The position numbers and the translations under genes were made by a program. A stretch of 64,000 bases of DNA from Escherichia phage BUCT632. Positions 1 through 64,000 of this stretch are shown here, in pieces. The stretch lies in the sequence record PQ488502.1; one strand, given 5' to 3'. A model generated the notes under the pieces. It did no database searches, was not told where the DNA came from, and saw only the letters and a program-made list of their open reading frames with translations. Position 1 is the stretch's first letter. The number at the start of each line of letters is the position of its first letter.

Positions 1-1656
1 GCCCTTCTCATTCAGTTCATCCGGTCCACAGTCAGATACTAGGATAGATTTCTCACCCATCTCTAGAGAAGTCTGAAGTGCAACCCAAATACTGGATTCA
101 TCCGGGAACTCATAAGCATGAGCTTTTGACAGCATCTTACGGTGATGATTATAAAATGCTACTGGTTTATCAAACTCAATCAAAGAACCATACGCTTCAA
201 TTGTTTCTGCACTAATATCCCCATCAGATAATATAATAATTTTTGCAGTTGCAAGAATGTCCCGAAGAACCTGTATACATTCACGACGTTGTTTAACAAC
301 CGGGGCGAATAATAGGTCATTCATTACAGCATCACATTCATCGATAAAGATTACATCAATTTGACCAATAAAACTCTTGAACTTATGCAAAGAGTGAATA
401 GTTGTGGACATACGGTCAATAGCACCACGCTTAAAATTAAGCATATCTACGGACTTATCATATTGTCCTGCACTAAATTTCTTAGCATTTGAAGATACCA
501 GTGCTCGAGTATTGGTAATTGCTAAGAAATTACCTTTAATAACTCCTGAATCTAACCAACGCACAACCGCCGTAGTTTTACCTGTACCTAGACTTGCTTT
601 TACAAAAGTCATATAACCTTCTGGTGGTACAGTATTTAATTTCAAGAAGTTATCAGTTTCTAGAGAATTAGTTTCTAGCTTTTTAAGTGGAATACCTTTT
701 AAAACATCAGGTATATCACGTTTAGAATTATTAACAAATGCTTTCAGAGCCTGTTTACGACCGTTATTAAAGTAATCTTGAATATTACGACTATTATCTT
801 TAGTTGCAATATATTCTGATAAGGCTGGGCGGATTTCTTTTTCTAGCCATGCAAAATCAACACCATCCTCCAAAGCTCTGTGATAGAGTTTAGGTATAAT
901 ACGTAGATACACTCCATCCTCAGCTTCTTCTAGTTCGCTGATAGTTTCCTCTACTTTATCAGAGGCAGCTTTTTTACCCTTAATTTGATCGAGTAAAGAG
1001 TAAAACTCCTCCTTAAACTCACCTCTAGTTGTTTCATAGTCAACCAGATTATTGGGTAAATTTACTTTAGAACCCTTAACAAATACCAGACGTGAAGCAC
1101 CCTCCGCCTTAAACGGATCTACTATACCATCGGTAAATAACGGATCTGCAAAATAGTGGAGCTGTACAGAAGAGTAATAAGCTAAGTCGGCAATATCAAA
1201 GCCATACTTTTGTCTACTACTTTCGTTGATAGATGTAAATAAGAATTTGATTTGACCCTGAGTTACTTTAACATTAGACTCTAGTATTAAGTGCATTCGG
1301 ATACCTGGTTTTAGCCCAGCCGAAGACGATGCATGAGCGATAAACCCTGCATCAAGAGGAAACATATCCTCACTAATACTATTTAACATCCTAATAATAT
1401 GTCGAGCCATGCCAACAAGATCAAACTTGTTACAACCACCTGTATCTACAATACCATCCACGTCCATTGCAATTATATGGCTTGGATTAGATACATTAAA
1501 GTTGCCCTTCTTACGCCGCACATTATTTTTAGGTGCAAGACATCGACCTCGTACCGCAACGATATGAGGGTCAGACGTTAAACGTCTCATAAGAGGAAGC
1601 ATTTCTACTAGGGTTTGAGGATCAACTTCATCAATTACATCAAACTTGAAGGGCAT
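1..1656 (-). CDS. P-loop NTPase, putative replication primase/helicase-like protein (C-terminus beyond window start)
   Basis: Open minus-strand frame from ATG at 1656 to window edge, not in ORF track because no stop in window; Walker A GTGKTT and Walker B IFIDECD seen in translation; RBS-like AAGGT upstream. Confidence 0.55.
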   Translation of the reverse strand, partial: MPFKFDVIDEVDPQTLVEMLPLMRRLTSDPHIVAVRGRCLAPKNNVRRKKGNFNVSNPSHIIAMDVDGIVDTGGCNKFDLVGMARHIIRMLNSISEDMFPLDAGFIAHASSSAGLKPGIRMHLILESNVKVTQGQIKFLFTSINESSRQKYGFDIADLAYYSSVQLHYFADPLFTDGIVDPFKAEGASRLVFVKGSKVNLPNNLVDYETTRGEFKEEFYSLLDQIKGKKAASDKVEETISELEEAEDGVYLRIIPKLYHRALEDGVDFAWLEKEIRPALSEYIATKDNSRNIQDYFNNGRKQALKAFVNNSKRDIPDVLKGIPLKKLETNSLETDNFLKLNTVPPEGYMTFVKASLGTGKTTAVVRWLDSGVIKGNFLAITNTRALVSSNAKKFSAGQYDKSVDMLNFKRGAIDRMSTTIHSLHKFKSFIGQIDVIFIDECDAVMNDLLFAPVVKQRRECIQVLRDILATAKIIILSDGDISAETIEAYGSLIEFDKPVAFYNHHRKMLSKAHAYEFPDESSIWVALQTSLEMGEKSILVSDCGPDELNEKG

Positions 1657-2396
1657 TGAAGCTGGTTTACCTTCAGGATGCTTTGAGGAAAATCTTTTAG
1701 CAAAAAGATAGTCTTCTGCTTTAACTTCTCGCCAATTGCCTGTGGCTAAATCGCGATGAAATCCTGCATGACCTTGTAGGATTGAGAACACAACAATACT
1801 CCTGTGTTGGAAATGAAATAAGTTTTCTTTAGGACTATTCAGAAAGAATAGAACAACTGTTACTGTCAATTTCTCAACAAATTAATTGCAAATACTGAAG
1901 TGGGGTGGCAACTTCCACTTTCACGCTGCGCTGCTGCCTCATTATACCGCACAAATCCTTGAGGATGGCCGCTAAGCCAGATTTGCTCACCTAATGCTTC
2001 ATATACTAGCTCATACTAGATGCAATATAACTTACAGAATCACGTCTCGGTAGTTTTTCACTCCTCCCATCTCACTTCACAACCACCTCATACTAGGTTG
2101 CTTCGAGGCCTTACCAGGGTTCCTATGGGACGCAGATCGCTAAGTATTCTATTAACTATTTGTTTAAAAACTAACACGTAACAGTTAAAACAACCCTTAA
2201 TGGGGCAGCCTAACTGTTCCGTATCGCGGATTGTAAACAAGAAAAATTAGCAAAATCAATTTTTACTAATGTCTCTCAATTCAATATAAATATTATATCA
2301 AGATTTTGGGCATCATGCAAGTAAATTTTTCCCAAAGGTGCTATCAGTGTCTTTGAGCATAGAGAAAACCGAGCCAAAATGACTCGGTTATATGGA

Positions 2397-2591
2397 TTAA
2401 TCATAAAAAAGACCACGAATAGTATTAGCAAATTTAAGTATAATAGCGCGGTTTGAGCTACTTAACTTTTTAATATCGAAAGTGGGATCGGTCAAATATC
2501 TTGCCATAAATTTTACTTGCTTAGCTGAAAGTTGGCCCTTATTCCACTTTTTAATCTTACCATAACATACCCAATATTCTTTATTCATCAT
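2397..2591 (-). CDS. hypothetical protein
   Basis: 64 aa ORF in same-strand operon, start overlaps upstream stop. Confidence 0.4.
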   Translation of the reverse strand: MMNKEYWVCYGKIKKWNKGQLSAKQVKFMARYLTDPTFDIKKLSSSNRAIILKFANTIRGLFYD

Positions 2592-2973
2592 TTAATCCCG
2601 GAACATATATCCCAACACTATTTAATTGTTCTCTAGCTTCTTTGAGAATATCTGGAGTGTACTCCCAAATATCATCTTCCACCTGTAAAAGATGGGGCGA
2701 ACAACCATCATCCGGCACACGACATATGGCCAGACCACGTGGATGGAACAAAGAGAAATTTAGGGCAACAATCAAGCCCATAGCAGACAACTCATTCCAA
2801 TCCAATTCCCATTCCCCGGCGTATCCAGACAGGAAAACGCCAATGCACGGATCATCTGTTTGCTGCTCAGGAAAAGTGAAGGAGGCTTGTCTTACCCCCA
2901 ACCAACGTTGTAGCAGCTTTTCCGCACGCTTCACCAAACTAGGATCAATCTGACGCCAATATACTTGTTCCAT
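2581..2973 (-). CDS. hypothetical protein, paralog of adjacent gene
   Basis: 130 aa; shares PCIG and W-x-EL-x-MGL-x-ALN-x-LF-x-P motif block with 2983..3411 product. Confidence 0.55.
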   Translation of the reverse strand: MEQVYWRQIDPSLVKRAEKLLQRWLGVRQASFTFPEQQTDDPCIGVFLSGYAGEWELDWNELSAMGLIVALNFSLFHPRGLAICRVPDDGCSPHLLQVEDDIWEYTPDILKEAREQLNSVGIYVPGLNDE

Positions 2974-2982
2974 TGTGCCCCC

Positions 2983-3411
2983 TTAGGCAGTTAAACCCGG
3001 AATTTGATAACCAAAACGGCGAAGTTTTTGGATACCATCATTTACTTCTTCCGGTGAGTAAGACCAACCATAACGTTCATTAACCTGGAAACCAGGAGAT
3101 TCACTAGTTTTATAGTTAACAACGAGGCGATGCTTAGCAGGCATAAACAGCTTATAGTTTAACGCAAAAACTAAGCCCATTTCATCTAACTCTTTCCAGC
3201 CTACAATCTCTTCAAGACCCTCCTCTACCTGAACAATTAAACCAATACAGGGAGCCTCATCAATATCATCTTTAAAAGCAAAGGAGATTTCATTATTCTC
3301 ACACCATATTTTCAAGGAGTTAATAGCCTCATTATACAGGCTAGCGGGGAGAGTACGCCAAAAGTTAACTAAAATTGGGTTAGCTTCTTTAGAGAATACA
3401 TTATTGAACAT
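2983..3411 (-). CDS. hypothetical protein, paralog of adjacent gene
   Basis: 142 aa; tandem duplicate of 2581..2973 product (same conserved motif order). Confidence 0.55.
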   Translation of the reverse strand: MFNNVFSKEANPILVNFWRTLPASLYNEAINSLKIWCENNEISFAFKDDIDEAPCIGLIVQVEEGLEEIVGWKELDEMGLVFALNYKLFMPAKHRLVVNYKTSESPGFQVNERYGWSYSPEEVNDGIQKLRRFGYQIPGLTA

Positions 3412-3413
3412 AT

Positions 3414-3926
3414 TTACACCTTAAATTGTTGCAAGGATTTACACATTTCAAGATCTGGGCTAAATTCTAGCATATAGCTAACAGCTTTTAAATCTTGAAG
3501 ATTTATCCCAGTCCTACCATTGACTATAACCGTTGGATACTGATACATCATAGCACCGGCATCATCCAGCACACACCAATGTTTAAGCTTATGCTTTTCC
3601 ACGAAGCGAAGAACAGAATTACCCCTAGATAATCCACCACCAGTAAAATCCGTTGTACCAAGAAAACGATCGATAAGACCTAATCCGGTCATAATCTGAA
3701 CGTTCTCCATCTCATTCCGGACAGAGAACCATGAGGATACCCCAACAATCATTATCGAGGAAGGACGAATAAAATCTTGAAAAGCCTTGAGAAGCGGTTT
3801 GAAAACCCAGTCACTCCCAAAGAAAATCTTTTCATCATCAGGTGCATGATGGTGGGAGATGCTCGAATTGAGCACCCCATCAATGTCCAGAAAAATAATT
3901 GGAGTATTACTTATTTCTTGACACAT
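3414..3926 (-). CDS. HAD-superfamily phosphatase-like protein
   Basis: N-terminal IIFLDIDGVL matches HAD motif I (DxDG[TV]); 170 aa. Confidence 0.55.
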   Translation of the reverse strand: MCQEISNTPIIFLDIDGVLNSSISHHHAPDDEKIFFGSDWVFKPLLKAFQDFIRPSSIMIVGVSSWFSVRNEMENVQIMTGLGLIDRFLGTTDFTGGGLSRGNSVLRFVEKHKLKHWCVLDDAGAMMYQYPTVIVNGRTGINLQDLKAVSYMLEFSPDLEMCKSLQQFKV

Positions 3927-4722
3927 AAGGTCTACCCTCTAAATGAGCTTCTACACGAGCAATAAAATCAGGGTCACTGAAAGCATCTACCGCACCCTTA
4001 CTCCAATAAGGAATACCACGTTCTTCCAGCTGGTACATCTCACTACGAGTCATACCTTGATAGCCTGGCTCTGCTGCTAGGGCACTATCATAGTAGTTAA
4101 CAACCATAAGTTTCGCAGCAGTCAAATTAAGAACAGGAAATAATTCCCAGTAGAAGTTAATTACTTGGTTAGAGCAACCAACCACAACGATCATATCTTG
4201 ACTGGTAATATCATCAAAAACATTGTACATTTCTGCGTATGCAGGAGCATGCTCTCCAAAGAAGATTACATTAGGTTTAACCCATTTATAATCATCTGGA
4301 TCAATAGAATTATATCCTACATCAATAATCCGTTTATTGCTACTATTGTAGCTATCAGATACAACAACCTCTTTTAAATATCCGTGAATGTGCAGAATGT
4401 CACTATGTGGAACGCCAGCACGCTCAATAAGGTCATCAACGTTGGTAGTTAAGTTTACTACTTGACCTGGATATTGTTTATACCATTCACCAATACGCAA
4501 ATGTGCAAGATTGGGTTCAACAGTTTTTAGCTCTTCACGACGCTTGTTGTAAAACATATGGGTTTTATGATAAAAATTACCACGAAAGGCATGAATATTA
4601 CATACTTCTTCTAGATCATAATCATCCCACAATGCTTTACCACTAGCAGTATCAGTACGAAAAGCTCGTACACCACTTTCAACACTCAAACCTGCACCGC
4701 TAATAATAATTAATCTACGCAT
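3907..4722 (-). CDS. Sir2-family NAD-dependent deacylase-like protein
   Basis: Sirtuin motifs GAGLSVESGVRAFR, TTNVDDLIERAG, HIHG; no CxxC zinc ribbon seen. Confidence 0.7.
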   Translation of the reverse strand: MRRLIIISGAGLSVESGVRAFRTDTASGKALWDDYDLEEVCNIHAFRGNFYHKTHMFYNKRREELKTVEPNLAHLRIGEWYKQYPGQVVNLTTNVDDLIERAGVPHSDILHIHGYLKEVVVSDSYNSSNKRIIDVGYNSIDPDDYKWVKPNVIFFGEHAPAYAEMYNVFDDITSQDMIVVVGCSNQVINFYWELFPVLNLTAAKLMVVNYYDSALAAEPGYQGMTRSEMYQLEERGIPYWSKGAVDAFSDPDFIARVEAHLEGRPYVSRNK

Positions 4723-4936
4723 TTTTCACCTGTTCTCTGAAGTTTTGCCCAATACTATCTAACAGCTCAGCTAATTCTTTATTACCTTTCTCCATTAAGG
4801 TATTAGCAATAACTTCTAGCATAGTAGCGCAAGATTCAACACCATCCTTATAGCCAGTTTCCCAGTGCTGCATTAATGCGTTTTCCAAAGCGGCGTTTAA
4901 ACCCTTATCTGGTAGCATCGGCTTCGAGAATGCCAT
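4715..4936 (-). CDS. hypothetical protein
   Basis: 73 aa ORF, overlapping start/stop with neighbours (translational coupling). Confidence 0.45.
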   Translation of the reverse strand: MAFSKPMLPDKGLNAALENALMQHWETGYKDGVESCATMLEVIANTLMEKGNKELAELLDSIGQNFREQVKNA

Positions 4937-5108
4937 AAAGTTTCTCCTCTAGTTCCATAACACGATTTTCATAAGAGGCACGCAACTTTTCAATTGCCAG
5001 CGCACGCACTGTAACCTCATTAGAATTAATAGCTAATTGGGCCAGGTCTTCTGTTTCCATACGTCCGTTGTAAATTAAGCGATATTTAAGATGTTTTACA
5101 TTTTTCAT
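4905..5108 (-). CDS. hypothetical protein
   Basis: 67 aa ORF in operon. Confidence 0.45.
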   Translation of the reverse strand: MKNVKHLKYRLIYNGRMETEDLAQLAINSNEVTVRALAIEKLRASYENRVMELEEKLYGILEADATR

Positions 5109-5317
5109 TCTCGTTCCTCAAACATTTCAATTTCTGCATTAGCAATAGAAAGGGCGGGCTCAGATAAGCACAATCCCATCCTAGGATCGATCTTCCCTTC
5201 GCCAATCCAAGTACTTACTAAACATAATTTAGTTATATCCTCACGGAGAATCGAACCATATGCCCCAGAATCCATAATAAAATAGATACGTTCTTTATCT
5301 ACCTTGTGAACTCTCAT
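5105..5317 (-). CDS. hypothetical protein
   Basis: 70 aa ORF, ATGA overlap with downstream gene. Confidence 0.45.
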   Translation of the reverse strand: MRVHKVDKERIYFIMDSGAYGSILREDITKLCLVSTWIGEGKIDPRMGLCLSEPALSIANAEIEMFEERE

Positions 5318-5375
5318 AGCTTTCTCCTCTCAAATTTATAAATCAATTATACATAAGTTTTAGCTAGAAAGCAAA

Positions 5376-5410
5376 TAAAATAAAAGCCAGGTTGACTAGC
5401 AACCCGGCTG
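5376..5410 (-). terminator. putative rho-independent terminator after nrdD
   Basis: GC-rich imperfect hairpin followed by T-run on minus strand. Confidence 0.4.
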
Positions 5411-5416
5411 ATTAGC

Positions 5417-7291
5417 TTATTTAGCTCGAATATCCTGATGTTTCACTCTGCCCATCACCTCGTGCTGTTTGCCGGGGTTAAATGGACGAGCACCCGGATT
5501 TCCAAGATACCCACAAACTCGACGAGTTACTTCAAGAGTTTCGGGGTCATGATTACCACAGATAGGGCACTTAAATCCATCTTCGGATGCTATTGTTTCA
5601 CCTAAGAATCCGCATTTACCGCAAGAATCCACTGGAGTATTAATACCGAAGTAATGAACTTTACTAGCAGCATAATTAATAACCCATTCCAGTGCATCTG
5701 GGAATCGTTTCATATCCGGTAGTTCTACATAGGAAATGCATCCACCAGAAGCAATCGGAGTAAAGTTAGATTCATAATCAAATTTCACATTAGGAGCAAC
5801 TTTACGTTCCACATCAAGGTGGTGAGAGTTAGTGTAGTATCCTTTGGACAGAATATCTTCATGCTCTGGGAAATATTCACGGTCTAGACGACAAAAACGG
5901 TCACATAGGGATTCTGATGGTGTAGCATACAGGCTATAACCTAATTTAGTTTCTTCCTTCTTCTGATCGACTCTATCCCGCATGTACTGCAATACACGCT
6001 GAACAAACTTGATGCAGGTCTCGGACATTGTGTCTACATCTTTGCCAAACATGAACTGTAGCATTTCATGGCAGCCAATATACCCTAGAGATACAGAAGC
6101 ACGGTTATAGAAATGATCGAATACATACTCATCAGGCCCCAAGCGTAACCCAAAGGCTCCTGACATATAGAGGATGGGTGCAGCTTTAGCTTGAATGTAT
6201 TTTAAGCGATCAACTCTCCACTCCAATGCTTTTAACGCTGTATCCACACGTAGCTCAAGCAAATCAAAGAATAGATCAATATTTCCTTCAGCTTCGATAG
6301 CAATTCTAGGCAAGTTTACAGAAACAACACCTAAGTTATTACGACCAGCAGTTTCACCATCTTCTGTAGCAGCTAGGAATGAACGACAGCCCATAGAAAC
6401 TTTGTAGTCTCCAGTAACTTCTACAACTTTGTCATAGCTGATATAATCGGGATACATACGTTCAGCAGTACATTTCATAGCTAACTTCTTGATGTCATAA
6501 TTAACATCTCCTGGCTTCATATTTACGCCATCACGAAGTACAAATACCAGTTTCGGGAAGATAGCTGTACGTTTATTGATACCTAAACCATCCATGCGTA
6601 CTTTCAGTATTGCTTTCTGTACTAGACGTGCTTCCCAAGAAGTTCCTAGACCAAAACCAAAGGTAATAAATGGACTCTGACCGTTAGAGTTGAACATGGT
6701 ATTGATTTCATATTCTAAACCCTGACAAGCGTCATAGACTTCCTTTTCAGTCATCTCCGTAGCCATTACGGATGCTTTGGCTTCATCCTTAGTCCAACGT
6801 TTTGCAAACGCATGATTTTTGTCATATGATTTACGAACATAAGGGGCTAATACTTCATCAAGGCGGTCTACAGAAGTACCACCATACTGATGGGAGCTAA
6901 CCTGAGTGATAATCTGAGCAGTAATAGCCGCCGCAGTAGTGATAGAGTTTGGAGTGCTAATTTCAGCATTACCAACCTTCATACCATTCTTCAACATATC
7001 TTCCAGGGCTACCAGACAACAGTTAGTCATGCCTAATGCAGCATAATCAGCATCATGGAAATGAATATCCCCAATCATATGAGCATTTCGAATCTGAATT
7101 GGCATTTCTTCTAGAATTAGATACTTACTCAATTCACCTGCAAGCATATCCCTTTGTGTAGGGAAACGTTCTGAGGGTTTATTGGCATTATTAAACAGCA
7201 GCTCTTCATCTGCTGACCCTTCGATAATCTCTTTGCAGTTTCTAATTAGCGCCTGCATTTCTTTATACTTTAGTTCTTCATTGCGATTCAT
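5417..7291 (-). CDS. nrdD: anaerobic ribonucleoside-triphosphate reductase (class III RNR)
   Basis: 624 aa; C-terminal Cys cluster CGKCG...CPICG and glycyl-radical motif RVCGYLG. Confidence 0.85.
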   Translation of the reverse strand: MNRNEELKYKEMQALIRNCKEIIEGSADEELLFNNANKPSERFPTQRDMLAGELSKYLILEEMPIQIRNAHMIGDIHFHDADYAALGMTNCCLVALEDMLKNGMKVGNAEISTPNSITTAAAITAQIITQVSSHQYGGTSVDRLDEVLAPYVRKSYDKNHAFAKRWTKDEAKASVMATEMTEKEVYDACQGLEYEINTMFNSNGQSPFITFGFGLGTSWEARLVQKAILKVRMDGLGINKRTAIFPKLVFVLRDGVNMKPGDVNYDIKKLAMKCTAERMYPDYISYDKVVEVTGDYKVSMGCRSFLAATEDGETAGRNNLGVVSVNLPRIAIEAEGNIDLFFDLLELRVDTALKALEWRVDRLKYIQAKAAPILYMSGAFGLRLGPDEYVFDHFYNRASVSLGYIGCHEMLQFMFGKDVDTMSETCIKFVQRVLQYMRDRVDQKKEETKLGYSLYATPSESLCDRFCRLDREYFPEHEDILSKGYYTNSHHLDVERKVAPNVKFDYESNFTPIASGGCISYVELPDMKRFPDALEWVINYAASKVHYFGINTPVDSCGKCGFLGETIASEDGFKCPICGNHDPETLEVTRRVCGYLGNPGARPFNPGKQHEVMGRVKHQDIRAK

Positions 7292-7400
7292 TATACTCTC
7301 CTTCTCTAACTAAGACTACTATTATAACTCATTCGAGGGCGGATGTCAACAATATTTTACTATAAAGTTCTGTAACATGATCTGAGTCAAAAAATTTTAT

Positions 7401-7429
7401 TTGCCAACCTCTATTAAAAATTGTATAAT
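7401..7429 (+). promoter_or_regulatory. sigma70-type promoter (TTGCCA-17-TATAAT)
   Basis: A/T-rich upstream tract, -35/-10 hexamers with 17 bp spacer. Confidence 0.5.
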
Positions 7430-7541
7430 CACGCGCCTATGTACGCGGTATAAAATGATTATCTAGTATCACACATCTCCCGTTAAAAGCAAGCAAATTT
7501 TTTATTTAAATGCAATATCATAGGCTTATTTAAAATTGTAG

Positions 7542-7570
7542 TTGCTTTTTACTGTATATATTGGTATAAT
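7542..7570 (+). promoter_or_regulatory. sigma70-type promoter (TTGCTT-17-TATAAT)
   Basis: consensus hexamers upstream of phoH. Confidence 0.5.
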
Positions 7571-7643
7571 ATATTTGTAAGTTGATAAACAAGATCTTTT
7601 TGTTGATCCTCTGTTAGCGAAGTACACTATAGGAGTGTTATTT

Positions 7644-8396
7644 ATGGGAAAAGCACGTCAAAAAAGAGAGAACCGCAATGGTTCAAGAAAGCGTGGCAAC
7701 AAATATGAGAACAACGTAATTCAAGCTGATTTTTCTAATGATTACGCTAACCCAGTTGCTAAATCCCTAGTAGGTAAAAACCGCGAGCAAAAATCATATA
7801 TTAATATGATCAAGAACAACACAGTGACTGTGGGTATCGGTGAGCCAGGTACTGGTAAAACCTTTATTCCGTCCGTTCTTGCAGCTCAGGAACTCGTAGA
7901 CATTCACTCAGATATTGAGCAAGTGATTCTCGTACGTCCTAATGAACCTCTAGGTAAGTCTCTTGGTATGCTTCCTGGTGATCTAGCAGAAAAGCTAGAA
8001 CCTTGGTTAGAGCCAATAGCTGATGGTATGAAATGGGCCATCGGCGATCATGCCTATAAGGGATATGTCGAACGTCAGAAAATTAAATTTTTGGCTATCG
8101 AACATGCTCGTGGCAGAACTTTCAACAACTCCTATGTAATTGTCGATGAAGCTCAGAATATTTCCGTTGAGGCAATGATTTGTCTCCTAACTCGTGTAGG
8201 ACAAGACTGCCGTTTAATTATCTGCGGAGATATAGCTCAGAAAGACATTAAAGGTGACTCAGGTCTAGCACTCCTTATGGAAGTCTATGAAAAATACGAA
8301 AATGCCCCATTCTCAATGATCGAATTGATTGATAACGTTCGTTCTGTTGAGTCTAAAGCATTCTATGATATTTTTAAAGACATGGGGAAGGTGTAA
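7644..8396 (+). CDS. phoH: PhoH-like ATPase
   Basis: Walker A GEPGTGKTF, PhoH-like motif order; start moved to ATG 8 nt after AGGAG. Confidence 0.8.
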   Translation: MGKARQKRENRNGSRKRGNKYENNVIQADFSNDYANPVAKSLVGKNREQKSYINMIKNNTVTVGIGEPGTGKTFIPSVLAAQELVDIHSDIEQVILVRPNEPLGKSLGMLPGDLAEKLEPWLEPIADGMKWAIGDHAYKGYVERQKIKFLAIEHARGRTFNNSYVIVDEAQNISVEAMICLLTRVGQDCRLIICGDIAQKDIKGDSGLALLMEVYEKYENAPFSMIELIDNVRSVESKAFYDIFKDMGKV

Positions 8397-8397
8397 T

Positions 8398-8619
8398 ATG
8401 GGAAACGTCGTTCATCTGAGCCGTAAAACTAAAATACATCGTACTTCACTGAGTGCTGCTAATATGATTACACGTAAGGAAGGGGAAGAAAGTCCTAAGA
8501 CAACCCTAGCGTGGAAAATTGTAACCTCAAATCCAAATAAACCATTCAATTATAACGAGCTGAGCACCTCCATAGATATTCTATTAAAAGAAGTAGCTAG
8601 AGCTAAAGTAATTGAATAA
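8398..8619 (+). CDS. hypothetical protein
   Basis: ORF starting MGNVVHL overlapping phoH stop. Confidence 0.45.
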   Translation: MGNVVHLSRKTKIHRTSLSAANMITRKEGEESPKTTLAWKIVTSNPNKPFNYNELSTSIDILLKEVARAKVIE

Positions 8620-8761
8620 GCTAAAAAGCTAGACTGGTAATATACAGGGCCTGGGTATGAAAATACTCGGGCCTTTTCTATCAGAAAATTTTATTTGCCT
8701 AATGACCGATAATAAAGTAGAATATTCCTTAAATCCTGATAACTATAAAAAGGAAAGCCAA

Positions 8762-11092
8762 ATGAGCCATCGCATTGAAAAAGTAATTAAACGTGACGGT
8801 ACTGTAGAAGACTTTGCTCCTGAAAAACTCAATGGTTGGGCGGAGTATGGTTGCAAAACAGTTGATGTAAGTTGGTCAGCCATTACTATGGCTGCTCAAA
8901 AAACTCTGCCTAAAGGGGTTGTAGATTCCGACACTCTGATGGATGCATTAATTAAAGCTGCTGAAAGTCTTATCAAAGATAATCCAGCATATGATGTGCC
9001 AGCAAAGGAATTACGTCTTGCGCAAATGCGTAAACGCCTTTATGACTCTTTCGAACCACCTTCTCTACGCTTCTTCCATGACCACATGGTTAGCGTAGGT
9101 GCATGGGAAGACATGAGTGCGTGGATTACCGATGAGCAATTTGAAGCTCTGAATCAGGTTATTGACCATGATCGTGACCGTCTTTTTACTAGTGGTGGAC
9201 TGAAGCAGTTCTTTGATAAGTATTCCCGTCGTAACATAGCCACTGGTGAAATTTATGAAACTCCGCAGTTTGCCTACATGGGTATGGCAATGGCGATGTT
9301 ATCTCAACCTAACTGGACAATTCTAGATGCAATCGACCTCTACAACGCAATGTCACTCCACAAAATCAACGTTCCTACGCCGCCACTGGTTGGTCTGCGC
9401 TCTAGTGACCGTGGATTTGCTAGTTGCTGCCTCGTGGATTCCACTGACACGTTGGATTCAATCGACACCGCCGAGCACATCGTCTTCAAAATGGTCGCAG
9501 CCAGAGCGGGAATCGGGTATCATCTTGAAAGCCGATCAATTGCTGATCCGGTGCGAAATGGGGCATTCCCGCATTCCGGAAAACTGCCATATTATCGACA
9601 CATTGACCGCTCAGTAAAGGCCAATACTCAGCAAACTCGTGGTGGTTCTGCCACAGTGTCTTATCCATACTTCGACCCTGAAATCATTCAATTGATGCAG
9701 GTTAAGCAGCAACGTGCTACAGATGAGAATAAAATCGATAAGATGGATTATTCTCTGAGCTTTAACAATCTTTTGTTAAAACGTTATCTTAAAAACGAAG
9801 ATATTACGCTAATGTCATACTTCTATGCTCCAGAAGTTCATGAAGCGTTTTATAGTGATGACGAGGCTAAATTTGAAGAAATCTACGTGGCAGCGGAGAA
9901 ACGTGTGGCATCTCTTACAAAGATCGACCACGAAGGAAAAACAGTTCCAGCAGCTCCTAAAGTCTCTGCAAAAGAAATCCTAGATACTTGGCTACGTATC
10001 CGAATGGAAACAGGACGTATGTATGCGCATCACATCGGGGAATCTAACCGTCACGGTAACTTCCTTGATCCGATCCGTATGACAAACCTTTGTGTTGAAA
10101 TTACTCAGCCTACACGCCCGTTCCATCATATCACAGAACTGTATAAGACAAAAGAGCAGCTTGATCAAATGAAGCCGGAGGATATTGGTGAAGTATCTCT
10201 GTGTAACTTAGGTGGTGTTGTACTTGGACGCATGGAATCTCTGGCTGAGTGGGAAAAAACTTGCTACATCCTTCTGAAATTCGTTGATACAATTATTGAA
10301 ATTCAGGATTATCCGTTCCCAACTATGGAATACACAGCTAAGAAACGTCGTAACGTTGGTATTGGCCTGATGAACGCAGCAGGTGCAATGGCAGCAGAAG
10401 GTCTGGCTTATGAAGGTATTGAAGCCCGTAACTGGATCCACCGTGAGGCTGAAAAACTGTCTTACTTCCTGCATAAAGCCTCTGTACGCCTAGCTAAAGA
10501 ACAGGGTGCATGTGAGTGGTTTGATCGTACTAAACCGTCTAAAGGAATTCTGGTAATCGACACGTACAAGAAAACTGTTGATGAACTGGTATCTGTAGGT
10601 CTAGAAATGGATTGGGAGTCTCTGCGTGCAGATATTCTGAAATATGGTATGCGTAACTCTGTTCTGACTGCTCAGATGCCGGGAGAAAGTTCTTCTGTTC
10701 TGTTAGGTGTTACTAACTCTATCGAACCACCTCGTAAGATTGTATCTATCAAGGGTAGTGCAGTTAATAAAGTAATTGCAATTGCTCCAGGTGCAACTGA
10801 TTGGGAAACGTTAATGAGCTATAAACTGGCTTATGATGTAGATCGTATCGAGTGGATCAAATGGGTAGCAACTATGCAGAAATTCTTCAGTCAGTCTATC
10901 AGTACGAATATGTACTATGACTACACCAAGTTTGAGAATGAAATCATTCCTGGCCCAGTAGTAGTTCGTGATTTCATGACTGCTGTTAAGTATGGGTGGA
11001 AAACTTTCTACTATGCAAACTTCAATACCGCAAATGGTGGAGGTGCTGGAGAAGAAGCAGCCGGTTGTGCATCCGGTGGTTGTACTATTTAA
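8762..11092 (+). CDS. nrdA: ribonucleoside-diphosphate reductase alpha subunit (class Ia)
   Basis: ATP-cone-like N-terminus, catalytic-site motif NLCVEI and C-terminal Cys pair CASGGC; start chosen at MSHRIEK. Confidence 0.9.
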   Translation: MSHRIEKVIKRDGTVEDFAPEKLNGWAEYGCKTVDVSWSAITMAAQKTLPKGVVDSDTLMDALIKAAESLIKDNPAYDVPAKELRLAQMRKRLYDSFEPPSLRFFHDHMVSVGAWEDMSAWITDEQFEALNQVIDHDRDRLFTSGGLKQFFDKYSRRNIATGEIYETPQFAYMGMAMAMLSQPNWTILDAIDLYNAMSLHKINVPTPPLVGLRSSDRGFASCCLVDSTDTLDSIDTAEHIVFKMVAARAGIGYHLESRSIADPVRNGAFPHSGKLPYYRHIDRSVKANTQQTRGGSATVSYPYFDPEIIQLMQVKQQRATDENKIDKMDYSLSFNNLLLKRYLKNEDITLMSYFYAPEVHEAFYSDDEAKFEEIYVAAEKRVASLTKIDHEGKTVPAAPKVSAKEILDTWLRIRMETGRMYAHHIGESNRHGNFLDPIRMTNLCVEITQPTRPFHHITELYKTKEQLDQMKPEDIGEVSLCNLGGVVLGRMESLAEWEKTCYILLKFVDTIIEIQDYPFPTMEYTAKKRRNVGIGLMNAAGAMAAEGLAYEGIEARNWIHREAEKLSYFLHKASVRLAKEQGACEWFDRTKPSKGILVIDTYKKTVDELVSVGLEMDWESLRADILKYGMRNSVLTAQMPGESSSVLLGVTNSIEPPRKIVSIKGSAVNKVIAIAPGATDWETLMSYKLAYDVDRIEWIKWVATMQKFFSQSISTNMYYDYTKFENEIIPGPVVVRDFMTAVKYGWKTFYYANFNTANGGGAGEEAAGCASGGCTI

Positions 11093-11100
11093 TAAAAACA

Positions 11101-11128
11101 AGGAGATCTTCGGGTCTCCTTTTTCTTT
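11101..11128 (+). terminator. rho-independent terminator
   Basis: GGAGATC-TTCG-GGTCTCC hairpin followed by TTTTT. Confidence 0.6.
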
Positions 11129-11138
11129 GAAATTTTAC

Positions 11139-11168
11139 TTGCTAATCGCTACCAGATTTGCTATAATA
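11139..11168 (+). promoter_or_regulatory. sigma70-type early promoter
   Basis: TTGCTA -35 and TATAAT -10, 18 bp spacer. Confidence 0.5.
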
Positions 11169-11198
11169 TTCCTGAAATAGTGAGAAAGAGGAAAATCA

Positions 11199-12344
11199 AT
11201 GACTACTTTACTAAACCTGAATTGGGATCATACTAACGCTGACCTTTTCCTGGGAGATTCTCTCGGTATCGCAGATTATGTACGTGTAGCACATCCAGAA
11301 CTAGAACGTCTGGCACTTCTGCAACGCTCTCAATTTTGGACTGAAACTGAAACCAGTCTGGAAGCAGATAAGAAACAATGGCCTAATCTCCCACGTGAAA
11401 TTCAGGAAATTACACTCCTGAACTTAGCATGGCAGACTCAAACTGATTCCTTTATCAGTCGTGCCCCGGAAGCAGCTATTATGCCGCTTGTAAGTCGTCC
11501 AGAACTAGAGGGTATGCTCAAACAGTGGAGCTACTTCGAAGATCTGCATAGTCGTGCTTATAGCAATATTATCCGTAATGTGCTAACTGATCCAGCAGAA
11601 TTTATTGATTCTGTAACCAAAAACCAAGAAGCATTCGCACGCATCGCTGATTCTGTTGAACTATTCGATGAACTGTACCAGTTAGGTCAGTATTTCATTG
11701 CAGTACGCGATCATCGTGGCGACAATACATATCCAGAAACTGAGTTCCCTGAAGTTAAACGTGAAACTCAGGCTAAGCTATTAGATGCTTACTTTGCAAT
11801 CTACGGTCTGGAAGCAATGCAGTTTTACGCATCCTTTGCATGTACCTTTGCATTAGCAGAGAACGATATTCTGCAAGGTATTGCTAAAAACCTACAATTA
11901 ATCGCTAAAGATGAAGCTCTGCACACTCAGATGTCCAAAGCAATCATCCAGATTATGTTTCAGCAATTTGACAAAGATCTGGTAGATGAAGCAGTGGCTA
12001 AAGCACCAGCACAGCTCTTAAAAACTCTGAAAACTGAAATTGAATGGGGTCATTTCATTTTCAAAGGTCGTAGTCTGATTGGTTTGAACGCAGAACTTCT
12101 AGAAGAGTACCTATATTTTGTGGGACGTAATGCGTTTATGCACATTGGTGTAGAATGGCCTAGTCATTTACCAGTAATCACCAAAAACCCTATTCCGTGG
12201 ATCATGAACTGGTTGGATACCACTTCTTTACAGCCTGCTCCACAAGAAATCCAGATTGGTGCAGCCTACCGTGTAGGTCAGGTAACTGAGACCTCTACGG
12301 ATACTCTGAAAGATCTGGGCAATGAATTTGGAGATTTCTTATGA
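11199..12344 (+). CDS. nrdB: ribonucleoside-diphosphate reductase beta subunit
   Basis: 381 aa; di-iron/tyrosyl radical protein motif order, immediately downstream of nrdA. Confidence 0.9.
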   Translation: MTTLLNLNWDHTNADLFLGDSLGIADYVRVAHPELERLALLQRSQFWTETETSLEADKKQWPNLPREIQEITLLNLAWQTQTDSFISRAPEAAIMPLVSRPELEGMLKQWSYFEDLHSRAYSNIIRNVLTDPAEFIDSVTKNQEAFARIADSVELFDELYQLGQYFIAVRDHRGDNTYPETEFPEVKRETQAKLLDAYFAIYGLEAMQFYASFACTFALAENDILQGIAKNLQLIAKDEALHTQMSKAIIQIMFQQFDKDLVDEAVAKAPAQLLKTLKTEIEWGHFIFKGRSLIGLNAELLEEYLYFVGRNAFMHIGVEWPSHLPVITKNPIPWIMNWLDTTSLQPAPQEIQIGAAYRVGQVTETSTDTLKDLGNEFGDFL

Positions 12345-12874
12345 TAACGGCATTATATGCAGTTGGGCCGAATGGGGAGTTCGGCCTCCGAGGTAAACTC
12401 CCCTGGGGTTCCTTCAAAGAAGAACTAGATGCTTTCTACTCTCAACTGGACGTGTTGAACCCAGATAACATCATCATTGGTGCGGGTACTTATTTAGCAC
12501 TTCCAGAAGTTGTTCGGCAACGTATGATTGGAGAATCTGACCTCTTTATTCGTGCGGATCGTCCTCTGCCTGATGATATTAAACATGGTATTTACACTCC
12601 AATTTCTAAGATTGGGGATACATTACCTACATTCTTAAAAGATCAACAGACAGTGGTTTTAGGTGGCGCAACATTACTGTACGAAATGTATATTCATGGA
12701 CATATTGAAAGTGCTTTTGTATCAACAATCTTTAGTAATCAAAAACTAGAGGCAGATGTACATCTGGATAATATGATTCTAGATTACAACTATGAATCTA
12801 CTCGTTTAGTTTACGCAACCGGCGCAAACAGTGATAACAGCCTGCGATTTGTACAGGAATTGGTTACTTATTAA
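12341..12874 (+). CDS. frd: dihydrofolate reductase
   Basis: N-terminal DHFR signature ...[10 protein letters not shown]...LPW...; ATGA overlap with nrdB. Confidence 0.85.
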
Positions 12875-13728
12875 TGGATCAGTATATCGAAGTTGGAAAA
12901 CGTATTCTATCAGAAGGTCAGTGGGTAACGAACCCTAGAACAGGGGTTCGTTGCCTCACTATTATTGACGCAGACTTTACTTTTAACGTGGGTGCAGGGG
13001 AATTTCCACTTATTACTACTCGTAAGGCGTTTGCAAAACAAGCAATAATGGAAATGATTGGGTATCTACGTGGGTATGACTCAGCAGCACAATTCCGCGC
13101 TATTGGTGTTAACACATGGAATGCTAATGCAAATGAAAACTTAGCTTGGCTAGACAATCAATACCGTAAAGGTGAGGATGATATGGGACGAGTCTATGGT
13201 GTTCAAGGACGTCAGTGGACTAATTCCGATGGTCTTATGTTTGACCAACTAGCCAAGATTTATCATAACCTGAAGAAGGGCATTGATGATCGTGGGGAAA
13301 TTCTAACATTCTGGAATCCGGGAGAGTTCTCAAAGGGTTGCTTACGTCCATGTATGCACACTCATCAATTCTCTATTTTGGGAGATACATTATACCTGAA
13401 CTCTTTCCAGAGATCTAATGACTTCCTGTTAGGCCAAGTATTTAACATGGTTCAGTGCTATACGCTTCTAGCATTAATGGCACAGATTACAGGTCTTAAA
13501 CCAGGAATTGCACGCCAGAAGATTATCAATCTTCATATCTATGAGGATCAGTATAATGTTTTGATGGAGCATAAGCAATTCGATCGTGAACCTTTTGCGC
13601 ATCCTACTCTAGAAATCAATCCAAACATCCGAACTCTGGAGGATGTATTGACCTGGGTAAGTAAGGATGATTTTACTGTTCGTGGTTACGAACACCACCC
13701 TGCTATTGCATATCCATTCACTGTGTAA
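12874..13728 (+). CDS. thyA: thymidylate synthase
   Basis: 284 aa; ThyA-like motifs including catalytic Cys region [10 protein letters not shown]. Confidence 0.85.
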
Positions 13729-13735
13729 TTTAAAT

Positions 13736-13758
13736 AGCCCTTCGGGGCTATTATATTT
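13736..13758 (+). terminator. rho-independent terminator
   Basis: AGCCC-TTCG-GGGCT hairpin plus T-rich tail. Confidence 0.55.
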
Positions 13759-13768
13759 GAAATTGTAT

Positions 13769-13798
13769 TTGCTTATTAAGTACAATTTCAAATATAAT
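13769..13798 (+). promoter_or_regulatory. sigma70-type early promoter inside palindrome
   Basis: TTGCTT-18-TATAAT embedded in inverted repeat TTTGAAATTGTA/TACAATTTCAAA. Confidence 0.45.
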
Positions 13799-13827
13799 AT
13801 ACTCAATAAGTACAAAAGGATAATAAA

Positions 13828-14211
13828 ATGAGTAAAGAAATTGAATTAGAACAAGCCCTTCTGAGTTACTCCAATTACTTGCAGAGTGATAAAGAAACTA
13901 TTACTAAGGAACAGGTATTATTAATACTAGACTCTATCACTTCTAAATTCAGGACTTTAGAAGACTACTACTCTGTAGGCAATGGAGATGAGAAGGTAGA
14001 GTTACGTCTAAATCTTCTAGAAGATATGGGTTGGGACGAGGAAGATCAATTAGGACATTTAGGTATATCTACAGAAATTCTAGAAAATACAGAGTATGAA
14101 AATATACTTGAAGTAAAGAGCAGAAGTGCTATTCGATATAATACTTATGGTACAGGTATTACAGGAATAAAAGCATTACTTAGTATAGACATAGGATGGT
14201 TAGATGAATAA
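13828..14211 (+). CDS. hypothetical protein
   Basis: 127 aa ORF with RBS. Confidence 0.5.
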   Translation: MSKEIELEQALLSYSNYLQSDKETITKEQVLLILDSITSKFRTLEDYYSVGNGDEKVELRLNLLEDMGWDEEDQLGHLGISTEILENTEYENILEVKSRSAIRYNTYGTGITGIKALLSIDIGWLDE

Positions 14212-14752
14212 AAAGTTACCTAGCCAAGAAAGATTAAAAGAATTATTAATCTATGATCCAGATACCGGTATATTTACTAATAAGGTAAGTCGTGGTAGGG
14301 GAGGAAAAGCAGGTTCACCCGCTGGATACCTAAGAAAAGATGGCTATATAACTATTAAGATAGATAAAATAGATTATTTAGCACATAGACTAGCCTTTCT
14401 ATACATGACAGGATCAATACCAGATTTAATAGACCACAAAAATAGGATTAGGTCAGATAATAGGTGGATAAACCTAAGAGAAGCTACAAGCCAGTCTAAT
14501 AATAGAAACTGTACCGCATCGAGTAAATCTGGATATCTAGGTGTACACTGGAACAAACAATTGCAGAAATGGCAAGTACAGGTGATTGATAATAATGGTA
14601 AAAATATTTACGGGGGTGTTTTTGACTACTTAGACCTAGAAAGTGCGGTCATAAAGGCTAATGAACTAAGAAAAACACTTCATGGTAGCGAAGCTGTTAT
14701 AGAAGATTTCTATACCAACTATTACCCACCAATAGAGGAACTTAATAAGTGA
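14204..14752 (+). CDS. HNH homing endonuclease-like protein
   Basis: HNH-like motif DHKNRIRSDNRWINLREAT plus AP2-like segment YLGVHWNK. Confidence 0.7.
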   Translation: MNKKLPSQERLKELLIYDPDTGIFTNKVSRGRGGKAGSPAGYLRKDGYITIKIDKIDYLAHRLAFLYMTGSIPDLIDHKNRIRSDNRWINLREATSQSNNRNCTASSKSGYLGVHWNKQLQKWQVQVIDNNGKNIYGGVFDYLDLESAVIKANELRKTLHGSEAVIEDFYTNYYPPIEELNK

Positions 14753-15225
14753 GCGTTTTCCACATTTACACAGATGGTGCTTGTAAGTCTAACCCAGGTC
14801 CAGGTGCTTGGGGTTTTATTGTCTATGATGATAACGACGATCGTTTAGGTTCTAAATCTGGTTATAATCCTAAAACTACAAATAATGAGATGGAACTCAC
14901 AGCTATTGTAGAAGCTCTACGTTGGTCTGTTAAAAAAGATAATAGACCGATTGCTATCTATACTGACTCTGCTTATTGCAAAAATGGTATGGAAAGTTGG
15001 ATGTTTTCTTGGCAAAGGAAAGGTTGGAAGAAAGCAGATGGTGAAGTTCCTCTTAATCTAGAACTTTGGCAGGAAGCATTTAAATTAACACAGCAGTATA
15101 TCAACTTTCATAACACTAACCCTACCTTTATTAAGGTTAAAGGACATTCTGGTATTAGTGGTAATGAAGCTGTAGATGCCTTATGTAATACAGTTATTAC
15201 TGAAGCTGAAATGGCTGAGATGTGA
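14749..15225 (+). CDS. rnhA: ribonuclease H
   Basis: RNase H N-terminal IYTDGAC...GPGAWG and catalytic-residue spacing. Confidence 0.8.
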   Translation: MSVFHIYTDGACKSNPGPGAWGFIVYDDNDDRLGSKSGYNPKTTNNEMELTAIVEALRWSVKKDNRPIAIYTDSAYCKNGMESWMFSWQRKGWKKADGEVPLNLELWQEAFKLTQQYINFHNTNPTFIKVKGHSGISGNEAVDALCNTVITEAEMAEM

Positions 15226-15245
15226 TAAATAAACTAAAAATTTTC

Positions 15246-15274
15246 TTGCTTAAAACCCTCTAATTTAGTATAAT
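15246..15274 (+). promoter_or_regulatory. T5-type early promoter cassette
   Basis: AAAATTTTCTTGCTT..17..TATAAT. Confidence 0.6.
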
Positions 15275-15301
15275 ATTCGTATTGAAAGTGAGGAGGGCTT
15301 T

Positions 15302-15580
15302 ATGCGAATTTATAACTCAAATTCATTAGGGTTTAAACCATTGAGAAAACGTGCACAATCACCTCGTAAAATAAGAAAGGCTAATATTGGTGAGCCAGAA
15401 ACACGTCTTCCACCTCCACCAGAACAACGTTTAGTTTACCTGGATGAAGAATTAGCTGAACGCGAAAGAAAAGCTCAAGAAGAGATTGAGCGTAAGAAAA
15501 TGTGTACTGCTCCAGCGTATAATAAAGGGGCGTATCAATATGTCTCAGATGCCGAACAAGCTAAGATGGTTGGTAGATAA
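15302..15580 (+). CDS. hypothetical protein
   Basis: 92 aa ORF after promoter and GAGGAGG RBS. Confidence 0.5.
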   Translation: MRIYNSNSLGFKPLRKRAQSPRKIRKANIGEPETRLPPPPEQRLVYLDEELAERERKAQEEIERKKMCTAPAYNKGAYQYVSDAEQAKMVGR

Positions 15581-15596
15581 TTTTTAAAAAATTCAT

Positions 15597-15625
15597 TTGC
15601 TAAACGCTTCAAATTCTCGTATAAT
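15597..15625 (+). promoter_or_regulatory. T5-type early promoter cassette
   Basis: AAAAAATTCATTTGCTA..17..TATAAT..CATAAATTGATAAAC. Confidence 0.65.
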
Positions 15626-15663
15626 ATACTTCATAAATTGATAAACAAAAAGGAAAATAAATA

Positions 15664-16179
15664 ATGGCTAAGCAGAAAACCGCAAAAACTCAAGCAGCTC
15701 CGGCAGTTAAAACTTTCCCGCAGACCGAGGCTAATCGCAAAGCTCGTCTGGAACGCCACCTGCGTAAGCATCCTACCGATGCTCAGGCTGCTCAAGCACT
15801 GAATAATCCGGCTCCGATTCGTCAGAAGCCTAAGGCTAAAAATGCCACACGTCAATTCTACAAAATGGTTATGTATGTAGAAAATTACGGCCACAAATCT
15901 GTCCCAGTTTCCCTGAGCTTCAACGCTGGGGCTGAATTGTTCTCTCGTAATGGTATGTCTATGAAAGACTATGAAAAGGCAGTTAACCAGAAGCGTAAAC
16001 CAACAGCAGATGTATTGCGTGATACTCGTGGACAGTTTGGCTCTGTTAAACCAAATATCTTTGGCGTAGAGTATAGTAAAGATAATGTTCGTGCTCTGTG
16101 TTACGGTGTAGGCATTAAGTTCACGGGTGATTCTGCTCGTAAATCTGCTAAACCAGCTCGTAAGCGTAAAGCGAAGTAA
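15664..16179 (+). CDS. hypothetical basic protein
   Basis: 171 aa Lys/Arg/Ala-rich ORF. Confidence 0.55.
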   Translation: MAKQKTAKTQAAPAVKTFPQTEANRKARLERHLRKHPTDAQAAQALNNPAPIRQKPKAKNATRQFYKMVMYVENYGHKSVPVSLSFNAGAELFSRNGMSMKDYEKAVNQKRKPTADVLRDTRGQFGSVKPNIFGVEYSKDNVRALCYGVGIKFTGDSARKSAKPARKRKAK

Positions 16180-16188
16180 TAGATAAAT

Positions 16189-16212
16189 AGGGGCGAAAGC
16201 CCCTCTTATTTG
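16189..16212 (+). terminator. rho-independent terminator
   Basis: AGGGGC-GAAA-GCCCCT hairpin plus T-rich tail. Confidence 0.6.
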
Positions 16213-16220
16213 GAGAGACT

Positions 16221-16457
16221 ATGCGTAATTTTGTAGCAAAGAATGATTTTAACCGTGCTAGCACTCATAAGTCCGCTAGAGATTACACGCGACTTTCTAG
16301 TCATGAGGTAATGGACACCTGTTATGAAGAGCTGGAAGGTAGCTGGAATGAATGGCCCGACTTCTCTATGGAAGAGAACTGGGATGTCAGTGAGGATATG
16401 CTTCCTGGTTTTAAAGACCCCAAGAAGTGGGAGTCTATTAAAGAGACAGCTCTTTAA
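16221..16457 (+). CDS. hypothetical protein
   Basis: 78 aa acidic ORF. Confidence 0.45.
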   Translation: MRNFVAKNDFNRASTHKSARDYTRLSSHEVMDTCYEELEGSWNEWPDFSMEENWDVSEDMLPGFKDPKKWESIKETAL

Positions 16458-16485
16458 TAGTTTTCTACACAATAAAGGATAAGTT

Positions 16486-17187
16486 ATGAAAGTAAAACCA
16501 TTTGGTATGCTAGATATTGAATCTCTAGGAACTCCAGGAGATTGTGGTACTACTCATATCGCAATGCCTTCATTCGCTTTTGTAGCTATGCATGGAATTG
16601 ATAAAGACCCTGGTCTAGTATTTGTTACTTTGGATGTACAAGATCAGCTTAATTCTGGTGCTAAAGTTACAGCGTCTACTCTAGCATTCTGGATGGATCA
16701 AGCTAAGCATAGCCCGTCTGCTATCCACATTATGGAAGCTATGAACGAGCGTAATCCAAAGCTGATTGCATTCCAAAACGGTAAACATCATTGTACTAGT
16801 AAACTCGGCTCTAACTATGCTGCCTACTCTAAGGCCCAAAATATTATGGAGTTGGCTCTAGGCGATAATGCTTTGTATTATGGCAACGGCCCAGAGTTCG
16901 ATATGACTATCTACTCTGCAAACACTTTCCATGCTGGAACCAATGAAGAAATAGTTCCGTGGAAATTCTGGAACTTGGGTAATGTTCGATCTCTTCGTAA
17001 TCTCTGGATGCAAACTGGCTATAGTTATAAAGCTCTAGAAACCGAAGCTATTAGCTGGGCAATAGCTAAAATGGAGAAAATGGACACTATTCGTTATGGG
17101 ATCTATCCGGTTAAGCATGATCCAGCATTCGATGCCTTAGTTGAGAGCTATTGTGTTGCAGCTATGATCGAAAAAATGAAAATTTGA
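16486..17187 (+). CDS. putative DEDD-type 3'-5' exonuclease
   Basis: N-terminal GMLDIESLG resembles DnaQ-like exo motif I (D-x-E). Confidence 0.45.
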   Translation: MKVKPFGMLDIESLGTPGDCGTTHIAMPSFAFVAMHGIDKDPGLVFVTLDVQDQLNSGAKVTASTLAFWMDQAKHSPSAIHIMEAMNERNPKLIAFQNGKHHCTSKLGSNYAAYSKAQNIMELALGDNALYYGNGPEFDMTIYSANTFHAGTNEEIVPWKFWNLGNVRSLRNLWMQTGYSYKALETEAISWAIAKMEKMDTIRYGIYPVKHDPAFDALVESYCVAAMIEKMKI

Positions 17188-17188
17188 T

Positions 17189-17217
17189 TTGCTTTCGGCT
17201 CCAAAATTCTGTATAAT
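17189..17217 (+). promoter_or_regulatory. T5-type early promoter cassette
   Basis: TTGCTT-17-TATAAT then CATAAATTTGAGAAAAC leader. Confidence 0.65.
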
Positions 17218-17257
17218 ATATTCATAAATTTGAGAAAACAATAAAAGGAAAACAAAT

Positions 17258-17440
17258 ATGCCAGTATCTAAAAATGTTCGTAAAAATGGTAAGAAAGCTA
17301 CTCGTAATCTGGGTATCCGTCGTATGGCTGAACGTCAATCAGGTATCCAGAAAATCTTTGATCTGCTAAATCGTGCTAATCCTAAAATTGATAACAGTAA
17401 CGATACTGTTCTGCGCACTCTGCTGGCAATTGGTCTGTAA
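17258..17440 (+). CDS. hypothetical protein
   Basis: 60 aa basic ORF after promoter cassette. Confidence 0.5.
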   Translation: MPVSKNVRKNGKKATRNLGIRRMAERQSGIQKIFDLLNRANPKIDNSNDTVLRTLLAIGL

Positions 17441-17493
17441 TAGACCAAATTTAAACAAATTCAAATCTCAAACTTCATATAAGGAAGCAAATA

Positions 17494-18132
17494 ATGACTA
17501 CTCGTATTTCTAAAACTCGCGCTCTGGCAACTATCAAATCTCTGGAAGCTAAAATCCGTAAAGCTACTGAACAACAGCTTCTGATCGCTGTTGGTGAAGG
17601 TAAGGATAAAAATAAGGTTGTAGTTGGCGCTGCAATCGAAGTAGATGACCTGTCTACCCGTATTAAGACTGATTTCCAATCTCTGCTGGATATGATGTCC
17701 CAGCGTGATCGTATCAAAGCTGCTCTGATTAAGAGCAATGCAGAAACAATCGTTGAGATTGGTTCTCGTAAAATGACTGTTGCGGAAGCAATTGAAGCTA
17801 AGCGTTCTATGGAGCTTAAAGCTCAACTGCTGGCTAACATGCGTAAGCAGTTCCATGCCGCTACGGTTAAGTTTAATACGCAGAAAGCACAGTTTGATGC
17901 TAAATATGAGCGTTTGCAGGATAGCATGGCTACCCGCGATAAGAAAACTTCCGAAGATGAAGTTAAAATGCAGCTCAACCTGCTGGAACTCAAGAATACT
18001 CCATTCTTGATTGATCCTCTGGAACTGGAGAAGCTGATTAAGCAGCATGACGAGGAATACCAGGACTTTGCAACAAATGTTGACTTTGTTCTGTCCGAGT
18101 CTAACGCTTCTACCTTCATTGAAGTAGAGTAA
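17494..18132 (+). CDS. hypothetical coiled-coil protein
   Basis: 212 aa, heptad-like charged sequence, RBS AAGGAAG; preferred over antisense shadow ORF. Confidence 0.55.
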   Translation: MTTRISKTRALATIKSLEAKIRKATEQQLLIAVGEGKDKNKVVVGAAIEVDDLSTRIKTDFQSLLDMMSQRDRIKAALIKSNAETIVEIGSRKMTVAEAIEAKRSMELKAQLLANMRKQFHAATVKFNTQKAQFDAKYERLQDSMATRDKKTSEDEVKMQLNLLELKNTPFLIDPLELEKLIKQHDEEYQDFATNVDFVLSESNASTFIEVE

Positions 18133-18515
18133 TAATTTAAAAGCTAGTAAATCGGTAGACGAAAGCCCAAGCATCTTACCTCGCAGCAGCGGTTGAAATA
18201 CGAGGTTAAATAAGACCGCTGACCATACTATAAAGTATAATCTATTGGAGATTATGTTTATTACACCAGCCTTTTAAGCTGACACGTAAGAACAAAGCGT
18301 CGTTGATATTACCGACACAACTTCAAAGATAAACATTTAAGTATGAAAGCTGAAAAGTTTAAAGAACTCAAACTTCTAAACTTCTAAAGCTAAAAGATGC
18401 AAAGTATTCGTTGATGATTCAAACCCTAGATCAAAGGTACATGGCTCATAAGATATGGCCTGTGGCGCCTCTAGGCTGTTTATCGGTTTACTAGTTTCAC
18501 AATTTAAAAATGTAT

Positions 18516-18544
18516 TTGCTAATTTACTAAGTTATCTGTATAAT
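18516..18544 (+). promoter_or_regulatory. T5-type early promoter cassette
   Basis: TTGCTA-17-TATAAT with A-rich upstream element. Confidence 0.6.
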
Positions 18545-18574
18545 ATATTTTTAAATTGATGAAACGAGGCTATT

Positions 18575-18892
18575 ATGACTTTTCATATTTTGATTGATGA
18601 TGTGCGTAATCTTCACGGAATGGACATTATCATTCGAACCCCAGAAGCCGCTGTAGAGTTTCTGAATAAAACTGATACCACAGGCCATTTCGTTTATATG
18701 GATAATGACTTGGCTGTAGATGGTATGGAAGGTTATCAAATTCTTCGTTTACTCTTAGAATTTGGGCAGAGACCAAAGAAAGTGGTACTAGTAACCTCGA
18801 ACCCAGTAGCTAAGCAAAATATGCGTAATGATTTGCTTGACTTAGGGTATAAAGAAAATCCCAATCGTGTTGAATATGATTGGCAGGAGTAA
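18575..18892 (+). CDS. hypothetical protein
   Basis: 105 aa ORF. Confidence 0.5.
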   Translation: MTFHILIDDVRNLHGMDIIIRTPEAAVEFLNKTDTTGHFVYMDNDLAVDGMEGYQILRLLLEFGQRPKKVVLVTSNPVAKQNMRNDLLDLGYKENPNRVEYDWQE

Positions 18893-19347
18893 AAAGAATG
18901 AAGGCAGCTTTGCTTTTAGTAGCTGCCCTTACCTTCAGCTTTAGTAGTCAGGCATCGCACGATGCAAAAGAAATAGATTGCATTGCTAAAAATATCTATT
19001 TCGAGAGTCGTGGTGAGGGCATAAAGGGAATGACGGCGATTGCACATGTTACTAAAAACCGTGTAAACTCCGGTAAATTCCCAGATTCCTACTGTAAAGT
19101 AGTATATCAGTCTAACCAGTTCTCTTGGGTATCTAAGAGACCAAAAGTTGATAAAACCGATGAGGCTTGGCAAACAGCCAAGAATTTAGCTAGAGTGATA
19201 TACTACGTTGATTTACCACAAGATCCTACACATGGAGCACTATACTTCCATAGTGGTAAAGATAAACCTTATTGGACAAAGAAGTTTAAGAAAACAACTA
19301 AGATTAAGGGACATACGTTTTATAAACCTGTTGTCACTAAAACTTAA
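18880..19347 (+). CDS. secreted SleB-like cell-wall hydrolase family protein
   Basis: signal peptide MKAALLLVAALTFSFSSQA; motif NIYFESRGEG...AIAHVTKNRV typical of SleB/Hydrolase_2 family. Confidence 0.55.
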   Translation: MAGVKRMKAALLLVAALTFSFSSQASHDAKEIDCIAKNIYFESRGEGIKGMTAIAHVTKNRVNSGKFPDSYCKVVYQSNQFSWVSKRPKVDKTDEAWQTAKNLARVIYYVDLPQDPTHGALYFHSGKDKPYWTKKFKKTTKIKGHTFYKPVVTKT

Positions 19348-19355
19348 AAATTTAC

Positions 19356-19384
19356 TTGCTTAAATACTTAAATTTCTGTATAAT
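19356..19384 (+). promoter_or_regulatory. T5-type early promoter cassette
   Basis: TTGCTT-17-TATAAT. Confidence 0.6.
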
Positions 19385-19415
19385 ACTTCCATAAACTAAT
19401 GAGAGGAAGCGAAAT

Positions 19416-19586
19416 ATGAAATCAGTTGTAATTATTGGTGTTAACACTCGCGGTATTCGTACTACGAAAACTGTTAAAACATCTAACGTGGCTGAAATTA
19501 CTACTAACCCTAAAAAGTTTGATTTCGCCAAAGTCTCGGCAGTTATGACAGAACAATCTTTTAACCAAGCGTTAGGAATGAAATAA
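19416..19586 (+). CDS. hypothetical small protein
   Basis: 56 aa ORF (below ORF-track cutoff) with GAGAGGAAG RBS. Confidence 0.4.
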   Translation: MKSVVIIGVNTRGIRTTKTVKTSNVAEITTNPKKFDFAKVSAVMTEQSFNQALGMK

Positions 19587-20029
19587 TGGAAGAGAATATT
19601 TTAGATGTTTTGCGTAGAGCTTTGCAGGATTCTAAGTTTAATGGTTCTGATAAAGAAGTCGCTAAAAGCTACCAGACCATAATCGGGGATCTTCAGCGTA
19701 TTGATAAAGATTTCATCACTTCTGAACAATTTGTGTCTTATCTCAAAGCTCAACTAAAAAGCATTAACCAGATGAAAGCTAAACTTCATGGTCGAGATCT
19801 TGATAGCTATAGCTTACAGTCTGCTCAGTATGAATACATTCTAAATAAGTGGTTGCAGGAGTATCTGCCTCCTCAGTTATCTGATACTGAGATTCGTAAA
19901 TACTTTGCAGAATTAGTTAAGCTAAACCCTGGAATTACAAAGGGTATGCTGATGAAAGCGATTAAGGAAGAATTTCCTGGGCGTTATGATGGTGGTACTG
20001 CTGCTCAGATTGCTGGCGAATTTAATTAA
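19586..20029 (+). CDS. hypothetical protein
   Basis: 147 aa ORF, ATAATG overlap. Confidence 0.55.
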   Translation: MEENILDVLRRALQDSKFNGSDKEVAKSYQTIIGDLQRIDKDFITSEQFVSYLKAQLKSINQMKAKLHGRDLDSYSLQSAQYEYILNKWLQEYLPPQLSDTEIRKYFAELVKLNPGITKGMLMKAIKEEFPGRYDGGTAAQIAGEFN

Positions 20030-20037
20030 AAATTCAT

Positions 20038-20066
20038 TTGCTAAATGCTTATAAATTCTGTATAAT
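20038..20066 (+). promoter_or_regulatory. T5-type early promoter cassette
   Basis: AAAAATTCATTTGCTA..17..TATAAT; reads into ~900 nt without a plus-strand ORF. Confidence 0.6.
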
Positions 20067-20289
20067 ATATTCATAAATTAGGGAACAGCGAGCCGATTAC
20101 GCTGAGTGCAGAATCCCAACCGGAGCGCATTGAATAGAGTCGGTGGGTTAGTTGTAAAACTAGTACACAGGGGGCGGCAATCCCGGTTAGTGGCTAGAAC
20201 GTGTAAAATGAGGCGTCTGAAACCTCTCCCCTAAACTCTTCTCTAATTTATAAATAGTGGGGTGTGGAAATCACTTATGTAGTAACACT

Positions 20290-20361
20290 GCCGTCCTAGT
20301 ATAATTGGTATTATCAAGCCGTAACTGGTGGAAGATGTAGGTTCGAATCCTACGGTCGGTA
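20290..20361 (+). ncRNA. tRNA-like element (aberrant anticodon arm)
   Basis: perfect T arm GTAGG-TTCGAAT-CCTAC, D arm with AATTGGTA loop, acceptor with one mismatch; no canonical anticodon stem. Confidence 0.35.
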
Positions 20362-20863
20362 AGAACTGGATAACTGATGCTTTTAACGTAAAAGCTTCCG
20401 AGGTTAGTTGCGCACTGCCTAAACCACGCGGTAGTTGGTTCCAGACTAACCAACCAGTCTGCTGAATAGTTTTATTACGATTTAACTATGTCCAGGCTAA
20501 AGAAGAACTTTAGAAGGTATTCTAGGATAGTGAAGTTCTTTCTCCATATCGGAGTAGTTTTTCAAGCTATCCACAAAGTGGGAAATGCTGACATGAGAGA
20601 TGTCACTAATGGTGCACAATAGCACAGGTAATTCGCGATAACTCCTGTTGAGTAGCAGCAAAAGGCGGGAAGTCATGACCCCAAGCCTAACCGAGTCCTC
20701 AATATACCGCAGGATATAACCACTAAGTCACCCTGACTTAAACTGGAAAATAATAGACGTTACCGTATTTTGTCTTGAAATACTTAATGAGTGAGACTTA
20801 TGACTCTCCCGGTATCGTCTGTATTTTTAAGAGTTTTTACGAGAGTTCTTAAAAATACTTAAA

Positions 20864-20935
20864 CGGGGTGTAGTCTAAGGGAGAGGCAGGAGTCTTCTAA
20901 ATTCCTTTATGCAGGTTCGAATCCTGTCACCTCGG
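20864..20935 (+). tRNA. tRNA-Arg(TCT)
   Basis: manual cloverleaf: acceptor CGGGGTG/CACCTCG, anticodon loop CTTCTAA, T-loop TTCGAAT, CCA encoded. Confidence 0.8.
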
Positions 20936-20972
20936 CCAATTTTATTAACTGTAACTAAAACAAAGGAAACAT

Positions 20973-21920
20973 ATGTTTAATACTAAAAATATGAAAGAAC
21001 TGACTTCTGAGCAGAAAGTAATTCGTACTATTAAACGTTGGGGTATTGGTGCTGTAGTTGGTTTAGCAGGCTTGATTCTAGCTTTTAATTCATATACTAT
21101 TGTTTCTGATGGTACGGTTAAAACCCAAACATTCCTGGGTAAAGTAGATCCTAATCCAGTATTGCCTGGTTTCCATCTTGTAAATCCGTTTGCATCTTTC
21201 GATACTTTTAGTACAAAAGATATTGCTGTAAAATTAGATAAACTTCAGGTTCCTAGCCAGGATAAGTTTAAATCCACTGTTGACCTGACTGTTATGTTGC
21301 AGTTTGATGGTTCTAAGGCACCGATTAACCGTATTAACGCAGGTACTCAGGATCAGGCACTAGACAAGTATGTAACTGAAAAATTATTGTCTACTATTCG
21401 TGAGTTTGGTAAGTCTGTACCTAAAGCACAAGATTTGTTTGATGCTAAAATTCAGGCTCAATTACAAACTGCAATTCAACAGGAAGTTGAAGAGTATGCA
21501 CGCCCATATGGTTACACAGTTAAGCAGGTGTTCCTTCAGGATATTACTCTGCCACCAGTAATCATGGAGCAGGTACAGAATACCAAAGTTCGTGAAGAGC
21601 AAGTTAATGCTGCGAAAGCTGAACTGGCTCGTGTTGAACAGGAAGCACAGCAGAAGGTTAAACAAGCAGAAGCAGATCGTGAAGCTCGTAATAACCAAGC
21701 TATTGCTAATGAACGTGACGCAGATGCTAAACTGTATGCAGCTAAGAAAGAAGCTGAAGCTAACGCCGCACTGCAACGTACCATTACTCCTGAGATGATT
21801 CGTTGGAAACAACTGGAAGTTGAAATGATTCGTGCTCAGAAATATCAAGGTGGTGTACCGCAGACTGTGGTTGGCACTGGCTATGATGGCCAAATGATTA
21901 TGGATATGCGTAATAAATAA
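20973..21920 (+). CDS. SPFH/band-7 (prohibitin-like) domain membrane protein
   Basis: N-terminal TM helix then SPFH-like region and long Ala/Gln/Glu-rich coiled coil. Confidence 0.65.
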   Translation: MFNTKNMKELTSEQKVIRTIKRWGIGAVVGLAGLILAFNSYTIVSDGTVKTQTFLGKVDPNPVLPGFHLVNPFASFDTFSTKDIAVKLDKLQVPSQDKFKSTVDLTVMLQFDGSKAPINRINAGTQDQALDKYVTEKLLSTIREFGKSVPKAQDLFDAKIQAQLQTAIQQEVEEYARPYGYTVKQVFLQDITLPPVIMEQVQNTKVREEQVNAAKAELARVEQEAQQKVKQAEADREARNNQAIANERDADAKLYAAKKEAEANAALQRTITPEMIRWKQLEVEMIRAQKYQGGVPQTVVGTGYDGQMIMDMRNK

Positions 21921-21945
21921 TACCCGCATGTAACATCTGAAGTAA

Positions 21946-21979
21946 GCCCTGCGTTCCCTGGAGAGCGCAGGGTTTTTCT
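21946..21979 (+). terminator. rho-independent terminator
   Basis: CCCTGCG...CGCAGGG hairpin plus TTTTT. Confidence 0.6.
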
Positions 21980-21998
21980 GTATTTAAGATAAAAGAAA

Positions 21999-22032
21999 AG
22001 CCCCTAAGTCTTTCGACTAGGGGCTTTATTGT
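21999..22032. terminator. bidirectional terminator between convergent genes
   Basis: GCCCCTAAG...CTAGGGGC hairpin with flanking A/T runs. Confidence 0.5.
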
Positions 22033-22244
22033 TTGGTTCTTTAGAACCATATACTCTTATTACAGCAACCACCCATACGGGAGGCCAATCTTGACTGAAA
22101 ATCTACTCTAGGGGGCAGGATAAGAGTAGGCTTAAAGGCAAACGGATTGAACGCCGGTATTTGCGTAAACATTGCTGGAGAGCAACAACGTGCTACAGGC
22201 ATTGGGCAGCACGAAACAGATTTTCTGCAACACATAATTCCTCC

Positions 22245-22661
22245 TTAGGAGTTATTACCACCATTTTGAGCTTTTGCAACTTGGCTTTGGCAGAAGCTAT
22301 TAAACTTACCCATAAGTGATACAAGCTGTTTCCCATCCTCTGTCTTTGCGAAGTCTTCGAAAAGGGCTAGTACTGCCTGTCCTTCCGCAGAAACCTGCGA
22401 TTGTTGGGTTTGTTGCTGAACTTGCTGCTGCGGCACCTGTTGCTGCATTTGTTGAGGCATTTGCGACTGCCCGCTCATTTGCTGCATCATTTGTATAGGA
22501 CTCACACTTCCAGGGTTTTGCTGGAGTTGTTGCTGCATCTGTTGCGCTTCTGCTAAACGCTGTTGCAATTGTTGTAAGTAGGGGTTATCCAGACCCGGAA
22601 TGGGCTGCTGGGAGCCCATACTTTGATTAAGTCCGTTATTTACAAAACCATATTTACTCAT
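22245..22661 (-). CDS. Gln-rich low-complexity protein
   Basis: 138 aa, >30% Q, repetitive QQ(M/L)QQ tracts. Confidence 0.5.
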   Translation of the reverse strand: MSKYGFVNNGLNQSMGSQQPIPGLDNPYLQQLQQRLAEAQQMQQQLQQNPGSVSPIQMMQQMSGQSQMPQQMQQQVPQQQVQQQTQQSQVSAEGQAVLALFEDFAKTEDGKQLVSLMGKFNSFCQSQVAKAQNGGNNS

Positions 22662-22682
22662 AATGGGCTCCTCCCCTTAATA

Positions 22683-23732
22683 TTAAGCCGGCAGTTTAGC
22701 CTGCAGACCAGCCAGAGTCTGAGTGATAGCACCAAGACTTAAAGCGATTTGATTAATTACCTGACCGTTAGCACCGCTACCTGCAGCGATTGCTTCACGT
22801 AGGCGACATGCATCTAACTCATCCTGGATACGCGCAGTAGTTACACCAGCGATCGCAGTCTGAAGTTCACAGCAACATTCAGCGATCTGACGTTCCAGAG
22901 AGTTCTGGTTAGCACACATCTGAGCCTGAACAGCGGCAAACTGGTTATTAGTTTGTAAAGTCTGCTGGAAAGCGATCTGTGCAGAATCAAACTTATCTTG
23001 TGCACGAGCTATCTGGTTAGCTGCGAAAGATTGATCAATCTGGCGAGAAAGATCGAACTGACCCTGAATAACGTTGCGAGTTTCCTGGCAGATCTGATTA
23101 GATAGATTAGCACCTGTACCATAGATCGTAGTTAGTACAGACTGAGTATCACGGCTCTGGTTTTGGGATGTCTGGCTAAAACCATTGTTAACTGCGCTTA
23201 AAACAGCTCCAGTACCCTGGTTAGCTTCTGTACGAGTAGTGTTAATAGCTGCTAGAATACTAGCGGTATCTTGGTTCTGAAGTACTGCATCAACTGCGGT
23301 ACCTTCACCAACTACACCACGTCCACCGAATCCACCGAAACCACCGAATCCGCCTGTTAATAGAGCACCGATTAGGATAGCTCCGAATAGTCCCATACCT
23401 TCACCACCGAAAGCACCTGCGTTTGCTGGGTAACCACCCAGTAGGCCAGGGAAGCCACTAGTGAATACGTTTACTGGTTCTTGCATTTTATGTTTTCCAT
23501 ATTTATGACAATGTTCATCATCATCTTCTTCATCATCTTCATCGTGTTCGCGATGTTTCTCTTCGTAGGCTCTGACCTTCTCCCACTTTTTCTTATCTGA
23601 TTCCTCGTGACGGTGCAGTTCTGCTGCAACGCTAGCGACGGTCTCAGGACTCTTAGCTACTTCTTCTGTCATTTTTTGACACCTCCTAGTATATAGAAAA
23701 TGTGTGTCTCTTTGATCACTCATCCATAACAT
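22683..23732 (-). CDS. hypothetical protein with acidic tract and glycine-zipper segment
   Basis: DEDDEEDDDE tract, GGFGGFGGFGG hydrophobic Gly-rich segment, Q/N/A-rich C-terminal half; true start may be an internal Met. Confidence 0.5.
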   Translation of the reverse strand: MLWMSDQRDTHFLYTRRCQKMTEEVAKSPETVASVAAELHRHEESDKKKWEKVRAYEEKHREHDEDDEEDDDEHCHKYGKHKMQEPVNVFTSGFPGLLGGYPANAGAFGGEGMGLFGAILIGALLTGGFGGFGGFGGRGVVGEGTAVDAVLQNQDTASILAAINTTRTEANQGTGAVLSAVNNGFSQTSQNQSRDTQSVLTTIYGTGANLSNQICQETRNVIQGQFDLSRQIDQSFAANQIARAQDKFDSAQIAFQQTLQTNNQFAAVQAQMCANQNSLERQIAECCCELQTAIAGVTTARIQDELDACRLREAIAAGSGANGQVINQIALSLGAITQTLAGLQAKLPA

Positions 23733-23879
23733 ATACTTTACACTACCCCAGCGAAAATGTCAAGGGGTCTTTAAAAATTGCCCCCGGATTTTTAGTGGGG
23801 TCACAAATTTTGGTCCTCACCACTTATCTGCTACCCTTAAGTGCCCTATGATTTTCCTCTAAAAAGTTAAAAAATTTGA

Positions 23880-23908
23880 TTGCTTGAATGCTAAATTCTC
23901 TGTATAAT
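23880..23908 (+). promoter_or_regulatory. T5-type early promoter cassette (PN25-like)
   Basis: AAAAAATTTGATTGCTT..17..TATAAT..ATAAATTTGAGAGAGGA closely resembles T5 PN25 (from memory). Confidence 0.7.
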
Positions 23909-23938
23909 ATATCTATAAATTTGAGAGAGGAACCAAAT

Positions 23939-24457
23939 ATGAATGTTGATGAGCTAACACAGCACCTCTTATCTAGAGGATTTGATACAGATAAATATCA
24001 TTGCTGGTTAAGTCCGGAAGGGTGGCTAACAGTCCCGTTGTATGATTTCTCTGGAATGTTGAGGGGCTATCAAACTTATAATCCTTCTGCTCCAAAAGGT
24101 CATGGTAAGTGCCCATTTGAAGCTAAATACTTTACTTATTCTACTACACAGTGTGTATGGGGACTAGAAACTCTCAATGGAGATGAAAAAGTAGTATTGA
24201 TCGCTGAATCTGTATTTAAGGCAGTTGCGTTACATAATGCGGGTTATCCAGCCCTGGCAATGTTGGGTTCTTCTCCAGGAAAAGCGTTATTAAAGCAACT
24301 GAAATTACTACCTTTTAAATTGGTAGCTGTTGGAGACAATGATCCCGATGGTGAAAAATTTGCTAGACAATTAAATGGATTTGTTTCTCCTGTAGATGTA
24401 GATGAGATGTCTACCGAAAACTTGAAAAATTTTCTTGCTATGAAGCTAAATTTCTAA
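23939..24457 (+). CDS. hypothetical protein
   Basis: ORF starting MNVDELTQ after RBS of promoter cassette. Confidence 0.55.
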   Translation: MNVDELTQHLLSRGFDTDKYHCWLSPEGWLTVPLYDFSGMLRGYQTYNPSAPKGHGKCPFEAKYFTYSTTQCVWGLETLNGDEKVVLIAESVFKAVALHNAGYPALAMLGSSPGKALLKQLKLLPFKLVAVGDNDPDGEKFARQLNGFVSPVDVDEMSTENLKNFLAMKLNF

Positions 24458-24463
24458 TATAAT
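24435..24463 (+). promoter_or_regulatory. early promoter overlapping CDS 3' end
   Basis: TTGCTA-17-TATAAT reading into tRNA-Ser. Confidence 0.5.
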
Positions 24464-24478
24464 ATATCTTATAAATTC

Positions 24479-24564
24479 GGAAGAATAGCATAACGGTATT
24501 GCAGCAGATTGCTAATCTGTCGGTTTGAAATATAGCCTTGTGGGTTCGATTCCCACTTCTTCCG
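24479..24564 (+). tRNA. tRNA-Ser(GCT)
   Basis: acceptor GGAAGAA/TTCTTCC, anticodon loop TTGCTAA, long variable arm, T-loop TTCGATT, CCA encoded. Confidence 0.75.
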
Positions 24565-24573
24565 CCAGATTTT

Positions 24574-24648
24574 GGTTCTCAAGCTCATATGGTATGAGCA
24601 CCCGGCTCATAACCGGAAGGTACGTAGGTTCGAATCCTCGGGGAGCCA
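24574..24648 (+). tRNA. tRNA-Met(CAT), initiator-like
   Basis: anticodon loop CTCATAA; three G:C pairs next to loop; weak T stem; CCA encoded. Confidence 0.65.
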
Positions 24649-24669
24649 CCAATTAAATAGAGGTCACAA

Positions 24670-24858
24670 ATGGATCTATATATAGTTTATGTTGTGTTTA
24701 TTCAAGATAGAGAATACCCGGGTGAATATAAAAAAGGATATAGGTTAGCCAGAGCTACCTCTGAAGCCCAAGCTATGGATAAAGTGGCGGATTATATGAT
24801 TACAGTAGAAAACGTACACTATATCGACTACCTTGAAGCCTCAAAAGTAATTGACTAA
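24670..24858 (+). CDS. hypothetical protein
   Basis: 62 aa ORF between tRNAs. Confidence 0.4.
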   Translation: MDLYIVYVVFIQDREYPGEYKKGYRLARATSEAQAMDKVADYMITVENVHYIDYLEASKVID

Positions 24859-24865
24859 ACTACAC

Positions 24866-24939
24866 GGGGGTGTAATCGAATTGGCATAGGTACTGGACTT
24901 AAAATTCAGGTTTTGTGGGTTCGAATCCCACCACCCCTA
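24866..24939 (+). tRNA. tRNA with anticodon TAA (Leu-decoding, short variable arm)
   Basis: acceptor GGGGGTG/CACCCCT, anticodon stem CTGGA/TTCAG, loop CTTAAAA, T-loop TTCGAAT, CCA encoded. Confidence 0.55.
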
Positions 24940-24956
24940 CCAAATTAAGGAAATAA

Positions 24957-25124
24957 GATGTATAGACATCCACCTCCGCCAACACGTCGTTCTAGGGAAG
25001 TCGTCCTTATGGAATTGACTAAAAACTTCAAGGCAACTCTTGAAGATAGAGATCTGGGCACGGATGAAGACATTGATTTTATTTGTAGACTATTAAAGAT
25101 GAAACTGGAGAAACAACATGGCTA
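24957..25124 (+). CDS. hypothetical small protein
   Basis: 55 aa ORF with AAGGAAA RBS. Confidence 0.3.
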
Positions 25125-25324
25125 ATCCTGAAATTACCGCACAACGTTTCATGCTTAAAGGCATGATTGCTGAGGCAGGTATAACTCAAGAGGTTGCAGA
25201 TTTTCATAAGCAATTTCTTGACATTATAACTCTAGCTAAAGAGACTGGAGAAAAAGAACATGGAGCGGCAATTATGGCTATATCTCTTATTAGTCTAGAC
25301 TTGGCTGAAGAATCTGGAGTTTAG
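25118..25324 (+). CDS. hypothetical protein
   Basis: 68 aa ORF. Confidence 0.45.
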   Translation: MANPEITAQRFMLKGMIAEAGITQEVADFHKQFLDIITLAKETGEKEHGAAIMAISLISLDLAEESGV

Positions 25325-25354
25325 CTCCTCCAAACAGAATTTTTAAAAATGTAC

Positions 25355-25384
25355 TTGCCTTTTGCTTTAAATTTCTGATATAAT
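25355..25384 (+). promoter_or_regulatory. T5-type early promoter cassette
   Basis: TTGCCT-18-TATAAT then ATAAATTGATGAAGGAG leader. Confidence 0.6.
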
Positions 25385-25414
25385 AGTTATATAAATTGAT
25401 GAAGGAGTTAACGA

Positions 25415-25690
25415 ATGCAAAATCGTGTTATAGCTGCTGGTATTGAAAGTGCAATCTGTAAATCCTGGGAAGGCTGGGAAGGTGAGATTGAATGGCTTTA
25501 TTTCTACGATGTAGAACTTCTGCCGGAAATTAAAGCTAAATGTATTGAAGCTGGCATGGCTCCAGATGCAAAAGCTGATATTGATATTTCAATGTCTGAA
25601 CTTAAAGGTCGTGTAATCACTGTTAGTGATGAGGGCGAAGAAGTTTTTGAACTTCCATTCTCCTTAACTGTCACTCCTAAGTTCGACTAA
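25415..25690 (+). CDS. hypothetical protein
   Basis: 91 aa acidic ORF. Confidence 0.5.
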   Translation: MQNRVIAAGIESAICKSWEGWEGEIEWLYFYDVELLPEIKAKCIEAGMAPDAKADIDISMSELKGRVITVSDEGEEVFELPFSLTVTPKFD

Positions 25691-25726
25691 CTAATACAGC
25701 ATTGGGCAAGTTCTTTAAAATTTGAC

Positions 25727-25755
25727 TTGCTCAGTGCCTTAAAACTTGATATAAT
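25727..25755 (+). promoter_or_regulatory. early promoter upstream of tRNA-Tyr
   Basis: TTGACT/TTGCTC -35, TATAAT -10; ~110 nt leader with hairpin precedes tRNA. Confidence 0.5.
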
Positions 25756-25879
25756 AGTTATCTAATTTGGAAACATATCTGAATGAGAAGTAATTAGGCG
25801 AGTTGCTTTTAGGGGTAAAGTCAGGAAATCCTGAAATATTCCACCTTGAGTTTAACCGACTTACTTTTCATTCAAATAT

Positions 25880-25957
25880 GGGGGATTGGCTCAGCGGCGA
25901 CGGCGCCTGGCTGTAGACCGGGTATATCACGCGGAGGTTCGAGTCCTCCATCCCCCA
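25880..25957 (+). tRNA. tRNA-Tyr(GTA)
   Basis: acceptor GGGGGAT/ATCCCCC, anticodon loop CTGTAGA, 10-nt variable region, T-loop TTCGAGT, CCA encoded. Confidence 0.7.
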
Positions 25958-25978
25958 CCAAATTACTAAGGAAGTAAT

Positions 25979-26524
25979 ATGCACAATAAGTTAATAAATG
26001 AGCTTCAAAAAAGACAGATAATAACAAAAACTAAGGAGTTTGATATAACTCCAGATTTAATAGTTGAATGCTCGAAAGTTTACTTAGAGTTAAGTAATAC
26101 AAAGGCTAAGAAAGTCTCCTTAGGAGATCTTAGATATAATGTTAAACTATTGTGCTTATCCTTAATTAAATTTAAGCAAAAAAATAAACTTCCCATAAAA
26201 GAAGGCTTCATATATTTTATAGCAAATAAGGCCTGGCCCAATTATTTTAAGATTGGTATGTCAGCTAACCCAAAGAAACGCTTAGCAAACTATCAAACAT
26301 ATAGCCCTTTTAGGGACTATACAATGCTACACTGGTCTTTCTGGTTTGATAGAAAGGAAGGCAAAAAGTTTGTCCATAGCCTCTATCAAGATAGGGATCA
26401 TGAATGGGTTAAGTTGCCTCGAAGAAAACTAAATAAAATATTTGAACAAATTAATAAACTTTCTGGCTTGGAACATTTAGTACAGAAAGTTAATAAAGAA
26501 ATAGTTAATGCACCTATCGTCTAA
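25979..26524 (+). CDS. T5orf172/GIY-YIG-like domain protein
   Basis: GFIYFIANKAW...YFKIGMSANPKKRLANYQT resembles GIY-YIG/T5orf172 motif. Confidence 0.55.
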   Translation: MHNKLINELQKRQIITKTKEFDITPDLIVECSKVYLELSNTKAKKVSLGDLRYNVKLLCLSLIKFKQKNKLPIKEGFIYFIANKAWPNYFKIGMSANPKKRLANYQTYSPFRDYTMLHWSFWFDRKEGKKFVHSLYQDRDHEWVKLPRRKLNKIFEQINKLSGLEHLVQKVNKEIVNAPIV

Positions 26525-26581
26525 TGGTTAGGACATCAGGATTTCAATCTGAGAATCGGAGTTCAATTCTCCGTGGGTGTA
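26510..26581 (+). tRNA. tRNA-Glu(TTC)
   Basis: acceptor GCACCTA/TGGGTGT, D arm GTCT/GGAC, anticodon loop ATTTCAA, T-loop TTCAATT, CCA encoded; 5' end overlaps CDS stop region. Confidence 0.7.
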
Positions 26582-26593
26582 CCAATTTCTGCA

Positions 26594-26666
26594 TTCCTAG
26601 AGTGTTACTGGACAGCATGTCGGTCTCCAAAACCGTACGGTCTAGGTTCGAGTCCTAGTAGGTTTG
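26594..26666 (+). tRNA. tRNA-Trp(CCA), acceptor pairing uncertain
   Basis: anticodon arm TCGGT-CTCCAAA-ACCGT, T arm CTAGG-TTCGAGT-CCTAG, CCA encoded; 5' acceptor strand not cleanly complementary. Confidence 0.5.
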
Positions 26667-26675
26667 CCAAAATTT

Positions 26676-26747
26676 GCACCTTTAGCTGAGATGGATTAGC
26701 GCTTGCCTGAAGAGCTTGAGAGGTTCGTTCGATACGAACAGGGTGCA
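26676..26747 (+). tRNA. tRNA-Phe(GAA)
   Basis: acceptor GCACCTT/AGGGTGC, D arm GCTG/TAGC, anticodon loop CTGAAGA, T-loop TTCGATA, CCA encoded. Confidence 0.65.
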
Positions 26748-26767
26748 CCAAATTGAAGGAGCTGCTG

Positions 26768-27040
26768 ATGCATCCTGAAAACTTCTTTATTTACTGCGCG
26801 GATAAGTCGCTGAAACGTAGAATTAACAAAGTCTATCATTATCGTGCTAGTCAACAGCCTTATGTATACGCTTTTGACGGTGATCACATTCCACTAGAAC
26901 AATTATCTTGTGATTACATGATATTGAAGAACTTTGACGAGACGAAGATCTCAAGCGTTCATAATCGACAGAATCCATTAACGTGGAAATATAAGAAGAA
27001 AAAGAAAGGCATCAAATTCTTAAAAAATGTAGTTGCTTAG
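26768..27040 (+). CDS. hypothetical protein
   Basis: ORF starting MHPENFF 7 nt after AAGGAG. Confidence 0.45.
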   Translation: MHPENFFIYCADKSLKRRINKVYHYRASQQPYVYAFDGDHIPLEQLSCDYMILKNFDETKISSVHNRQNPLTWKYKKKKKGIKFLKNVVA

Positions 27041-27061
27041 TTTCCAAAAGTTCTGTATAAT
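27033..27061 (+). promoter_or_regulatory. T5-type early promoter cassette driving tRNAs
   Basis: TTGCTT-17-TATAAT; cassette RBS followed by a 10-codon vestigial ORF running into tRNA-Cys. Confidence 0.6.
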
Positions 27062-27109
27062 AATTACATAAATTGAACTGGAGAAGCAACATGACAGAAC
27101 AAGATAAAT

Positions 27110-27182
27110 CGACCGTTGGCTGAATGGCTTAGGCGAAGGATTGCAAATCCTTTTTATGTGAGTTCAAATCTCATGCGGTCGT
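27110..27182 (+). tRNA. tRNA-Cys(GCA)
   Basis: acceptor CGACCGT/GCGGTCG, anticodon arm AAGGA-TTGCAAA-TCCTT, T-loop TTCAAAT, CCA encoded. Confidence 0.75.
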
Positions 27183-27337
27183 CCAATTTGCTGAAAGAAT
27201 TGTTAAATCAATTCAGGCACGCGTAGGAACACTGTCTCCGTAATTGAAAGATGGGGCACGGTTTGGAGAGGTATGCCGCTACACGCTACGGTGCTAACTC
27301 CGTCTAGGTGAAAATCCTAGTCAGCAATGTAAATTTA

Positions 27338-27417
27338 GGGTCGTTAGCCAAGCGGTTTGGCGGCGGATTGTTAATCCGTGTCGAAAGACAACGTAGGTTC
27401 GAATCCTACACGGCCCG
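27338..27417 (+). tRNA. tRNA-Asn(GTT) with extended variable arm
   Basis: acceptor GGGTCGT/ACGGCCC, D arm GCCA/TGGC, anticodon loop TTGTTAA, 13-nt variable hairpin, T-loop TTCGAAT, CCA encoded. Confidence 0.7.
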
Positions 27418-27522
27418 CCAAATTCTGTGTAGAGTTAAGTAAACCGGTAGCCAATCAGCTATCATTGCTGACATCGAATTCAGCCACAGATACCATTTTC
27501 ATTAATAACTGAGGAAACAAGC

Positions 27523-27708
27523 ATGTCCAAGAATGTAATTGCACAGTTAGAAGTTCATCGTGATAGCACTATCAACAATATTGAAGTTGAGAAGAAATAC
27601 ATCGAAGAACTTAAACATGATATACTAGTAAGTCTTAATCGTCTTAATGTACGAAAAGAGTTTCTTAAAGAACTTAATGCAGCTATTGAAAAACTCAAAG
27701 CTGAGTAA
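27523..27708 (+). CDS. hypothetical protein
   Basis: 61 aa charged ORF. Confidence 0.4.
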   Translation: MSKNVIAQLEVHRDSTINNIEVEKKYIEELKHDILVSLNRLNVRKEFLKELNAAIEKLKAE

Positions 27709-27717
27709 ATGAATTAT

Positions 27718-27791
27718 GCGACCGGGGCTGGCTTGGTAATGGTACTCCCCTGTCACGGGAGGGAATGTGGGTTCAAATCCCATCGGTCGCG
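27718..27791 (+). tRNA. tRNA-Asp(GTC)
   Basis: acceptor GCGACCG/CGGTCGC, anticodon arm CTCCC-CTGTCAC-GGGAG, T-loop TTCAAAT, CCA encoded. Confidence 0.8.
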
Positions 27792-27820
27792 CCAAACTAA
27801 ACTAGCACGAGAAAAATGCT

Positions 27821-28168
27821 ATGATTAATGCTAAAGAAGAATTGTTACTTGCCCTAAAGAATACTAATTCTGAAGTTAAGTGTATTAAGATAGAATTCGG
27901 TTATTATGGGGACAAAGAAGTTTGGGTATTACCCGTAGGTTATACAGAAAAAGATATTGAAGATTTTCTAAATAATCTAGACTTTAAATATGATTCTGGT
28001 TTCGGTGGACAATTGCTTTATGGTAACGTATGGTTTACTGATGGAACTTGGTTAGAACGTGGTGAATATGATGGTTCTGAATGGTGGGAGTATAAGACTA
28101 CACCAGCAATCCCTGAGGAATGCCGAACAATTAATGGTGAGGTAGATAATACTTTACGGTTAAACTAA
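27821..28168 (+). CDS. hypothetical protein
   Basis: 115 aa ORF. Confidence 0.5.
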   Translation: MINAKEELLLALKNTNSEVKCIKIEFGYYGDKEVWVLPVGYTEKDIEDFLNNLDFKYDSGFGGQLLYGNVWFTDGTWLERGEYDGSEWWEYKTTPAIPEECRTINGEVDNTLRLN

Positions 28169-28290
28169 TAAAATTTCAGTGCAGAACACGGAGCTAGCAA
28201 TTCGGAAGTGCTGACTCATGATAAGCTGCCTATGTACTTGCGAAGCGGTCGTGTCCAAGACTCGGACTCTTGCACTGAAAACAATCAAAC

Positions 28291-28411
28291 ATTCTAGCGT
28301 GGTTGATGGGGAAACCAGCTTGGCGAGGGCAGAAGCTCGTTCGATTCGAGTGAAAGAATGGTTCTCGTAAGTCCGCACAAGTGATAACAGGTTCGAGTCC
28401 TGTCTAGAATG
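28291..28411 (+). ncRNA. oversized tRNA-like RNA (~121 nt) with two T-arm-like hairpins
   Basis: complementary acceptor strands ATTCTAG/CTAGAAT, D arm TGGT-TGATGGGGAA-ACCA, hairpins CTCG-TTCGATT-CGAG and ACAGG-TTCGAGT-CCTGT; too long for a canonical tRNA. Confidence 0.35.
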
Positions 28412-28559
28412 ACACTATAAAGTTTACTTATTATGTAGGTTCCGGTAGATCGGCGGGTCTATTCTGGCATTTAAGAGGGGTCTCGCAAACTTCTTTGTCA
28501 GCCGTGGGGTTGGTAGCCTCCAGGCGGCCTACACAATAAGTAAATTTATTAAAAATTCA

Positions 28560-28588
28560 TTTGCTATTCTGCTTAATTCTCTGTATAA
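28560..28588 (+). promoter_or_regulatory. T5-type early promoter cassette
   Basis: AAAAATTCATTTGCTA..17..TATAAT. Confidence 0.6.
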
Positions 28589-28621
28589 TATATTTTATAA
28601 AGTGAAGAGAAGGAAAGCAAA

Positions 28622-28780
28622 ATGAAACACAAGATAGCTCAAGTTTTTATGGCATTATGGTGTATGCCAATAGCTGTAACAGCTTTTAATCTAGATACTT
28701 TTACTATAGAAGAAAAATGTATCGGATTAGTTAGCGGCTTTAGTATGCTTGGCTTATCTTTGTTGTGGTTGAAGAAATAA
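28622..28780 (+). CDS. hypothetical small membrane protein
   Basis: 52 aa hydrophobic ORF after GAAGGAAAG RBS. Confidence 0.35.
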   Translation: MKHKIAQVFMALWCMPIAVTAFNLDTFTIEEKCIGLVSGFSMLGLSLLWLKK

Positions 28781-28784
28781 TATT

Positions 28785-28859
28785 CTCCGTGTAGCTCAGT
28801 TTGGCCAGAGCGTTTCGTTTGGGGCGATAGGGTCGGGGGTTCAAATCCTCCCACGGAGA
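28785..28859 (+). tRNA. tRNA-Pro(TGG)
   Basis: acceptor CTCCGTG/CACGGAG, D arm GCTC/GAGC, anticodon loop TTTGGGG, T-loop TTCAAAT, CCA encoded. Confidence 0.65.
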
Positions 28860-28868
28860 CCAAACAAT

Positions 28869-28943
28869 TGCGGGTTAGATCTCTGGTAGAGATCGCTAGT
28901 CTCATAAGCTAGAAAGAGGTAGGTTCGATTCCTGCACCCGCTT
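28869..28943 (+). tRNA. tRNA(CAT) Met or Ile2
   Basis: D arm GATC/GATC, anticodon arm CTAGT-CTCATAA-GCTAG, T-loop TTCGATT, CCA encoded; position 1-72 mismatch. Confidence 0.65.
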
Positions 28944-28965
28944 CCATTTTAATAGGGGATTTCGA

Positions 28966-29133
28966 AATGAAAGTATTTCGATTAGTAGTAAGTGACAAAC
29001 GTTTAGGTAAGAATACCTCAAAATCATTACTTGCTCATTATGGTAAAAATTGGGATGAAGTAATGGTAGAGTTTAATACTAATCACCCTTACTTGAAAGT
29101 TCACTCTATTAAAGAAGTATACAATGGTTACTA
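28966..29133 (+). CDS. hypothetical small protein
   Basis: 55 aa ORF between tRNAs. Confidence 0.35.
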
Positions 29134-29134
29134 A

Positions 29135-29210
29135 TAGATCGCTAGCTCAATAGGTTTAGTAGCATCCGACTTTTAATCGGAAGGTTCTGGGTTCGAGTCC
29201 CAGGCGATCT
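29135..29210 (+). tRNA. tRNA-Lys(TTT)
   Basis: acceptor AGATCGC/GCGATCT, anticodon arm TCCGA-CTTTTAA-TCGGA, T-loop TTCGAGT, CCA encoded. Confidence 0.75.
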
Positions 29211-29232
29211 ACCAATTTCAAGAAAAACGCAG

Positions 29233-29261
29233 TTGCTTGATGCTTAATTTCTTGTTATAAT
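29233..29261 (+). promoter_or_regulatory. T5-type early promoter cassette without ORF
   Basis: TTGCTT-17-TATAAT; cassette RBS GAGGAG lies in hairpin GATGAGGA-GAAA-TCCTCATC and no ATG follows. Confidence 0.55.
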
Positions 29262-29284
29262 ATTTATATAAATTGATGAGGAGA

Positions 29285-29499
29285 AATCCTCATCATAGTT
29301 CACTAAGGTATTAGCTCGACCTAGGACTGGCTGCCAAAAAGCACGATCCCCATGATTCGGGAGAAGTTCTAGATTGGTCCACTAGATTCAGCGGCAACTG
29401 AATAGTGTATTGGGTTTGCGAGATGACGCAGTTCCTTCCGCTCGAAGCGAAGGTGCTGTAGTTACGCCGAGCTAATAGCCTTAGTAAACTAAAGAATTT
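29285..29499 (+). ncRNA. putative structured leader/noncoding RNA upstream of tRNA-Ala
   Basis: ~215 nt promoter-proximal, no plus-strand ORF, several hairpins (e.g. TTCAGCGGCAACTGAA, CCTTCCGCTCGAAGCGAAGG). Confidence 0.3.
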
Positions 29500-29575
29500 G
29501 GGGAATGGGTCTGCATGGAGTGGACACCTCGCTTGCACCGAGGACATCAGAACGGTTCGATTCCGTTATTCTCCA
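29500..29575 (+). tRNA. tRNA-Ala(TGC)
   Basis: acceptor GGGGAAT/ATTCTCC, D arm GTCT/GGAC, anticodon arm CCTCG-CTTGCAC-CGAGG, T-loop TTCGATT, CCA encoded. Confidence 0.75.
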
Positions 29576-29583
29576 CCAAATAC

Positions 29584-29657
29584 GCGTGATTGATGGAATT
29601 GGCATACATACCGTCCTTAGAAGTCGGGTTTTGAGGGTTCGAATCCCTTGTCACGCA
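29584..29657 (+). tRNA. tRNA-Leu(TAG), short variable arm
   Basis: acceptor GCGTGAT/GTCACGC, anticodon loop CTTAGAA, T-loop TTCGAAT, CCA encoded. Confidence 0.6.
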
Positions 29658-29691
29658 CCAAATTTGATGGTCAGAGTAAATTAAACCTACT

Positions 29692-29736
29692 ATCTCGGTT
29701 GAGCTGTTTTAATGGGTTCGAATCCCAGCGAGGCGT
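29692..29736 (+). ncRNA. tRNA minihelix-like element (acceptor + T arm only)
   Basis: T arm TGGG-TTCGAAT-CCCA flanked by partly complementary TCTCGGT / AGCGAGG; no D or anticodon arm. Confidence 0.2.
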
Positions 29737-29772
29737 AACTGCCTGGTGTGATAGAGGCATCATCTTATTATT

Positions 29773-29860
29773 GGAAGAGCAAATCGAATTGGCGACGAAA
29801 ACCGCTTGGAAAGTGGCTGACTGGTAAAACGGCTTGAGAGTTCAAATCTCTCCTCTTCCG
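29773..29860 (+). tRNA. tRNA-Ser(GGA)
   Basis: acceptor GGAAGAG/CTCTTCC, anticodon loop TTGGAAA, 18-nt variable arm, T-loop TTCAAAT, CCA encoded. Confidence 0.7.
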
Positions 29861-29882
29861 CCAAACACTTGAGGTAATAATA

Positions 29883-30230
29883 ATGCTAGCAAAAGATAAA
29901 GCTCTAGAGTTTTTAGCATCTTTAGATGAAGATAAGATTATAGATGCTGCTGAAAAAGCTGGAATGCCAGATTTAACATATCTGGAACGTGCTATTATTG
30001 CTCGTGATAAACTACAGAAAGAGTTTGCTATTGCTCAGGAGGAGTTTTATACTCGCTATAACGCTCTTACTAAGCAAATTGAAAATGAGTGTTCTCATAC
30101 TTGGGGAGTAACAGAAAACCTAGGTAATGATCACGATGGCTGGTCTAAAGTAAAAATTACCTACTACCATCGTAGGACTTGTAAAATTTGTGGAAAAGTA
30201 GAAAACTTCACTAGTACGAGTGACTATTAG
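29883..30230 (+). CDS. hypothetical protein
   Basis: 115 aa ORF with C-terminal CxxC. Confidence 0.5.
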   Translation: MLAKDKALEFLASLDEDKIIDAAEKAGMPDLTYLERAIIARDKLQKEFAIAQEEFYTRYNALTKQIENECSHTWGVTENLGNDHDGWSKVKITYYHRRTCKICGKVENFTSTSDY

Positions 30231-30243
30231 TATAATAAATACT

Positions 30244-30330
30244 AGAAGATAGGACGTAGTGGTATGTAACTGGTCTTGAAAACCAGCCCGCTGTAGTGAT
30301 ACGGTGATGGTTCGACTCCATTATCTTCTG
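30244..30330 (+). tRNA. tRNA-Ser(TGA)
   Basis: acceptor AGAAGAT/ATCTTCT, anticodon arm CTGGT-CTTGAAA-ACCAG, 19-nt variable arm, T-loop TTCGACT, CCA encoded. Confidence 0.75.
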
Positions 30331-30353
30331 CCAATTAACTATAAGGAAATCTT

Positions 30354-30527
30354 ATGAGCAAAACAGTTACTGTAACAATGAAGGATGGTAAAAAATTTAA
30401 AGCATGTCTTCATGAAACAGATAAGGGATGGATGGCTTATTTGCCACACCTAGATTCCACCGGGTACGGAATGACCCAACGTGAAGCTATTGTTGATGCT
30501 TTAAATGAGGCTTCTGCTGGTTTATAA
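30354..30527 (+). CDS. hypothetical small protein
   Basis: 57 aa ORF after AAGGAAA RBS. Confidence 0.4.
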   Translation: MSKTVTVTMKDGKKFKACLHETDKGWMAYLPHLDSTGYGMTQREAIVDALNEASAGL

Positions 30528-30541
30528 AAATTCTTGAAGTA

Positions 30542-30666
30542 TGCCGGAATTGGTAGACGGGGCTGCCTAAAAGGTTTATAGAGAACATCCACTCTCTACA
30601 ACATACCTCATAAAGCGGCTGAGATAAATGGTCTATCTCGTGAAGGTTCAAGTCCTTCTGCTTCTT
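30542..30666 (+). ncRNA. tRNA-like RNA with Leu-type D arm and distal T arm
   Basis: D-arm signature CCGGAATTGGTAGACGG and T arm GAAGG-TTCAAGT-CCTTC ~100 nt apart; internal hairpins; no complementary acceptor found. Confidence 0.25.
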
Positions 30667-30782
30667 GATACATCTATGGCTCAAAGTGTAACGGTGCTAT
30701 TTGATGCTCTTAGTAAGACTTCCCCGACATGCGTTCGGGAGTAAGCTGCTAAGGCTAGAGTAGAAGAGTTTCTGAGAGCCGC

Positions 30783-30895
30783 CACAATTGAAAATTCGTA
30801 CTCGTCTTGAGCTGCGTGCAATAGGAGATAACTTGATTAGTATTCTAGAACATGCTAATTGAGGAAGGTTTCGCTAACCCTGCGAGTTTTCAATT
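30783..30895 (+). repeat. 13-bp inverted repeat pair abutting the tRNA-His 5' end
   Basis: CCACAATTGAAAA (30783-30795) is the exact reverse complement of TTTTCAATTGTGG (30883-30895). Confidence 0.6.
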
Positions 30896-30969
30896 GTGGC
30901 TATATTATAATTGGTTAATGATCCTGATTGTGAATCAGGCCTATGTGGATTCGAATTCCACTAGCCACC
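30896..30969 (+). tRNA. tRNA-His(GTG)
   Basis: acceptor GTGGCTA/TAGCCAC, discriminator C, anticodon arm CCTGA-TTGTGAA-TCAGG, T-loop TTCGAAT, CCA encoded. Confidence 0.8.
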
Positions 30970-30997
30970 CCAAATTAACTTAAATAGGAAATAAAAT

Positions 30998-31198
30998 ATG
31001 GCTGATTTCTGCAAACAATGCTCTATTGATATGTGGGGTAAAGATACTGGTGATCTTTCTGGTTTGATTACAGAAGCTGAAGTTAAAGAAGGTTACGGTG
31101 CTGTTGTGCTTTGCGAGGGATGCGGAGTTATTCGTGTAGATCATGAAGGCAAACGTCTAGAAGAACCAGAACCAATAGCCACGGTTCCTGTAGAGTAA
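30998..31198 (+). CDS. zinc-ribbon small protein
   Basis: 66 aa with CKQC...CEGC pairs. Confidence 0.5.
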   Translation: MADFCKQCSIDMWGKDTGDLSGLITEAEVKEGYGAVVLCEGCGVIRVDHEGKRLEEPEPIATVPVE

Positions 31199-31206
31199 AG
31201 AATTAT

Positions 31207-31279
31207 TGGAGTGTAGATCAATTGGCAGATCGTCGGCCTCTGACTCCGAAGGTTCCTGGTTCGATCCCAGGCACTCCAG
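31207..31279 (+). tRNA. tRNA-Gln(CTG)
   Basis: acceptor TGGAGTG/CACTCCA, D arm GATC/GATC, anticodon loop CTCTGAC, T-loop TTCGATC, CCA encoded. Confidence 0.7.
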
Positions 31280-31288
31280 CCAAACAAT

Positions 31289-31361
31289 TGGAGAGTAGTG
31301 TAACGGTTAGCACAACGGCCTTTGACCCCGTTAATGGTAGGTTCGATTCCTCCTTCTCCAG
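31289..31361 (+). tRNA. tRNA-Gln(TTG)
   Basis: acceptor TGGAGAG/TTCTCCA, anticodon loop CTTTGAC, T-loop TTCGATT, CCA encoded. Confidence 0.65.
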
Positions 31362-31372
31362 CCAAATAATAA

Positions 31373-31452
31373 GCGGTTAAGCACACGGGTTGTGTCGCAG
31401 GCCTTCCAAGCCTCGCTGAGTAGGGTTCGATTCCCTCTAGCCGCTCCAACTT
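31373..31452 (+). tRNA. tRNA-Gly(TCC)
   Basis: acceptor GCGGTTA/TAGCCGC, anticodon arm AGGC-CTTCCAA-GCCT, T-loop TTCGATT, CCA encoded. Confidence 0.6.
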
Positions 31453-31464
31453 TAAGGAAACATT

Positions 31465-31716
31465 ATGCACGTTTTTGAGTTTCGTAATAAAAGTACCGAT
31501 AAACGAGTTATTGTTATTGGAGAAACATACCGAGCATACGAACAAACTGACGGCTCTGTTATCCTGAATGATGAGAAAGGAGGTTTTAGCTTTTATCCAG
31601 AAGAACCTTATGAAGAGTTTCGAAAACAATTTAACCTAGACTGGAGAAAGCATTTAAACACTGTTGCTTCATCCGTAGTATTGCCAACTACCAGTACTGT
31701 ACTCTCTAATGGCTGA
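31465..31716 (+). CDS. hypothetical protein
   Basis: 83 aa ORF. Confidence 0.5.
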   Translation: MHVFEFRNKSTDKRVIVIGETYRAYEQTDGSVILNDEKGGFSFYPEEPYEEFRKQFNLDWRKHLNTVASSVVLPTTSTVLSNG

Positions 31717-31873
31717 TAACCTAAAAGTCAAGATCGATAAACAAAAGAAACGTGTAGAAGTAGAGATTGGTGAAGAACGTGTAGCCTTCACCTTTGAATT
31801 TCTACAACAAATGGCAATGACAGTTATGACTGACAAGTCTCTTGTTATTGAAAAAGAAATCCCGTTGAAATAA
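31709..31873 (+). CDS. hypothetical small protein
   Basis: 54 aa ORF overlapping upstream stop. Confidence 0.3.
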   Translation: MADNLKVKIDKQKKRVEVEIGEERVAFTFEFLQQMAMTVMTDKSLVIEKEIPLK

Positions 31874-31882
31874 CGGGTTTTT
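31857..31882 (+). terminator. rho-independent terminator
   Basis: CCCGTT-GAAATA-ACGGG hairpin plus TTTTT. Confidence 0.55.
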
Positions 31883-31954
31883 GCTCCTAAAGCATTGTTG
31901 GCGATGCAGTTGCCTTGTAAGCATCTGAACCGGGTTCGATTCCTGGTGGGAGCA
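31883..31954 (+). tRNA. tRNA-Thr(TGT)
   Basis: acceptor GCTCCTA/TGGGAGC, D arm GCAT/ATGC, anticodon loop CTTGTAA, T-loop TTCGATT, CCA encoded. Confidence 0.75.
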
Positions 31955-31972
31955 CCAAATTTAAAAATTCAT

Positions 31973-32001
31973 TTGCTTTCTCTCTTATTTCTTGTTATAA
32001 T
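31973..32001 (+). promoter_or_regulatory. T5-type early promoter cassette
   Basis: AAAAATTCATTTGCTT..17..TATAAT. Confidence 0.6.
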
Positions 32002-32031
32002 ACTTGTATAAATTAACGAGAGGGAAACCAA

Positions 32032-32325
32032 ATGAAACGTTATCTTTCTGTTATGTTCCAAACTGGTGGTCAACGCTATACCTATGAATTTCCTAGCTCT
32101 TGGAAAATCAAAGAAGGTGATCAAGTAGTTGTACTAACACCGCGTGATGGGTACAAGGTAGTAACGGTTAAGCAAGTCTTTCCAAAAGATTATACGCCAT
32201 CTAAGTCTATTAATTATAAGATGATTCATGGTGTAGTTCGTCAAGTACCCCGAGTGGACATCGAGGTCAAAGTAGATAAAGATGGTAAACTTAAATATAC
32301 CTCTTGCTTAGACGAGTTGCTATAA
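32032..32325 (+). CDS. hypothetical protein
   Basis: 97 aa ORF after cassette RBS. Confidence 0.5.
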   Translation: MKRYLSVMFQTGGQRYTYEFPSSWKIKEGDQVVVLTPRDGYKVVTVKQVFPKDYTPSKSINYKMIHGVVRQVPRVDIEVKVDKDGKLKYTSCLDELL

Positions 32326-32531
32326 TGAGAATTACTTTCACAGAAAAGATTATGGGTGATGGTGTTATGATCATTACCGCATGGGATGGTAATCAGTGGT
32401 GTAGTGTTTCAGGTATTAAGCCTGAAGAACAAACACTAGAAAATATCTCAAAGATTAAGCGAAGAATGGCAGAACGTGCACGACTTCCAGGTGCGCCTAG
32501 AAATGGTAAACGTTCTGCAATTAAATGTTAA
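32325..32531 (+). CDS. hypothetical protein
   Basis: ORF starting MRITFTEK, start overlapping upstream stop. Confidence 0.45.
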   Translation: MRITFTEKIMGDGVMIITAWDGNQWCSVSGIKPEEQTLENISKIKRRMAERARLPGAPRNGKRSAIKC

Positions 32532-32532
32532 T

Positions 32533-32606
32533 GCTTCGGTAGCTTAGCGATCTAAAGCACTCGGCTGATAACCGAGAGATCGGGGGTTTAAATCCCTCCC
32601 GGAGTA
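32533..32606 (+). tRNA. tRNA-Ile(GAT)
   Basis: acceptor GCTTCGG/CCGGAGT, D arm GCTT/AAGC, anticodon arm CTCGG-CTGATAA-CCGAG, unusual T-loop TTTAAAT, CCA encoded. Confidence 0.7.
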
Positions 32607-32705
32607 CCAAATTTAGGAATTAAGACTATGCGTCCAGGAAAGTTTAAAAAAGCTAATTGGTCTAAAGAGTATAAAGAATACTTACTTAGTCTAATAAAAC
32701 ATAAT

Positions 32706-32778
32706 AGTTAGTTGGCAGAGTGGTTATGCACCTCCTTCATACGGAGCGACTACAGTGGTTCAAATCCACTACTAACTA
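32706..32778 (+). tRNA. tRNA(CAT) Met or Ile2
   Basis: acceptor AGTTAGT/ACTAACT, anticodon loop TTCATAC, T-loop TTCAAAT, CCA encoded. Confidence 0.65.
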
Positions 32779-32818
32779 CCATTAAAATAGCTAGAGATAG
32801 CTAAATTTAGGAGCAGCT

Positions 32819-33013
32819 ATGTTAACAATTAAAATAATGTCAGCCAAGAATGGGGAACAGATTCATACAGGCAAAAGTGTAAGCTTTAATCCTAGAAATA
32901 AAAGATTGGCTATAGTTGGAGTAGATCAAGCCATCTTTTTAAAAGAAGATGAAGTAGCATATGTCATGAACCAAACTGGTAAGACAGTTTCCGTATACTA
33001 TGGAAAAGTATAA
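32819..33013 (+). CDS. hypothetical protein
   Basis: 64 aa ORF. Confidence 0.45.
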   Translation: MLTIKIMSAKNGEQIHTGKSVSFNPRNKRLAIVGVDQAIFLKEDEVAYVMNQTGKTVSVYYGKV

Positions 33014-33055
33014 AGAATAAATAGCTGAGCCAAATTCTAACATCGGGGAGATCTA

Positions 33056-33424
33056 ATGAAAGCATATCAAAATCTTAAATCTGGCGTAATTAACCTTGTT
33101 CATGAAAATCAGATTATTCAGCTATACTCCGACAATGGTGAACTTAAACAGAAAGTTCTAGTTGAAGATCTAGAAGGTATCACACCACAATTCGATCCCG
33201 AAGCCTTCCGTGAAGTCAAAGTGGAAGTCGCTCCTCAAATCGAAGGTGGTCAGCACCTAAATGTCAATGTATTAAGCCGTGATCAGCTTTTGGATGCGCA
33301 GAAACATCCTGAAAAATATCCTCAGCTGACAATCCGTGTCTCTGGCTATGCTGTTCGATTTAATGCATTGACGCGTGAACAACAGAACGACGTTATTAGT
33401 CGTACATTTACTCAGGCGATGTAA
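33056..33424 (+). CDS. hypothetical protein
   Basis: 122 aa ORF. Confidence 0.5.
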
Positions 33425-33505
33425 TGGGGTTTGGATACGGTTTCTCCGAACTACGCAAGGTAGTCGAGCAAACTCCATTTATCTCCCAAGTTTTAGGAGA
33501 AATGT

Positions 33506-33811
33506 GTGGATCGAGCATTAAGACGCCATCACCGGCAACGTGTGAAAAACAACCGCAAGAAGTATTGGACAGTCTTCCCACATGAAGAAAGTCCCAAGCG
33601 GTTAGGTATTGTCACTACTACTCCTTGCATCTGTTCTTGCTGGATGTGTGGGAACCCTCGCAAGTATTATAAGAATAGTAAAGCAGGCATGAAAACCTCG
33701 GAGATCCGGAAAATGGAAGCGATGATTGCGGACATCACCTATACTGGTGGTATTTCAAATGATGAATTTGATGGCTTCGTAGCGTTCGAAGATGAACGCC
33801 CCGATCTGTAA
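33506..33811 (+). CDS. Cys-cluster small protein
   Basis: 101 aa with CICSCWMCGNP motif. Confidence 0.5.
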   Translation: MDRALRRHHRQRVKNNRKKYWTVFPHEESPKRLGIVTTTPCICSCWMCGNPRKYYKNSKAGMKTSEIRKMEAMIADITYTGGISNDEFDGFVAFEDERPDL

Positions 33812-33820
33812 TTAATAACA

Positions 33821-33858
33821 AACCCCAGCTATTGAATAAGTAGTCTGGGGTTTTTCTG
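33821..33858 (+). terminator. rho-independent terminator
   Basis: AACCCCAG...CTGGGGTT hairpin plus TTTTCTG. Confidence 0.6.
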
Positions 33859-33932
33859 TATAAAGGTACATAATATATGTATAATAAAATCCATCCACAT
33901 TAGGTTAACTTAAAAGACTTAATGGAGGTAAT

Positions 33933-34280
33933 ATGAGCCGTACTTATCGTAGACAATCTGGGGATCAGTGGTGGAAGTCTAAAGAACAATTCTCTCAAGA
34001 ATATTCTTTCCTCAAAGAAAATGGCTACTGGATTCGTGTTATTTATGCTAAATCCTGGGATGATGTAGAGCAGGAAATGAAGGAAGCAACCATTCGTAAT
34101 GAGAAAAAGGATGGTTATAACTGGAATTCTATTAGTAAGAATGTTAAGTGGCATTCTAATAAAATGGTTCGTCAAGGGAATCGTCAAGAACTCCACCGCG
34201 TGATGAAAGATCCAGAAAATTATGACTATAATCGCGATCATGACATGCGTAAGCGTGGATTATGGTGGTGCTATGACTAA
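33933..34280 (+). CDS. hypothetical protein
   Basis: 115 aa Trp-rich basic ORF. Confidence 0.5.
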   Translation: MSRTYRRQSGDQWWKSKEQFSQEYSFLKENGYWIRVIYAKSWDDVEQEMKEATIRNEKKDGYNWNSISKNVKWHSNKMVRQGNRQELHRVMKDPENYDYNRDHDMRKRGLWWCYD

Positions 34281-34297
34281 TTTCTGAAATAATTCAT

Positions 34298-34326
34298 TTG
34301 CTAAACCTCTCTTTTCTTGCTATAAT
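34298..34326 (+). promoter_or_regulatory. T5-type early promoter cassette
   Basis: AATAATTCATTTGCTA..17..TATAAT. Confidence 0.6.
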
Positions 34327-34356
34327 ATGTTTATAAATTGATGAGAGAGGTTTGAA

Positions 34357-34638
34357 ATGAAAACTCGTCTAGACTGTGCTGTTCATGTTCTTGAACATGA
34401 TGTTGCAGGAACCTGTATGTCTTACCACGAAGCAGGTCGTTTAATTAAAGAACGTGTGGCAGATGTGTGCGGATTGAAGATTACTGCTGAGGAAGCTGAT
34501 GATCTTTTAGGCCAAGCACTGGAGAAAACCGAAATGTTTCTCTGCGATTCTTGTTCTTGGTGGTGTGAAGCTCACGAACGTTCTTTCAACGATTATGATG
34601 TATGTCGTGACTGTAGTGGGGAGGATGAAGATGAATAA
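34357..34638 (+). CDS. Cys-rich acidic small protein
   Basis: 93 aa with CDSCSWWC and CRDCSG motifs. Confidence 0.5.
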   Translation: MKTRLDCAVHVLEHDVAGTCMSYHEAGRLIKERVADVCGLKITAEEADDLLGQALEKTEMFLCDSCSWWCEAHERSFNDYDVCRDCSGEDEDE

Positions 34639-34930
34639 GTTTATTATTGCACTGGTGATCTCCGCAGTTAGTTTCGGTTCTCTGGCGTCTACCAAAGTTT
34701 CTATGAAAAATGGCAGTGTTAAAGTCCAACAGAACGGCATTATTACCGAGTATGGTAAAGTTCGTGATGTTAAGGAACGTAATGGTAAAGTAGAAATATA
34801 TACTAATAAAAACTTCTCTACTCCAGCCGTTACTATTAGCAAACGCGGTGAAATAACCACTCAACGTACTAATAGCTCCAGTTCTTTTACTTGTCGTTAT
34901 GATTGCGACTTTGAAGGTGAAGATGAATAA
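34630..34930 (+). CDS. secreted small protein
   Basis: signal-peptide-like N-terminus MNKFIIALVISAVSFGSLAS. Confidence 0.5.
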
Positions 34931-35318
34931 TTTAGACCCTAGAATTAAATTTGCAATTACAGAAATCCAAGATCAAATTGATGAGGATTTCACTGTTTGG
35001 TCAAGGTCTGGTAATGGAGAATATTGCCAGCTTTATAGTATGAAAATGGGTATCTCAATTGAGCTTAATATCAACTCTGAAGGTAAAGTAGAAGCCCAAC
35101 CCATGTTCAGTATTCCAGGCTTCTCTGGATTTGTTGAAGGTATAAAACTATGCCTACCAAATAACCATCTTCATCGAGTTATTTGTCAGTTAGAGACTAT
35201 TAAGCATTTCTTGCCAGAGGGTAACATTAATGACTACTACCATGAAGTTGTAGCAGCTCATATGATGAAAGAACGCAAACGTCGGAGAGAAGAACGTGAA
35301 AAGACTAAACATCAATAG
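34923..35318 (+). CDS. hypothetical protein
   Basis: ORF starting MNNLDPRIKF. Confidence 0.45.
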   Translation: MNNLDPRIKFAITEIQDQIDEDFTVWSRSGNGEYCQLYSMKMGISIELNINSEGKVEAQPMFSIPGFSGFVEGIKLCLPNNHLHRVICQLETIKHFLPEGNINDYYHEVVAAHMMKERKRRREEREKTKHQ

Positions 35319-35592
35319 CACAGTGCAGATTCCAGCAACTAAGGATGTTTTAACATTCCTACGTAGTGAGAATACCCAGTTTTGGCATGACTATATTCAG
35401 GAAAATAAAAATAATCCAGATATAGTTGCCTTTGCAAAAAAACGTATCGAAGAATATAAAGATCCAGAGATTAAAGATGGGATGATCACTATGCAATTGT
35501 GGGTAGCCATGAATACGTTTGGCCCTACTATGAGTCTAGGAGTTACTCCACTGTTTACTAATATTCTAATTAATGAAAAGGATCTGAAATGA
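35296..35592 (+). CDS. hypothetical protein
   Basis: 98 aa ORF. Confidence 0.45.
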   Translation: MKRLNINSTVQIPATKDVLTFLRSENTQFWHDYIQENKNNPDIVAFAKKRIEEYKDPEIKDGMITMQLWVAMNTFGPTMSLGVTPLFTNILINEKDLK

Positions 35593-35873
35593 TTATCTCT
35601 CCATTTGCTCTTTGGTTCGTCATTGGATCTATAGTAGCTATTTACAGCTTGGTTGATGATCTGTATATTTCTAAGAATAAAGATGTAATATTATACGTTA
35701 TACATAAAACTCGACCGTTAGATCTGCCTCCTCTTGATGATAAAACATTACTCAGATGTGCTAGATCTATGATATTTATTGTAGATATTCTTCTAGGCCC
35801 AACATCTGTGTTTTTCTTTTATAGAAAGACTCGTAATATGAAAAAATTTAAAGCTGAAATGCAGAATACCTAA
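35589..35873 (+). CDS. hypothetical membrane protein
   Basis: 94 aa with hydrophobic N-terminus. Confidence 0.45.
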   Translation: MIISPFALWFVIGSIVAIYSLVDDLYISKNKDVILYVIHKTRPLDLPPLDDKTLLRCARSMIFIVDILLGPTSVFFFYRKTRNMKKFKAEMQNT

Positions 35874-35983
35874 AGAACTCGCGTAGGACCGAGTTGCGTC
35901 ACCTGCAACTGTTACGGATAAGGGAGTCGTGCCCCTTAGTGCGGTAAGTGGTGAGGTGGCTGCTAGCCATAACTGGAGATAAT

Positions 35984-36328
35984 ATGACTATATTACTAAT
36001 TCTTGTTACAACTTGGTTTTTAATCGGTGCTGTATATGCGATAGCTATTATTAGACATTTGGACGAATATTCTGCTGAATGGTTTATTAAGTATCTACGT
36101 ATTGATGATCAAGAACAGAAGTTTAAAGATGAAAAGCAGAAAAAAGCAGTAAATAATATGACAGCCAAAGAATGCTTGTTCTACATGCGTATTGTAGGGT
36201 TCTTTGGACTATTAGTTGCTGGCCCAATTGGTTCTACCATTGCTCCATATAAAGAAACAGTTGCTGACATCAAATTGTGGAGAAATGCAGGGGTACTACG
36301 CAAAGCTAGAGAAACTAATATTACATAA
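35984..36328 (+). CDS. hypothetical membrane protein
   Basis: ORF starting MTILLILVTTWFLIGAVYAIAII, two predicted TM segments. Confidence 0.45.
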   Translation: MTILLILVTTWFLIGAVYAIAIIRHLDEYSAEWFIKYLRIDDQEQKFKDEKQKKAVNNMTAKECLFYMRIVGFFGLLVAGPIGSTIAPYKETVADIKLWRNAGVLRKARETNIT

Positions 36329-36372
36329 GATTGATGCTAAATCAACTTACTAGCAAAAGCAAATAATGACAA

Positions 36373-36409
36373 AGCCCAGCCTGCACTTTTGCGACTGGGC
36401 TATTTTTAT
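36373..36409 (+). terminator. rho-independent terminator
   Basis: GCCCAG...CTGGGC hairpin plus TATTTTTAT. Confidence 0.55.
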
Positions 36410-36423
36410 AATAAAATTTTAGT

Positions 36424-36451
36424 TGCTTAGATGCCCAAACTTTTGTATAAT
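36424..36451 (+). promoter_or_regulatory. T5-type early promoter cassette
   Basis: TTGCTT-17-TATAAT. Confidence 0.55.
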
Positions 36452-36482
36452 ATGTTTATAGATTGAGGCAAGAGGATTAAAT

Positions 36483-37181
36483 ATGAGGATTATTTCTAAG
36501 TTCGCCGATGTGTATGATTTGCAGAACAGTTTGTTCGACCCAGATCGTGTGTGGGAACGTAAAACTGAGGAGTTGCTGGTTAAAGTAACTGATGATGCAG
36601 AAAAGAACATTGTGCATACTCGCCAGGTATTTCGTGATGGTTCACTATCCTTCCGTGGTGATTTCGAATATTTTGTAAACCCACTATTTGTTGCAGGTGA
36701 AGTTTACTGGTTGCACGAGCTGTACTGCTGGCATCCGGCATTTAGCTTCAAAACGTTCAACCTAGACACTATGTTCGATAAAATGGAAGAGATGGGATTG
36801 CATGCCCGCTCTTATTTAATGGATAAGAGTCGCGGAGATGTTCGTGAAACAATGCGTGATTTGCTCGCTGAAGCAAAACCTAAAGCAGAACGTATCTTAT
36901 CCGAACTGCGTGTACCGATTGCATATGTGAAAGGTATTAAAAAGAACGATAACGATGATGTTCGTAACTTCGTGATTCAGACTAACATTCGTTTCCATCA
37001 GTCAGGTATTCCGTGGCAGGAAATTGAAAGTAACTTATACCGTTTACACCAAGTTCTCGAACAGTATATCTTCGGTGTACTAGGAACTGGTGAGCCTGAT
37101 ATGATTAAAGTATCAGATAAAGACAGGTTAGCAGCGCATGGATTTGATACAAAAACTTCTTTCAGGAATATGGCACGGTAA
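36483..37181 (+). CDS. hypothetical protein
   Basis: 232 aa ORF. Confidence 0.55.
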   Translation: MRIISKFADVYDLQNSLFDPDRVWERKTEELLVKVTDDAEKNIVHTRQVFRDGSLSFRGDFEYFVNPLFVAGEVYWLHELYCWHPAFSFKTFNLDTMFDKMEEMGLHARSYLMDKSRGDVRETMRDLLAEAKPKAERILSELRVPIAYVKGIKKNDNDDVRNFVIQTNIRFHQSGIPWQEIESNLYRLHQVLEQYIFGVLGTGEPDMIKVSDKDRLAAHGFDTKTSFRNMAR

Positions 37182-37587
37182 GTGGTATATCCTGGGAGCA
37201 GGTCTAGCGATAGGCATCGGGTTCGGTGCTTATCACTTAGTAAATAAAGTGGAGACTTTGGCGGGAGATCTTGCGGTAGCTACTAAAAAGATTTCTTCTC
37301 TAGAGACTTCCCTTAACAAGGTGAAAGCTGAAAGCGAACTTCGTGAGACTAGAATGAATCAGTATTTCACGATGAATAATATTTCTCAAGCAGATCTAGA
37401 TAAGAAAATTAGTCAGCTTGATAAAGCACTTAGTCGTCAAGACATTATAGCTGCAAAGCCTAGATTGGTAACATTAATTGCTAAAAAGCAGGGTAAGGAG
37501 TTCGAGGAAAGATTAGCATGTTTAACTGGAAACTTGGAATACTGCTCGCAGCCGCAATCACAATCACAGGCTGTGCACAAGAAATAA
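37138..37587 (+). CDS. hypothetical membrane-anchored coiled-coil protein
   Basis: 149 aa, N-terminal TM helix; start uncertain. Confidence 0.45.
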   Translation: MDLIQKLLSGIWHGKWYILGAGLAIGIGFGAYHLVNKVETLAGDLAVATKKISSLETSLNKVKAESELRETRMNQYFTMNNISQADLDKKISQLDKALSRQDIIAAKPRLVTLIAKKQGKEFEERLACLTGNLEYCSQPQSQSQAVHKK

Positions 37588-37871
37588 AGACAGAATCTAC
37601 ACATGAGCTACCAACAGCTCATGTAGACTGGCCCAAAGGACTTCAACCTTGTAGCTTTGACTTTAAGTTTGAAAAGAAATTAGCTACAAATGGAGAAGAT
37701 GGCGTAGTAGTTGTTGTACCATATAAAGACTGGAATATGTTGGCAAAATGCCGTGAGGCAGAATATTCCTATATTTCACGACTGACTGGTATGGTTTGCT
37801 TCTATCGCCAAGATTTACAAGAAAAACGTTGCTTAGTTTACTATCCACCAATTAACAATAGGAAAGATTAA
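37518..37871 (+). CDS. putative lipoprotein
   Basis: signal peptide with lipobox-like ITGCAQE. Confidence 0.5.
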   Translation: MFNWKLGILLAAAITITGCAQEIKTESTHELPTAHVDWPKGLQPCSFDFKFEKKLATNGEDGVVVVVPYKDWNMLAKCREAEYSYISRLTGMVCFYRQDLQEKRCLVYYPPINNRKD

Positions 37872-38623
37872 TGTCAGTATTAGTCGGTTTACATGGTGAA
37901 GCTGGTTCGGGAAAAGATACTGTTGCAAAATTAATTATCGATTGGTGTAATGACACGTATCCAACGTGTTTACCCCGTCGTTACAGTTTTGCTAAGCCCG
38001 TTTATGAACTTGCATCCGTAATCCTCGGTGTAACTCCAGAGTTTCTAGGAGAGCGCAGGGGAAAAGAGGTTGACCAATGGTTTACAGTCACACAATCTCA
38101 ATTGGAGCGAGCCAGAGATGTGTGGTTTAAGTACGGTATCGATAAGTTTGAAGACTTCTCGTACGTTTGGCCTATTTTTGAGGAAAAATATCTTAATCCT
38201 CAACAACTTATCTCAGAGAATAAAGAAGACGGACTTTATAGTTTATTTATTTCTCCGAGAAAAATGTTACAGCTCGTAGGGACAGAGCTAGGAAGGCAGC
38301 TGGTGCATGAACGCATTTGGCTCATAATTCTGGAGCAATCCATCGCTAAAGACGACCCAGATGTCGCCGTAATAACAGATGTTAGATTCCCCAATGAAGG
38401 AGAGCTACTCAGAGAAACAAACCATTTAGATATGGATTCTTTGATAGTAAATGTAGTACCCGCTGAGCAGAAGTTCACTATTAAATCAGATCATCCATCT
38501 GAAAGTGGTATTCCTGCAAAATATATTACTCACGAATTAGTTAATAAATTCGATGGTATCAATAACCTTAAACTAGAAGTTTATAACTTCTGTGACTTAG
38601 AGCTAGAACCACTAGTAGGATAA
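37871..38623 (+). CDS. deoxynucleoside monophosphate kinase-like P-loop protein
   Basis: N-terminal Walker A GLHGEAGSGKDT; 250 aa. Confidence 0.6.
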   Translation: MSVLVGLHGEAGSGKDTVAKLIIDWCNDTYPTCLPRRYSFAKPVYELASVILGVTPEFLGERRGKEVDQWFTVTQSQLERARDVWFKYGIDKFEDFSYVWPIFEEKYLNPQQLISENKEDGLYSLFISPRKMLQLVGTELGRQLVHERIWLIILEQSIAKDDPDVAVITDVRFPNEGELLRETNHLDMDSLIVNVVPAEQKFTIKSDHPSESGIPAKYITHELVNKFDGINNLKLEVYNFCDLELEPLVG

Positions 38624-38635
38624 TCAAGGATCGCT

Positions 38636-39235
38636 ATGACTAATAAAAAAGAAGAAAAGACTAACCTGTTTCACTCCATTCGCCAATCTAACGAGTATAC
38701 CTTTTTCTTTGATGAAGAATTAGGGCCGCCGGATGAATACCGTGATTTATCAATGGTACTTATGCAGGCAAATGAGGACGACGAAATTAATCTGATGATT
38801 AATGGCCCGGGTGGTTATGTTGATACTGCTGCACAGTTATCTAACTTAATTGCTAATTGCCGTGGAACAGTTATAGGACATCTGATTGGTCCTAGTGCTT
38901 CTGCTTACTGCACAATTTTCCTATCCTGTCATGGATGGGTAGTACATCCACATGCTACGCTAATGGGACACACGTTCTCTGGCGGGTTCTGTGAGAAAGG
39001 TCAAGAAATCAAGAAAGCCTATGAATCTTACAACAAGTTTGTAGAAGATATGATGCTAGATGTCTACTATCCATTTTTCTCAATAGATGAAATCGACGAG
39101 ATGGTAAAAGACAACAAAAATATCTATCTAGATAGCAAAGAAATCCATAAGCGTATTGAAATCTTGGCAAAATATCGATCTGAGCAATATAATAAAGCCC
39201 AGTTACCTCAATCCGGGGAGCACAACGAAGAGTAA
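38636..39235 (+). CDS. ClpP-like serine protease
   Basis: ClpP-like motif order GPGGYV...GPSASAY...HPHATLMGH (Ser/His candidates). Confidence 0.55.
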   Translation: MTNKKEEKTNLFHSIRQSNEYTFFFDEELGPPDEYRDLSMVLMQANEDDEINLMINGPGGYVDTAAQLSNLIANCRGTVIGHLIGPSASAYCTIFLSCHGWVVHPHATLMGHTFSGGFCEKGQEIKKAYESYNKFVEDMMLDVYYPFFSIDEIDEMVKDNKNIYLDSKEIHKRIEILAKYRSEQYNKAQLPQSGEHNEE

Positions 39236-39245
39236 GTAATTTTAA

Positions 39246-39278
39246 GCCAGGGTTTAACGACCCTGGCTTTTCTTTTAT
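39246..39278 (+). terminator. rho-independent terminator
   Basis: AGCCAGGGT...ACCCTGGCT hairpin plus T-run. Confidence 0.65.
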
Positions 39279-39391
39279 CTAAAATTCTTCTTGACAACGA
39301 CAAAATTTTATGCTCCAGAAGTGATCTTTAAAAACACATTGTAATTTTCCTCCAAAATTAGTATAATGGTACTGGTTAGAGGAGGTTACAA

Positions 39392-40048
39392 TTGGAAAAG
39401 TTCTTACAATTATTAACGGTACTGCTCCAAGAAGCGAAAGATCCAGCATCGCTTCTTAAACGTCTGCTAACTATCTTAGTTGCTGTCATTATTTTCTTAT
39501 TTGTTAGTAATACTAGCGAGGTGATGTCATTCTTAAAGACTTTCTCCACGTCTGCGGTTCTACAGGATGTTCAAACTCAAAGGATAGATAACTTTCCTAA
39601 TGTAGCTAGAGAGAAGAGCATGGTACTCTTTTCTCAAACGGGTGCGGATGCTGTTTTTGTCGTCAAGTATAAACCCGATGCCATTAATGATTATTCTAAC
39701 ATTATTGCATGGGAAAGCAATGCGCAATTAGATAGGGCTGACTTGGCCGATAAAGCGGTAAATAAAACGTCTGAGCTATATAGACGTCACTTGGAAGGCT
39801 TTAACTACGCATCGGATTTAAGTGTAAAAGTAAATAAATACATGGGGTTAAATATACCTGCGTTTAAGAACGTTACTTTTAATTACATATACACTTGTCC
39901 GTATTTCAATCTAAACAATATCTATGCTGGATATATTGGTATTGCTTGGAAAGATAATCCTGTAGATGCAGCCGATTCTGAGAAATTTAACGAGTATTTA
40001 ACAAAGCTCTGTTCCCCACAACAGAGATCTTTAGGTAGATCAATATGA
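39392..40048 (+). CDS. putative holin/membrane protein (TTG start)
   Basis: 218 aa with N-terminal TM helix, directly upstream of endolysin-like gene. Confidence 0.45.
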   Translation: MEKFLQLLTVLLQEAKDPASLLKRLLTILVAVIIFLFVSNTSEVMSFLKTFSTSAVLQDVQTQRIDNFPNVAREKSMVLFSQTGADAVFVVKYKPDAINDYSNIIAWESNAQLDRADLADKAVNKTSELYRRHLEGFNYASDLSVKVNKYMGLNIPAFKNVTFNYIYTCPYFNLNNIYAGYIGIAWKDNPVDAADSEKFNEYLTKLCSPQQRSLGRSI

Positions 40049-40458
40049 GTTTTAAATTTGGTAAAAATAGCGAAAAACAATTAGCTACCGTTAAGCCAGA
40101 GCTACAAAAAGTAGCTCGTAGAGCTTTAGAATTATCTCCGTATGATTTCACGATCGTACAGGGTATTCGTACAGTAGCACAAAGTGCCCAGAATATTGCT
40201 AATGGTACTTCATTTTTAAAAGATCCTAGTAAAAGCAAGCATATTACTGGGGATGCCCTTGATTTTGCTCCATACATTAATGGCAAAATTGATTGGAATG
40301 ATTTAGAAGCATTTTGGGCAGTTAAAAAGGCTTTTGAACAAGCTGGTAAAGAACTGGGCATTAAACTTCGCTTTGGTGCTGATTGGAATGCTTCGGGAGA
40401 TTATCACGATGAAATAAAACGTGGTACCTATGATGGCGGTCATGTCGAACTAGTTTAA
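40045..40458 (+). CDS. putative endolysin (M15-type peptidase-like)
   Basis: 137 aa; His/Asp-containing motifs HITGDALDF, GDYHDE; size and context match T5 endolysin (from memory). Confidence 0.55.
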   Translation: MSFKFGKNSEKQLATVKPELQKVARRALELSPYDFTIVQGIRTVAQSAQNIANGTSFLKDPSKSKHITGDALDFAPYINGKIDWNDLEAFWAVKKAFEQAGKELGIKLRFGADWNASGDYHDEIKRGTYDGGHVELV

Positions 40459-40469
40459 TTAATAACTGA

Positions 40470-40492
40470 GGCGGGAATATTCCCGCCTTTTT
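40470..40492 (+). terminator. rho-independent terminator
   Basis: GGCGGGA-ATAT-TCCCGCC hairpin plus TTTTT. Confidence 0.65.
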
Positions 40493-40535
40493 AGGCAAAG
40501 GGGGCTTTAATAATTTTTGAAGATAGGAGAAAGCC

Positions 40536-40952
40536 ATGTTTGCAGAACTATTCACTATGATGCTGCTAGGTATCTGGAAAATAAGTCTAGTAGTATTCGT
40601 TTTAATGATAGTCTTTACTATCCTTGCATTAACTACCCGAAATAGCTTATTAATAAAGGTTATTCACGGACTAGAGTATATAATTATGGGTTCATTCGGC
40701 GTTTGTAAATGCAATTGCCATAGAGATACGAAATATTGTTGGTTATGGATGGAACTAGAGAATCCTATATCCATAGCTTTGGCTGTTTCATTCGGTATGA
40801 TTCTTATGGCCCTTACTCTAGCATTAATACCTTTGATGTTAGCTGGGGGAGTTACAGCGTATTTCACCCTTTTCTCCCCGATACTTATGTACTCAATTTA
40901 CCCAATAACTATGTATCTAGTTAGGAAAAGATTTATACATGTAGTAGATTAA
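40536..40952 (+). CDS. hypothetical multi-pass membrane protein
   Basis: 138 aa, 3-4 hydrophobic segments. Confidence 0.5.
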   Translation: MFAELFTMMLLGIWKISLVVFVLMIVFTILALTTRNSLLIKVIHGLEYIIMGSFGVCKCNCHRDTKYCWLWMELENPISIALAVSFGMILMALTLALIPLMLAGGVTAYFTLFSPILMYSIYPITMYLVRKRFIHVVD

Positions 40953-40965
40953 GATAAAAAAGTAG

Positions 40966-40994
40966 TTGACTTTTAGTCCTAGTTATTATATAAT
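40966..40994 (+). promoter_or_regulatory. T5-type early promoter cassette
   Basis: TTGACT-17-TATAAT then CATAAATTAGTTAAGAGAGG leader. Confidence 0.6.
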
Positions 40995-41027
40995 ATATAC
41001 ATAAATTAGTTAAGAGAGGTATATATT

Positions 41028-41459
41028 ATGTCTGATCGTTTCTATACTCAAATGGCGGAACATTTTCGTATACCACATTACGAGCTAAACATTGCACTCC
41101 GTGATCATGACTCTCCTGAGTACAAAAAGCTCGAAAAGAAAGCGGAAAAATCTATTGATACAAAGGTAGGTGCATCTATGTCTAAGGGCAAAAAGTTAAC
41201 TCGTCTTGATCTTAATAAAATTTTAACTGAACTTTTGGGTACTGATATTGAAGGTGCTAAATTACCGCTTCTTGTACTAGAGACTATGATTAAAAAGGTC
41301 AAAAATAAAGAGTATAAAAAGGTAGAAGTCCCAGAAGGCAGATTAAAAGCTCCTTATCAGGAAGCATTAACCGAGTGTTTGGGTGTAAATCTTGATCTAA
41401 GCACTGCAACCGTAAAAACTATGAGAAACTTCTTAGAGGCCATTAATAACTATGAGTAA
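41028..41459 (+). CDS. hypothetical protein
   Basis: 143 aa ORF. Confidence 0.5.
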   Translation: MSDRFYTQMAEHFRIPHYELNIALRDHDSPEYKKLEKKAEKSIDTKVGASMSKGKKLTRLDLNKILTELLGTDIEGAKLPLLVLETMIKKVKNKEYKKVEVPEGRLKAPYQEALTECLGVNLDLSTATVKTMRNFLEAINNYE

Positions 41460-41742
41460 ATTAGTATATCTATTGAAAGGTTCCACTTGCAATCCTTGCA
41501 AAATGTTTGAGCCAGTATTTGATAAAGTAGTCAATGACTATAATTTGGAAATCCATAAAGAGACTGATAATACAGAATTAATGCAGAAATTTGGTGTGCG
41601 CCAAGTTCCTGTAGTAGTTCTGGCGGATCGCTTACCTAATGGTCGAGTAGAAGCTAATCATATTCTGATTGGACGTCAGCTTCGTAAAGAAACTATGCAC
41701 GAAGCTATTAAAAATTTCCTGGATGATAATCCAGAGGACTAA
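41452..41742 (+). CDS. thioredoxin/glutaredoxin-like protein
   Basis: CNPC redox motif near N-terminus, 96 aa. Confidence 0.5.
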   Translation: MSKLVYLLKGSTCNPCKMFEPVFDKVVNDYNLEIHKETDNTELMQKFGVRQVPVVVLADRLPNGRVEANHILIGRQLRKETMHEAIKNFLDDNPED

Positions 41743-41750
41743 TAAACAAA

Positions 41751-41781
41751 GCCTGATCTTAGCTGATCAGGCTTTTATTTT
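41751..41781 (+). terminator. rho-independent terminator
   Basis: GCCTGATC...GATCAGGC hairpin plus TTTTATTTT. Confidence 0.65.
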
Positions 41782-41783
41782 AC

Positions 41784-41812
41784 TTGCTTTTTGCTAAAAA
41801 TTTTGGTATAAT
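41784..41812 (+). promoter_or_regulatory. T5-type early promoter cassette
   Basis: TTGCTT-17-TATAAT. Confidence 0.6.
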
Positions 41813-41921
41813 ACTTATATAAATTGATGAGAGACATTAATATGATTATGTCACATATCTTTGTATGGATTTTAGTCATATTAATGGCTTTCTTTGTCCT
41901 TCAAGAAATAGGAGTATTACG

Positions 41922-42299
41922 ATGAACTATGCATATCTTATTATTAATAATAATGTAGTTTGTGGTACTCGCGCCGTTGAGATGGGTATTACAGAAGAAA
42001 AGTATAAGTCACTTCCAGAAAAGGAACAACAATATTATGTTGAAGAAGCTGCTTGGGAATATGCTGATGTTTATCCCGAACAACGTGAAGATCGCGTTAC
42101 TATTGTTGTTTCTTTGGGGTTGGTTGGCTGTGATACCGAAGTTGATACAGACCTAGAGACTTTAGAAGAATGGGGAGAATTAGACATTTTAGCTAAAAAC
42201 TCTTTAATCCGTGAGGCTTTTTGGGAAGCAGTTGACTGCCATGTTGTCTTTGAGCCTAACGATGAGGAAGCTGAGAAGCATACTAATCACTGGAGATAA
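41922..42299 (+). CDS. hypothetical acidic protein
   Basis: ORF starting MNYAYLIINN after GGAG RBS. Confidence 0.45.
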   Translation: MNYAYLIINNNVVCGTRAVEMGITEEKYKSLPEKEQQYYVEEAAWEYADVYPEQREDRVTIVVSLGLVGCDTEVDTDLETLEEWGELDILAKNSLIREAFWEAVDCHVVFEPNDEEAEKHTNHWR

Positions 42300-42303
42300 T
42301 TAA

Positions 42304-42549
42304 ATGTTAGCAGAACAAGCAAAACGTTTAACCAGAATAAATAGAGCTGCACTTCTTAAGAGCAGAAAGAAATCATATAAGTATGTTAAAAAGAGAATAG
42401 TTTCTTCTGTGGAGATTGGGGGTTCTTTTGTACAGTTTAATCGTGATGAAATTAGTTATGAAGCTATAAAAGCCCTCTATAAAGAGGGTTATACTCTCCA
42501 ACTATCTAATGATTATGGCACAACTATTTTAACTGTTATTTGGGAATAA
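42304..42549 (+). CDS. hypothetical protein
   Basis: 81 aa ORF. Confidence 0.45.
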   Translation: MLAEQAKRLTRINRAALLKSRKKSYKYVKKRIVSSVEIGGSFVQFNRDEISYEAIKALYKEGYTLQLSNDYGTTILTVIWE

Positions 42550-43415
42550 TTATGAAAAAAGAATTTAATGTACATAAAACTCTAGTAGTGCCTGATGACG
42601 CCAACTTATTTTTCGTTGGTGATATTCATGGATGCAATGATTTGCTAGAAGATGCGTTGAAATTAGCAGGGTATAATGGCAAAAAAGATTGCTTAGTATG
42701 TGTTGGTGACTTAATTGACCGAGGCACACAAAACCTACAAGTTTTAGCCAAATTCCTGTATAATCCACATTTTATCAGTGTCCGTGGTAATCATGACCAA
42801 TTTATGATTGCAGGAGATTGGGCTAATTGGATGTATAACGGTGGTATGTGGGCTATGGATGAGCTGGATGCAGACACCATTAAAAATATTGCCGAAGATA
42901 TGGCTGAAAAAATGCCAGTATTCCTAACTGTTAGACATCGTGGTAAGAAGTATGGTGTTGTTCACGGTGGCGTACCTTTTACGTACAAAGAATGTGGTAA
43001 TGAAGTAGAAACCCCAATATGGGATAATCTTATTGCACAAGTAGAAGCAGCTAAGGAAGACCCACATGACCATCCTGGATACCATATTGAACCATATTTA
43101 TGGGATCGAGATGTAATCCAAGAAATAGGCTTCTACTTGTCCAAAAATGGTGAAGAACACCCGTATTTCCAGCGTTATGCAGGATTTAAAGAAAAATATA
43201 TGGTAGAAGTGCCAGAGGTTAAAGGGGTAGATTTCGTATTTCACGGACATACTGGGGTTCCTTACCCACTTCTTTATAAAAACCGTGTTTATCTTGATAC
43301 TGGCGGTGTTTTCAACGGGCAGTTGACGATTGCGCAAGTTAATGATGAAACGGGTAAAATCACCACATTTACTACACTCCGGGAAGATAGCTGTGGTGTA
43401 CAGAGGGTTCTTTAA
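42540..43415 (+). CDS. Ser/Thr protein phosphatase (metallophosphatase)
   Basis: calcineurin-like motifs GDIHGC, GDLIDRG, GNHD. Confidence 0.7.
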   Translation: MGIIMKKEFNVHKTLVVPDDANLFFVGDIHGCNDLLEDALKLAGYNGKKDCLVCVGDLIDRGTQNLQVLAKFLYNPHFISVRGNHDQFMIAGDWANWMYNGGMWAMDELDADTIKNIAEDMAEKMPVFLTVRHRGKKYGVVHGGVPFTYKECGNEVETPIWDNLIAQVEAAKEDPHDHPGYHIEPYLWDRDVIQEIGFYLSKNGEEHPYFQRYAGFKEKYMVEVPEVKGVDFVFHGHTGVPYPLLYKNRVYLDTGGVFNGQLTIAQVNDETGKITTFTTLREDSCGVQRVL

Positions 43416-43936
43416 TGAAAGTTCGCTTTTGGAGTGATCTCCACTTGTGGCATGCAAATATTACTAAATTCAGACCAATCTTCTCTACTATGGAAGAGCA
43501 TGACGAATTTATTATGGATACTATTACATCCGTGAAAGATAAGCGTACAGTATTCTATATTTTAGGAGACGCATTTGTATCTAGAAATGGTTTGGAGAAG
43601 TTCGAAAAACTCTTTGGCAATGTTAGAACTACGTTAGTTTTGGGAAACCACGACTTAGAACGAGAAGGATTATCTTTCAAAGACTTAATAGGGATTGTAG
43701 ATAATGTACAATCACTAGTTAAGTATAAAAACTTCTGGCTTTCCCATGCTCCAATACACCATGGGGAGCTGAGAGGTAAGAAGAACTTACATGGGCATAC
43801 TCACTTTGAGCTAATGGGGGATCCTCGTTATATTAACGTTTGTGTCGAGTATGCAAAATCACCAGTACGTCTGGAAGACATCATGAGTGGTAAGTATACC
43901 TCACATGATAAAACTAGCTGGATGTTAAATGTCTGA
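43415..43936 (+). CDS. calcineurin-like metallophosphoesterase
   Basis: GNHD and GHTH motifs; overlapping start with upstream phosphatase. Confidence 0.55.
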   Translation: MKVRFWSDLHLWHANITKFRPIFSTMEEHDEFIMDTITSVKDKRTVFYILGDAFVSRNGLEKFEKLFGNVRTTLVLGNHDLEREGLSFKDLIGIVDNVQSLVKYKNFWLSHAPIHHGELRGKKNLHGHTHFELMGDPRYINVCVEYAKSPVRLEDIMSGKYTSHDKTSWMLNV

Positions 43937-44044
43937 GTATATAGCTGAGGCTATTATTAAACGAATCATACAAGCGATAGCAATACTTATAATCATTTAT
44001 ATTGCTATTGGCACAGGATTAGGCATTTTAATTAAAAGTTTTAT

Positions 44045-44073
44045 TTGCTAAAATGCTTAAGTTTCTGTATAAT
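44045..44073 (+). promoter_or_regulatory. T5-type early promoter cassette
   Basis: TTGCTA-17-TATAAT. Confidence 0.6.
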
Positions 44074-44103
44074 TACTTTATAAATTGATGAGAGGGAATC
44101 AAA

Positions 44104-44535
44104 ATGAACAAAGTTGATAAAGCTCTAGTTTTCGCAGCAGCAGATAAGTTTGAACAAGTTAAGGCAACTTTCCGAACCTTATTCCAGTCTTACGTTCAGG
44201 ATAAGTCTAACCCTATCTCTGAACGTTTGATGGTCTGGGAATGTCATGCTTGCAATGCCCTATTAATTGCTGATTATCGTAGCGATATAGATAAAGATCT
44301 GTGCGAAATTCTTATCCCTGAGGAGGCAGAACGTTATCAGTTAATCTCTTTCCAAGATTTGGCGGAGCATATCATTCCTGATGATCTTTGGGATAAATAC
44401 TATGGTGATCCTGAAGATGAAGGAATGACTCCAGAAGCCTGTATTGAGCTGATCTGCAAAGATCATCCTGAAATTGCAGAGAAATTTGAAAAAGTTTTTG
44501 CTTCTGAGTTCTCCGGCGTTGTTAACGATTGGTAA
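44104..44535 (+). CDS. hypothetical acidic protein
   Basis: 143 aa ORF. Confidence 0.5.
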   Translation: MNKVDKALVFAAADKFEQVKATFRTLFQSYVQDKSNPISERLMVWECHACNALLIADYRSDIDKDLCEILIPEEAERYQLISFQDLAEHIIPDDLWDKYYGDPEDEGMTPEACIELICKDHPEIAEKFEKVFASEFSGVVNDW

Positions 44536-44552
44536 GTAATTAAAAAATTCAG

Positions 44553-44581
44553 TTGCTTTAAGCCTTAAAATTCTGTATAAT
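44553..44581 (+). promoter_or_regulatory. T5-type early promoter cassette
   Basis: AAAAAATTCAGTTGCTT..17..TATAAT. Confidence 0.6.
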
Positions 44582-44613
44582 AAGTTCATAAATTAATGAG
44601 AGAGGAAATTCTA

Positions 44614-44865
44614 ATGGAAAACATGACTAAAAACGAAATGGCTAACGTTCTGGCAATTCTCCTCGACATGCAGGGTTTTGAGGGTCAGCTCATGAAGATG
44701 TCTATTCCAGCAATGAAAAAGATGTATGATTCTCTGAATAAGAATGCTATGGCATTCAACCTTGCAAAACAGGAAGCACGTTTTGCTAAAGAGCATCAGG
44801 CGACTGCCGAACGCCGTGCAGCATCTTTTGAGCGTGAAGTTAAGCAACTGAAAGGTAAGAAATAA
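44614..44865 (+). CDS. hypothetical protein
   Basis: ORF starting MENMTKNE after cassette RBS. Confidence 0.5.
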   Translation: MENMTKNEMANVLAILLDMQGFEGQLMKMSIPAMKKMYDSLNKNAMAFNLAKQEARFAKEHQATAERRAASFEREVKQLKGKK

Positions 44866-45031
44866 TAATGGAAAGAGTATCAATTTCAATACTGTCATTC
44901 CTTATAGGAATACTAATATATAATATGGTTTCTCTTAACATACGCTTAACTGAAGTAGACAAGTCTCTTCATGAGCTAAACGTAGAGATTTGCAAAGTAA
45001 CTCCAAATAACGAAAAATGTAGGGGTATTTA

Positions 45032-45313
45032 ATGTTAATTGAAATTCTCATTGGATTGCTAGTGCTTATGACACTAGCAGCGATTGGTGGAGTTATTGGT
45101 ATTGTAAGCATACGAAAAAATATGGAGAGTATGCTTATTACTAATAGTGGACTCCACTGTCGCTTAATAGAACAAGAACAAGATATTGAACTAGCACAAA
45201 GACGCTCAGATATTCTAAAAGAAAAACTAAACAATATTGAAGCAATAGCTGGGGATACAAAATTACCTAATAAAGTAATGCGTGCACAGATAATTACGGA
45301 GATTAAAAAATGA
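45032..45313 (+). CDS. hypothetical membrane protein
   Basis: 93 aa, N-terminal TM helix. Confidence 0.45.
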   Translation: MLIEILIGLLVLMTLAAIGGVIGIVSIRKNMESMLITNSGLHCRLIEQEQDIELAQRRSDILKEKLNNIEAIAGDTKLPNKVMRAQIITEIKK

Positions 45314-45555
45314 TGATGTTTATTCTAGCGTTTTATCTAATTGTGGTTGGTGTACTGGTTACTAAATACCACACATGGACGCCAAAGAATGTTGTTAAGG
45401 TAGCCTTATTTGTTATTCCAGTTCCACTTATTATCTTTTCTATGTTACTGGTGATGTTAGTTGGTAAAGTAACAAAAACCGATATTAAACGTATTGCTGA
45501 TGAATTGCAACAGTCTTGTGATATGGTAGAGGATATTCTTAAAGATGAAGCTTAA
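45310..45555 (+). CDS. hypothetical membrane protein
   Basis: 81 aa, two hydrophobic segments. Confidence 0.45.
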   Translation: MMMFILAFYLIVVGVLVTKYHTWTPKNVVKVALFVIPVPLIIFSMLLVMLVGKVTKTDIKRIADELQQSCDMVEDILKDEA

Positions 45556-45871
45556 TTTTAATGAATTAAATACCTTACATGAGATACTACAGTTTGTGAA
45601 TAATAATATTAGTATTCCAGATGATACATTAGAAGTTCTCACGTTAATCGAGAAAAAGGTAGGAATTGAGATTGAGGACTCTTGGAAACCACTTTCTGTA
45701 TTAACACCACTTAATATGAAAGTGATAGTTAAAAATATTGATACTGGTGAAGAGTGTGAAATGATTCGTAAAGAACTAGCTGATAGCTATTCACCAAAGT
45801 CTGTAGTAATGTACCATGATGATACCGCTAAGACTCTACAGACAGCTAATTACGTATGGCGTCTCCCATGA
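45545..45871 (+). CDS. hypothetical protein
   Basis: 108 aa ORF. Confidence 0.45.
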   Translation: MKLNFNELNTLHEILQFVNNNISIPDDTLEVLTLIEKKVGIEIEDSWKPLSVLTPLNMKVIVKNIDTGEECEMIRKELADSYSPKSVVMYHDDTAKTLQTANYVWRLP

Positions 45872-45970
45872 TTGATTTAGTACCAATTACTGCGGGGCTA
45901 ATAGCACTATTAGTGCTTGCAGTTTTTATTATTGTGGAGCAGGCCAAAGTAATAAGGAGACTTAAAAACA

Positions 45971-46171
45971 ATGATAAAACGTCTTGTTTATCAGGCACCA
46001 AAGATTGTAACTGAGTATTTTGTATTACTTCCTCAGATTGTATTTCTAACAGCATTATTTAATATACTTTTTCGACATCTAGGAATAACGGAAAATATCT
46101 TCTACACTTCTGGACTACTTCCTTTTATGTACGAAGGCATCATCGTGGCAATTAACGGAGTTCGTAAATGA
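45971..46171 (+). CDS. hypothetical protein (frame uncertain)
   Basis: 66 aa ORF; alternative small membrane ORF from ATG 45868 in another frame. Confidence 0.3.
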   Translation: MIKRLVYQAPKIVTEYFVLLPQIVFLTALFNILFRHLGITENIFYTSGLLPFMYEGIIVAINGVRK

Positions 46172-46629
46172 CAGCACTACAACAACTACAGAATTACTGG
46201 TTTGATAATCAATTTAACGATCTCTTTATCCAGTTATTTGTCGAAACGAACGGACGCTTCAACTACCGATTCTTTAATAAGTTTCATGAAACAAAATTCT
46301 CCCATACAGAAATTAATGCAGCGATCCAAGACCTAACTGGTTCTAAAGTAGTTCAATATCGTGAAGTAGACTTTACACCAGATTGTTTTGGGTTTGAATT
46401 GTTTAAGAAAGCATATAAATTTGGTAAGTTTGAAGATGCTCGTCAATGGGTTCATGATTTCTGGTACAACACTGATATTGTTCCTAGTCGTGTACTGATT
46501 CTTAACTGGATTGCTAAACAACATCCACCTAAAACTCAATCGTCCTTCTTACCAACTGACACAGGAAACCTCTACCATGACAGAAAAGAAAAATCCATTG
46601 CTGGAGCAGATGAAGGAATGGGAGAGTAA
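46168..46629 (+). CDS. hypothetical protein
   Basis: 153 aa ORF. Confidence 0.5.
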   Translation: MTALQQLQNYWFDNQFNDLFIQLFVETNGRFNYRFFNKFHETKFSHTEINAAIQDLTGSKVVQYREVDFTPDCFGFELFKKAYKFGKFEDARQWVHDFWYNTDIVPSRVLILNWIAKQHPPKTQSSFLPTDTGNLYHDRKEKSIAGADEGMGE

Positions 46630-46948
46630 TATTGAATCTGGTCTAGTAGACGGTGAAGATATTGTTAACTCCATGTTAGAAGTAACAATAGATAATATTA
46701 ATCCTATTTTGGCGGGGGAAGCTTCTGATCTTATAGGACTTTCTAGTACTTTCGATTCTTTGGCTAAATTAGCTTTAGATGATGAAGAGATAACCAAAGA
46801 AGATCTCGCCTCAGCTATGAATATGGCTATTAACGCTTACATTGGCAAACGTACCGATGAACTCGACAAACAAATCAAAAAGCGTGATACAACGTTAAAT
46901 CTTATGGAAACGGCCACTATGTTAAGAAGTGGTAAACAACTTCATTAA
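46574..46948 (+). CDS. hypothetical acidic protein
   Basis: ORF from internal Met MTEKKNPLL. Confidence 0.4.
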   Translation, partial: TMTEKKNPLLEQMKEWESNIESGLVDGEDIVNSMLEVTIDNINPILAGEASDLIGLSSTFDSLAKLALDDEEITKEDLASAMNMAINAYIGKRTDELDKQIKKRDTTLNLMETATMLRSGKQLH

Positions 46949-46955
46949 TTCTAGA

Positions 46956-46986
46956 GGCCAGGACTTAATTGTTCTGGCCTTTTGTG
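46956..46986 (+). terminator. rho-independent terminator
   Basis: GGCCAG...CTGGCC hairpin plus TTTTGTG. Confidence 0.55.
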
Positions 46987-47002
46987 TTTCAAGGAATTTC
47001 AA

Positions 47003-47206
47003 ATGCAAGTATACGTCCTTACTAGAGATATAAATGAGTATAATCAGGATGGTGAATATTTTGTAAAGGTATTCGCTGAAAAGCCAAGTAAACAACAATT
47101 ATTAGATGCTGGAGTACCAGAAGACCAGGCTAAGTGTATATTACAAGATAAAGAGTTTACTGGTGATGCTTACGAATGTTTCTACCTTAGCTGTGAGAAT
47201 ATCTAA
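47003..47206 (+). CDS. hypothetical protein
   Basis: ORF starting MQVYVLTRD. Confidence 0.45.
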   Translation: MQVYVLTRDINEYNQDGEYFVKVFAEKPSKQQLLDAGVPEDQAKCILQDKEFTGDAYECFYLSCENI

Positions 47207-47207
47207 T

Positions 47208-47654
47208 ATGAGAGAAAAAGTAAATGAATTACTAATCGAGGAAGCTAACAACTTCCCAATAAATAGGTTTATCAAATCGGATGGATCTATTAATAGAACC
47301 AAGATTAAGCAGCTACATCCCGACTTTCAGCAAGAAGCACTAAATCTTATATTTATCAAGAAAGCTGTTGCAGTTCATGGAGCTTTCTTTGGGTATGAGC
47401 GTGTAAATTACAAAACAATGCAACAGCAAGTCGAGATCTATTGTCCGGACCATGAAGGGTATTACTGGCAAACTGCTAGATCTCATTTAGAAGGGCATGG
47501 TTGTCGACTGTGTGCACACAAGGTTGTGCAGCGTGTCACAGATTATGGAACCTACACCGTGCCAGCATGTTACCATAAATTTGTAATTGACGATAATCAT
47601 ATAGTTTGGTATAATAAGTTTTCAAAGTTAAGAATGGAGATAAATAGTGAGTAA
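47208..47654 (+). CDS. hypothetical Cys/His-rich protein
   Basis: ORF starting MREKVNELL; CPDHEGYYWQ...HGCRLCAHK. Confidence 0.45.
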   Translation: MREKVNELLIEEANNFPINRFIKSDGSINRTKIKQLHPDFQQEALNLIFIKKAVAVHGAFFGYERVNYKTMQQQVEIYCPDHEGYYWQTARSHLEGHGCRLCAHKVVQRVTDYGTYTVPACYHKFVIDDNHIVWYNKFSKLRMEINSE

Positions 47655-47937
47655 CTATATTATATGGTCAAATCCATTAGCAGCACTTAGTAACAAACTA
47701 TTTAAAACAACGTGGGGCTATAATGAAATAGACTTAAGCAGTCGCCCAATACCAAATACATGCTCACTAGTCCCAGATCTGTATAAAGTAGTAATAAATA
47801 ACGTAGAATATTTGGTTGACGAATTTGATAGAAGGCATATACTAGAGAGTATTTATGATGCCAATATATCAATGAATGAATTAATAGATCATGCCCAAAT
47901 GTGTGATAAAAGCTGGATGTTAATATGGAAATCATAG
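47647..47937 (+). CDS. hypothetical protein
   Basis: 96 aa ORF. Confidence 0.45.
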   Translation: MSNYIIWSNPLAALSNKLFKTTWGYNEIDLSSRPIPNTCSLVPDLYKVVINNVEYLVDEFDRRHILESIYDANISMNELIDHAQMCDKSWMLIWKS

Positions 47938-48158
47938 CAATTATTTTAGTAGTTATGTTATTCATCGTAGTACTTGTATCTTTTGCTATTATGCGTAGAG
48001 CTAGAGAACTAGCAGAAGATCTAGTAAAATTACGTGGTGAGTTAGCTGCTCTTAAATTACAACGAGAGGCCTTAAAAGTATTTGTAGCTCAAGGTAGCGC
48101 AGCGCATACAGCAGAAGACTTCATCGTATATCTCAAACGTTACGTGGGAATCAAATAA
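47925..48158 (+). CDS. hypothetical membrane protein
   Basis: 77 aa, N-terminal TM helix. Confidence 0.45.
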   Translation: MEIIAIILVVMLFIVVLVSFAIMRRARELAEDLVKLRGELAALKLQREALKVFVAQGSAAHTAEDFIVYLKRYVGIK

Positions 48159-48343
48159 TGGAAACATTACTTCTTGTATTATTAGGAGGCTCACTCCTAA
48201 TAATCCTGGGACTGATACTGATTTGCAGTCGCCTCAATACTAAGAATCTAGAGTTAACCTGTGAGAATGAAATTCTCAATAATGAACTCTTTCAATATAA
48301 CATCGCAGCCCATAAACTGTTAGACAAACTGGAGAATAAATAA
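48158..48343 (+). CDS. hypothetical membrane protein
   Basis: 61 aa, N-terminal TM helix. Confidence 0.4.
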   Translation: METLLLVLLGGSLLIILGLILICSRLNTKNLELTCENEILNNELFQYNIAAHKLLDKLENK

Positions 48344-48963
48344 TGACTTTTAATGCACAACAACCTATTCAAGTAGTACCGGATCATGAACTGAACACAT
48401 GGGATTATAGCTTTAAAGATTTAACTGCTACTGTACAATTTAAATCTATGAAGCTAACATTTGCACATAATGACCTTAGAGCATGTAAAGATCTTGAGGA
48501 TAAGCTCGAAGATGCTCGTAAGATTTTTGGCAAGGCTCGCATCCCAGCTGATAATCTAATTAACGCATTAATCGATGCAGGGTACAAACTTGTGAAGACT
48601 GAGGTGAACCGCCCTAGTACTCCAGTGACTATTAGAGATCCGTGGCAGTCAGGGACAATCTCAATGCTGAATAACTCCGATAAAAGATTAATGTCGGATA
48701 TGCACAATGTTCCTTGTGGGGGTGTGGTAAGTAGTACGCAGTCATATAAGTTTGTGGAAGATTACGGCCCTTCTGTACAGTTGAAACATACTCAAGAAGC
48801 TTTTGAATCTGATATGCGAAGCGTAGCACCTGCGGATGTTGGAGTTTCTAGGAGTTCTGTTTGTACTATTCATTTTAATAATCCTGGTCAACATGGAAGT
48901 TTAGAAGATGCTATTATGGAGGCGTTGGGAGCTGCCATTAATGAAGATAATAGGGGTAGCTAA
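48343..48963 (+). CDS. hypothetical protein
   Basis: 206 aa ORF. Confidence 0.5.
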   Translation: MTFNAQQPIQVVPDHELNTWDYSFKDLTATVQFKSMKLTFAHNDLRACKDLEDKLEDARKIFGKARIPADNLINALIDAGYKLVKTEVNRPSTPVTIRDPWQSGTISMLNNSDKRLMSDMHNVPCGGVVSSTQSYKFVEDYGPSVQLKHTQEAFESDMRSVAPADVGVSRSSVCTIHFNNPGQHGSLEDAIMEALGAAINEDNRGS

Positions 48964-49041
48964 TCCTCTAATACATGAGCCTCTACGGAGGCTCTAAAAT
49001 AAAAAGAAGGTCATCCAGACCTTAAAAATGAGAGATAAATA

Positions 49042-49926
49042 ATGTATAACTTTAAAGATAAACTAAGACAAAATGCTGGCAAAGGAAAGGCAAAGGAGAA
49101 TAATAGTGTTCCTAATGCTAAAGTACTTCCGTTTCCTGAACTAACTCAAGAAGAAAAAGATAAACTAGCATTTATGTTCGATGCACTTATAGGATTAAGT
49201 GGACGACTGTACTCCACCCTTAGTCTTAATGAGAAACGTCTAGTAGAGATGTTTTGTAAACGTTACCCAGTTACTTCAAAGGGCAATGCCCATAAAGAAG
49301 GTGAAAAAGCATTCACAGTCTTAAAAATCAGTGCATATGCACATCGTTTCTTAGTTTATGGGTTACAGATGGAATACTTCACCATTCCACCATTTAAGTC
49401 ATTTCACATTTTTGAAGATGAACGAATGAATATTGATGATCTCTATGGAGATACGTACAAATATTCAGGGAGTCCATTCCATGATGCATTAAGAAGCTAT
49501 CCTACTAGTTATTTACCAGTTAGGGCATCACAAGGTAAAGCTAGCATCTTTGCGGTATACTCAGGATCTAAAGCATCTGATCTAGAAACTTATATATTTA
49601 AAGAGCGTAAATCTGTGCTTCCAGATGAAGCATTATATAATAATCCATTGCTTCCAGAAAAAGAACCAGAGAAAATTGATGTAACCCCACCAACCCCATC
49701 TGATTCTCCTTATCTGAAGTTTGAAAATCAAGTTGGATGGGTTCTAGAAATGGGTGTAGCCTCACCGCTTGCTGCAGCATTCATCAATAGGTATCTAGAA
49801 ATTCCTGACGAGTTCCACTCACGTTATAATACGAATATTCAGATTACAGATGAATTAATAGCCATTGCAAAAGGTACACCTACTGACACTGAGGCGTATC
49901 AAAAAGCATACCAAGAGTTACTATAA
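49042..49926 (+). CDS. hypothetical protein
   Basis: 294 aa ORF, last gene before repeat region. Confidence 0.5.
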   Translation: MYNFKDKLRQNAGKGKAKENNSVPNAKVLPFPELTQEEKDKLAFMFDALIGLSGRLYSTLSLNEKRLVEMFCKRYPVTSKGNAHKEGEKAFTVLKISAYAHRFLVYGLQMEYFTIPPFKSFHIFEDERMNIDDLYGDTYKYSGSPFHDALRSYPTSYLPVRASQGKASIFAVYSGSKASDLETYIFKERKSVLPDEALYNNPLLPEKEPEKIDVTPPTPSDSPYLKFENQVGWVLEMGVASPLAAAFINRYLEIPDEFHSRYNTNIQITDELIAIAKGTPTDTEAYQKAYQELL

Positions 49927-50339
49927 GATCCTGCATGTCTCGGTGCACAATACCTGTACCGAGACTCAAATACAAACTCTCGTTGACAGATAGCTAAATG
50001 TATGTTATCATAACTCTATGAGTTAATAGAATTAACCATTTAGAGTTGCCACACAGAAGGTGTGGTGGTTCAGTAATTTAAAATTACTAACTTGTAGCGG
50101 AGGATACGGAGCGACAGGACAAGTTAATAAGTAATTTAATATAAATTGCTAGAAACATCACGAGACCTTCTGGCGGGGCAAAGCTCTATATGAGAACCCT
50201 GGGGGGATCTTATATTTAAAATAAAAGTAAAACTTTTGACCACATAATTTACATTCAAGATGATACACCGGTTGCCGCTCATCTGCTAGGATGGCACAAC
50301 ACTTTCCTAAAAACTCCAGAGTTCTCACGAAATATCACA

Positions 50340-50425
50340 CTTCTAGTGGGCGGTTCTCCTAAGTTTCTAGGAACATATACTAGGCGGTTTAATACAGGGC
50401 GGTTATTGGGAGGGCGGTTATTTCT
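50340..50425. repeat. GGGCGGTT short direct repeats (4 copies)
   Basis: GGGCGGTT recurs four times within ~80 bp. Confidence 0.6.
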
Positions 50426-50463
50426 AGAAGGCATTTTTCCAAAACACATTTCCAGAAATTACT

Positions 50464-51063
50464 GTCGGATTTGCACACTGACATAAGTTTAAAAACTGGT
50501 CGGATTTGCACAATTGCCTAAGTTTTTAGGAACATATAATCTCCTGAAAATGGCAGCATTATTTCGGGCCGAAGGCCCATGATTGCCTGAGTTTTTAGAG
50601 CCACAGAAATTTTCACTTGTCAAGCTATTTTGCCCCATTTTGCTAATAAAATTTTACTTTATCTCACCCCAAGCCCAATTAACCCAAATCTTCTCAACTC
50701 TTCCCCAAAAACGCAGCAAATCAGGCGTTGCACGCCACCAATGCTGCTCCTCTCGCAGTTCCCCCTATTTTCTCTCGCTCTCTCATCTTATCCCCAAACC
50801 CACACAATCACACACCCTCTCATCGAAGTCACAAAAATCTTGTCGGATTCGCACATCTTAATCCTAGAAAAACCGTGTCGGATTTGCACATACCCCACAG
50901 GATTCGAACGCAGTTCGAGATTGCTGGAGTTTTTGGGAGACAGATTCGTCACTCTCACGAATTTATAAATTTTTCGGGTCGGATTTGCACACTACCAAAA
51001 ATTGTCGGATTTGCACATACACGCCCGCACGTAACACCCGTGGAGCAATGTCGGATTTGCACA
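50464..51063. repeat. dispersed 14-bp direct repeat GTCGGATTTGCACA (7 copies, one GTCGGATTCGCACA variant)
   Basis: copies at 50464, 50499, 50842, 50877, 50978, 51004, 51050. Confidence 0.85.
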
Positions 51064-51089
51064 AAAGCGCAGGGCAATTGCCCTGCGCT
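51064..51089. repeat. perfect palindrome GCGCAGGGCAATTGCCCTGCGC
   Basis: 22-bp perfect inverted repeat seen directly. Confidence 0.8.
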
Positions 51090-51300
51090 AAATGAGAATA
51101 AAAATAAGAATCATTCTCATTTAAAAAGCGGAATGAGAATGATAATAATTCGCATTTAGAAAGTGAAACGATTCTCACTTAGAAAGTGGAATGATTCTCA
51201 TTTAAAAAACGGAATGAAAATTATTCAGGAAGTGAAACGATTCTCATTTAGAAAGTGGAATGCGAATGATAATGATTCGCATTTAAGAATGGAAGTGAGA
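51090..51300. repeat. iteron-like tandem/inverted repeat array
   Basis: recurring AGAAAGTG(A/G)AA(C/T)G, TCATTTAAAAA(G/A)CGGAATGA and ATTCGCATTTA/AATGCGAAT units. Confidence 0.7.
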
Positions 51301-51316
51301 AACACTGCTATTTAAG

Positions 51317-51430
51317 TTATCCACAGACTTATCAACAGCACGATTTGACTTGACAAAATCCTAGCCATTTTGAAGCGTTATTAACAGACTTATCCACAGC
51401 TTATCCTACTGTATAAATATACAGTATTCC
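51317..51430. promoter_or_regulatory. DnaA-box cluster with palindrome (left copy)
   Basis: TTATCCACA at 51317 and 51390; palindrome TACTGTATAAATATACAGTA. Confidence 0.6.
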
Positions 51431-51569
51431 TATGCAGTGAATAATTCTAATATACCGCTAAAACGCTCTCAAAGATTGGAGGAGGCTTGAAAATTAGTTA
51501 GCCCGCTAACGATCACACAAGGCGACACGTAACACCCTAATCATTAGCAGGCTAACCATCGCGGGCGCT

Positions 51570-51592
51570 GTCAAATAAGAATGATTCTTATT
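51570..51592. repeat. perfect palindrome CAAATAAGAATGATTCTTATTTG
   Basis: 23-bp inverted repeat. Confidence 0.7.
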
Positions 51593-51744
51593 TGAGAATT
51601 GGGGGCACTTCCTGATAGTTGCGCCCCGTGATTATTATAGTAGTGGGCAATCGTTACGCTTTGCCCACTCCCGCCACTCATCTTGATGCCTAGACTTGCG
51701 ACGGCGTACTAAAAACCGTTTGTACCAGTGATTAAACCATCGTT

Positions 51745-51948
51745 TCATAAATCTTCCTCCGGTAGTCGATGCGTGATTTTTTCCTCTTCCCCGTAGGAAT
51801 CCACTAAATACTGATAATAACCATCGTGATCATAAATCACTTTATCATACTCGCCACGCTCGACCGCTTGTCTATTTTCCGGCGTATCGGGCACGTAAAA
51901 AACATCAACCATTGTGCTAGTTTTGGTCACAACAATTTTATTGCTCAT
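51745..51948 (-). CDS. hypothetical protein
   Basis: 67 aa ORF. Confidence 0.45.
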   Translation of the reverse strand: MSNKIVVTKTSTMVDVFYVPDTPENRQAVERGEYDKVIYDHDGYYQYLVDSYGEEEKITHRLPEEDL

Positions 51949-52000
51949 AATAACGCTCCGTTACTATATAATCTCGTTGCAATACACCAAAATTATATAG

Positions 52001-52216
52001 TTACTCATATTCTAGCTCGAAAATATCCTCACCATATAATTTGATTAAATCAACTAAATAAAACGCTGTGCCAGTATTATTATTTCTCCTTATAAATCTA
52101 TGATTCGCGTCTTTAAATACAGTGAATACATCACCTGTTTTACCTACTCCCCATAAATCCTGTGTTAATTTTACCCGTTTAACCTTTAGCAACATATTCC
52201 AAGTAATTTCATTCAT
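52001..52216 (-). CDS. hypothetical protein
   Basis: 71 aa ORF. Confidence 0.45.
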   Translation of the reverse strand: MNEITWNMLLKVKRVKLTQDLWGVGKTGDVFTVFKDANHRFIRRNNNTGTAFYLVDLIKLYGEDIFELEYE

Positions 52217-52572
52217 TGCGCCACCTTTCGAAACGCTGTTTCAATACTATCCGCAGTGGATTGAATATATGCGCCTTTCATTATCAGGCGCTCGGTGCAT
52301 ACTTTGCGGAAAATATTAATAAAATCATCTTCATTTTCTGCAATTAATGCTTCCCCCATAACTTGAACGTCACAAGATGCAAAGGTCAAAAATTGAAACG
52401 CTAGTTCACGGGCAACGACCGCATTGATTTTATAATGCGCCTTGCCCTCATAAATATTAATAACGCCCTTATAAGCTGGGGAAAGCTGATTTAAGTAGTT
52501 TGCTAGTAATGCCGGACGGCAATTAGCAACAAAACGATTACCTTCATAAATAACCATTTGACAACCTCCCAA
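52213..52572 (-). CDS. hypothetical protein
   Basis: 119 aa ORF, overlap with downstream gene. Confidence 0.5.
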   Translation of the reverse strand: MGGCQMVIYEGNRFVANCRPALLANYLNQLSPAYKGVINIYEGKAHYKINAVVARELAFQFLTFASCDVQVMGEALIAENEDDFINIFRKVCTERLIMKGAYIQSTADSIETAFRKVAQ

Positions 52573-52680
52573 TTATATAGCCGGATAATAACATAAAGAT
52601 CCCCAATGAAAGGGGATCATTCTTAAATAGGGTGGCTGTAAAACCGCCAACCATTGCAAGGATAATAACAATAACGCTTT

Positions 52681-52893
52681 TCATAGCACCCCACGAAACG
52701 CAGCGTAAAAGGTGGCAAAATGTTTAACCGTTTCAGCGATCACGTTGCCGCGCTTATCAAATTTCTTTTCTGTAACACGAAAAGCGTTTTTATTACGTGC
52801 TACATATTCGATTTTACAATCTTCCCGCTCGAACGTGTTAACATCCACCAGCTTAAATCCTTTCGAACGTGCAAGAGAAACGTTACGGATCAT
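52681..52893 (-). CDS. hypothetical protein
   Basis: 70 aa basic ORF. Confidence 0.45.
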   Translation of the reverse strand: MIRNVSLARSKGFKLVDVNTFEREDCKIEYVARNKNAFRVTEKKFDKRGNVIAETVKHFATFYAAFRGVL

Positions 52894-53091
52894 TTTTATT
52901 CTCCTTTACTAGTCATGCAGCCCAGCAGATAAGAAAACGCAGCAATGCCAGCGCCAATAATAACGGCGTGAACGCCAAAAGCTATTGCAAATAACGATAA
53001 AATAGCGCCCAAGATACCCGCCAGAATAGCTCGAAAAATAATCATTTTTATTCTCCTAGTCAGTGGGGGATATAATATCCCCCGTTACTAA

Positions 53092-53322
53092 TTACATTAA
53101 AACAATTTTTGCGGCTTGTTTTTTAGTGCAATGTTCAGCTTTCAGGGTATCCAGCAAAAAGCCCGCCGTTTGCTGATCGATTTTATCGGCGTTGTATAGT
53201 TCTTGGATGGTGTTATAAGTTTTAGCAATGCCGAACTCCTGCACCATTTCATGAATAACAACGCGATTGGACACCCAACCTTGAGCGGTAAACAGATGAG
53301 TAGCAGAAGAGTAAGCAACCAT
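53092..53322 (-). CDS. hypothetical protein
   Basis: 76 aa ORF. Confidence 0.45.
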   Translation of the reverse strand: MVAYSSATHLFTAQGWVSNRVVIHEMVQEFGIAKTYNTIQELYNADKIDQQTAGFLLDTLKAEHCTKKQAAKIVLM

Positions 53323-53426
53323 TTTAAGCCTCCAAATTTTTGGGAAATTTTCAATCCACCGTTTTGGTGTAAAGGCATTATAACAAAAAAGGCCACCATA
53401 AAAGGCGACCTTTACAAAACTTTACA

Positions 53427-53921
53427 TTAGACTACTTGTAAGGATTCAACATTGAAACATCGTTTCAATTCGTCATGCAAAACAGCGTATTCCTCCCATC
53501 GGGTACTATCAGGAATATAAACAAGCTGTTTTAATCGATTTGCGTATATTACCGCTTTGTTATCGACTATCTCGACGCCGCCATATTTAATAATTAATTT
53601 CATGACGGAATTAATAGGATCGCCGCCGTTTACATATGTGCCGGATTTACTTAGCTGATAATGATAAAGGCTTGCATATACGTTTTCATTTTCATACCAT
53701 TCGCCAGTTTCTTCGTCTTCATAGCCATCACTACCAAAACGAGAAGCATTATCAACAGCCATTTCCTGAGCAAAAGCGTCCAGATCCGTACCAGCAGGAA
53801 CAAAGTATTCCTCGGTGTTCCCTTCCCCGCAATAGCCAGTATGACAATCGACTAAAATGATCATATCATGTTTAGCCGTGCTTACTTCCCCTAGCGAGAA
53901 GCCGTATTTTTCCTCAGCCAT
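53427..53921 (-). CDS. hypothetical acidic protein
   Basis: 164 aa ORF. Confidence 0.5.
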   Translation of the reverse strand: MAEEKYGFSLGEVSTAKHDMIILVDCHTGYCGEGNTEEYFVPAGTDLDAFAQEMAVDNASRFGSDGYEDEETGEWYENENVYASLYHYQLSKSGTYVNGGDPINSVMKLIIKYGGVEIVDNKAVIYANRLKQLVYIPDSTRWEEYAVLHDELKRCFNVESLQVV

Positions 53922-53986
53922 TTATTAGCCTCCTATTAATTAACAAGGGAATAGTAAAGTGGGGAAATAATCCCCACTAAATATTA

Positions 53987-54997
53987 TTACTCGATTTCGG
54001 TGCTAGTGGTAAAAGTAGAAATATCAATACCTTTCACCATTTCATCAATCATTTCAGCGATGTTAAAACTTTGCACCATTTCCAGCATTGCCGCTTCCAT
54101 AGCCGCCCCCGCTACCGCTTTCGCCTTTTGGTTACTCGGTGCGTACTGGTCAACCGCCACACTCAGCAGGTTAGCAATCACTACTCGACCGATCGGCGTA
54201 TCAATATAACCTTTAATCATAAACGGTGCTTTTTTAGCCGCTACTTTCGTAATTTGAGTCAGTGCAATTTTACCCGCTTCCAGTTTTGCAGCATTTACAA
54301 CAGCGGATTTATTAGCGGCAACGATGTTAGCAATCTTGGTCATGGTGTTTTTTCCTTTGTTTTCAGTAGTTTGAGTATTAACGCTTTGAGTGTTAGAATT
54401 TACAGCATGGTTTTCTACGCTGTCAATAATCTGATCTTCATCTTTCCAGAAAGAAAAACCAGCGCTTTCTATATCCCCATCATAAATATACGGGTATAAC
54501 TCCCGTGGTAACAAAAAATTACCATCGCCATCAAAAGCCATTATACCAGTATATTGAGATCCGTCGTTATCCGGCTTATGCCATCCAGCGGGTAAATACT
54601 TCCAGATAACATCTAAAAATCCCTCAATGCTAGAAAGTCCATTTATCAGATCAAGCCCAATAAGCTCGAAACCATTTATATTAAATGATTGACGGCCTGA
54701 ATTGCTATGATACGCAACAATATTATTACCCTGCGTAATAATAAAATCGGCATCCGGCCCCGCTCCCCTGCCTGTAAAGATATGGCAATCCCGATTATAT
54801 AAAACTAGCGTTGCCCCTTGTTTATATAACGGCAAAAAACCATCCATATCATAAGCGTCATAATCATCAAAAAAGTTTTGATGAATAGTCTCAATCTTGT
54901 TAATAAAATGTTTAATGCTGGTTGACTTGCTACCGTCCAGCAGGTTGCGCAATGCACCCTTTAATACGGTGGCATTATCAGGTTTATACAGCCTCAT
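53987..54997 (-). CDS. hypothetical protein
   Basis: 336 aa ORF, largest gene of minus-strand cassette. Confidence 0.55.
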   Translation of the reverse strand: MRLYKPDNATVLKGALRNLLDGSKSTSIKHFINKIETIHQNFFDDYDAYDMDGFLPLYKQGATLVLYNRDCHIFTGRGAGPDADFIITQGNNIVAYHSNSGRQSFNINGFELIGLDLINGLSSIEGFLDVIWKYLPAGWHKPDNDGSQYTGIMAFDGDGNFLLPRELYPYIYDGDIESAGFSFWKDEDQIIDSVENHAVNSNTQSVNTQTTENKGKNTMTKIANIVAANKSAVVNAAKLEAGKIALTQITKVAAKKAPFMIKGYIDTPIGRVVIANLLSVAVDQYAPSNQKAKAVAGAAMEAAMLEMVQSFNIAEMIDEMVKGIDISTFTTSTEIE

Positions 54998-55261
54998 TTG
55001 TTCGGCCTCCTCGTTAATCGGTGAGTGAATGATATAGATATTTGTTCACTAGGGGCAAGAAAAAAGAAAATGTTTTTTATTCCTTGCCTAGCGCCTATTT
55101 TTATGCTAACCGCGCAGCGGTGTAATAAAGAGCAAAAAACGGCGAAGCCACCAGGCCGCAGCATTGAGGCTTTACTTTACTATTACCTTGCAGCGTTTAG
55201 CTCGTTAGAATGCGATTTAGGCCGCTTAAAATTGATTGCAGTTGTTAACACTACCTTTTTA

Positions 55262-55375
55262 CCCTGTATATTTATACAGTGGAATAACCTGTGGATAAGT
55301 CTGTGCAAAAGTCCTTATATCGCCGCCTATCGTGTCAAGTTATTTCGTGCTGTGGATAACGTTGTGGATAACTTA
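55262..55375. promoter_or_regulatory. DnaA-box cluster with palindrome (right, inverted copy)
   Basis: palindrome CTGTATATTTATACAG; TGTGGATAA at 55290, 55351, 55364; ~45 bp is the reverse complement of 51386-51430 at ~90% identity. Confidence 0.6.
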
Positions 55376-55622
55376 AATGATAGTGGTTCTCACTTAGGCC
55401 GATAGTTTCTTATAGTTATTATTTCTCATTAATTTATAAGTATATTATATATTATGAAATAGTTAGTTGGCTAATGAGATTTTTCGTGATTAATAGTCTG
55501 CTAATAGTTTACTCTGTTACAGTCCACCAGCATGATTATCATCCTAGCAATTATTATCCTGCTATCTTTCCGATACATACTAGCAAACAAAAGTCAATTA
55601 ATTTATTTCATAAAATAAGTAG

Positions 55623-55657
55623 TTATCCACTGGAAAATAAAAGTCAAGTGGATAACT
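55623..55657. promoter_or_regulatory. convergent DnaA-box pair
   Basis: TTATCCAC (55623) and GTGGATAAC (55649) in inverted orientation. Confidence 0.5.
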
Positions 55658-56102
55658 AGGAAAATTTCATTTTTGCTTTTGGGGATAAGTTATCAACAAG
55701 GCTAGAATGCGCCTAAAACGCCCTAGAACGCGATGAAGTTTTTAGCCATCCCATCATAAGGGGATAGGCCGTTTATCGCTGCCACGAGCTTTTTGGATTT
55801 TGTCAAGTAGGGCAAAGCAAATATAAATGAAAAAATTACTTGCCTATCTGCTTTATTTTGTGGTATTCGCGCGCCCGTTTCTTTTAATTTTAGGCCATCG
55901 CCGCACGGTGTCCGGTGAGTTTTGTCTTTACGTTTCTTTACAAAAATAAGGTTGCGCCATTTTCGGGAATCCCCTATTATTTATCACGTAGGGCGGCAAT
56001 GACGAACTACACGGCGGGAAGTTTACCGCCACGCTCTTTAAAAATTGGGTACATCTTAAAGCCTATCGGCGGTAAACTTATACATTATAAGGAATCGACG
56101 AT

Positions 56103-56306
56103 ATGAAACAAACGCTTTTGATCACTGGCAAGCCTATTAAGGCACTAGATAGCAAAACAAAAAATTTGTTGACAGTAGCTCAAAGATCAGTAAAATATAG
56201 ATTCACGCAGTACAAGAAAGGCCGCCAGCAAGGTTTAGAAATGATCTGGCGCAATATTATGATTGACCTGAAGGAAAATCATAAAAAATTGCAAAAAATT
56301 GTTTGA
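56103..56306 (+). CDS. hypothetical basic protein
   Basis: 67 aa ORF. Confidence 0.4.
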   Translation: MKQTLLITGKPIKALDSKTKNLLTVAQRSVKYRFTQYKKGRQQGLEMIWRNIMIDLKENHKKLQKIV

Positions 56307-56535
56307 CACCCTAGCCGATAGGCTTTAAGATGTACTCAGTTCGATAAGAGCGATAACTTGATAAAATTTGACGGTCGGTGCTTACCATAATGCATCCCGC
56401 CCCCTAACGGGATATAGCGGCCTACGTGGAGTTCTTTAAATTGATTATAGCGGCGGGAGGATTGTTACTTATTACCTGCTAGTATTTTCTAGTAGGTAAT
56501 GCGGAACAATCCCCAAATAACTAGGAGTTTATACT

Positions 56536-56787
56536 ATGCAAAACGTTATTACCGCGCCGAAAGTTGGTCAATCCGTCTTCATTCCTTTCGTTACTAAAAC
56601 GGATGAATTAACCGGAAAAGCCGAACGTATTAAAGGTGCGGCGCTTATGCCGTTCGATACAATCGACGCGGTATATGCTGAAAATGAACGCAGTAACAAC
56701 GGCAAGCCGATTTATAACGTTCGCGTTAAATCCGGCGACGTTGTAAAGGTTGTTCAACGCAACGAAAAATGGGAAGCTGTATTGTAA
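56536..56787 (+). CDS. hypothetical protein
   Basis: 83 aa ORF with RBS AGGAG. Confidence 0.5.
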   Translation: MQNVITAPKVGQSVFIPFVTKTDELTGKAERIKGAALMPFDTIDAVYAENERSNNGKPIYNVRVKSGDVVKVVQRNEKWEAVL

Positions 56788-56888
56788 TGTAGTGTTAACT
56801 TTATATTCCCCTGAAATATGGGGAATATATGGATTAACATTTAGTTAATCATTAAATCCCTTAAATTAAACTAATAGGAGTTTTTACC

Positions 56889-57296
56889 ATGACTAACGCA
56901 AAAACCGCAAAATTCGCATGGAACGAAGAAAACACTCAGAAAGCTGTTTCTATGTATCAGCAGTTAATCAACGAAAACGGTTTAGATTTCGCAAATAGCG
57001 ACGGTTTAAAAGAGATTGCAAAAGCAGTAGGCGCGGCTTCTCCCGTATCCGTTCGGTCAAAATTGACCAGTGCAAAAGCCTATCAAAAAAGCGATAAGCC
57101 GCGTAAAGTTGGCGGCGGTAGCTCTGTGCGTAAAGCTCACTATGTGCGCGTTATCGCTAAACATGCTATCGATTCCGGCATTATCAAAGACGCCGATGAT
57201 CTGGCAAGTCTGGAAAGTGCAAAACTTGAAACGCTGGACGCAGTAGCGCAATTGTTAGGCGTTGCTGATGAAGTAAAACAAGCCGCAGGCGAATAA
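56889..57296 (+). CDS. hypothetical protein
   Basis: 135 aa ORF followed by hairpin. Confidence 0.5.
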   Translation: MTNAKTAKFAWNEENTQKAVSMYQQLINENGLDFANSDGLKEIAKAVGAASPVSVRSKLTSAKAYQKSDKPRKVGGGSSVRKAHYVRVIAKHAIDSGIIKDADDLASLESAKLETLDAVAQLLGVADEVKQAAGE

Positions 57297-57386
57297 TAGT
57301 TATACCTTGCCCCCTTCTAGTGAGGGGGCAATAATATAACTGTTTAGCGATAGTTATTTTCTTCCCTTAAATCAGGAGTTTTAAAA

Positions 57387-57584
57387 ATGATTTTCTTCCC
57401 TACTGAATCTTTGATTCTAGGCTTGTTTATTATGGCGGCCTCATTATTGTTCGCTTATTTTCAAAATGATTTAGATTCGTATTATTTTAAACGTAAATCT
57501 AAGTTAGCAAAACGTTTAGGTCTGCTTTGTTTTATCGCTGCCGTTGCTTGTGGTGTTAGTTCTAGCCTAGTGCCTTTAAATTAA
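57387..57584 (+). CDS. hypothetical membrane protein
   Basis: 65 aa, two hydrophobic segments. Confidence 0.45.
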   Translation: MIFFPTESLILGLFIMAASLLFAYFQNDLDSYYFKRKSKLAKRLGLLCFIAAVACGVSSSLVPLN

Positions 57585-57674
57585 TGTTGCAAATTATAAC
57601 GCCTATTATTTGAGGCGTTATATTTGGCAATATTGCCATTATTAATCTAATCCCTTTAATGGAGTTTTATTACT

Positions 57675-59345
57675 ATGATTATTTCCGCAGAAAAACAAAC
57701 CGTTATCCTGAAAATGGCCGCTGACTTTAATTTCTATGGTAAACGTCTGCGCGCTACTAAACTGGAGGTCTGCGACGATATATCAAAAGCAGTCTACGAT
57801 ACAACGAAACATTCTACCGCCATTTGTGATTGGCTGGAAGCAAACAAACCAGCTAAACCGAAAGCGGCAAAAGTAGCAAAAGCCATTAAAAACGACGAGC
57901 GCCCCGAAGCGGCTGGGATTGTTTCTAGTACGGTTGAGCAATGGGAAGTAAAACAGGGTAAACGTTTTATTATTACGTCGATTCAGAATAATACTTTCCC
58001 GCATAAAAACTTTTTAGCAAGTCTGGAAAAATTCGCTGAATATATCGGTGCCGATTTGCTTGTTTCTAAGTATATTTATAATAAAAACGGCTTCCAAAAT
58101 GGAGAAGGTGCAGACGGAATCAAATATGATTCTGCGTTTGATAAATATATTTGCAGCAAAAACGTGTTTTTAAATAACCGCCGTTTTGCTTTCATGGCTG
58201 AAATTAATGTTTTGCCTACCGCAGATTATCCGCTTTCTGGATTCGCAGAAACTGCAACGGCTTTAAATATTGAAGGTCTGGCAATTGGTCACGCTAAAAT
58301 TACCGCTGAAAGCGTACCAGCTTTAAAAGGTGAAGTAGTGCGCCGTATGTACTCAACCGGAACGGCAACCCTCAAAAACTACATTCAGCAGAAAGCAGGA
58401 CAAAAGGCCGAGGCGCTGCATAACTTCGGTGCGCTGATTGTTGAGTTCGACGAGGACGGGGAATTTTTTGTTCGCCAGCTTGAAACGATGGACGAAAGCG
58501 GGGTATTTTATGATCTGAATGTGTGCGCTACTCCTGCCGGATGCTATGAGACATCGGGGCATGTTTTAGGCTTGCAGTATGGTGATATTCATGCAGAAAA
58601 ACTAGATGAGGCTTGCGCTCAAGCGTCTTGGGGTCATGGTGATACTTATGGGCTTGTGGATATTCTCAAACCGAAATATCAGTTTGTACATGATGTGCAT
58701 GATTTTACATCCCGCAATCATCATAACCGCGCTTCTGGTGTATTCCTAGCGAAACAGTACGCCGCCGGACGTGATAAGGTTATTGATGATCTTATCGATA
58801 CGGGGCGCGTGCTGGAATCAATGGAGCGTGATTTTTCTCAAACAATCATTGTTGAATCAAATCACGATTTGGCGTTATCCCGTTGGCTGGATGATCGAAA
58901 TGCTAACATCAAAGACGATCCAGCAAACGCCGAACTATATCACAGCCTAAACGCTGCAATCTATGCGGCTATTGCAAAGCAGGACGATACTTTCAACGTG
59001 CTAGATTATGCCTTGCGTAAGGTAGCAGGTTGTGAATTTAACGCCATTTTCCTGACCACTGACCAATCATTTAAAATTGCAGGCATTGAATGCGGCGTAC
59101 ACGGTCACAACGGCATTAACGGCAGCCGTGGCAACCCGAAACAATTTAAGAAATTGGGCAAGTTAAACACGGGGCATACGCATACCGCCAGCATTTACGG
59201 TGGCGTTTATACCGCTGGCGTTGCTGGTAGTCTGGATATGGGTTACAACGTTGGCGCGTCAAGCTGGACGCAAACGCATTTAATTACATACGCCAACGGC
59301 CAGCGCACTTTGATTGACTTTAAAAACGGCAAGTTTTTCGCATAA
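57675..59345 (+). CDS. A1: A1-like pre-early protein with metallophosphatase-like motifs
   Basis: 556 aa, same length as T5 A1 (from memory); motifs GDIHAE, GHGD, GHNG, GHTH. Confidence 0.55.
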   Translation: MIISAEKQTVILKMAADFNFYGKRLRATKLEVCDDISKAVYDTTKHSTAICDWLEANKPAKPKAAKVAKAIKNDERPEAAGIVSSTVEQWEVKQGKRFIITSIQNNTFPHKNFLASLEKFAEYIGADLLVSKYIYNKNGFQNGEGADGIKYDSAFDKYICSKNVFLNNRRFAFMAEINVLPTADYPLSGFAETATALNIEGLAIGHAKITAESVPALKGEVVRRMYSTGTATLKNYIQQKAGQKAEALHNFGALIVEFDEDGEFFVRQLETMDESGVFYDLNVCATPAGCYETSGHVLGLQYGDIHAEKLDEACAQASWGHGDTYGLVDILKPKYQFVHDVHDFTSRNHHNRASGVFLAKQYAAGRDKVIDDLIDTGRVLESMERDFSQTIIVESNHDLALSRWLDDRNANIKDDPANAELYHSLNAAIYAAIAKQDDTFNVLDYALRKVAGCEFNAIFLTTDQSFKIAGIECGVHGHNGINGSRGNPKQFKKLGKLNTGHTHTASIYGGVYTAGVAGSLDMGYNVGASSWTQTHLITYANGQRTLIDFKNGKFFA

Positions 59346-59356
59346 TTAAATTTATA

Positions 59357-59385
59357 AGCTGGAAATATTTCCAGCTTATACCCTT
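59357..59385 (+). terminator. putative terminator hairpin
   Basis: AGCTGGAAA-TAT-TTCCAGCT hairpin, weak T tail. Confidence 0.4.
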
Positions 59386-59410
59386 ATTAAATTAATTGGA
59401 GTTTATAACT

Positions 59411-59803
59411 ATGAAAAAGCAAAATATCCCATTCGATCGCGCTCAATCCTCAATCGTTCTGGTTTATTCTAATGGTGAACGTTACCACGTCGAGGCGGGG
59501 CACGTTGTTGATGATTTAATCGAGTTTAACGAGGCGTTACAGATCACGACTTTCGCCTATACGCAAGGCCGCGCAAGTAGTCACATCAAGGCCGCTGGCG
59601 TTTATGTTGACACGGTGAAACAAGAAACGATTATCATCGACGCCGTAAAATCCGGCCTAGCCTTTGCAGTTGTCGCGCCTTGCCCCGCTTGCCTAGATGA
59701 TCAGCTAACGAGTGCAAAGGTATATACCTGCGCGGGTATTCGTTCCAGTGTATCAGGTGAGGATGTTAGTTTTATCGCTGATGCGTTGGCTTATGGTCTT
59801 TAA
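59411..59803 (+). CDS. A2: A2-like pre-early protein
   Basis: ~130 aa ORF downstream of A1-like gene; assignment by size and synteny only. Confidence 0.4.
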   Translation: MKKQNIPFDRAQSSIVLVYSNGERYHVEAGHVVDDLIEFNEALQITTFAYTQGRASSHIKAAGVYVDTVKQETIIIDAVKSGLAFAVVAPCPACLDDQLTSAKVYTCAGIRSSVSGEDVSFIADALAYGL

Positions 59804-59882
59804 TAGTTAATTTATTATTACCCGCTTATAAATAGCGGGTAATGCTGAATTAATCTAATCCCTTAAATGGAGAACGTAACAA

Positions 59883-60617
59883 ATGAATAAAGCTATTATG
59901 AATATTTCCCGCAGCTTCCCGCATATTTCCCGCGTCATGATTTGGGATTTAGACGGCACTATCATTAATTCTTTCCATCGTGTAGCGCCTTGCTTTGATA
60001 GTGAGGGCAATTTAGATTTAAATAAGTATAAAAATGAAGCGTGTAAACATCATTTAATAATGCAGGATTCTTTATTGCCATTGGTTGAATACATGCGCCA
60101 ATGTATGAATGACGCAAATACTTTAAATATTATTTGTACCGCTCGACTAATGAGCAAGTCGGACTATTATTATTTGCGTAAACAAGGTCTGCGCGGTCGT
60201 GGTAATAGTAATATCCGCGTGTTTTCCCGCGATACACTGCATAAATATTTTAAAGCTGATAAGGTTAGCGAGATATACCACAGCAAAGACGCAGTTTATA
60301 AATCTTATTATTTTGAATTATTTAAACAGCTATATCCGAACGCTGATTTTACGATGATTGATGATCATAAAGGCGTATTATCAGCGGCGGCATCATACGG
60401 ATTTAAAACGCTGGACGCGCAAGCCGTTAACGATATTCTATCAATCGGGGTGGCATTGATAGGTGAAACCTTTATCGATGAATCGCTCGATGATGATAAT
60501 GATTATCAGTTCCTAGCCGATCGTTTGAAATTATGTTGGGAAGGTATGACCGAGGAAGAACGCGCAGAATATAGTTGCAGCCCGCAACAATACATGGAGA
60601 AATTAAAAGTTGCATAA
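59883..60617 (+). CDS. dmp: 5'-deoxyribonucleotidase-like HAD-family protein
   Basis: 244 aa; HAD motif I WDLDGTI; size and position next to A1/A2 candidates. Confidence 0.55.
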   Translation: MNKAIMNISRSFPHISRVMIWDLDGTIINSFHRVAPCFDSEGNLDLNKYKNEACKHHLIMQDSLLPLVEYMRQCMNDANTLNIICTARLMSKSDYYYLRKQGLRGRGNSNIRVFSRDTLHKYFKADKVSEIYHSKDAVYKSYYFELFKQLYPNADFTMIDDHKGVLSAAASYGFKTLDAQAVNDILSIGVALIGETFIDESLDDDNDYQFLADRLKLCWEGMTEEERAEYSCSPQQYMEKLKVA

Positions 60618-60768
60618 TAATTAAAGTTGAAATAGTCACGGTGTGTAACGATAACATGCCGTGACTATTAGCTTGCTAAGTACCGGGCGGTAATGAGACT
60701 TATTCTCATCTCGGGGGGCACTGGACACACCTCCATGTGTAATCTTATGAAATTTGGCAAAAGTCAAA

Positions 60769-61014
60769 TTAGCGCATAGAAGGGTCATCAAACCTGTGTT
60801 CTGGTCTGAACTCACGGAATCTCTTCCGCGACGCCCGAGATCCATCCGACCACTCCCGATCAAACTCCGCACGTTTCTCGTCAAACTTCCGCTCCCTTTC
60901 CGCAATCTCCCGCGCCACTTCCGCAATATATTTACGATGCTTGTTGATTGCCGCAGTCGTCCCGAAAACTCCCGCGAGTACCCCTATAATAAAAGCAATT
61001 ACAATACTAAACAT
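60769..61014 (-). CDS. hypothetical membrane-anchored protein
   Basis: N-terminal TM helix then Arg/Glu-rich region. Confidence 0.45.
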   Translation of the reverse strand: MFSIVIAFIIGVLAGVFGTTAAINKHRKYIAEVAREIAERERKFDEKRAEFDREWSDGSRASRKRFREFRPEHRFDDPSMR

Positions 61015-61423
61015 TATTTATATTCCCGTAGCTTACGTTCAATACGAGCTAAGTGGTTATCCAAGACACATTGCCCTAGAATTACCACAACTAATAAAAC
61101 AATAATTATTACCTCCATTAAAGCCACCCCGCCATAGCTGCTAACCAAAAGCCTACGAAGATTAGGAATAATACAAAACCAAATCCGTAAATATTAATCC
61201 ACGCTTCATACACTTCTCCGCGTCTGCTCTTTCTTTTGTTTGGCATATCTTTCACTCTCCAATAAATATGGTATTTTAAAGTATTTTATAGTTTGTACAT
61301 AACCAACCATGCTCGTGACTTCCTAGAAGGACTTCTACTTTTCTCACATAGTGGTTTCTGCTAGTACACCATCCAAGAAATAAAAAATTTAGTTTACTTG
61401 GATGTCTTTTTGCTTTATACTAA

Positions 61424-61690
61424 TTACAGGTAGTTAGATTGCTCTAGTTTAAATTTACAATCACCATATTTAAGGTCAAACTGACTGAGATCCCACCACC
61501 CAAACTTAGTACGGAGCTGTACTACTGGGAATCGATCTCCCTTAATACGAACTTTTTGAACCTTGAGGCCGTAATGTTCTTCTCCCGCACCACCAAAAGA
61601 TTTTACAAATCCAGTACAAAATGGTTTGGGAGCAGGTGCACAACCAGATAACATAACTGCGGCAACTAGTGCAATCACAAACTTTTTCAT
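61424..61690 (-). CDS. llp: Llp-like lipoprotein (receptor-blocking lipoprotein candidate)
   Basis: signal peptide + lipobox MLSGC; small size; divergent from receptor-binding protein gene. Confidence 0.55.
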   Translation of the reverse strand: MKKFVIALVAAVMLSGCAPAPKPFCTGFVKSFGGAGEEHYGLKVQKVRIKGDRFPVVQLRTKFGWWDLSQFDLKYGDCKFKLEQSNYL

Positions 61691-61775
61691 ATTTATCTCT
61701 CCATTTCTAATTTATGAGTATATTATAGCAAAATAGAGAGATGAAAGCAAATACATTTTTATAATAGGAGATTAT

Positions 61776-63533
61776 ATGGGTTTTTTCGCTGGAAAATATA
61801 GCGATGGTAAGACCGTACTATCTTTAAATACTGAATCTGGTGGTGACATTAATCGTCACTATAGTCCAAATGCCAATAGTATTTTTCATAGTGATATGCC
61901 ATTTGTCCTAGTTGATGGTACTTATGAGTCTGGGTTAGGTGATGCCGGTAATGGGTTTTTTGTATGTCAGATGCCCTCTGACATAATAAATATTAAATCC
62001 AATGACCCCGGTAGAGTTATATTAACTGCTATTGAGATTAATGGTACTCACAGAGCTTTTCTTAATGGTACTCAGAGTAAGGTGGGTCAAACTATAGTTG
62101 CCACTCAAGCAGATCCTTTTAGATCTTTTGCTAGTGTTTCCCAGACTAGTGGATTTGCATTTGGTAATAGCCTGGCATCTGGTACATATAACTATAATCC
62201 ATCTATAGGACATGAAGAATCTATTTCTAGGAATGGTACAGGGGGTACTACCTTACATAGTACGTATCATGGTATAGTTAGGCCAGGTGCAGGAGCTCCA
62301 GTAGGTATTACTGTTGCAGAAGCTTTTGCACAGTTAGGATTCCCTACTAATAGTAGTACAGTACCTATAGATAGTAATAACCAATATTACTGGGACCCAG
62401 GATGGATGTCTCCTTTAGGATCAGCACACAGAGGGCACGATTGGTTTTATGTTTGTAACTCTAACATACGTGGGTATGGTGGGGTAAGACAAGGTCTTCC
62501 TGGTAATGTAAATACTATGTATCATGATGGGGGTAATAGATTTGTTTGTAGAGGTTCTACAACTAATTTAGCTAATCAATCTGGTAACGCTACAATATTA
62601 CAGGATTGGTATAACATAACCCCTACTAAAGTTATTTGGTACGTTTTGAATTTAAGATACTCAAATGGTAATATGGGTATTTCTGGTAATCCTTTTACTG
62701 GCTCAGATATTCTTATCTCTCCCTCTAATTTTACTATAAAAGGGGTTAGTTTACCGAATACTGGGTATAAGTTTATCAACCAAAATGCTTTTGGTAACTT
62801 AGGTTATAGACCAGATATGGAATATATTGGAAATAACGCAGCGTACACCGGGGCCTTTGGGGATACCACTGCAAGATGTGAACTTGTAGGTTCTAGTAAC
62901 GGGAGTTTATGGTCTCCTGTAGACTATGGAGGGGCTAAGTCTCAAATTAGTATTTACAAATTCGGAGCTGGTAAGCAATGGTATGTAAATTCTAATGATA
63001 ATACTATCGGTAATGAACACGGGGTTGTTTGGGGGCCTTCAGCAGTTCCACTACGACTTTTTAGCGGAAATGTTGGTAGTTCTTACATGGGGGATGATAT
63101 TACTCCCAGCTATCCAGGAACTGGAGATAGATACGTTGGTTTATCAACTATTGGGCTAGGTATACCGGGTGGCAATGCTACTGTAATTCTTACCACTGAA
63201 GTTATATCAGGTAATCTTAACTGTGCAGGTGTTCCTGCTAATACATGGAATAACGGTGTGTTTCAAGTGCAGGGAAGAAGAGCATATAGTTATAGTAATG
63301 GAGACGCGATATTCCACCAGATTTTAACACTACCAGTAGGGTATTTAGTACCTTTTCATACTACATCTGCTTTTAGATACACACCTAACAATGCCCTAAG
63401 TAGAAATAGTTTTATATACACTGCTAAAAATCTGGGGAACGGAAATGTAGAGTTAGGGGTAGTTATGCACGTAAGTTTAGGTAGTGCAGTTTTTCTACCT
63501 AGATTAAGAGTAACAGTTCAACGCCTTACCTAA
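61776..63533 (+). CDS. putative receptor-binding tail protein (pb5-like)
   Basis: 585 aa Gly/Asn/Ser/Thr-rich protein divergent from Llp-like gene; assignment by context. Confidence 0.45.
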
Positions 63534-63543
63534 AGGAGGAAAT

Positions 63544-64000
63544 ATGGCAAATGATGTATTAGTACCAGATCTTATGTCCCCTGAAGGGATGGATGTGATT
63601 GAAGCTTATTTACAGTGCGGTAGCGATGTGCCTTCTGCCGCACGTAGTCTTGGAATGTCCGAAATTGCTTTCCGAGATATTATGAATCGTAGTGAAGTTA
63701 AGAATTACTTAAACGATATTTTTATGGAAAGTGGTTTCCGTAACAGGGATCGTTTATTTGGTGTTCTGGATGAAGTTATTAAGCGTAAGCTGGAGGAACT
63801 GGAAGAAACTGGCATGGGTTCTGACCAAGATATTATGGATATTCTCTGGAAAGCACATAAAATGAAAATGGAAGAAATGAAAATGATGGTAGAATTGGAG
63901 AAAGTGAAGGCAGCAGCCCGTACTCCAGCTAACCAGACCAATATCCAGAATAATATTATTGCTGGAGCTGGGGATCAAAACTACATGGACTTAATTACTT
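63544..64000 (+). CDS. putative DNA-binding late protein, possibly terminase small subunit (3' end beyond window)
   Basis: open frame from ATG 63544 to window edge after GGAGGA RBS; N-terminal HTH-like segment. Confidence 0.35.

What the first reader, a model, noticed from the sequence alone, without database searches (positions are those of the whole stretch)
20973..23732. SPFH/band-7 membrane protein convergent with Gln-rich and glycine-zipper proteins inside the tRNA island
A 315-aa SPFH-like protein (TM helix plus coiled coil) is transcribed toward two minus-strand genes: a 138-aa protein with >30% Gln and a 349-aa protein with an acidic tract and GGFGGFGGFGG segment. These are the only minus-strand genes in a ~40 kb plus-strand region and share a bidirectional terminator. 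This suggests a distinct membrane-targeting module, possibly an acquired moron.
Basis: partly seen in the sequence, partly recalled or inferred. Interest (0 to 1): 0.45.

Follow-up and report, generated by a model that had tools for sequence, protein, structure and literature searches.

The report
T5 accessory membrane genes, two units

Summary
The ORFs are real. The window is a T5-like phage and the locus equals T5.077-T5.080, already annotated in T5 RefSeq with promoter P12 and an "efficient bidirectional terminator".

Corrections:
- Gln is 27.5%, not above 30%.
- The 349-aa ORF really starts at Met21 (329 aa).
- A third minus-strand gene was missed: 64 aa, four CC pairs, 22041-22235, equal to T5.079.

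SPFH and the minus-strand genes are not one module. SPFH homologs occur in 725 phage records, including T4-like phages at 72-78% identity. The cassette occurs in about 221. The cassette recurs with the same A-B-C gene order, without an adjacent SPFH, in N4-like, lambdoid and other phages. An Epseptimavirus has it cleanly deleted, leaving a scar.

Protein A is a glycine-zipper membrane anchor plus a predicted helix of about 190 residues carrying an invariant CCC. It belongs to a large family absent from Pfam, NCBIfam and the PDB.

Published data: all four genes are "Not Fit" in a T5 knockdown screen. The A and B genes lie in the deletable "anti-defence island" next to the anti-retron gene rad, and a clone of A+B without C showed no anti-retron activity.

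Function is unknown. My best guess is a membrane-anchored Cys-linked complex used in phage-host or phage-phage conflict. Interest is moderate.

The parts
20973..21920 (+). SPFH/Band-7 membrane protein gene (T5.080 homolog), 315 aa. It has an N-terminal TM anchor and no cysteine, so it is not a lipoprotein despite that common label.
   Evidence: ORF. Pfam Band_7 at 2e-17, above the cut-off. PDB sequence hits to QmcA and prohibitins. TM at residues 20-45, K+R-rich N-flank and zero Cys. T5.080 in RefSeq.
21944..21975 (+). GC-rich hairpin plus T-run: the terminator of the SPFH gene. It also contains the T5 nick consensus GA|GCGCA at 21963-21969.
   Evidence: Terminator scan. Sequence. T5 annotations of the 32.6% major nick at the equivalent position.
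21996..22030 (.). Second hairpin, with T-runs on both strands: a bidirectional terminator that ends the minus-strand cassette 14 nt after its last stop codon.
   Evidence: Sequence. Conserved with flipped or compensatory stems in 21 loci. T5 RefSeq calls it an 'efficient bidirectional rho-independent transcription terminator'.
22041..22235 (-). Gene C (T5.079 homolog): 64-aa basic protein with N-terminal MCC, four CC pairs and an NPF motif.
   Evidence: RBS TAAGGAGGAATT-ATG. Intact in all 22 copies; pN/pS is 0.40 in frame against 0.87 and 1.30 out of frame. 221 records at 89-100% aa identity. Homologous small gene at the same position in all seven other sequenced contexts (L003, L004, L005, L006, L026, L038, L039). 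Annotated as T5.079.
22245..22661 (-). Gene B (T5.078 homolog): 138-aa soluble protein. It has a conserved N-terminal helix, a variable Gln/Pro-rich linker, and a conserved C-terminal domain LFE.F..T..GKQL....KF..FCQ.
   Evidence: ORF. Gln 27.5%. Alignments A3 and A7. PHROG 7894. No kinase domain.
22683..23672 (-). Gene A (T5.077 homolog): 329 aa. It has an N-terminal helix, an acidic/His tract, a glycine-zipper TM segment (about 92-117), and a single predicted helix of about 190 residues with invariant C253 and CCC266-268.
   Evidence: Start site. Alignment A1. AF2 with the deep alignment gives pLDDT 75.6 and helix 136-325. TM and flank charges. CCC superfamily.
23735..23763 (-). Sigma-70-like promoter of the cassette (TTGACA-17-TAAAGT), equivalent to T5 early promoter P12/T5P21.
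   Evidence: Promoter scan, 10/12 match. T5 annotations.

Best explanation
The locus consists of two independent accessory units of a T5-like phage placed tail to tail, not one module.

Unit 1 is a stand-alone SPFH/Band-7 membrane scaffold gene (T5.080). It has one N-terminal TM helix, and its SPFH domain is probably on the periplasmic side, as in HflK/C. Phages of different families have exchanged it horizontally.

Unit 2 is a self-contained early operon: promoter P12, genes A, B and C (T5.077, T5.078, T5.079), then a bidirectional terminator. It behaves as a mobile moron-like cassette.

Inferred mechanism for unit 2:
- Protein A is anchored in the inner membrane by a glycine-zipper segment. 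It projects an amphipathic helical rod of about 190 residues (about 28 nm) into the cytoplasm.
- The rod oligomerises and is locked, or made able to bind metal, at its invariant Cys-Cys-Cys ring.
- It recruits the two signal-less partners: B through its conserved helical ends, and the small basic Cys-rich protein C. The result is a thiol-linked membrane complex.
- The complex is not needed for replication, assembly or lysis. It most likely acts in conflict, either superinfection exclusion or evasion of a host defence system. This would fit its position in the deletable 'anti-defence island' next to the anti-retron gene rad.

Shown: gene structure, co-conservation, mobility, dispensability, family membership of SPFH, and the predicted architecture of A.

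Inferred: topology, oligomerisation, the A-B-C complex, and the conflict role.
For: Identity and signals:
- The window is 97.9% identical to Tequintavirus genomes.
- T5 RefSeq annotates T5.077-080, promoter P12 and the bidirectional terminator.

Independence of the two units:
- SPFH is in 725 phage records, including Slopekvirus and Karamvirus-type T4-like phages at 72-78% identity. The cassette is in 221-222 records.
- Bobsandoy has SPFH but not the cassette, and keeps a remnant of about 30 nt of gene C.

Cassette unity:
- The A-B-C order, with gaps of 0-10 nt between B and C, is seen in T5-likes, distant T5-likes (L005, L006), an N4-like phage (L003), a roughly 62-kb phage with Mu-like head genes (L004), a lambdoid phage (L038) and L039.
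- None of these has SPFH adjacent.

Gene C is coding.

Architecture of A:
- TM-grade segment.
- The motif of D/E before the TM and R after it across the superfamily gives 63 C-in against 5 N-in.
- Helix 136-325 has pLDDT above 90 over about residues 170-290.
- Hydrophobic periodicity of 3.6 residues, p about 0.004.
- CCC is invariant in 75 aligned members and present in 101 of 131 collected.
- B and C have no hydrophobic segment.

Dispensability and context:
- T5.077-080 are all 'Not Fit' in CRISPRi-ART (PMC11879866 supplementary file 16).
- Fragment F9 of the roughly 8-kb deletable region of T5/SP15 is exactly genes A+B (primers match window 23642-23672 and 22245-22276).
- Rad is the adjacent gene.
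- T5 and L038 have complete lysis gene sets elsewhere.
Against: - No experiment shows localisation, complex formation, metal binding or any phenotype for the cassette.
- F9 (A+B) did not rescue deletion phages from retrons Eco2, Eco7 or Ec83. That is negative evidence for one class of anti-defence activity, although the clone lacked gene C.
- For T5.077 itself the N-terminal tail is 91 residues long with 12 basic residues (my manual count, not a tool result). That makes N-out translocation awkward, so the topology could be N-in or a re-entrant hairpin.
- If the rod is cytoplasmic, disulfides are unlikely. If it is periplasmic, B and C could not reach it. The role of the Cys is therefore unresolved.
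- The elevated GC is mostly an effect of amino-acid composition (GC3 of A is 0.33, against a genome value of 0.32 +/- 0.045). Composition therefore gives little support for foreign origin.
- The deletion scar shows loss in one lineage rather than gain in T5.
- The AF2 model is a monomer with pTM 0.32.
Confidence: 0.55

Rival explanations
1. One reading: SPFH and the minus-strand proteins are one functional membrane-targeting module. For example, the SPFH scaffold would organise or protect the glycine-zipper protein.
For: - They are adjacent and convergent and share a terminator region in about 216 T5-like records.
- Both SPFH and A have TM segments.
- In distant T5-likes the same convergent slot holds other membrane proteins. 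That could mean a membrane partner is needed.
Against: - Their distributions are independent.
- T4-like phages have SPFH without the cassette.
- N4-like, lambdoid and other phages have the cassette with no SPFH within 6 kb.
- Bobsandoy keeps SPFH after losing the cassette.
- In two families the SPFH gene pairs instead with a NadR-like gene.
Confidence: 0.1
2. The cassette is an anti-defence operon. For example, it could be the unmapped anti-AVAST type 2 determinant of the T5 island, acting at the membrane or by sequestering a defence effector.
For: - It lies inside the roughly 8-kb deletable region called the Anti-Defense Island, directly beside rad. T5n, which lacks the island, loses plating efficiency on AVAST 2 with no gene yet assigned.
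- It is expressed from an early promoter.
- It is accessory and mobile among phages.
Against: - F9 (A+B) gave no protection against three retrons.
- There is no PADLOC or other family hit.
- Membrane-anchored structural-looking proteins are atypical for known anti-defence proteins.
- In the lambdoid context the cassette is oriented like a lysogen-expressed moron, which suits exclusion or defence better than anti-defence.
Confidence: 0.2
3. The cassette handles a soft metal (Cu, Zn, Cd or Hg-type thiolate chemistry). C would be a metallothionein-like peptide, A a membrane protein with a Cys3 site and a His/Asp/Glu-rich tract, and B an adaptor.
For: - C is 12.5% Cys, with CC, CxCxC and GCGC motifs at its termini across families.
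- CCC is invariant in A.
- His-rich acidic tracts (HHHHHEH...) occur in Epseptimavirus-type A proteins.
- The predicted cytoplasmic location favours metal-thiolate chemistry over disulfides.
Against: - The His/acidic tract is absent from distant members.
- There is no similarity to any known metal transporter or metallothionein family.
- No metal-related genes are nearby.
- No obvious benefit to a lytic phage is known.
Confidence: 0.1
4. The cassette is an auxiliary lysis or lysis-timing device. A would be holin-, antiholin- or i-spanin-like (TM plus a long helical domain with Cys), and C a Pro-rich partner like an o-spanin.
For: - A has a single TM and a long helical domain with conserved Cys. 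C is small and Pro-rich.
- In the lambdoid L038 the cassette abuts the holin-lysozyme-Rz genes.
Against: - T5 has its own holin, endolysin and Rz-like spanins (T5.040, 041, 044, 045). L038 has a full lysis set.
- C has no signal peptide or lipobox.
- The flank-charge rule predicts a cytoplasmic rod.
- The promoter is early.
- Knockdown has no fitness effect.
- In L038 the cassette is on the strand opposite to the lysis genes.
Confidence: 0.05

Closest known systems
Bacterial and organellar SPFH proteins (HflK/HflC, QmcA, prohibitins; Pfam PF01145 Band_7)
   Same: T5.080 matches Band_7 above the Pfam cut-off. Its best solved-structure sequence matches are QmcA (E=1.8e-6) and prohibitin-2. It has the typical layout of an N-terminal TM anchor, an SPFH domain and an Ala/Glu/Lys/Gln-rich C-terminal helix.
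   Different: It is phage-encoded and an orphan: there is no NfeD or HflC-type partner gene next to it. It is only distantly related to cellular members. No link to FtsH has been shown. It is often mislabelled 'lipoprotein' although it has no Cys.
Morons of tailed phages (autonomous accessory transcription units such as lambda bor/lom or HK97 gp15)
   Same: - The minus-strand cassette has its own promoter and terminator.
- It lies against the flow of about 43 kb of flanking genes.
- It is present or absent among close relatives at one site, and it is dispensable.
- In a lambdoid phage it sits in the classic moron slot between Q and the lysis genes.
   Different: - Here it sits in a virulent phage and is expressed from an early promoter.
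- The composition difference is mostly due to amino-acid bias.
- The one informative comparison shows loss, not gain.
- It has three co-conserved genes, four in other phages, rather than one.
Phage superinfection-exclusion membrane proteins (T4 Imm/Sp, P22 SieA, HK97 gp15). This comparison rests on my own knowledge, not on a test here.
   Same: They are early or lysogen-expressed, non-essential, inner-membrane-anchored accessory proteins with a patchy distribution.
   Different: There is no sequence or structural similarity. Those proteins are small and lack a 190-residue helix, Cys clusters and soluble partners. No exclusion phenotype has been tested for T5.077-079.
i-spanin/o-spanin pairs (lambda Rz/Rz1)
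   Same: They combine a TM anchor with a long helical domain whose conserved Cys are used for covalent oligomerisation, plus a small Pro-rich partner.
   Different: C lacks a lipoprotein signal. The predicted topology is the opposite. T5 has separate Rz-like spanins. Expression is early and there is no lysis role in the fitness screen.
PHROG families 8119, 7894, 9288 and 16490 (unknown function)
   Same: A matches PHROG 8119 (E=6e-205) and B matches PHROG 7894 (E=2e-79). Remote CCC-module proteins hit 8119, 9288 and 16490.
   Different: These are clustering labels without function. The link between them (a shared CCC module) and the three-gene cassette is not recorded there. T5.079 is a 'singleton' in the published re-annotation.

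Membership tests
SPFH / Band 7 (Pfam PF01145) | Significant match to the SPFH domain profile | tested here: met
   Band_7 at E=2e-17, 64.2 bits against a cut-off of 23.6, residues 52-225. phmmer hits to QmcA 8z5g and prohibitins.
SPFH / Band 7 (Pfam PF01145) | N-terminal membrane anchor followed by the SPFH domain and a C-terminal helical (coiled-coil) region | tested here: met
   The hydrophobic segment at 20-45 has KD 1.79. The C-terminal region aligns to the helical part of QmcA and prohibitin, query 42-266/268. No structure model was made for this protein.
SPFH / Band 7 (Pfam PF01145) | Assembly into large rings or cages, and functional coupling to a protease (FtsH) or an NfeD partner | not testable with these tools
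   No NfeD-like gene is adjacent: the neighbours are tRNA-Arg and the cassette, and none has such a Pfam hit. Oligomerisation and FtsH coupling need experiments.
Bacterial lipoprotein (label given to T5.080 and PHROG 200) | Signal peptide ending in a lipobox with an invariant Cys | tested here: not met
   The 315-aa protein contains no cysteine at all.
cAMP-dependent protein kinase catalytic subunit (label 'kapc' given to T5.078) | Protein kinase catalytic domain | tested here: not met
   There is no Pkinase hit in Pfam or NCBIfam, only sub-threshold low-complexity matches. The protein is 138 aa and Gln-rich.
Moron (autonomous accessory transcription unit) | Own promoter and own terminator flanking the gene(s) | tested here: met
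   A TTGACA-17-TAAAGT promoter at 23763-23735(-), and a hairpin with a T-run 14 nt after the last stop. T5 annotates promoter P12 and the bidirectional terminator.
Moron (autonomous accessory transcription unit) | Present or absent among otherwise collinear relatives at the same site | tested here: met
   Bobsandoy is collinear up to window 22072 and from 23829 on, and lacks the 1.76 kb between. About 221 of about 431 T5-like records carry the cassette.
Moron (autonomous accessory transcription unit) | Nucleotide composition distinct from the host phage | tested here: inconclusive
   GC is 0.46 against 0.39. GC3 of A is 0.33, within the genome range of 0.32 +/- 0.045. B (0.44) and C (0.42) are mildly high.
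Spanin pair (i-spanin + o-spanin) | The o-spanin is an outer-membrane lipoprotein with a signal peptide and lipobox. The i-spanin has an N-in TM with a periplasmic coiled coil. | tested here: not met
   C starts MCC with no hydrophobic core (maximum KD 0.85). Flank charges predict that A's helix is cytoplasmic. T5 has separate Rz-like spanins.
Glycine-zipper membrane proteins (Pfam Gly-zipper families) | Profile match to a described Gly-zipper family. Sequence motif of repeated GxxxG / GxxG in a hydrophobic segment. | tested here: inconclusive
   The motif is visibly present (GMGLFGAILIGALLTGGFGGFGGFGG), but no Pfam or NCBIfam family is matched.
'CCC-module' superfamily (undescribed; defined here) | Long helical domain containing ..Q(L/I)A(E/D)CCC(E)(L/I/V)K.. 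followed by R(L/I)RD(E/A)L, usually after a D/E-[Gly-zipper TM]-R anchor | tested here: met
   A profile of A1 finds 108 representatives among 1.84 billion proteins. 101 of 131 collected proteins carry CCC. It is invariant in the 75-sequence alignment.
T5 'Anti-Defense Island' / tRNA-rich deletable region (Azam et al.) | Lies within the roughly 8-kb region missing in T5n/SP15m, and has anti-defence activity | tested here: inconclusive
   Location is met: the F9 primers map exactly to genes A+B. Activity: the papers report rescue only by F6, F7 and F8, and F9 lacked gene C.

The most novel reading that the evidence does not exclude
The A-B-C cassette is a new kind of phage conflict module. In non-T5 phages it also carries a divergent Zn-ribbon gene of about 50 aa. 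It would work in superinfection exclusion or counter-defence and be built on a membrane-anchored helical rod of about 28 nm. The rod's invariant Cys-Cys-Cys ring, together with a metallothionein-like peptide, would form a metal- or disulfide-locked assembly. The CCC module would define a large, undescribed protein superfamily spread across many phage families and possibly into viruses of eukaryotes.
Probability: 0.25. Interest if true: 0.65.

Novelty: new member of a known kind. Interest (0 to 1): 0.4.

Why it matters
- **Annotation clean-up in a model phage.** It corrects several propagated misannotations: 'lipoprotein', 'cAMP-dependent protein kinase', the over-long 349-aa start, and a conserved 64-aa gene missing from most records.
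- **A gap in a published experiment.** The one published functional test of these genes (fragment F9 of the T5/SP15 anti-defence island) omitted the third co-conserved gene. The negative result therefore does not test the complete unit. An unmapped anti-AVAST2 activity remains in that island.
- **An undescribed protein family.** A superfamily with an invariant triple-cysteine motif has no Pfam, NCBIfam or PDB representative. Here it is given a conserved gene neighbourhood and a predicted architecture, which makes it experimentally approachable in T5, a tractable model.

Tried and rejected
- **Family libraries.** Pfam, NCBIfam, PADLOC and PDB sequence searches of A, B and C found no family.
- **Structure prediction.** The first AF2 run, with an 18-sequence alignment, gave pLDDT 50 and was unusable. 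A 75-sequence alignment gave a confident single long helix.
- **Fold searches.** Foldseek against the PDB and BFVD gave only insignificant rod-like hits (vimentin, E>=0.76), so fold comparison cannot assign a function.
- **Foreign GC as evidence of acquisition.** Largely rejected after the GC3 analysis.
- **Lysis-cassette reading.** Rejected because T5 and the lambdoid relative have full lysis gene sets, the promoter is early, and there is no fitness effect.
- **Literature searches.** Searches for T5 with SPFH and for the locus tags in main texts found nothing directly on these genes. The useful data were in supplementary tables.
- **Context of remote CCC-module proteins.** It was mostly uninformative because the contigs are short. 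The hint of eukaryotic-virus members (a weak, sub-threshold mRNA-capping-domain match in P0055, and an A32-like ATPase next to P0038) is left as a lead only.
- **Named relatives.** Searches with the CCC module (A4) and with the B alignment (A7) returned only unnamed or 'hypothetical' proteins.


Full report
**What is there.**
The window is a T5-like (Tequintavirus) genome. The region 20800-23950 is 97.9% identical to Salmonella phage 8sent1748 and Escherichia phage JLBYU40, and it matches 461 phage records.

In T5's curated RefSeq record the locus is already annotated:
- T5.080 ('lipoprotein', the SPFH gene).
- A 'major DNA single-chain interruption'.
- An 'efficient bidirectional rho-independent transcription terminator'.
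- T5.079, T5.078 and T5.077 (all hypothetical).
- Promoter P12.

From T5.018 to T5.098, about 43 kb, these three are the only CDSs on the opposite strand. The strand observation is therefore right.

**Corrections to the observation.**
- Gln is 38/138 = 27.5% of the 138-aa protein. The poly-Q stretch is a linker that is long only in T5 proper and short in relatives.
- The 349-aa ORF is over-extended. The true start is its Met21 (window 23672, 329 aa). Five lines of evidence agree:
  - An AGGAGG RBS lies upstream of Met21 and none lies upstream of the longer start.
  - The PHROG 8119 profile begins at residue 21.
  - T5 and Lindwurm annotate the short form.
  - The only promoter-like site (TTGACA-17-TAAAGT, 23763-23735) would start transcription inside the extension.
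  - A published cloning primer begins at this ATG.
- A third minus-strand gene was missed, at 22041-22235(-). It encodes 64 aa, MCCRKSVSCCPMPVARCCSP...GGCCNKSIWF, with four CC pairs and a net basic charge.
  - It starts 9 nt after the Gln-rich gene's stop, behind TAAGGAGGAATT, and ends 14 nt before a GC-rich hairpin.
  - It is intact in all 22 copies examined (14 distinct DNA variants).
  - Variable sites are 5/6/12 at codon positions 1/2/3. pN/pS is 0.40 in frame, against 0.87 and 1.30 in the shifted frames.
  - It is 89-100% conserved at the protein level in 221 records but unannotated in most.
  - It equals T5.079.

**The SPFH gene.**
- The 315-aa protein matches Pfam Band_7 well above threshold. 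By sequence its closest solved structures are QmcA and the prohibitins.
- It has one N-terminal TM segment with a strongly basic N-flank (6 K/R in 22 residues). By the positive-inside rule this places the SPFH domain on the periplasmic side, as in HflK/C. This is an inference.
- It has no cysteine, so the widespread 'lipoprotein' label is wrong.
- Homologs occur in 725 phage records, including T4-like Klebsiella, Enterobacter, Cronobacter and Citrobacter phages at 72-78% identity. That is a clear sign of horizontal exchange between unrelated phage families.
- In both an Epseptimavirus (bobsandoy) and a Slopekvirus (PMBT1), the gene downstream of SPFH is a NadR-like nucleotidyltransferase, not the cassette.

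**The minus-strand genes are a separate, mobile three-gene cassette.**
- tblastn finds protein A in 222 phage records and C in 221. That is about half of the roughly 431 T5-like records with an SPFH at 90% identity or more. The database contains GenBank/RefSeq duplicates, so this is approximate.
- In 5.8 billion proteins, A has only 26 clusters, all on phage-sized contigs.
- The distant members are in quite different phages:
  - An N4-like phage with a virion RNA polymerase (L003).
  - A roughly 62-kb phage with Mu-like head genes, related to Pseudomonas phage RSP (L004).
  - Two distant T5-like contigs (L005, L006).
  - A lambdoid phage in which the cassette lies on the opposite strand between the Q antiterminator and the holin-lysozyme-Rz genes (L038).
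  - A further phage (L039).

- In every one the order is A, then a B homolog, then a small C homolog. C starts 0-10 nt after B, and in the N4-like phage it overlaps B's end.
- B keeps an N-terminal helix (L..L...L..Q..Q.Q) and a C-terminal domain (E....LF..F..T..GKQL....KF..FCQ).
- C keeps an N-terminal MCC (or MCGCGC / MSCNCGC), a second CC, an NPF motif, and often a C-terminal GGCC or GCGC.
- None of these contexts has an SPFH gene next to the cassette.
- The four non-T5 contexts also share a divergently transcribed Zn-ribbon gene of about 50 aa with a basic tail, immediately upstream of A. It is absent from the window and from all T5-like loci.

**Gain or loss.**
Comparison with bobsandoy shows collinearity through SPFH, both hairpins and the last ~30 nt of gene C (up to window 22072). 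Collinearity then resumes at 23829, in the promoter element upstream of rad. The 1.76 kb in between, the cassette, is missing there, and a remnant of gene C's 3' end is left behind. That is a deletion scar, so in that lineage the cassette was lost.

The elevated GC of the cassette (0.46 against 0.39) is mainly due to Gly, Ala and Gln codons. GC3 of A is 0.33, against 0.32 +/- 0.045 for 34 other ORFs. B and C are mildly higher.

**Architecture of protein A and its superfamily.**
- Alignment of 18 family members shows the following, in order:
  - A conserved N-terminal helix.
  - A variable acidic/His-rich tract.
  - An MQEPVNVF motif.
  - A glycine-zipper hydrophobic segment.
  - A long Q/N/A-rich region with invariant C253 and CCC266-268.
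  - A near-invariant C-terminal GQVINQIA.SLG.ITQ.LA.LQ.
- An exhaustive profile search of 1.84 billion representatives found 5 core-family representatives (E<1e-30) and about 100 remote ones.
- 101 of the 131 proteins collected carry CCC within a recognisable module: F(A)A(I/L)QL(E/Q)A.KN...L..Q(L/I)AECCCE(L/I/V)KE.I ... R(L/I)RD(A/E)L.
- None matches Pfam, NCBIfam or the PDB. The only matches are PHROGs of unknown function.
- With a 75-sequence alignment, AlphaFold2 predicts residues 136-325 as one continuous helix (pLDDT above 90 for about residues 170-290; mean 75.6; pTM 0.32, as expected for a rod). An 18-sequence alignment had given an unusable model.
- Fold searches return only insignificant rod-like matches.
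- The helix has significant hydrophobic periodicity of 3.6 residues.
- Across the superfamily the TM segment is bounded by D/E on its N side and Arg on its C side. The tally is 63 C-in, 5 N-in and 21 ties, and summed K+R is 41 against 110. The positive-inside rule therefore places the long helix in the cytoplasm.
- B and C have no hydrophobic segment or signal peptide. All three proteins would then share one compartment.
- This topology is an inference. For T5.077 itself the 91-residue N-tail, with 12 basic residues by my manual count, makes it less certain.

**Experimental data from the literature.**
- In the transcriptome-wide CRISPRi-ART screen of T5 (Adler et al., Nat Microbiol 2025, PMC11879866, supplementary file 16), T5.077, T5.078, T5.079 and T5.080 are all 'Not Fit'. 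The neighbour T5.076 is 'Semi-Fit' and is annotated there as anti-retron.
- Azam et al. (bioRxiv 10.1101/2023.03.15.532788; Nat Commun 2024, PMC11555353) describe a spontaneous deletion of about 8 kb in T5n and SP15m. They call the region an Anti-Defense Island or tRNA-rich region, and cloned it as nine fragments.
- Fragment 8 carries ORF75 = rad, which is window 23888-24457.
- The primers for fragment 9 match window 23642-23672(-) and 22245-22276(+) exactly. F9 is therefore genes A+B, without gene C, which is unannotated in SP15.
- Only F6, F7 and F8 rescued phages from retrons.
- T5n also plates less well on AVAST type 2, and no gene has been assigned to that effect.

**Interpretation.**
The evidence supports two independent accessory units placed tail to tail. 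These are a horizontally exchanged SPFH scaffold gene and a moron-like, mobile A-B-C operon of an undescribed family.

My preferred mechanism for the cassette is as follows. The steps are inferred, not shown:
- A is anchored in the membrane and projects an amphipathic rod.
- The rod oligomerises at its Cys3 ring.
- It binds B and the basic, metallothionein-like C.
- The complex acts in conflict, either exclusion of other phages or evasion of a host defence.

A lysis role is unlikely. T5 has a holin, an endolysin and Rz-like spanins elsewhere, and the lambdoid relative has a full lysis set beside the cassette. The promoter is early, and knockdown is neutral.

**Verdict.**
The 'single membrane module' idea is not supported, while 'accessory moron' is supported for the minus-strand genes.

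The genes have been in public annotation for two decades, so this is not a discovery of a new locus. What is new is threefold:
- The cassette's unity and mobility.
- The missed third gene in most records, and in the only functional test.
- The CCC superfamily.

Interest is moderate (0.4).

Noticed in passing
window 21963-21969 (within hairpin 21944-21975): The sequence GA|GCGCA matches the T5 nick consensus (NPu pGCGCN). It maps to T5's annotated major single-strand interruption at 32.6% of the genome. The nick site therefore sits inside the SPFH gene's terminator hairpin.
   Followed up: partly
window 23888-24457 (+): This Toprim ORF is T5.076 = Rad, the published anti-retron protein. The first 17 codons of the 189-aa form overlap a repeated early-promoter element (TTGCTT-17-TATAAT, also seen near 19340-19420 and 20026-20082). 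T5 RefSeq uses a 172-aa start, which would be window 23939.
   Followed up: partly
window 24574-24648 (+) and 20290-20361 (+): Rfam tRNA hits (40.3 and 35.5 bits) that ARAGORN did not call. The first is at the position of T5 tRNA-Ile2(CAU). The second lies inside the ORF-free stretch that T5 annotates as 'RNAX, stable RNA with unknown functions' (about window 20145-20863).
   Followed up: no
L003 5756-5911(-), L004 5746-5892(-), L038 5744-5917(-), L039 5759-5914(-): A conserved Zn-ribbon protein of about 50 aa with a basic tail (CxxCG..CPECG.WF..R.DQ.YC.P.CR.RK.RR.KK) is transcribed divergently from directly upstream of gene A in all four non-T5 cassettes. It is absent from the window and from T5-like loci. 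It may be a dedicated regulator or a fourth component.
   Followed up: partly
L007 (Salmonella phage bobsandoy) 5560-5712 vs window 22040-22072 and 23829-23942: Bobsandoy retains about 30 nt of the 3' end of gene C next to the terminator. It then joins directly to the rad-type promoter element, which there drives NadR-like and PnuC-like genes. This is a deletion scar plus alternative cargo at the same slot.
   Followed up: yes
L007 4501-6764 and L008 2986-5138: The SPFH gene is followed by a NadR-like nucleotidyltransferase (cytidylyltransferase) gene both in an Epseptimavirus and in a T4-like Slopekvirus. This suggests that the pair travels together between phage families.
   Followed up: no
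L005 7571-9204(-), L006 7573-9206(-): In distant T5-like contigs the position convergent with the cassette is occupied by a conserved pair of membrane proteins (190 aa with an N-terminal TM; 353 aa with TMs at both ends). They have no Pfam match, and they sit where SPFH sits in T5.
   Followed up: partly
proteins P0055, P0063, P0066, P0038 (remote CCC-module relatives); L030, L031: Some remote CCC-module proteins are large, with apolipoprotein-like amphipathic repeats or an Arg/Ser-rich tail. One gives a weak, sub-threshold match to an mRNA-capping-enzyme domain, and one lies next to an A32-like packaging ATPase. This hints at members in eukaryotic or membrane-containing viruses, but the contigs are too short to tell.
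   Followed up: partly
L029 1796-2281, L035 8133-8603: In two unrelated phage contigs a DUF7841 protein lies a few genes downstream of a short CCC-module protein. In L035 the CCC protein, its neighbour and the DUF7841 protein all end in Cys-rich tails (GCGCNA, CGCSSVL, VVCC).
   Followed up: no

What the first reader, a model, noticed from the sequence alone, without database searches (positions are those of the whole stretch)
28160..28545. Promoter-proximal noncoding RNA cluster with an oversized tRNA-like molecule carrying two T-arm hairpins
Between a protein gene and the next promoter lie ~380 nt with no credible ORF. 28291-28411 has complementary acceptor-like ends (ATTCTAG/CTAGAAT), a canonical D arm and two TTCGA(T/G)T hairpins, but at ~121 nt it is too long for a tRNA. 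Flanking segments have long-range inverted repeats (CAGTGCA...TGCACTG at 28166-28283; GTAGG...CCTAC at 28432-28526). T5-family phages are reported (from memory, unverified) to make stable small RNAs in the tRNA region; these would be candidates.
Basis: partly seen in the sequence, partly recalled or inferred. Interest (0 to 1): 0.65.

Follow-up and report, generated by a model that had tools for sequence, protein, structure and literature searches.

The report
Phage T5 stable RNAs RNA2, RNAIV
The flagged stretch holds two small stable RNAs already annotated in phage T5, with no known function, and one of them turns out to belong to a widespread phage family of transfer-RNA look-alikes whose anticodon loop is replaced by a conserved folded module.

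Summary
The window is a T5-like phage. Region 28160-28545 is 97% identical to phage T5, whose GenBank record (and BF23's) annotates RNA2 ('tRNA-like stable RNA with unknown functions', = 28290-28414), RNAIV ('stable RNA', = 28433-28535) and promoter P13a (= 28542-28616).

What I add:
- RNA2 is not confined to T5. Homologues occur across Demerecviridae, in T4-like Acinetobacter phages and in uncultivated phage contigs of up to about 360 kb, nearly always inside tRNA arrays.
- In 46 distinct sequences, six helices covary strongly: 92.8% of cells are paired against 59.5% in shuffles. These are the acceptor stem, D stem, a 5-bp 'anticodon' stem, two T arms and a mini-hairpin presenting UGG.
- The anticodon loop is replaced by a roughly 55-nt module with near-invariant GGGY, CGUAA and RUCC-GCA.
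- Rfam 15 has no family for it. Rfam's tRNA model scores one homologue as a tRNA with a 51-nt insertion.
- RNAIV is a covarying four-way junction closed by a 20-nt inverted repeat.
- The upstream 28171-28289 element is conserved but cannot be tested.

Function remains unknown. My best inference is a non-decoding tRNA mimic.

The parts
28171..28289 (+). Segment 1: a conserved, unannotated element between the stop codon of the T5.067 homologue and RNA2. It is closed by a perfect 10-bp stem (28174-28183 with 28271-28280).
   Evidence: Inverted repeat I2. Present in 219 phage records, all at least 90% identical. Conservation starts sharply at AAATTTCAG, while the upstream flanks differ completely between phages. 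No compensatory changes are available. Not annotated in T5 or BF23.
28290..28414 (+). RNA2: a tRNA-like stable RNA, with coordinates transferred from the T5 annotation. The cloverleaf proper is 28291-28410.
   Evidence: T5 rna2 and BF23 rna2 annotations. 96.8% identity to T5. Scores 156 bits with covariance model R1 and 127 bits with R2.
28291..28297 (+). RNA2 acceptor stem, 5' strand ATTCTAG. It pairs with 28404-28410 (CTAGAAT). C28290-G28411 could add an eighth pair.
   Evidence: All 7 pairs show changes on both sides across 46 sequences (helix 1).
28301..28316 (+). RNA2 D arm: stem GGTT/AACC and loop GATGGGGA, which contains GG.
   Evidence: All 4 pairs covary; 95.3% of cells are paired (helix 2).
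28318..28322 (+). RNA2 'anticodon' stem, 5' strand GCTTG. It pairs with CAAGT at 28378-28382.
   Evidence: All 5 pairs covary; 95.6% of cells are paired (helix 3). Rfam's tRNA model aligns this helix as the anticodon stem in homologue L255.
28323..28377 (+). Module that replaces the anticodon loop. In order: J1 GCGA; GGGC (28327-28330); AGAAG; T-loop hairpin 1 (28336-28350); UGAAA; UGG mini-hairpin GAA-UGG-UUC (28356-28364); U; CGUAA (28366-28370); GUCC (28371-28374); GCA (28375-28377).
   Evidence: GGG, G-N-T, CGTAA, TCCGCA and the T-loop are invariant in a set found without constraining them all. T-hairpin 1 has 3 of 4 pairs covarying (98.9% paired) and the UGG hairpin 3 of 3 (93.7% paired). 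GGGY/RUCC shows only one informative pair: UA 22, CG 6, other 18 (helix 4).
28387..28403 (+). RNA2 T arm 2, in the canonical T-arm position: ACAGG-TTCGAGT-CCTGT.
   Evidence: 4 of 5 pairs covary; 95.6% of cells are paired (helix 7).
28420..28547 (+). RNAIV with its extended closing stem. The mature RNA by T5 annotation is 28433-28535. The structure is a four-way junction: P1 (28435-28443 with 28523-28532), hairpin A (28444-28463), hairpin B (28464-28501) and variable hairpin C (28506-28520).
   Evidence: T5 and BF23 rnaIV annotations. A 20-nt inverted repeat. RNAalifold on 12 variants gives 45 pairs, 9 of them with compensatory changes. Present in 405 phage records at 72-99% identity; every record I examined is a T5-like phage.
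28561..28589 (+). Sigma-70-type promoter TTGCTA-17-TATAAT (T5 promoter P13a). It drives the downstream small membrane-protein ORF and tRNA-Pro and tRNA-Met. It is not part of the RNAs but marks the 3' boundary of the cluster.
   Evidence: Promoter scan, 10 of 12 matches. T5 and BF23 annotate 'promoter P13a' at the homologous position.

Best explanation
SHOWN:
- The region encodes the T5-type stable RNAs RNA2 (28290-28414) and RNAIV (28433-28535), preceded by a third conserved element (28171-28289).
- RNA2 has a genuine tRNA scaffold: a 7-bp acceptor stem, a D arm with GG, a 5-bp anticodon-type stem, a short variable loop and a T arm.
- Its 7-nt anticodon loop is replaced by a conserved module of about 55 nt. 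The module contains a second T-loop hairpin, a 3-bp mini-hairpin presenting UGG, and the near-invariant strands GGGY, CGUAA and RUCC-GCA.
- RNA2 belongs to a family found in Demerecviridae, in some T4-like Acinetobacter phages and in many uncultivated phage contigs. Members sit head-to-tail in tRNA arrays.
- RNAIV is a four-way-junction RNA closed by a 20-nt inverted repeat. I found it only in T5-like phages.

INFERRED:
- These RNAs are co-transcribed with the neighbouring tRNAs. RNA2 is excised by the tRNA-maturation enzymes (RNase P at its 5' end, then 3' trimming and CCA addition).
- RNAIV, and perhaps segment 1, are released by cleavage in their long closing stems, most likely by RNase III.
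- RNA2 cannot decode, because it has no anticodon loop. It most likely acts as a tRNA mimic. Its module may form a second, acceptor-less 'elbow' (T-loop docking on the GG loop) at the end of the anticodon stem. That would present a tRNA-like surface to a broadly conserved tRNA-binding partner, whether a processing or modification enzyme, the ribosome, or a tRNA-directed defence nuclease.
- The partner and the benefit to the phage are unknown.
For: Identity:
- 97.4% identity to T5 over the whole region, with rna2, rnaIV and promoter P13a annotated under the match.
- BF23 carries the same annotations.

tRNA scaffold:
- With models R1 and R2, ordinary tRNAs match end to end with the module deleted, scoring at most 30 bits (R1) and at most 43.6 bits (R2). 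True members score 38-156 bits (R1) and 53-128 bits (R2).
- Rfam's RF00005 scores homologue L255 at 50.6 bits (gathering score 29) as a tRNA with a 51-nt insertion after C32-U33.

Structure:
- In 46 distinct sequences, 92.8% of cells are paired, against 59.5% in shuffles and at most 48% with slid partners.
- The covariation score is 0.79 against 0.17 in shuffles, and 27 of 32 pairs change on both sides (the earlier set is).
- For the UGG-hairpin flanks, 80% and 64% are paired against 39% and 38% in shuffles, with 0 of 2000 shuffles reaching the observed values.

Family breadth:
- Phage 133, between tRNA-Gly and tRNA-Cys.
- My1, AAS21, Sugarlandvirus and Henu6.
- IMG/VR contigs of 51-363 kb.
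- Providencia and Proteus phages.
- Only 1 real hit among 185,579 species' genomes, itself on a 167-kb phage-like contig.

Context and ends:
- 31 of 40 loci carry tRNAs, and members often lie 4-10 nt from a neighbouring tRNA on the same strand.
- N-CCA (or CCA in the adjacent register) follows the acceptor stem in 7 of 46 members, against roughly 1.4 expected by chance for the two registers.

RNAIV:
- 9 compensatory pairs and a 20-nt closing inverted repeat.
Against: - No expression, processing or binding data were generated here. 'Stable RNA' rests on the depositors' annotation.
- Single-sequence folds are not more stable than shuffles.
- Within the module, the GGGY/RUCC helix is mostly invariant and so untestable. 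Its one variable pair is unpaired in 18 of 46 sequences.
- An alternative invariant pairing, UGG with CCG, cannot be excluded, and it is improved in the Acinetobacter phages.
- The T-loop/GG 'second elbow' contact involves invariant bases only and is pure inference.
- The acceptor stems carry no conserved identity element, so no aminoacyl-tRNA synthetase can be proposed.
- No protein gene is consistently adjacent.
- The alignments were fitted to the model, which inflates the paired percentages somewhat.
- The two collection patterns required parts of the module, so conservation of those parts is partly by construction.
Confidence: 0.6

Rival explanations
1. The elements act in cis as processing and punctuation signals. 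The tRNA-like fold of RNA2 recruits RNase P, and the long stems of RNAIV and segment 1 recruit RNase III. These cleavages separate the upstream mRNA (T5.067 homologue) from the tRNA transcripts and define transcript ends. The stable RNAs are by-products.
For: - The position between a protein gene and the next promoter and tRNAs.
- Closing duplexes of 10 to 20 nt flank segment 1 and RNAIV.
- RNAIV and segment 1 were found only in T5-like phages.
- tRNA-like punctuation of transcripts is an established principle (general knowledge).
Against: - A mere RNase P handle would not need a near-invariant 55-nt module kept across unrelated phage families.
- In many phages RNA2 relatives sit between tRNAs that already provide RNase P sites.
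- The internal hairpins of RNAIV covary, which is more than an RNase III stem requires.
Confidence: 0.17
2. RNA2 is a tRNA gene with an unusual short intron in the anticodon loop. The module is excised to yield a normal decoding tRNA.
For: - Rfam's tRNA model treats homologue L255 as a tRNA with a 51-nt insertion placed after C32-U33, the usual region for tRNA introns.
- The scaffold covaries like a functional tRNA.
Against: - Removing the module leaves J1 + GCA (for example GCGA+GCA, CUA+GCA, GCUUA+GCA). That remnant is 6-8 nt, has no conserved U33 and no consistent anticodon.
- At about 55 nt the module is far shorter than the group I introns known in bacterial tRNA genes (general knowledge), and Rfam reports no intron or ribozyme family at E<=10.
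- The T5 and BF23 records annotate the full 125 nt as the stable RNA.
- The module sequence is more conserved than the tRNA scaffold around it.
Confidence: 0.06
3. RNA2 is charged and enters the ribosome without a codon, acting as a minimal tmRNA-like or A-site-directed tRNA mimic that affects ribosome rescue or host translation.
For: - A complete acceptor/T-arm half, with CCA encoded in several lineages.
- The anticodon is replaced by a structured module, as in tmRNA, where SmpB and the pseudoknots replace the anticodon arm (general knowledge).
- A superficial resemblance of CGAGGG...CUCGUAAGUCCGCA to E. coli tmRNA pseudoknot 1 (from memory).
Against: - G3-U70 is absent: GU occurs in 1 of 46 sequences at pair 3.
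- ARAGORN and Rfam find no tmRNA.
- The pseudoknot-1-like helix CGAG/CUCG has no covariation support: 69.7% paired against 70.2% in shuffles.
- The 8-codon ORF (AUG GUU ... UGA UAA) is not kept in phage 133.
- No conserved acceptor identity.
Confidence: 0.08
4. RNA2 is a non-functional relic, a fused or duplicated tRNA remnant that persists and accumulates only because tRNA-like RNAs are stable.
For: - The layout acceptor-D-stem-...-T1 | D-like-...-stem-T2-acceptor looks like two tRNA copies fused with the internal acceptor strands lost (my reading).
- The T5 tRNA region is reported to tolerate deletions (from memory, not checked here).
Against: - Compensatory changes maintain six helices, and 12 or more module positions are invariant, across phages whose flanking genes and acceptor stems are unrelated.
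- The family is kept in hundreds of genomes.
Confidence: 0.06
5. The region encodes a small protein; some GenBank records annotate hypothetical proteins here.
For: - ORFs of 50-72 aa exist on both strands.
- Several phage records place 'hypothetical protein' features under the match.
Against: - The longest open stretch (82 codons, minus strand) is halved in T5, which is 97% identical.
- One-nucleotide indels distinguish close relatives.
- The substitutions are compensatory in RNA helices.
- The curated T5 and BF23 records annotate RNAs, not coding sequences.
Confidence: 0.01

Closest known systems
Phage T5 / BF23 RNA2 (misc_RNA rna2 in AY543070 and AJ604530)
   Same: It is the same gene: 96.8% identity over 125 nt, with the same neighbours (T5.067 homologue upstream; RNAIV and promoter P13a downstream).
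   Different: Only a few point differences. The records give no structure, family or function beyond 'tRNA-like stable RNA with unknown functions'.
Phage T5 / BF23 RNAIV (misc_RNA rnaIV)
   Same: It is the same gene: 95.9% identity and the same position directly upstream of P13a.
   Different: None of substance. In BF23 and Epseptimavirus, a tRNA-Gly and extra spacer separate it from RNA2.
Canonical elongator tRNA (Rfam RF00005)
   Same: Acceptor, D, anticodon-type and T stems at tRNA spacing, GG in the D loop, a TTCGA T loop, location in tRNA arrays, and sometimes an encoded CCA.
   Different: There is no 7-nt anticodon loop and no anticodon. A roughly 55-nt conserved module sits in its place. 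The window copy is missed by ARAGORN and by RF00005 even at E<=10.
Phage T4 species 1 and species 2 RNAs (rnaC, rnaD)
   Same: They are small stable RNAs of unknown function encoded at the end of a phage tRNA cluster. rnaC ends with a T arm.
   Different: There is no detectable homology: model R1 gives no hit on rnaC or rnaD at E<=1. The RNA2-type module is absent. Other T4-like phages (Acinetobacter 133, Henu6) do carry true RNA2 relatives.
tmRNA tRNA-like domain
   Same: An acceptor/T-arm half of a tRNA joined through a helix to structured RNA that replaces the anticodon arm.
   Different: No G3-U70, no tag reading frame, no supported pseudoknot, and about 125 nt rather than about 360 nt. 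Not detected by ARAGORN or Rfam.
Bacterial Y RNA YrlA (tRNA-like module) and eukaryotic tRNA mimics such as mascRNA or plant-virus TLS
   Same: They are non-decoding RNAs that imitate the tRNA elbow and acceptor and are handled by tRNA enzymes (general knowledge).
   Different: In YrlA the RNA ends lie at the end of the Ro-binding stem, not at the acceptor stem (from memory). Rfam gave no hit to any family, YrlA included, above chance. RNA2 keeps a complete cloverleaf scaffold and adds a second T-loop unit.

Membership tests
T5-type RNA2 | Sequence identity to the annotated rna2 of T5 and BF23 | tested here: met
   96.8% identity over 125 nt to AY543070 and AJ604530, both with the rna2 feature under the match.
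T5-type RNA2 | Synteny: downstream of the T5.067 homologue and upstream of RNAIV and promoter P13a | tested here: met
   Feature tables of T5 and BF23 mapped on to the window. The ORF at 27821-28168 and the promoter at 28561-28589 are present.
T5-type RNA2 | Accumulates as a stable RNA of about 125 nt in infected cells | not testable with these tools
   This rests on the depositors' annotation alone. No paper on it was found in the searchable library.
T5-type RNAIV | Sequence identity and position relative to the annotated rnaIV | tested here: met
   95.9% identity to T5 with rnaIV under the match. Maps to 28433-28535.
Canonical tRNA | 7-bp acceptor stem, D arm, 5-bp anticodon stem and T arm maintained by covariation | tested here: met
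   Helices 1, 2, 3 and 7 have 7/7, 4/4, 5/5 and 4/5 pairs with changes on both sides.
Canonical tRNA | 7-nt anticodon loop with U33 and an anticodon | tested here: not met
   55 nt lie between the two strands of the anticodon-type stem (28323-27377 should be read as 28323-28377). The flanking nucleotides (J1 and GCA) give no consistent loop.
Canonical tRNA | Detected by ARAGORN, or reaches the gathering score of Rfam RF00005 | tested here: not met
   The window copy gives no call and no hit even at E<=10. Homologue L255 does reach 50.6 bits, and L273 reaches 27.3 bits.
Canonical tRNA | Aminoacylation | not testable with these tools
   CCA is encoded in 7 of 46 members. No conserved acceptor identity pair was found.
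tmRNA | G3-U70 alanine identity pair in the acceptor stem | tested here: not met
   At pair 3, GU occurs in 1 of 46 sequences.
tmRNA | Tag reading frame with a resume codon and a stop codon | tested here: not met
   ARAGORN finds no tmRNA. The 8-codon frame in the window is disrupted by an indel in phage 133.
tmRNA | Pseudoknot next to the tRNA-like domain | tested here: not met
   The candidate helix CGAGGGC/GUUCUCG is 69.7% paired against 70.2% in shuffles, with covariation 0.099 against 0.101.
Intron-containing tRNA gene | Removing the insertion restores a canonical anticodon loop; group I or bulge-helix-bulge signals are present | tested here: not met
   The remnant loops are 6-8 nt without U33 or a common anticodon. 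No intron family is hit in Rfam. Bulge-helix-bulge geometry was not specifically modelled.
T4 rnaC / rnaD | Homology to T4 species 1 or species 2 RNA | tested here: not met
   Model R1 has no hit on T4 rnaC or rnaD (L129 1409-1672) at E<=1. The sequences were also inspected directly.
Rfam families in general (including YrlA, T-box, ribozymes) | A match to any of the 4227 covariance models | tested here: not met
   Only three hits at E = 2.3-8.5 in 28100-28650. Twelve other loci that hold family members gave nothing but tRNA-model hits over the element.

The most novel reading that the evidence does not exclude
RNA2 is the founding, long-overlooked member of a phage-wide class of non-decoding 'two-elbow' tRNA mimics. 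In this class a full tRNA scaffold has its anticodon loop replaced by a conserved three-way-junction unit (T-loop hairpin, UGG hairpin and CGUAA/RUCC-GCA core).

The unit is portable: a second class carries it next to the 3' T arm. It targets a universally conserved bacterial tRNA-handling machine or a tRNA-directed defence system.

The class has no Rfam family, and I found no description of it in the searchable literature.
Probability: 0.3. Interest if true: 0.75.

Novelty: already known. Interest (0 to 1): 0.45.

Why it matters
In itself the finding rediscovers two annotated T5 RNAs, so it adds nothing to the inventory. What matters is that these RNAs are still annotated 'unknown functions'.

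The comparative data now give RNA2 three things it lacked:
- A covariation-backed structure.
- A clear definition: a tRNA scaffold plus an anticodon-replacing module.
- A distribution well beyond T5, reaching T4-like and very large uncultivated phages, almost always inside tRNA arrays and essentially absent from bacterial genomes.

That turns an old curiosity into a testable problem. An RNA kept this carefully by unrelated phages of different hosts probably engages something common to bacteria. Possible partners include tRNA-processing or tRNA-modifying enzymes, the ribosome, or the tRNA-cleaving defence systems that phage tRNAs are already known to counter. It also flags a systematic annotation gap, since in the records listed only T5 and BF23 label it.

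Tried and rejected
1. Minimum-free-energy helix CGAGGGC/GUUCUCG, which resembles tmRNA pseudoknot 1. It has no covariation support. Rejected.

2. Anticodon-like hairpin UGGUU-CUCGUAA-RUCCG, which would give an anticodon CGU.
 - The UGG/CCG part is invariant and therefore uninformative. The inner pairs are only 36% paired.
 - The base at the U33 position varies.
 - Rejected as the main fold, but kept as a possible alternative conformer.

3. Eight-codon ORF AUG...UGA UAA in the module, as a tmRNA-like tag. It is not conserved in phage 133.

4. Homology to T4 rnaC or rnaD. No hit with model R1.

5. A 14-nt collection pattern (TGAAAGAATGGTTC). Almost all hits were chance matches, so I replaced it with longer, gapped patterns.

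6. MAFFT alignment of divergent members. It misaligned the 5' half and T-hairpin 1, so I used model-based alignments instead.

7. Linkage to the upstream protein T5.067 or the downstream T5.066. Homologues occur only in T5-like loci.

8. Paralogues of the three elements elsewhere in the window. None found.

9. Literature on T5 RNA2/RNAIV or on such a family. Nothing relevant turned up in seven searches and three papers read. The older T5 literature is not in the library.

10. Folding of the second-class RNAs. The minimum-free-energy structure pairs the two palindromic T-loop sequences with each other, which is probably an artefact.

11. Covariation test of segment 1. Impossible, because only about 7% divergence is available and there are no compensatory changes.
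Full report
**What the window is**

ARAGORN finds 22 tRNA genes on the plus strand between 20.8 and 32.8 kb, none of them between 27794 and 28785. Rfam gathering thresholds give the same picture. The flagged interval is 99.7% identical to Escherichia phage Stokescottia and 97.4% identical to phage T5. The window is therefore the tRNA region of a T5-like phage.

**Check of the observation**

- CATTCTAG (28290-28297) pairs perfectly with CTAGAATG (28404-28411).
- T-loop hairpins CTCG-TTCGATT-CGAG (28336-28350) and ACAGG-TTCGAGT-CCTGT (28387-28403).
- D arm GGTT-GATGGGGA-AACC (28301-28316).
- A perfect 10-nt inverted repeat, 28174-28183 with 28271-28280.

The surroundings also fit. The upstream ORF ends at 28168, and a strong sigma-70-type promoter, TTGCTA-17-TATAAT, lies at 28561-28589. 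Rfam at E<=10 finds nothing but three chance-level hits.

Single-sequence folding energies are not unusual (z = -1.3 to -1.8). Thermodynamics alone would not have singled the region out.

There is no conserved ORF. The longest open stretch, 82 codons on the minus strand, shrinks to 42 codons in T5. Close relatives differ by one-nucleotide indels.

**What it is**

The curated T5 record AY543070 annotates three features at the homologous positions. BF23 (AJ604530) carries the same features.

| T5 annotation | Length | Window coordinates |
|---|---|---|
| misc_RNA rna2, 'tRNA-like stable RNA with unknown functions' | 125 nt | 28290-28414 |
| misc_RNA rnaIV, 'stable RNA with unknown functions' | 103 nt | 28433-28535 |
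| promoter P13a | 75 nt | 28542-28616 |

Segment 28171-28289 is not annotated in either record. Of the other phage records listed as carrying RNA2, none labels it: they show nothing or a 'hypothetical protein' there.

**RNA2 beyond T5**

blastn with RNA2 alone finds 484 phage records. Besides Tequintavirus and Epseptimavirus, these include:
- Pectobacterium phage My1.
- Pantoea phage AAS21.
- Klebsiella Sugarlandvirus.
- The T4-like Acinetobacter phages 133 and Henu6.

In phage 133 the relative exactly fills the unannotated gap between tRNA-Gly and tRNA-Cys.

Two pattern scans of IMG/VR and one of metagenomes added many divergent members. They come from contigs of 14 kb to 363 kb. Some match cultured Providencia and Proteus phages.

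The same pattern run over one genome from each of 185,579 bacterial and archaeal species gave 12 matches. Only one is real by covariance model, and it lies on a 167-kb phage-like contig carrying 14 tRNAs. Within the reach of these patterns, the family looks phage-restricted.

In 31 of 40 loci the element lies among tRNA genes on the same strand. It is often 4-10 nt from its neighbours.

**Structure of RNA2**

I built a covariance model (R1) from six T5-like sequences and my proposed structure. It retrieved divergent members at 38-156 bits. It also matched ordinary tRNAs end to end at 30 bits or less, with the central module deleted.

A second model (R2) was built from 40 members. It separates members (53-128 bits) from tRNAs (43.6 bits or less).

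On the resulting alignment of 46 distinct sequences (the earlier 40-sequence set is):

| Measure | Observed | Shuffled | Slid partners |
|---|---|---|---|
| Cells forming a standard pair | 92.8% | 59.5% | at most 48% |
| Covariation score | 0.79 | 0.17 | at most 0.14 |

In total, 27 of 32 pairs show changes on both sides. By helix:

| Helix | Pairs with changes on both sides |
|---|---|
| Acceptor stem | 7 of 7 |
| D stem | 4 of 4 |
| Anticodon-type stem (GCUUG/CAAGU in the window) | 5 of 5 |
| T-hairpin 1 | 3 of 4 |
| T arm 2 | 4 of 5 |
| 3-bp hairpin closing a UGG triloop | 3 of 3 |

I tested the UGG hairpin independently in Python. Its flanks are 80% and 64% paired, against 39% and 38% in shuffles, and 0 of 2000 shuffles reach the observed values.

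Rfam's own tRNA model scores homologue L255 at 50.6 bits (gathering score 29). It treats it as a tRNA with a 51-nt insertion after C32-U33.

RNA2 is therefore a true tRNA scaffold in which the anticodon loop is replaced by a module of about 55 nt. In the window the module reads as follows:

J1 (GCGA) – GGGC – AGAAG – T-hairpin 1 – UGAAA – GAA[UGG]UUC – U – CGUAA – GUCC – GCA

GGG, the T loop, GG, CGUAA and UCC-GCA are nearly invariant.

**What is not settled inside the module**

- **GGGY/RUCC helix.** It is mostly invariant. Its one variable pair reads UA 22, CG 6 and unpaired 18. C is always matched with G, which supports the helix only weakly.
- **Alternative pairing UGG:CCG.** It is equally invariant. 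It becomes UGG:CCA in the Acinetobacter phages, where GGGY is degraded.
- **Natural variants that favour GGGY/RUCC.** L176 lacks T-hairpin 1 and the UGG hairpin but keeps GGGU...CGUAAUUCC-GCA. A second architectural class carries T-hairpin + UGG hairpin + CGUAA without any CCG partner. Together these suggest that UGG has another role.
- **The 'second elbow'.** The idea that the UGG loop docks on T-loop 1, as D-loop G18-G19 docks on the T loop in tRNA, is an inference from invariant bases. It cannot be tested by covariation.

The minimum-free-energy helix CGAGGGC/GUUCUCG is refuted: 69.7% paired against 70.2% in shuffles.

**Ends of RNA2**

N-CCA (or CCA in the adjacent register) follows the acceptor stem in 7 of 46 members, against roughly 1.4 expected by chance for the two registers. 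The window has G-ACA at that position. Acceptor sequences vary freely and carry no G3-U70.

**RNAIV**

RNAIV occurs in 405 phage records at 72-99% identity, and every record I examined is a T5-like phage. RNAalifold on 12 variants gives the following structure:
- An invariant 9-bp outer stem.
- P1, plus three hairpins that form a four-way junction.
- 9 pairs with compensatory changes, mainly from the STWB21/SuperGirl lineage, plus a variable third hairpin.

The ends annotated in T5 fall inside the 20-nt closing duplex, nearly opposite each other. That is what cleavage of a long duplex by RNase III would leave. This step is inferred.

**Segment 1 (28171-28289)**

It is present in 219 records, all at least 90% identical. 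Conservation begins abruptly at AAATTTCAG, whatever lies upstream. Most Epseptimavirus relatives have RNA2 without it, so RNA2 does not need it. With no compensatory changes available, I can only say it is a discrete conserved element closed by a 10-bp stem. It could be a third RNA or a processing site.

**How it most likely works**

Shown:
- Identity with T5 RNA2 and RNAIV.
- The folds.
- The family distribution.
- The tRNA-array context.

Inferred:
- Co-transcription with the tRNAs.
- Excision of RNA2 by RNase P and 3' trimming with CCA addition.
- Release of RNAIV by cleavage of its closing stem.
- A trans-acting role for RNA2 as a non-decoding tRNA mimic, whose module offers a second tRNA-like surface to a partner common to many bacteria.

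I put about 0.97 on the identity, about 0.9 on the scaffold-plus-module architecture and about 0.35 on the mimic mechanism.

The rivals are a cis processing signal, an intron-containing tRNA, a ribosome-directed mini-tmRNA-like RNA, a relic and a small ORF. Each is listed with its evidence. The intron, tmRNA and ORF readings each fail a direct test.

**Comparison with known systems, and novelty**

The window's RNAs are the known T5 genes, so I rate the finding 'already known'.

RNA2 works like a tRNA mimic. It is not a canonical tRNA, because it has no anticodon loop and the detectors do not call it. It is not tmRNA, and no Rfam match links it to YrlA or any other family. It is not homologous to T4 rnaC or rnaD.

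Rfam 15 has no family for it. I found no description of the family in the searchable literature. The older T5 papers are not in that library, so I cannot claim priority.

The most novel reading still open is that this is an undescribed, phage-wide class of 'two-elbow' tRNA mimics with a conserved host target.

Noticed in passing
window 27424-27496: By coordinate transfer, this should be the counterpart of T5 'rna3' ('putative tRNA-like RNA', directly after tRNA-Asn). Neither ARAGORN nor Rfam calls it a tRNA.
   Followed up: no
window 29215-29499: The gap between tRNA-Lys and tRNA-Ala holds a second promoter-like TTGCTT...TATAAT and the counterpart of T5 'rna2H', a 172-nt stable RNA of unknown function. 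T5's tRNA-Val is missing here. Model R1 gave no hit, so rna2H is not an RNA2 relative.
   Followed up: partly
window 24574-24648 and 20290-20361: Rfam's tRNA model hits these two sites above the gathering score (40.3 and 35.5 bits), but ARAGORN does not call them.
   Followed up: no
L192 5635-5746; L196 2992-3089; L200 about 5893-6005; also L244, L277, L281, L316: A second architectural class: tRNA-like RNAs carrying the same unit (T-loop hairpin + UGG hairpin such as ACGCA-UGGU-UGCGU + CGUAA) placed just before the 3' T arm instead of inside the anticodon loop. ARAGORN does not call them, and they score 35-39 bits with R2. This suggests the unit is portable.
   Followed up: partly
L176 1051-1153: A family member in which T-hairpin 1 and the UGG hairpin are replaced by a plain hairpin (GAAGTA-GT-TACTTC), while GGGU...CGUAAUUCC-GCA is kept. 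It is a natural minimal variant of the module.
   Followed up: partly
L161 7915-8084: A family member with an extra insertion of about 45 nt after T-hairpin 1, 170 nt in total.
   Followed up: no
L002 1050-1245; L132, L135 and L153 downstream of RNA2; L138 5875-5998: The spacer between RNA2 and RNAIV is a hot spot for rearrangement. Epseptimavirus and BF23 have a tRNA-Gly plus about 110 nt of unannotated sequence there. Some Tequintavirus relatives have different sequence directly after RNA2, starting ...GACATATTCTGGAGG..., which is possibly an inserted gene. One phage has lost RNAIV through tRNA-Pro, leaving RNA2 fused to ...ACCAAACAATTGCGGGT.
   Followed up: partly
L053 8968-9097 and 9119-9232; L161 9903-10039; L170 8235-8336: Weak R1 hits (E = 0.01-0.5) of unusual length (102-137 nt) near RNA2 relatives. 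They may be other oversized tRNA-like RNAs or long-arm tRNAs.
   Followed up: no
window 28359-28361 with 28373-28375: An invariant potential pairing, UGG:CCG, competes with GGGC:GUCC for the same two cytosines. It is strengthened to UGG:CCA in Acinetobacter phages, where GGGY is degraded. It may be an alternative conformer.
   Followed up: partly

What the first reader, a model, noticed from the sequence alone, without database searches (positions are those of the whole stretch)
29222..29499. Promoter cassette whose ribosome-binding site is locked in a hairpin, followed by a ~215-nt ORF-less leader before tRNA-Ala
Elsewhere the repeated promoter cassette ends ATAAATTGATGAGAGAGG...ATG and starts a small gene. 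Here the RBS-like GAGGAG is immediately followed by its complement (GATGAGGA-GAAA-TCCTCATC), no start codon follows, and ~215 nt of hairpin-rich sequence lead into tRNA-Ala. It looks like a cassette converted from mRNA to a structured leader or noncoding RNA.
Basis: seen in the sequence. Interest (0 to 1): 0.55.

Follow-up and report, generated by a model that had tools for sequence, protein, structure and literature searches.

The report
Phage T5 "RNA 2H" gene
This stretch is the gene for a small non-coding RNA already annotated in phage T5 as "RNA 2H, function unknown"; comparison across T5-like phages shows a conserved fold locked by two pseudoknots that matches no described RNA family.

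Summary
Window 29233-29261 is a T5-type early promoter. A 9-bp hairpin (29274-29295) holds the Shine-Dalgarno-like GAGGAG. About 195 nt without a conserved ORF (29296-29490) follow, ending 9 nt before tRNA-Ala.

It is not new as an object. The window is a T5-like phage. In the reference T5 and BF23 records the same slot, between promoter P13b and tRNA-Ala, is annotated misc_RNA "rna2H, stable RNA with unknown functions".

What I add:
- The RNA has homologues in five Demerecviridae groups: Markadamsvirinae, Sugarlandvirus, Shenzhenvirus, Novosibvirus and Myunavirus.
- Covariation supports a fold different from the minimum-energy one. A 22-bp terminal helix carries a conserved one-base bulge. 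One single strand pairs with the loops of two adjacent hairpins, giving two pseudoknots. Two peripheral arms are swapped modularly.
- It matches no Rfam family, is not tRNA-like, and does not match the T4 rnaC/rnaD region.
- T5 deletion mutants that lack it are viable.

Most likely it is a stand-alone, abundant, stable, trans-acting RNA cut out of an RNA-tRNA precursor. Its target is unknown. The hairpin-locked ribosome-binding site is a peripheral, lineage-specific feature.

The parts
29233..29261 (+). Sigma-70 early promoter: -35 TTGCTT, 17-nt spacer, -10 TATAAT. Orthologue of T5 promoter P13b.
   Evidence: Sequence. T5 and BF23 annotate 'promoter P13b' at the aligned position. Cassette alignment A1. 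The simple scan missed it because TTGCTT matches only 3 of 6 bases of TTGACA.
29268..29273 (+). Probable transcript start (A29268) and short unpaired 5' end, AUAAAU.
   Evidence: Inference from the spacing in T5 promoter PN25 (my own knowledge). Not mapped here.
29274..29295 (+). 5' hairpin UGAUGAGGA-GAAA-UCCUCAUCA that buries the Shine-Dalgarno-like GAGGAG. Specific to the T5 clade.
   Evidence: -13.2 kcal/mol. Kept as a hairpin through changes in stem and loop (GGGGA, UUUC loop, OSYSP variant). Replaced by a different, larger structured 5' module (121-nt leader) in L007-L010 and L017. Analogous hairpin in My1. Absent in the Eos, Klebsiella and Aeromonas phage versions.
29296..29490 (+). Conserved RNA 2H core of 195 nt. 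T5's annotated rna2H corresponds to 29309-29480.
   Evidence: Covariance models R1 and R2 score 232 and 212 bits on +, but only 32 bits (R1) and nothing above 7 bits (R2) on -. T5 annotation mapped through.
29297..29318 (+). P1 5' strand: P1a 29297-29308 and P1b 29309-29318. It pairs with 29468-29490.
   Evidence: 21 pairs, 99.9% of cells paired, 6 pairs with compensatory changes. The same layout (12 bp, bulge, 9-10 bp) is found in all six lineages.
29324..29328 (+). Pseudoknot 1, 5' strand GGACU. It pairs with the P4 loop 29376-29380 (GGUCC).
   Evidence: 5 pairs, 100% paired, 4 with changes on both sides. Variants: GAACC:GGUUC, GAGCC:GGCUC, GAGUC:GACUC, GACG:CGUC.
29332..29336 (+). Pseudoknot 2, 5' strand UGCC(A). 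It pairs with the P5 loop 29392-29396, (C)GGCA.
   Evidence: 3 of 5 pairs show changes on both sides. Variants: AAUCA:UGAUU, UUGC:GCAA, CGCCA:UGGCG, ACCA:UGGU.
29337..29344 (+). Conserved A-tract (29337-29340) and P2 5' strand GCAC (29341-29344), which pairs with GUGU 29405-29408.
   Evidence: P2 is 100% paired with one one-sided change. It reads UAC:GUA in Aeromonas phages. Weakly supported in the Proteus phage.
29345..29363 (+). Variable arm 1 (P3 hairpin).
   Evidence: Replaced by unrelated longer hairpins in other phages. The basal pairs covary: CG to UA, and CG to GC.
29368..29386 (+). P4 hairpin UCUAG-AUUGGUCCA-CUAGA. Its loop carries the pseudoknot 1 partner.
   Evidence: Compensatory variants: UCUGAU/AUCAGA (L005), GCGG/CCGC (Eos), GCUGG/CCAGC (Aeromonas), CUGGA/UCCAG (My1).
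29387..29402 (+). P5 hairpin UUCAG-CGGCAA-CUGAA. Its loop carries the pseudoknot 2 partner.
   Evidence: Variants: AAGG/CCUU, ACGC/GCGU, CUCUG/CAGAG, GGGU/ACCC. GGCA is constant in the loop while neighbouring loop bases vary.
29409..29417 (+). Conserved joining strand AUUGGGUUU between P2 and arm 2.
   Evidence: Alignments A3 and A4.
29418..29467 (+). Variable arm 2 (P6).
   Evidence: Two allelic forms. 8 of 14 pairs show compensatory changes (helices 8 and 9). The type-2 loop UGGCUAAU is kept while its stem covaries.
29468..29490 (+). P1 3' strand with the conserved bulged G29478.
   Evidence: The bulge is G in five lineages and A in Aeromonas phages.
29491..29499 (+). 9-nt spacer AAAGAAUUU before tRNA-Ala. 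The RNase P cut at 29499/29500 would free the 3' side.
   Evidence: tRNA-Ala at 29500-29578. The spacer is 3-9 nt wherever a tRNA follows. RNase P cleavage is inferred from general tRNA biology.

Best explanation
The segment is the orthologue of the phage T5 gene rna2H. It is a stand-alone gene for an abundant, stable, compactly folded non-coding RNA, not an mRNA and not a mere tRNA leader.

Host RNA polymerase starts at the strong early promoter P13b. In T5-clade phages the first 27 nt form a hairpin that buries the cassette's Shine-Dalgarno-like bases.

The next 195 nt fold on their own:
- A 22-bp helix (12 bp, one bulged base, 10 bp) joins the two ends.
- The strand that follows it pairs first with the loop of hairpin P4 and then with the loop of hairpin P5, making two pseudoknots.
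- An A-tract and a short helix P2 close a junction.
- Two outer arms are free to vary.

RNase P cutting at tRNA-Ala frees the 3' side. RNase III probably also cuts the long helix at the bulge, which would give the 172-nt species annotated in T5.

I infer that the mature RNA acts in trans as a specific binding partner, scaffold or decoy for a protein or RNA. It would be an accessory factor that is not needed in laboratory hosts.

Status of each step:
- Shown: identity with rna2H, conservation, the fold, and absence of an ORF.
- Taken from annotation: that the RNA is stable.
- Inferred: the processing steps and the trans action.
For: Identity:
- The window is a T5-like phage.
- T5 and BF23 annotate misc_RNA rna2H, 'stable RNA with unknown functions', between promoter P13b and tRNA-Ala.
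- The window differs from T5 at about 6 of 195 core positions.

Conservation:
- 420 phage records cover at least 80% of the element.
- 80 Klebsiella phage records carry their own version, as do 7 Aeromonas phage records.
- Covariance-model hits: Eos and Sugarlandvirus, Shenzhenvirus, Novosibvirus, Myunavirus.

Fold:
- On 37 distinct sequences, 97.3% of cells pair, against 31-40% when partners are slid.
- 31 pairs have changes on both sides, against 1-8 when slid, and 0 of 500 shuffles reach that number.
- Pseudoknot 1 is 100% paired with 4 of 5 pairs covarying. Pseudoknot 2 has 3 of 5 covarying (all).
- Both pseudoknots hold in all six lineages.

Strand: the models score 212-239 bits on + against about 32 on -. 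Conserved G-U pairs would not pair on the other strand.

Stand-alone gene:
- It has its own promoter directly upstream in 5 of 6 lineages. In Klebsiella phages this holds even where tRNA-Gln and tRNA-Glu precede it.
- The downstream neighbour varies: tRNA-Ala, tRNA-Tyr, an unannotated tRNA, or a CDS. The downstream CDSs are unrelated to each other.
- Only one of the many promoters annotated in the tRNA region carries it.

No ORF is conserved.

Accessory role:
- T5Mos (deletion 30661-38625) and T5-123 (deletion 29191-32442) lack it and still form plaques (PMC11464382).
- One natural isolate has most of it deleted (L030).

RNase III idea: the ends annotated in T5 map to core positions 14 and 185. 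That is exactly the bulge boundary, with a staggered 3' overhang.
Against: - No transcript data were available here. 'Stable RNA' rests on a GenBank note whose experimental basis I could not read.
- No partner or target is known, and nothing computed here distinguishes trans action from a cis role at the head of the transcript.
- Dispensability in the laboratory is also what a functionless element would show, although the covariation argues against that.
- The model found nothing in Vibrio phage pVp-1 between 10 and 60 kb, so the RNA is not universal in the family, or it is too diverged there.
- RNase III processing is inferred from annotated coordinates alone.
Confidence: 0.6

Rival explanations
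1. Cis-acting head of the transcript. The folded domain would work only on its own RNA. It might protect the 5' end, organise RNase E, RNase III or RNase P processing of the tRNA precursor, or modify RNA polymerase as the HK022 put RNAs do so that it reads through the tRNA cluster.
For: It sits directly after a promoter in 5 of 6 lineages. Where a tRNA follows, it begins only 3-9 nt after P1. The 5' end is buried in a helix or hairpin.
Against: The other promoters of the tRNA region drive tRNA operons without such an element, and the window holds a single copy. The downstream neighbour is not conserved and can be a CDS. The Proteus phage copy has no obvious promoter next to it. A double-pseudoknot core with sequence-conserved loops is more than end protection needs. 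T5 and BF23 annotate it as a separate stable RNA.
Confidence: 0.2
2. A ligand-sensing or catalytic RNA: a riboswitch aptamer, or a self-cleaving or other ribozyme.
For: It has a compact double-pseudoknot architecture. An invariant A-tract and loop sequences sit in an otherwise covarying molecule. This is typical of aptamers and ribozymes.
Against: There is no expression platform: no terminator-like site on the + strand between the RNA and the tRNA. A Shine-Dalgarno sequence is not regularly sequestered downstream. No Rfam riboswitch or ribozyme model matches even at E = 10. No conserved cleavage-site context was identified.
Confidence: 0.08
3. A decayed gene start. The promoter cassette would have lost its ORF, and the sequence up to the tRNA would be a leftover leader without a function of its own.
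For: The cassette is the same as the ones in front of small genes. The element is dispensable.
Against: Homologues in distant genera keep the fold through dozens of compensatory changes. The core is nearly invariant within the T5 clade while its arms are exchanged.
Confidence: 0.02
4. A small protein is encoded, from a non-ATG start or on the opposite strand. Some genome records call a 'hypothetical protein' here.
For: The window has a 21-codon TTG ORF on + and a 78-codon ATG ORF on -. Several GenBank records list a hypothetical protein under the match.
Against: T5, L002, L004, L013 and L021 have no ORF of at least 20 codons on either strand inside the RNA. Those present elsewhere differ in frame and sequence. 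Arm swaps change the length by 22-26 nt, and 1-nt indels occur.
Confidence: 0.02
5. A DNA-level element, such as a homing-endonuclease target, a recombination site or an origin, rather than an RNA.
For: The tRNA region is full of HNH homing endonuclease genes. It is also mosaic: the RNA is about 97% identical to T5 while the adjacent tRNA-Ala is strongly diverged.
Against: Covariation keeps base pairs rather than sequence. It includes G-U pairs that exist on one strand only, and it includes pseudoknots. The models are strongly strand-specific.
Confidence: 0.02

Closest known systems
RNA 2H (gene rna2H) of phages T5 and BF23, a GenBank misc_RNA annotation
   Same: Same position between promoter P13b and tRNA-Ala, same strand relative to the tRNAs, about 97% identical to T5. 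It is the same gene.
   Different: Nothing of substance differs. The annotation covers core positions 14-185 (172 nt) and gives no structure, family or function.
T4 small stable RNAs rnaC and rnaD (species 1 and 2 RNAs)
   Same: Phage-encoded stable RNAs of unknown function sitting in a tRNA gene cluster and co-transcribed with tRNAs.
   Different: The RNA 2H model finds nothing in the T4 tRNA region. The sizes differ: 139 and 119 nt. From my own knowledge, the T4 RNAs are processed like tRNAs. No tRNA-like feature is found here.
GOLLD and ROOL RNAs (large structured RNAs of phages and prophages, often next to tRNA genes)
   Same: Complex, pseudoknotted, phage-borne, tRNA-adjacent, function unknown (my own knowledge).
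   Different: They are several times larger. Their Rfam models do not match. No sequence or architectural homology was seen.
Bacterial and phage Y RNAs (YrlA type) bound by Ro60/Rsr
   Same: The 5' and 3' ends form a long helix with a conserved bulge and sequence-conserved pairs, a plausible protein-binding site. A structured module sits on top.
   Different: No Rfam Y RNA match. No tRNA-like module. From my own knowledge, E. coli K-12, a host of these phages, lacks Rsr.
HK022 put RNAs (promoter-proximal RNAs that make RNA polymerase resist terminators)
   Same: A folded RNA encoded immediately downstream of an early phage promoter.
   Different: put consists of two simple stem-loops of about 70 nt acting in cis (my own knowledge). 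Here there is one copy among many promoters, a far more complex fold, and annotation as a separate stable species.

Membership tests
T5/BF23 RNA 2H (rna2H) | Lies between early promoter P13b and tRNA-Ala(UGC), on the tRNA strand | tested here: met
   Annotation of NC_005859 and NC_042564. Alignment of the window to T5. tRNA-Ala at 29500.
T5/BF23 RNA 2H (rna2H) | Sequence homology over the whole annotated RNA | tested here: met
   About 6 differences in 195 nt against T5. Models R1 and R2 score window and T5 alike, at 212-235 bits.
T5/BF23 RNA 2H (rna2H) | Accumulates as a stable RNA in infected cells | not testable with these tools
   Only the GenBank note says so. No paper describing it was found in the library.
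Any Rfam 15 family | Match to a curated covariance model | tested here: not met
   Nothing in 29270-29499 at E <= 1 in a 14-kb scan. Only noise of at most 15 bits at E <= 10 when the 251 nt were scanned alone.
tRNA or tRNA-like RNA | Cloverleaf with T-arm and acceptor stem detectable by ARAGORN or the Rfam tRNA model | tested here: not met
   No call in 29215-29499. The terminal helix is a continuous 22 bp.
T4 rnaC/rnaD stable RNAs | Homology to the T4 RNAs | tested here: not met
   R2 finds no match in T4 68000-76000, which holds rnaC and rnaD.
Riboswitch | Aptamer followed by an expression platform (terminator or sequestered ribosome-binding site) | tested here: not met
   No terminator-like site on the + strand between 29296 and 29500. 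The 3' strand of P1 runs almost directly into a tRNA.
Riboswitch | Binds a small ligand | not testable with these tools
   Needs in-line probing or a similar assay.
Small protein-coding gene | ORF conserved in frame among homologues | tested here: not met
   Arm-length differences that are not multiples of three, and 1-nt indels.
RNase III-processed phage RNA | About two turns of double helix, cut with a 2-nt 3' stagger | tested here: inconclusive
   The helix of 12 bp, bulge and 9-10 bp is conserved in six lineages. The ends annotated in T5 fall at the bulge with a staggered overhang. Cleavage itself was not observed.
Y RNA (Ro60-binding) | Ro60 binding site in the terminal helix, plus the presence of Ro60/Rsr | not tested
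   No Rfam Y RNA hit. Binding cannot be tested here.

The most novel reading that the evidence does not exclude
RNA 2H would found an undescribed class of double-pseudoknotted phage RNAs with a specific molecular activity. For example, it could be a decoy or inhibitor of a host nuclease or anti-phage system that acts on tRNA or RNA, or a small ribozyme. That would explain why T5-like phages keep it under their strongest promoters inside the tRNA cluster although it is dispensable in laboratory strains.
Probability: 0.2. Interest if true: 0.8.

Novelty: already known. Interest (0 to 1): 0.5.

Why it matters
T5 is a classical model phage, yet its annotated "stable RNAs with unknown functions" have stayed unexplained for two decades.

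Three results turn RNA 2H from a vague annotation into a defined experimental object:
- It is conserved across at least five groups of T5-like phages.
- It has a covariation-proven double-pseudoknot fold.
- It belongs to no curated RNA family.

The work gives exact ends to map, specific pseudoknot pairs to break and restore, and existing viable deletion mutants (T5-123, T5Mos) to complement.

Phage tRNA clusters are now known to counter host defences that cut tRNAs. An RNA kept in the same cluster is therefore a reasonable candidate for a further counter-defence or RNA-metabolism factor. The family also deserves an Rfam entry, so that genome annotators stop calling spurious "hypothetical proteins" over it.

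Tried and rejected
1. The minimum-energy and RNAalifold helix CUAGGACU/AGUUCUAG is rejected. Variants in L005, Eos, Klebsiella and Aeromonas phages break it. They keep the P4 hairpin plus pseudoknot 1 instead.
2. Rfam scans found nothing.
3. Two 15-base scans of viral contigs returned mostly chance hits. Two degenerate patterns added only Aeromonas phage AhSzw-1 (L182) and two chance loci, L186 and L187.
4. MAFFT and the R2-based alignment misplace the Aeromonas P5 region. The formal pair count therefore used the 38 enteric and Klebsiella sequences only. The other lineages were checked by hand-defined strands, which leans towards the proposed structure.
5. I looked for a conserved neighbouring protein. 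The upstream and downstream ORFs of the different lineages are unrelated.
6. BLAST against E. coli genomes and plasmids found no match.
7. The model found nothing in the T4 tRNA region or in Vibrio phage pVp-1.
8. Literature searches found no paper that describes RNA 2H. Only the PARIS paper was useful, for the deletion mutants.
9. A tRNA-like reading of AAGG..UAGCUCG was rejected, because the supposed D-stem pairs with the 3' end in one continuous helix.

Full report
WHAT IS IN THE SEQUENCE

The window carries 22 tRNA genes on the + strand. Its best match is a T5-like phage, Escherichia phage Stokescottia, at 99.7%.

At the finding's coordinates I read the following:
- -35 TTGCTT (29233-29238), a 17-nt spacer, and -10 TATAAT (29256-29261).
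- The hairpin GAUGAGGA-GAAA-UCCUCAUC (29275-29294).
- About 195 nt up to 29490.
- A 9-nt spacer, then tRNA-Ala at 29500.

The exact box TATAAATTGATGAG occurs four times in the window. In the other copies and in near-copies it leads into a purine-rich ribosome-binding site and an ATG. Here it does not.

The 230 nt after the promoter fold far better than shuffled controls: -85.7 kcal/mol, z = -5.95.

IT IS AN ANNOTATED T5 GENE

The reference T5 record annotates, between 'promoter P13b' and tRNA-Ala, a misc_RNA 'rna2H: RNA2H, stable RNA with unknown functions'. The BF23 tRNA-region record does the same.

The window aligns to that T5 stretch with about 6 differences in the 195-nt core, although the adjacent tRNA-Ala is strongly diverged. 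The T5 feature corresponds to core positions 14-185, which is window 29309-29480.

I found no paper describing this RNA in the searchable library.

CONSERVATION

- 420 phage records cover at least 80% of the element.
- Within the T5 clade the core is almost invariant, while three parts are exchanged as modules. Arm 1 comes as hairpins of about 19, 41 or 44 nt. Arm 2 has two forms. The 5' hairpin is replaced in some phages by a much larger structured module, giving a 121-nt instead of a 27-nt leader.
- A covariance model built from T5-clade sequences (R1) found diverged copies in Bacteriophage Eos and in a Klebsiella Sugarlandvirus, and in Aeromonas Shenzhenviruses.
- A second model (R2) found copies in a Proteus Novosibvirus and in Pectobacterium phage My1.
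- It found nothing in Vibrio phage pVp-1 between 10 and 60 kb, in the T4 tRNA region, or a second time in the window.
- BLAST found nothing in E. coli genomes or plasmids.

THE FOLD

The minimum-energy model is partly wrong. Natural variants support the following layout:
1. P1 is a terminal helix of 12 bp, one bulged base on the 3' strand, then 9-10 bp. These lengths are the same in all six lineages although most pairs have changed.
2. A single strand follows. Its bases GGACU pair with the loop of hairpin P4 (pseudoknot 1). Its bases UGCC(A) pair with the loop of the next hairpin, P5 (pseudoknot 2).
3. An A-tract follows.
4. A short helix P2 (GCAC:GUGU) encloses arm 1, P4 and P5.
5. A conserved joining strand and arm 2 complete the molecule.

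I made a model-based alignment of 38 sequences (37 distinct), in which the pseudoknot strands were not part of the model. On it, 97.3% of cells pair, against 31-40% when partners are slid by 1-3 columns. 31 pairs show changes on both sides, against 1-8 when slid and a mean of 15.7 in shuffles; 0 of 500 shuffles reach 31.

Pseudoknot 1 is 100% paired, and 4 of its 5 pairs covary. Pseudoknot 2 has 3 covarying pairs.

Across lineages pseudoknot 1 reads:
- GGACU:AGUCC
- GAACC:GGUUC
- GAGCC:GGCUC
- GAGUC:GACUC
- GAACU:GGUUC
- GACG:CGUC

Pseudoknot 2 reads:
- UGCC:GGCA
- AAUCA:UGAUU
- ACCA:UGGU
- UUGC:GCAA
- CGCCA:UGGCG
- UGCCA:UGGCG

Caveats on this evidence:
- The strands for the four non-enteric comparisons were defined by hand, which leans towards the structure.
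- The sequences are related, so the shuffle control overstates significance.
- P2 is weak in the Proteus phage.
- The P5 register differs by one base in Klebsiella phages.

The structure is strand-specific. The models score 212-239 bits on + and about 32 on -, and several conserved pairs are G-U.

NOT A PROTEIN, NOT A KNOWN RNA FAMILY

No ORF of at least 20 codons is shared. T5 and several relatives have none inside the RNA on either strand. Length differences between variants are not multiples of three.

Rfam gives no match at E <= 1 in context and only noise at E <= 10 in isolation. ARAGORN and the tRNA model see nothing tRNA-like.

GENE OR LEADER?

In five of six lineages a T5-type promoter lies directly upstream. 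In Klebsiella phages this is true even where another promoter with tRNA-Gln and tRNA-Glu sits in front.

What follows the RNA varies:
- tRNA-Ala (T5, Eos, Klebsiella phages).
- tRNA-Tyr or another tRNA (Aeromonas phages).
- An unannotated tRNA (My1).
- A CDS (Proteus phage; Escherichia phage 26175I).

The CDSs are unrelated to each other.

Only one of the many promoters annotated in the tRNA region carries the element. There is no terminator-like site between the RNA and the tRNA.

Together with the annotation as a stable RNA, this favours an independent gene whose product is cut out of an RNA-tRNA precursor. It argues against a regulator of a particular downstream gene and against a general antitermination device.

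Where a tRNA follows, it starts 3-9 nt after P1. RNase P would therefore define the 3' side. This is an inference from general tRNA biology.

The ends annotated in T5 fall exactly at the P1 bulge. The 5' end is the first base of the inner 10-bp helix, and the 3' end leaves the bulged G plus two bases. That is the stagger RNase III leaves on a two-turn helix. It suggests, but does not show, RNase III maturation.

THE 5' HAIRPIN

It is conserved as a hairpin within the T5 clade through changes in stem and loop. It is missing in the Eos, Klebsiella and Aeromonas versions, where P1 begins about 7 nt after the -10 box. In some T5-like phages it is replaced by a larger module.

Phage My1 has a different hairpin at the same place that also buries an AGGAG. 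So do lineages that simply lack that sequence. On this reading, a ribosome-binding site from the standard promoter cassette is neutralised when the cassette drives a non-coding RNA.

An equally simple reading is that the hairpin protects the 5' end. In either case it is peripheral to the conserved RNA.

FUNCTION

The RNA is dispensable in the laboratory. T5-123 (deletion 29191-32442) and T5Mos (deletion 30661-38625) lack it and still plate (PMC11464382). One sequenced relative has an internal deletion between two GCTCGA repeats.

Several features point to a trans-acting RNA that binds a specific partner, with accessory, host-dependent value:
- Strong conservation of the fold.
- Invariant loop and joining sequences.
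- A helix of fixed geometry with sequence-conserved pairs (AAGG:CCUU) beside a bulge.
- A dedicated strong promoter.

The partner is unknown.

Overall I give 0.6 to the composite explanation:
- About 0.95 for identity with RNA 2H and non-coding nature.
- About 0.85 for the double-pseudoknot fold.
- About 0.4 for trans action.

VERDICT

The object is already annotated in T5 and BF23, so it is not a new discovery.

Its value lies in what is still open. It is a model-phage RNA with a well-supported complex fold, no family and no function, and viable deletion mutants are at hand.

Noticed in passing
window 29773-29863: This stretch reads as tRNA-Ser(GGA). It is identical to the stretch BF23 annotates as tRNA-Ser2 and homologous to T5 tRNA-Ser2. 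ARAGORN and the Rfam tRNA model both missed it.
   Followed up: partly
window 29661-29772: About 110 nt lie between tRNA-Leu and the missed tRNA-Ser. They contain a T-arm-like GGGTTCGAATCCC but no callable tRNA. T5 has the HNH endonuclease gene hegC at this place, and BF23 has the same 110 nt. Possibly a tRNA remnant.
   Followed up: no
L007:~466-567, and the same place in L008, L009, L010, L017: In some T5-like phages the 5' hairpin is replaced by a larger module that makes the leader 121 nt instead of 27 nt. The module has its own covarying long-range stem: GAUAUCAG/CUGAUAUC, or GAUACCAG/CUGGUAUC in L010. It also has motifs reminiscent of the RNA 2H core (GCUGCC, AAAAAG, UUAGUC). It may be a second structured RNA module.
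   Followed up: partly
L030 (IMGVR_UViG_2706796640_000001): A T5-like genome in which most of RNA 2H is deleted between two GCTCGA repeats, leaving 69 nt.
   Followed up: no
window ~20100-20863: This is the region upstream of tRNA-Arg. It is equivalent to T5/BF23 'RNAX', a stable RNA of 719-784 nt with unknown function that sits behind promoter P16-17. Rfam sees a tRNA-like element inside it at 20290-20361, at 35.5 bits. It is a large unexplained RNA.
   Followed up: no
window 24574-24648, 30535-30666, 31372-31445: Rfam finds tRNA-type matches that ARAGORN did not call: 40.3 bits, and weaker ones at 25 and 30.9 bits. The middle one lies where T5 annotates the 'tRNA-like' stable RNA1 and RNAs I and III.
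   Followed up: no
window 29490-29580 against T5: There is a sharp mosaic boundary. RNA 2H is about 97% identical to T5, but the tRNA-Ala that starts 9 nt later is heavily diverged.
   Followed up: no
L194 ~14270-14360, minus strand (Pectobacterium phage My1): A tRNA with a long variable arm and anticodon loop CUUAGAA follows the My1 copy of the RNA after 3 nt. It is not annotated in NC_018837.
   Followed up: no
L191:200-480 (Klebsiella phage K30lambda2.2): Two near-identical promoters stand in tandem. tRNA-Gln and tRNA-Glu lie between them, and the second promoter sits directly in front of the RNA.
   Followed up: partly
window 29274-29295 and 29347-29364, minus strand: On the opposite strand the 5' hairpin and arm 1 score as terminator-like sites, a stem followed by a T-run. 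They could stop antisense transcription, or this may be coincidence.
   Followed up: no
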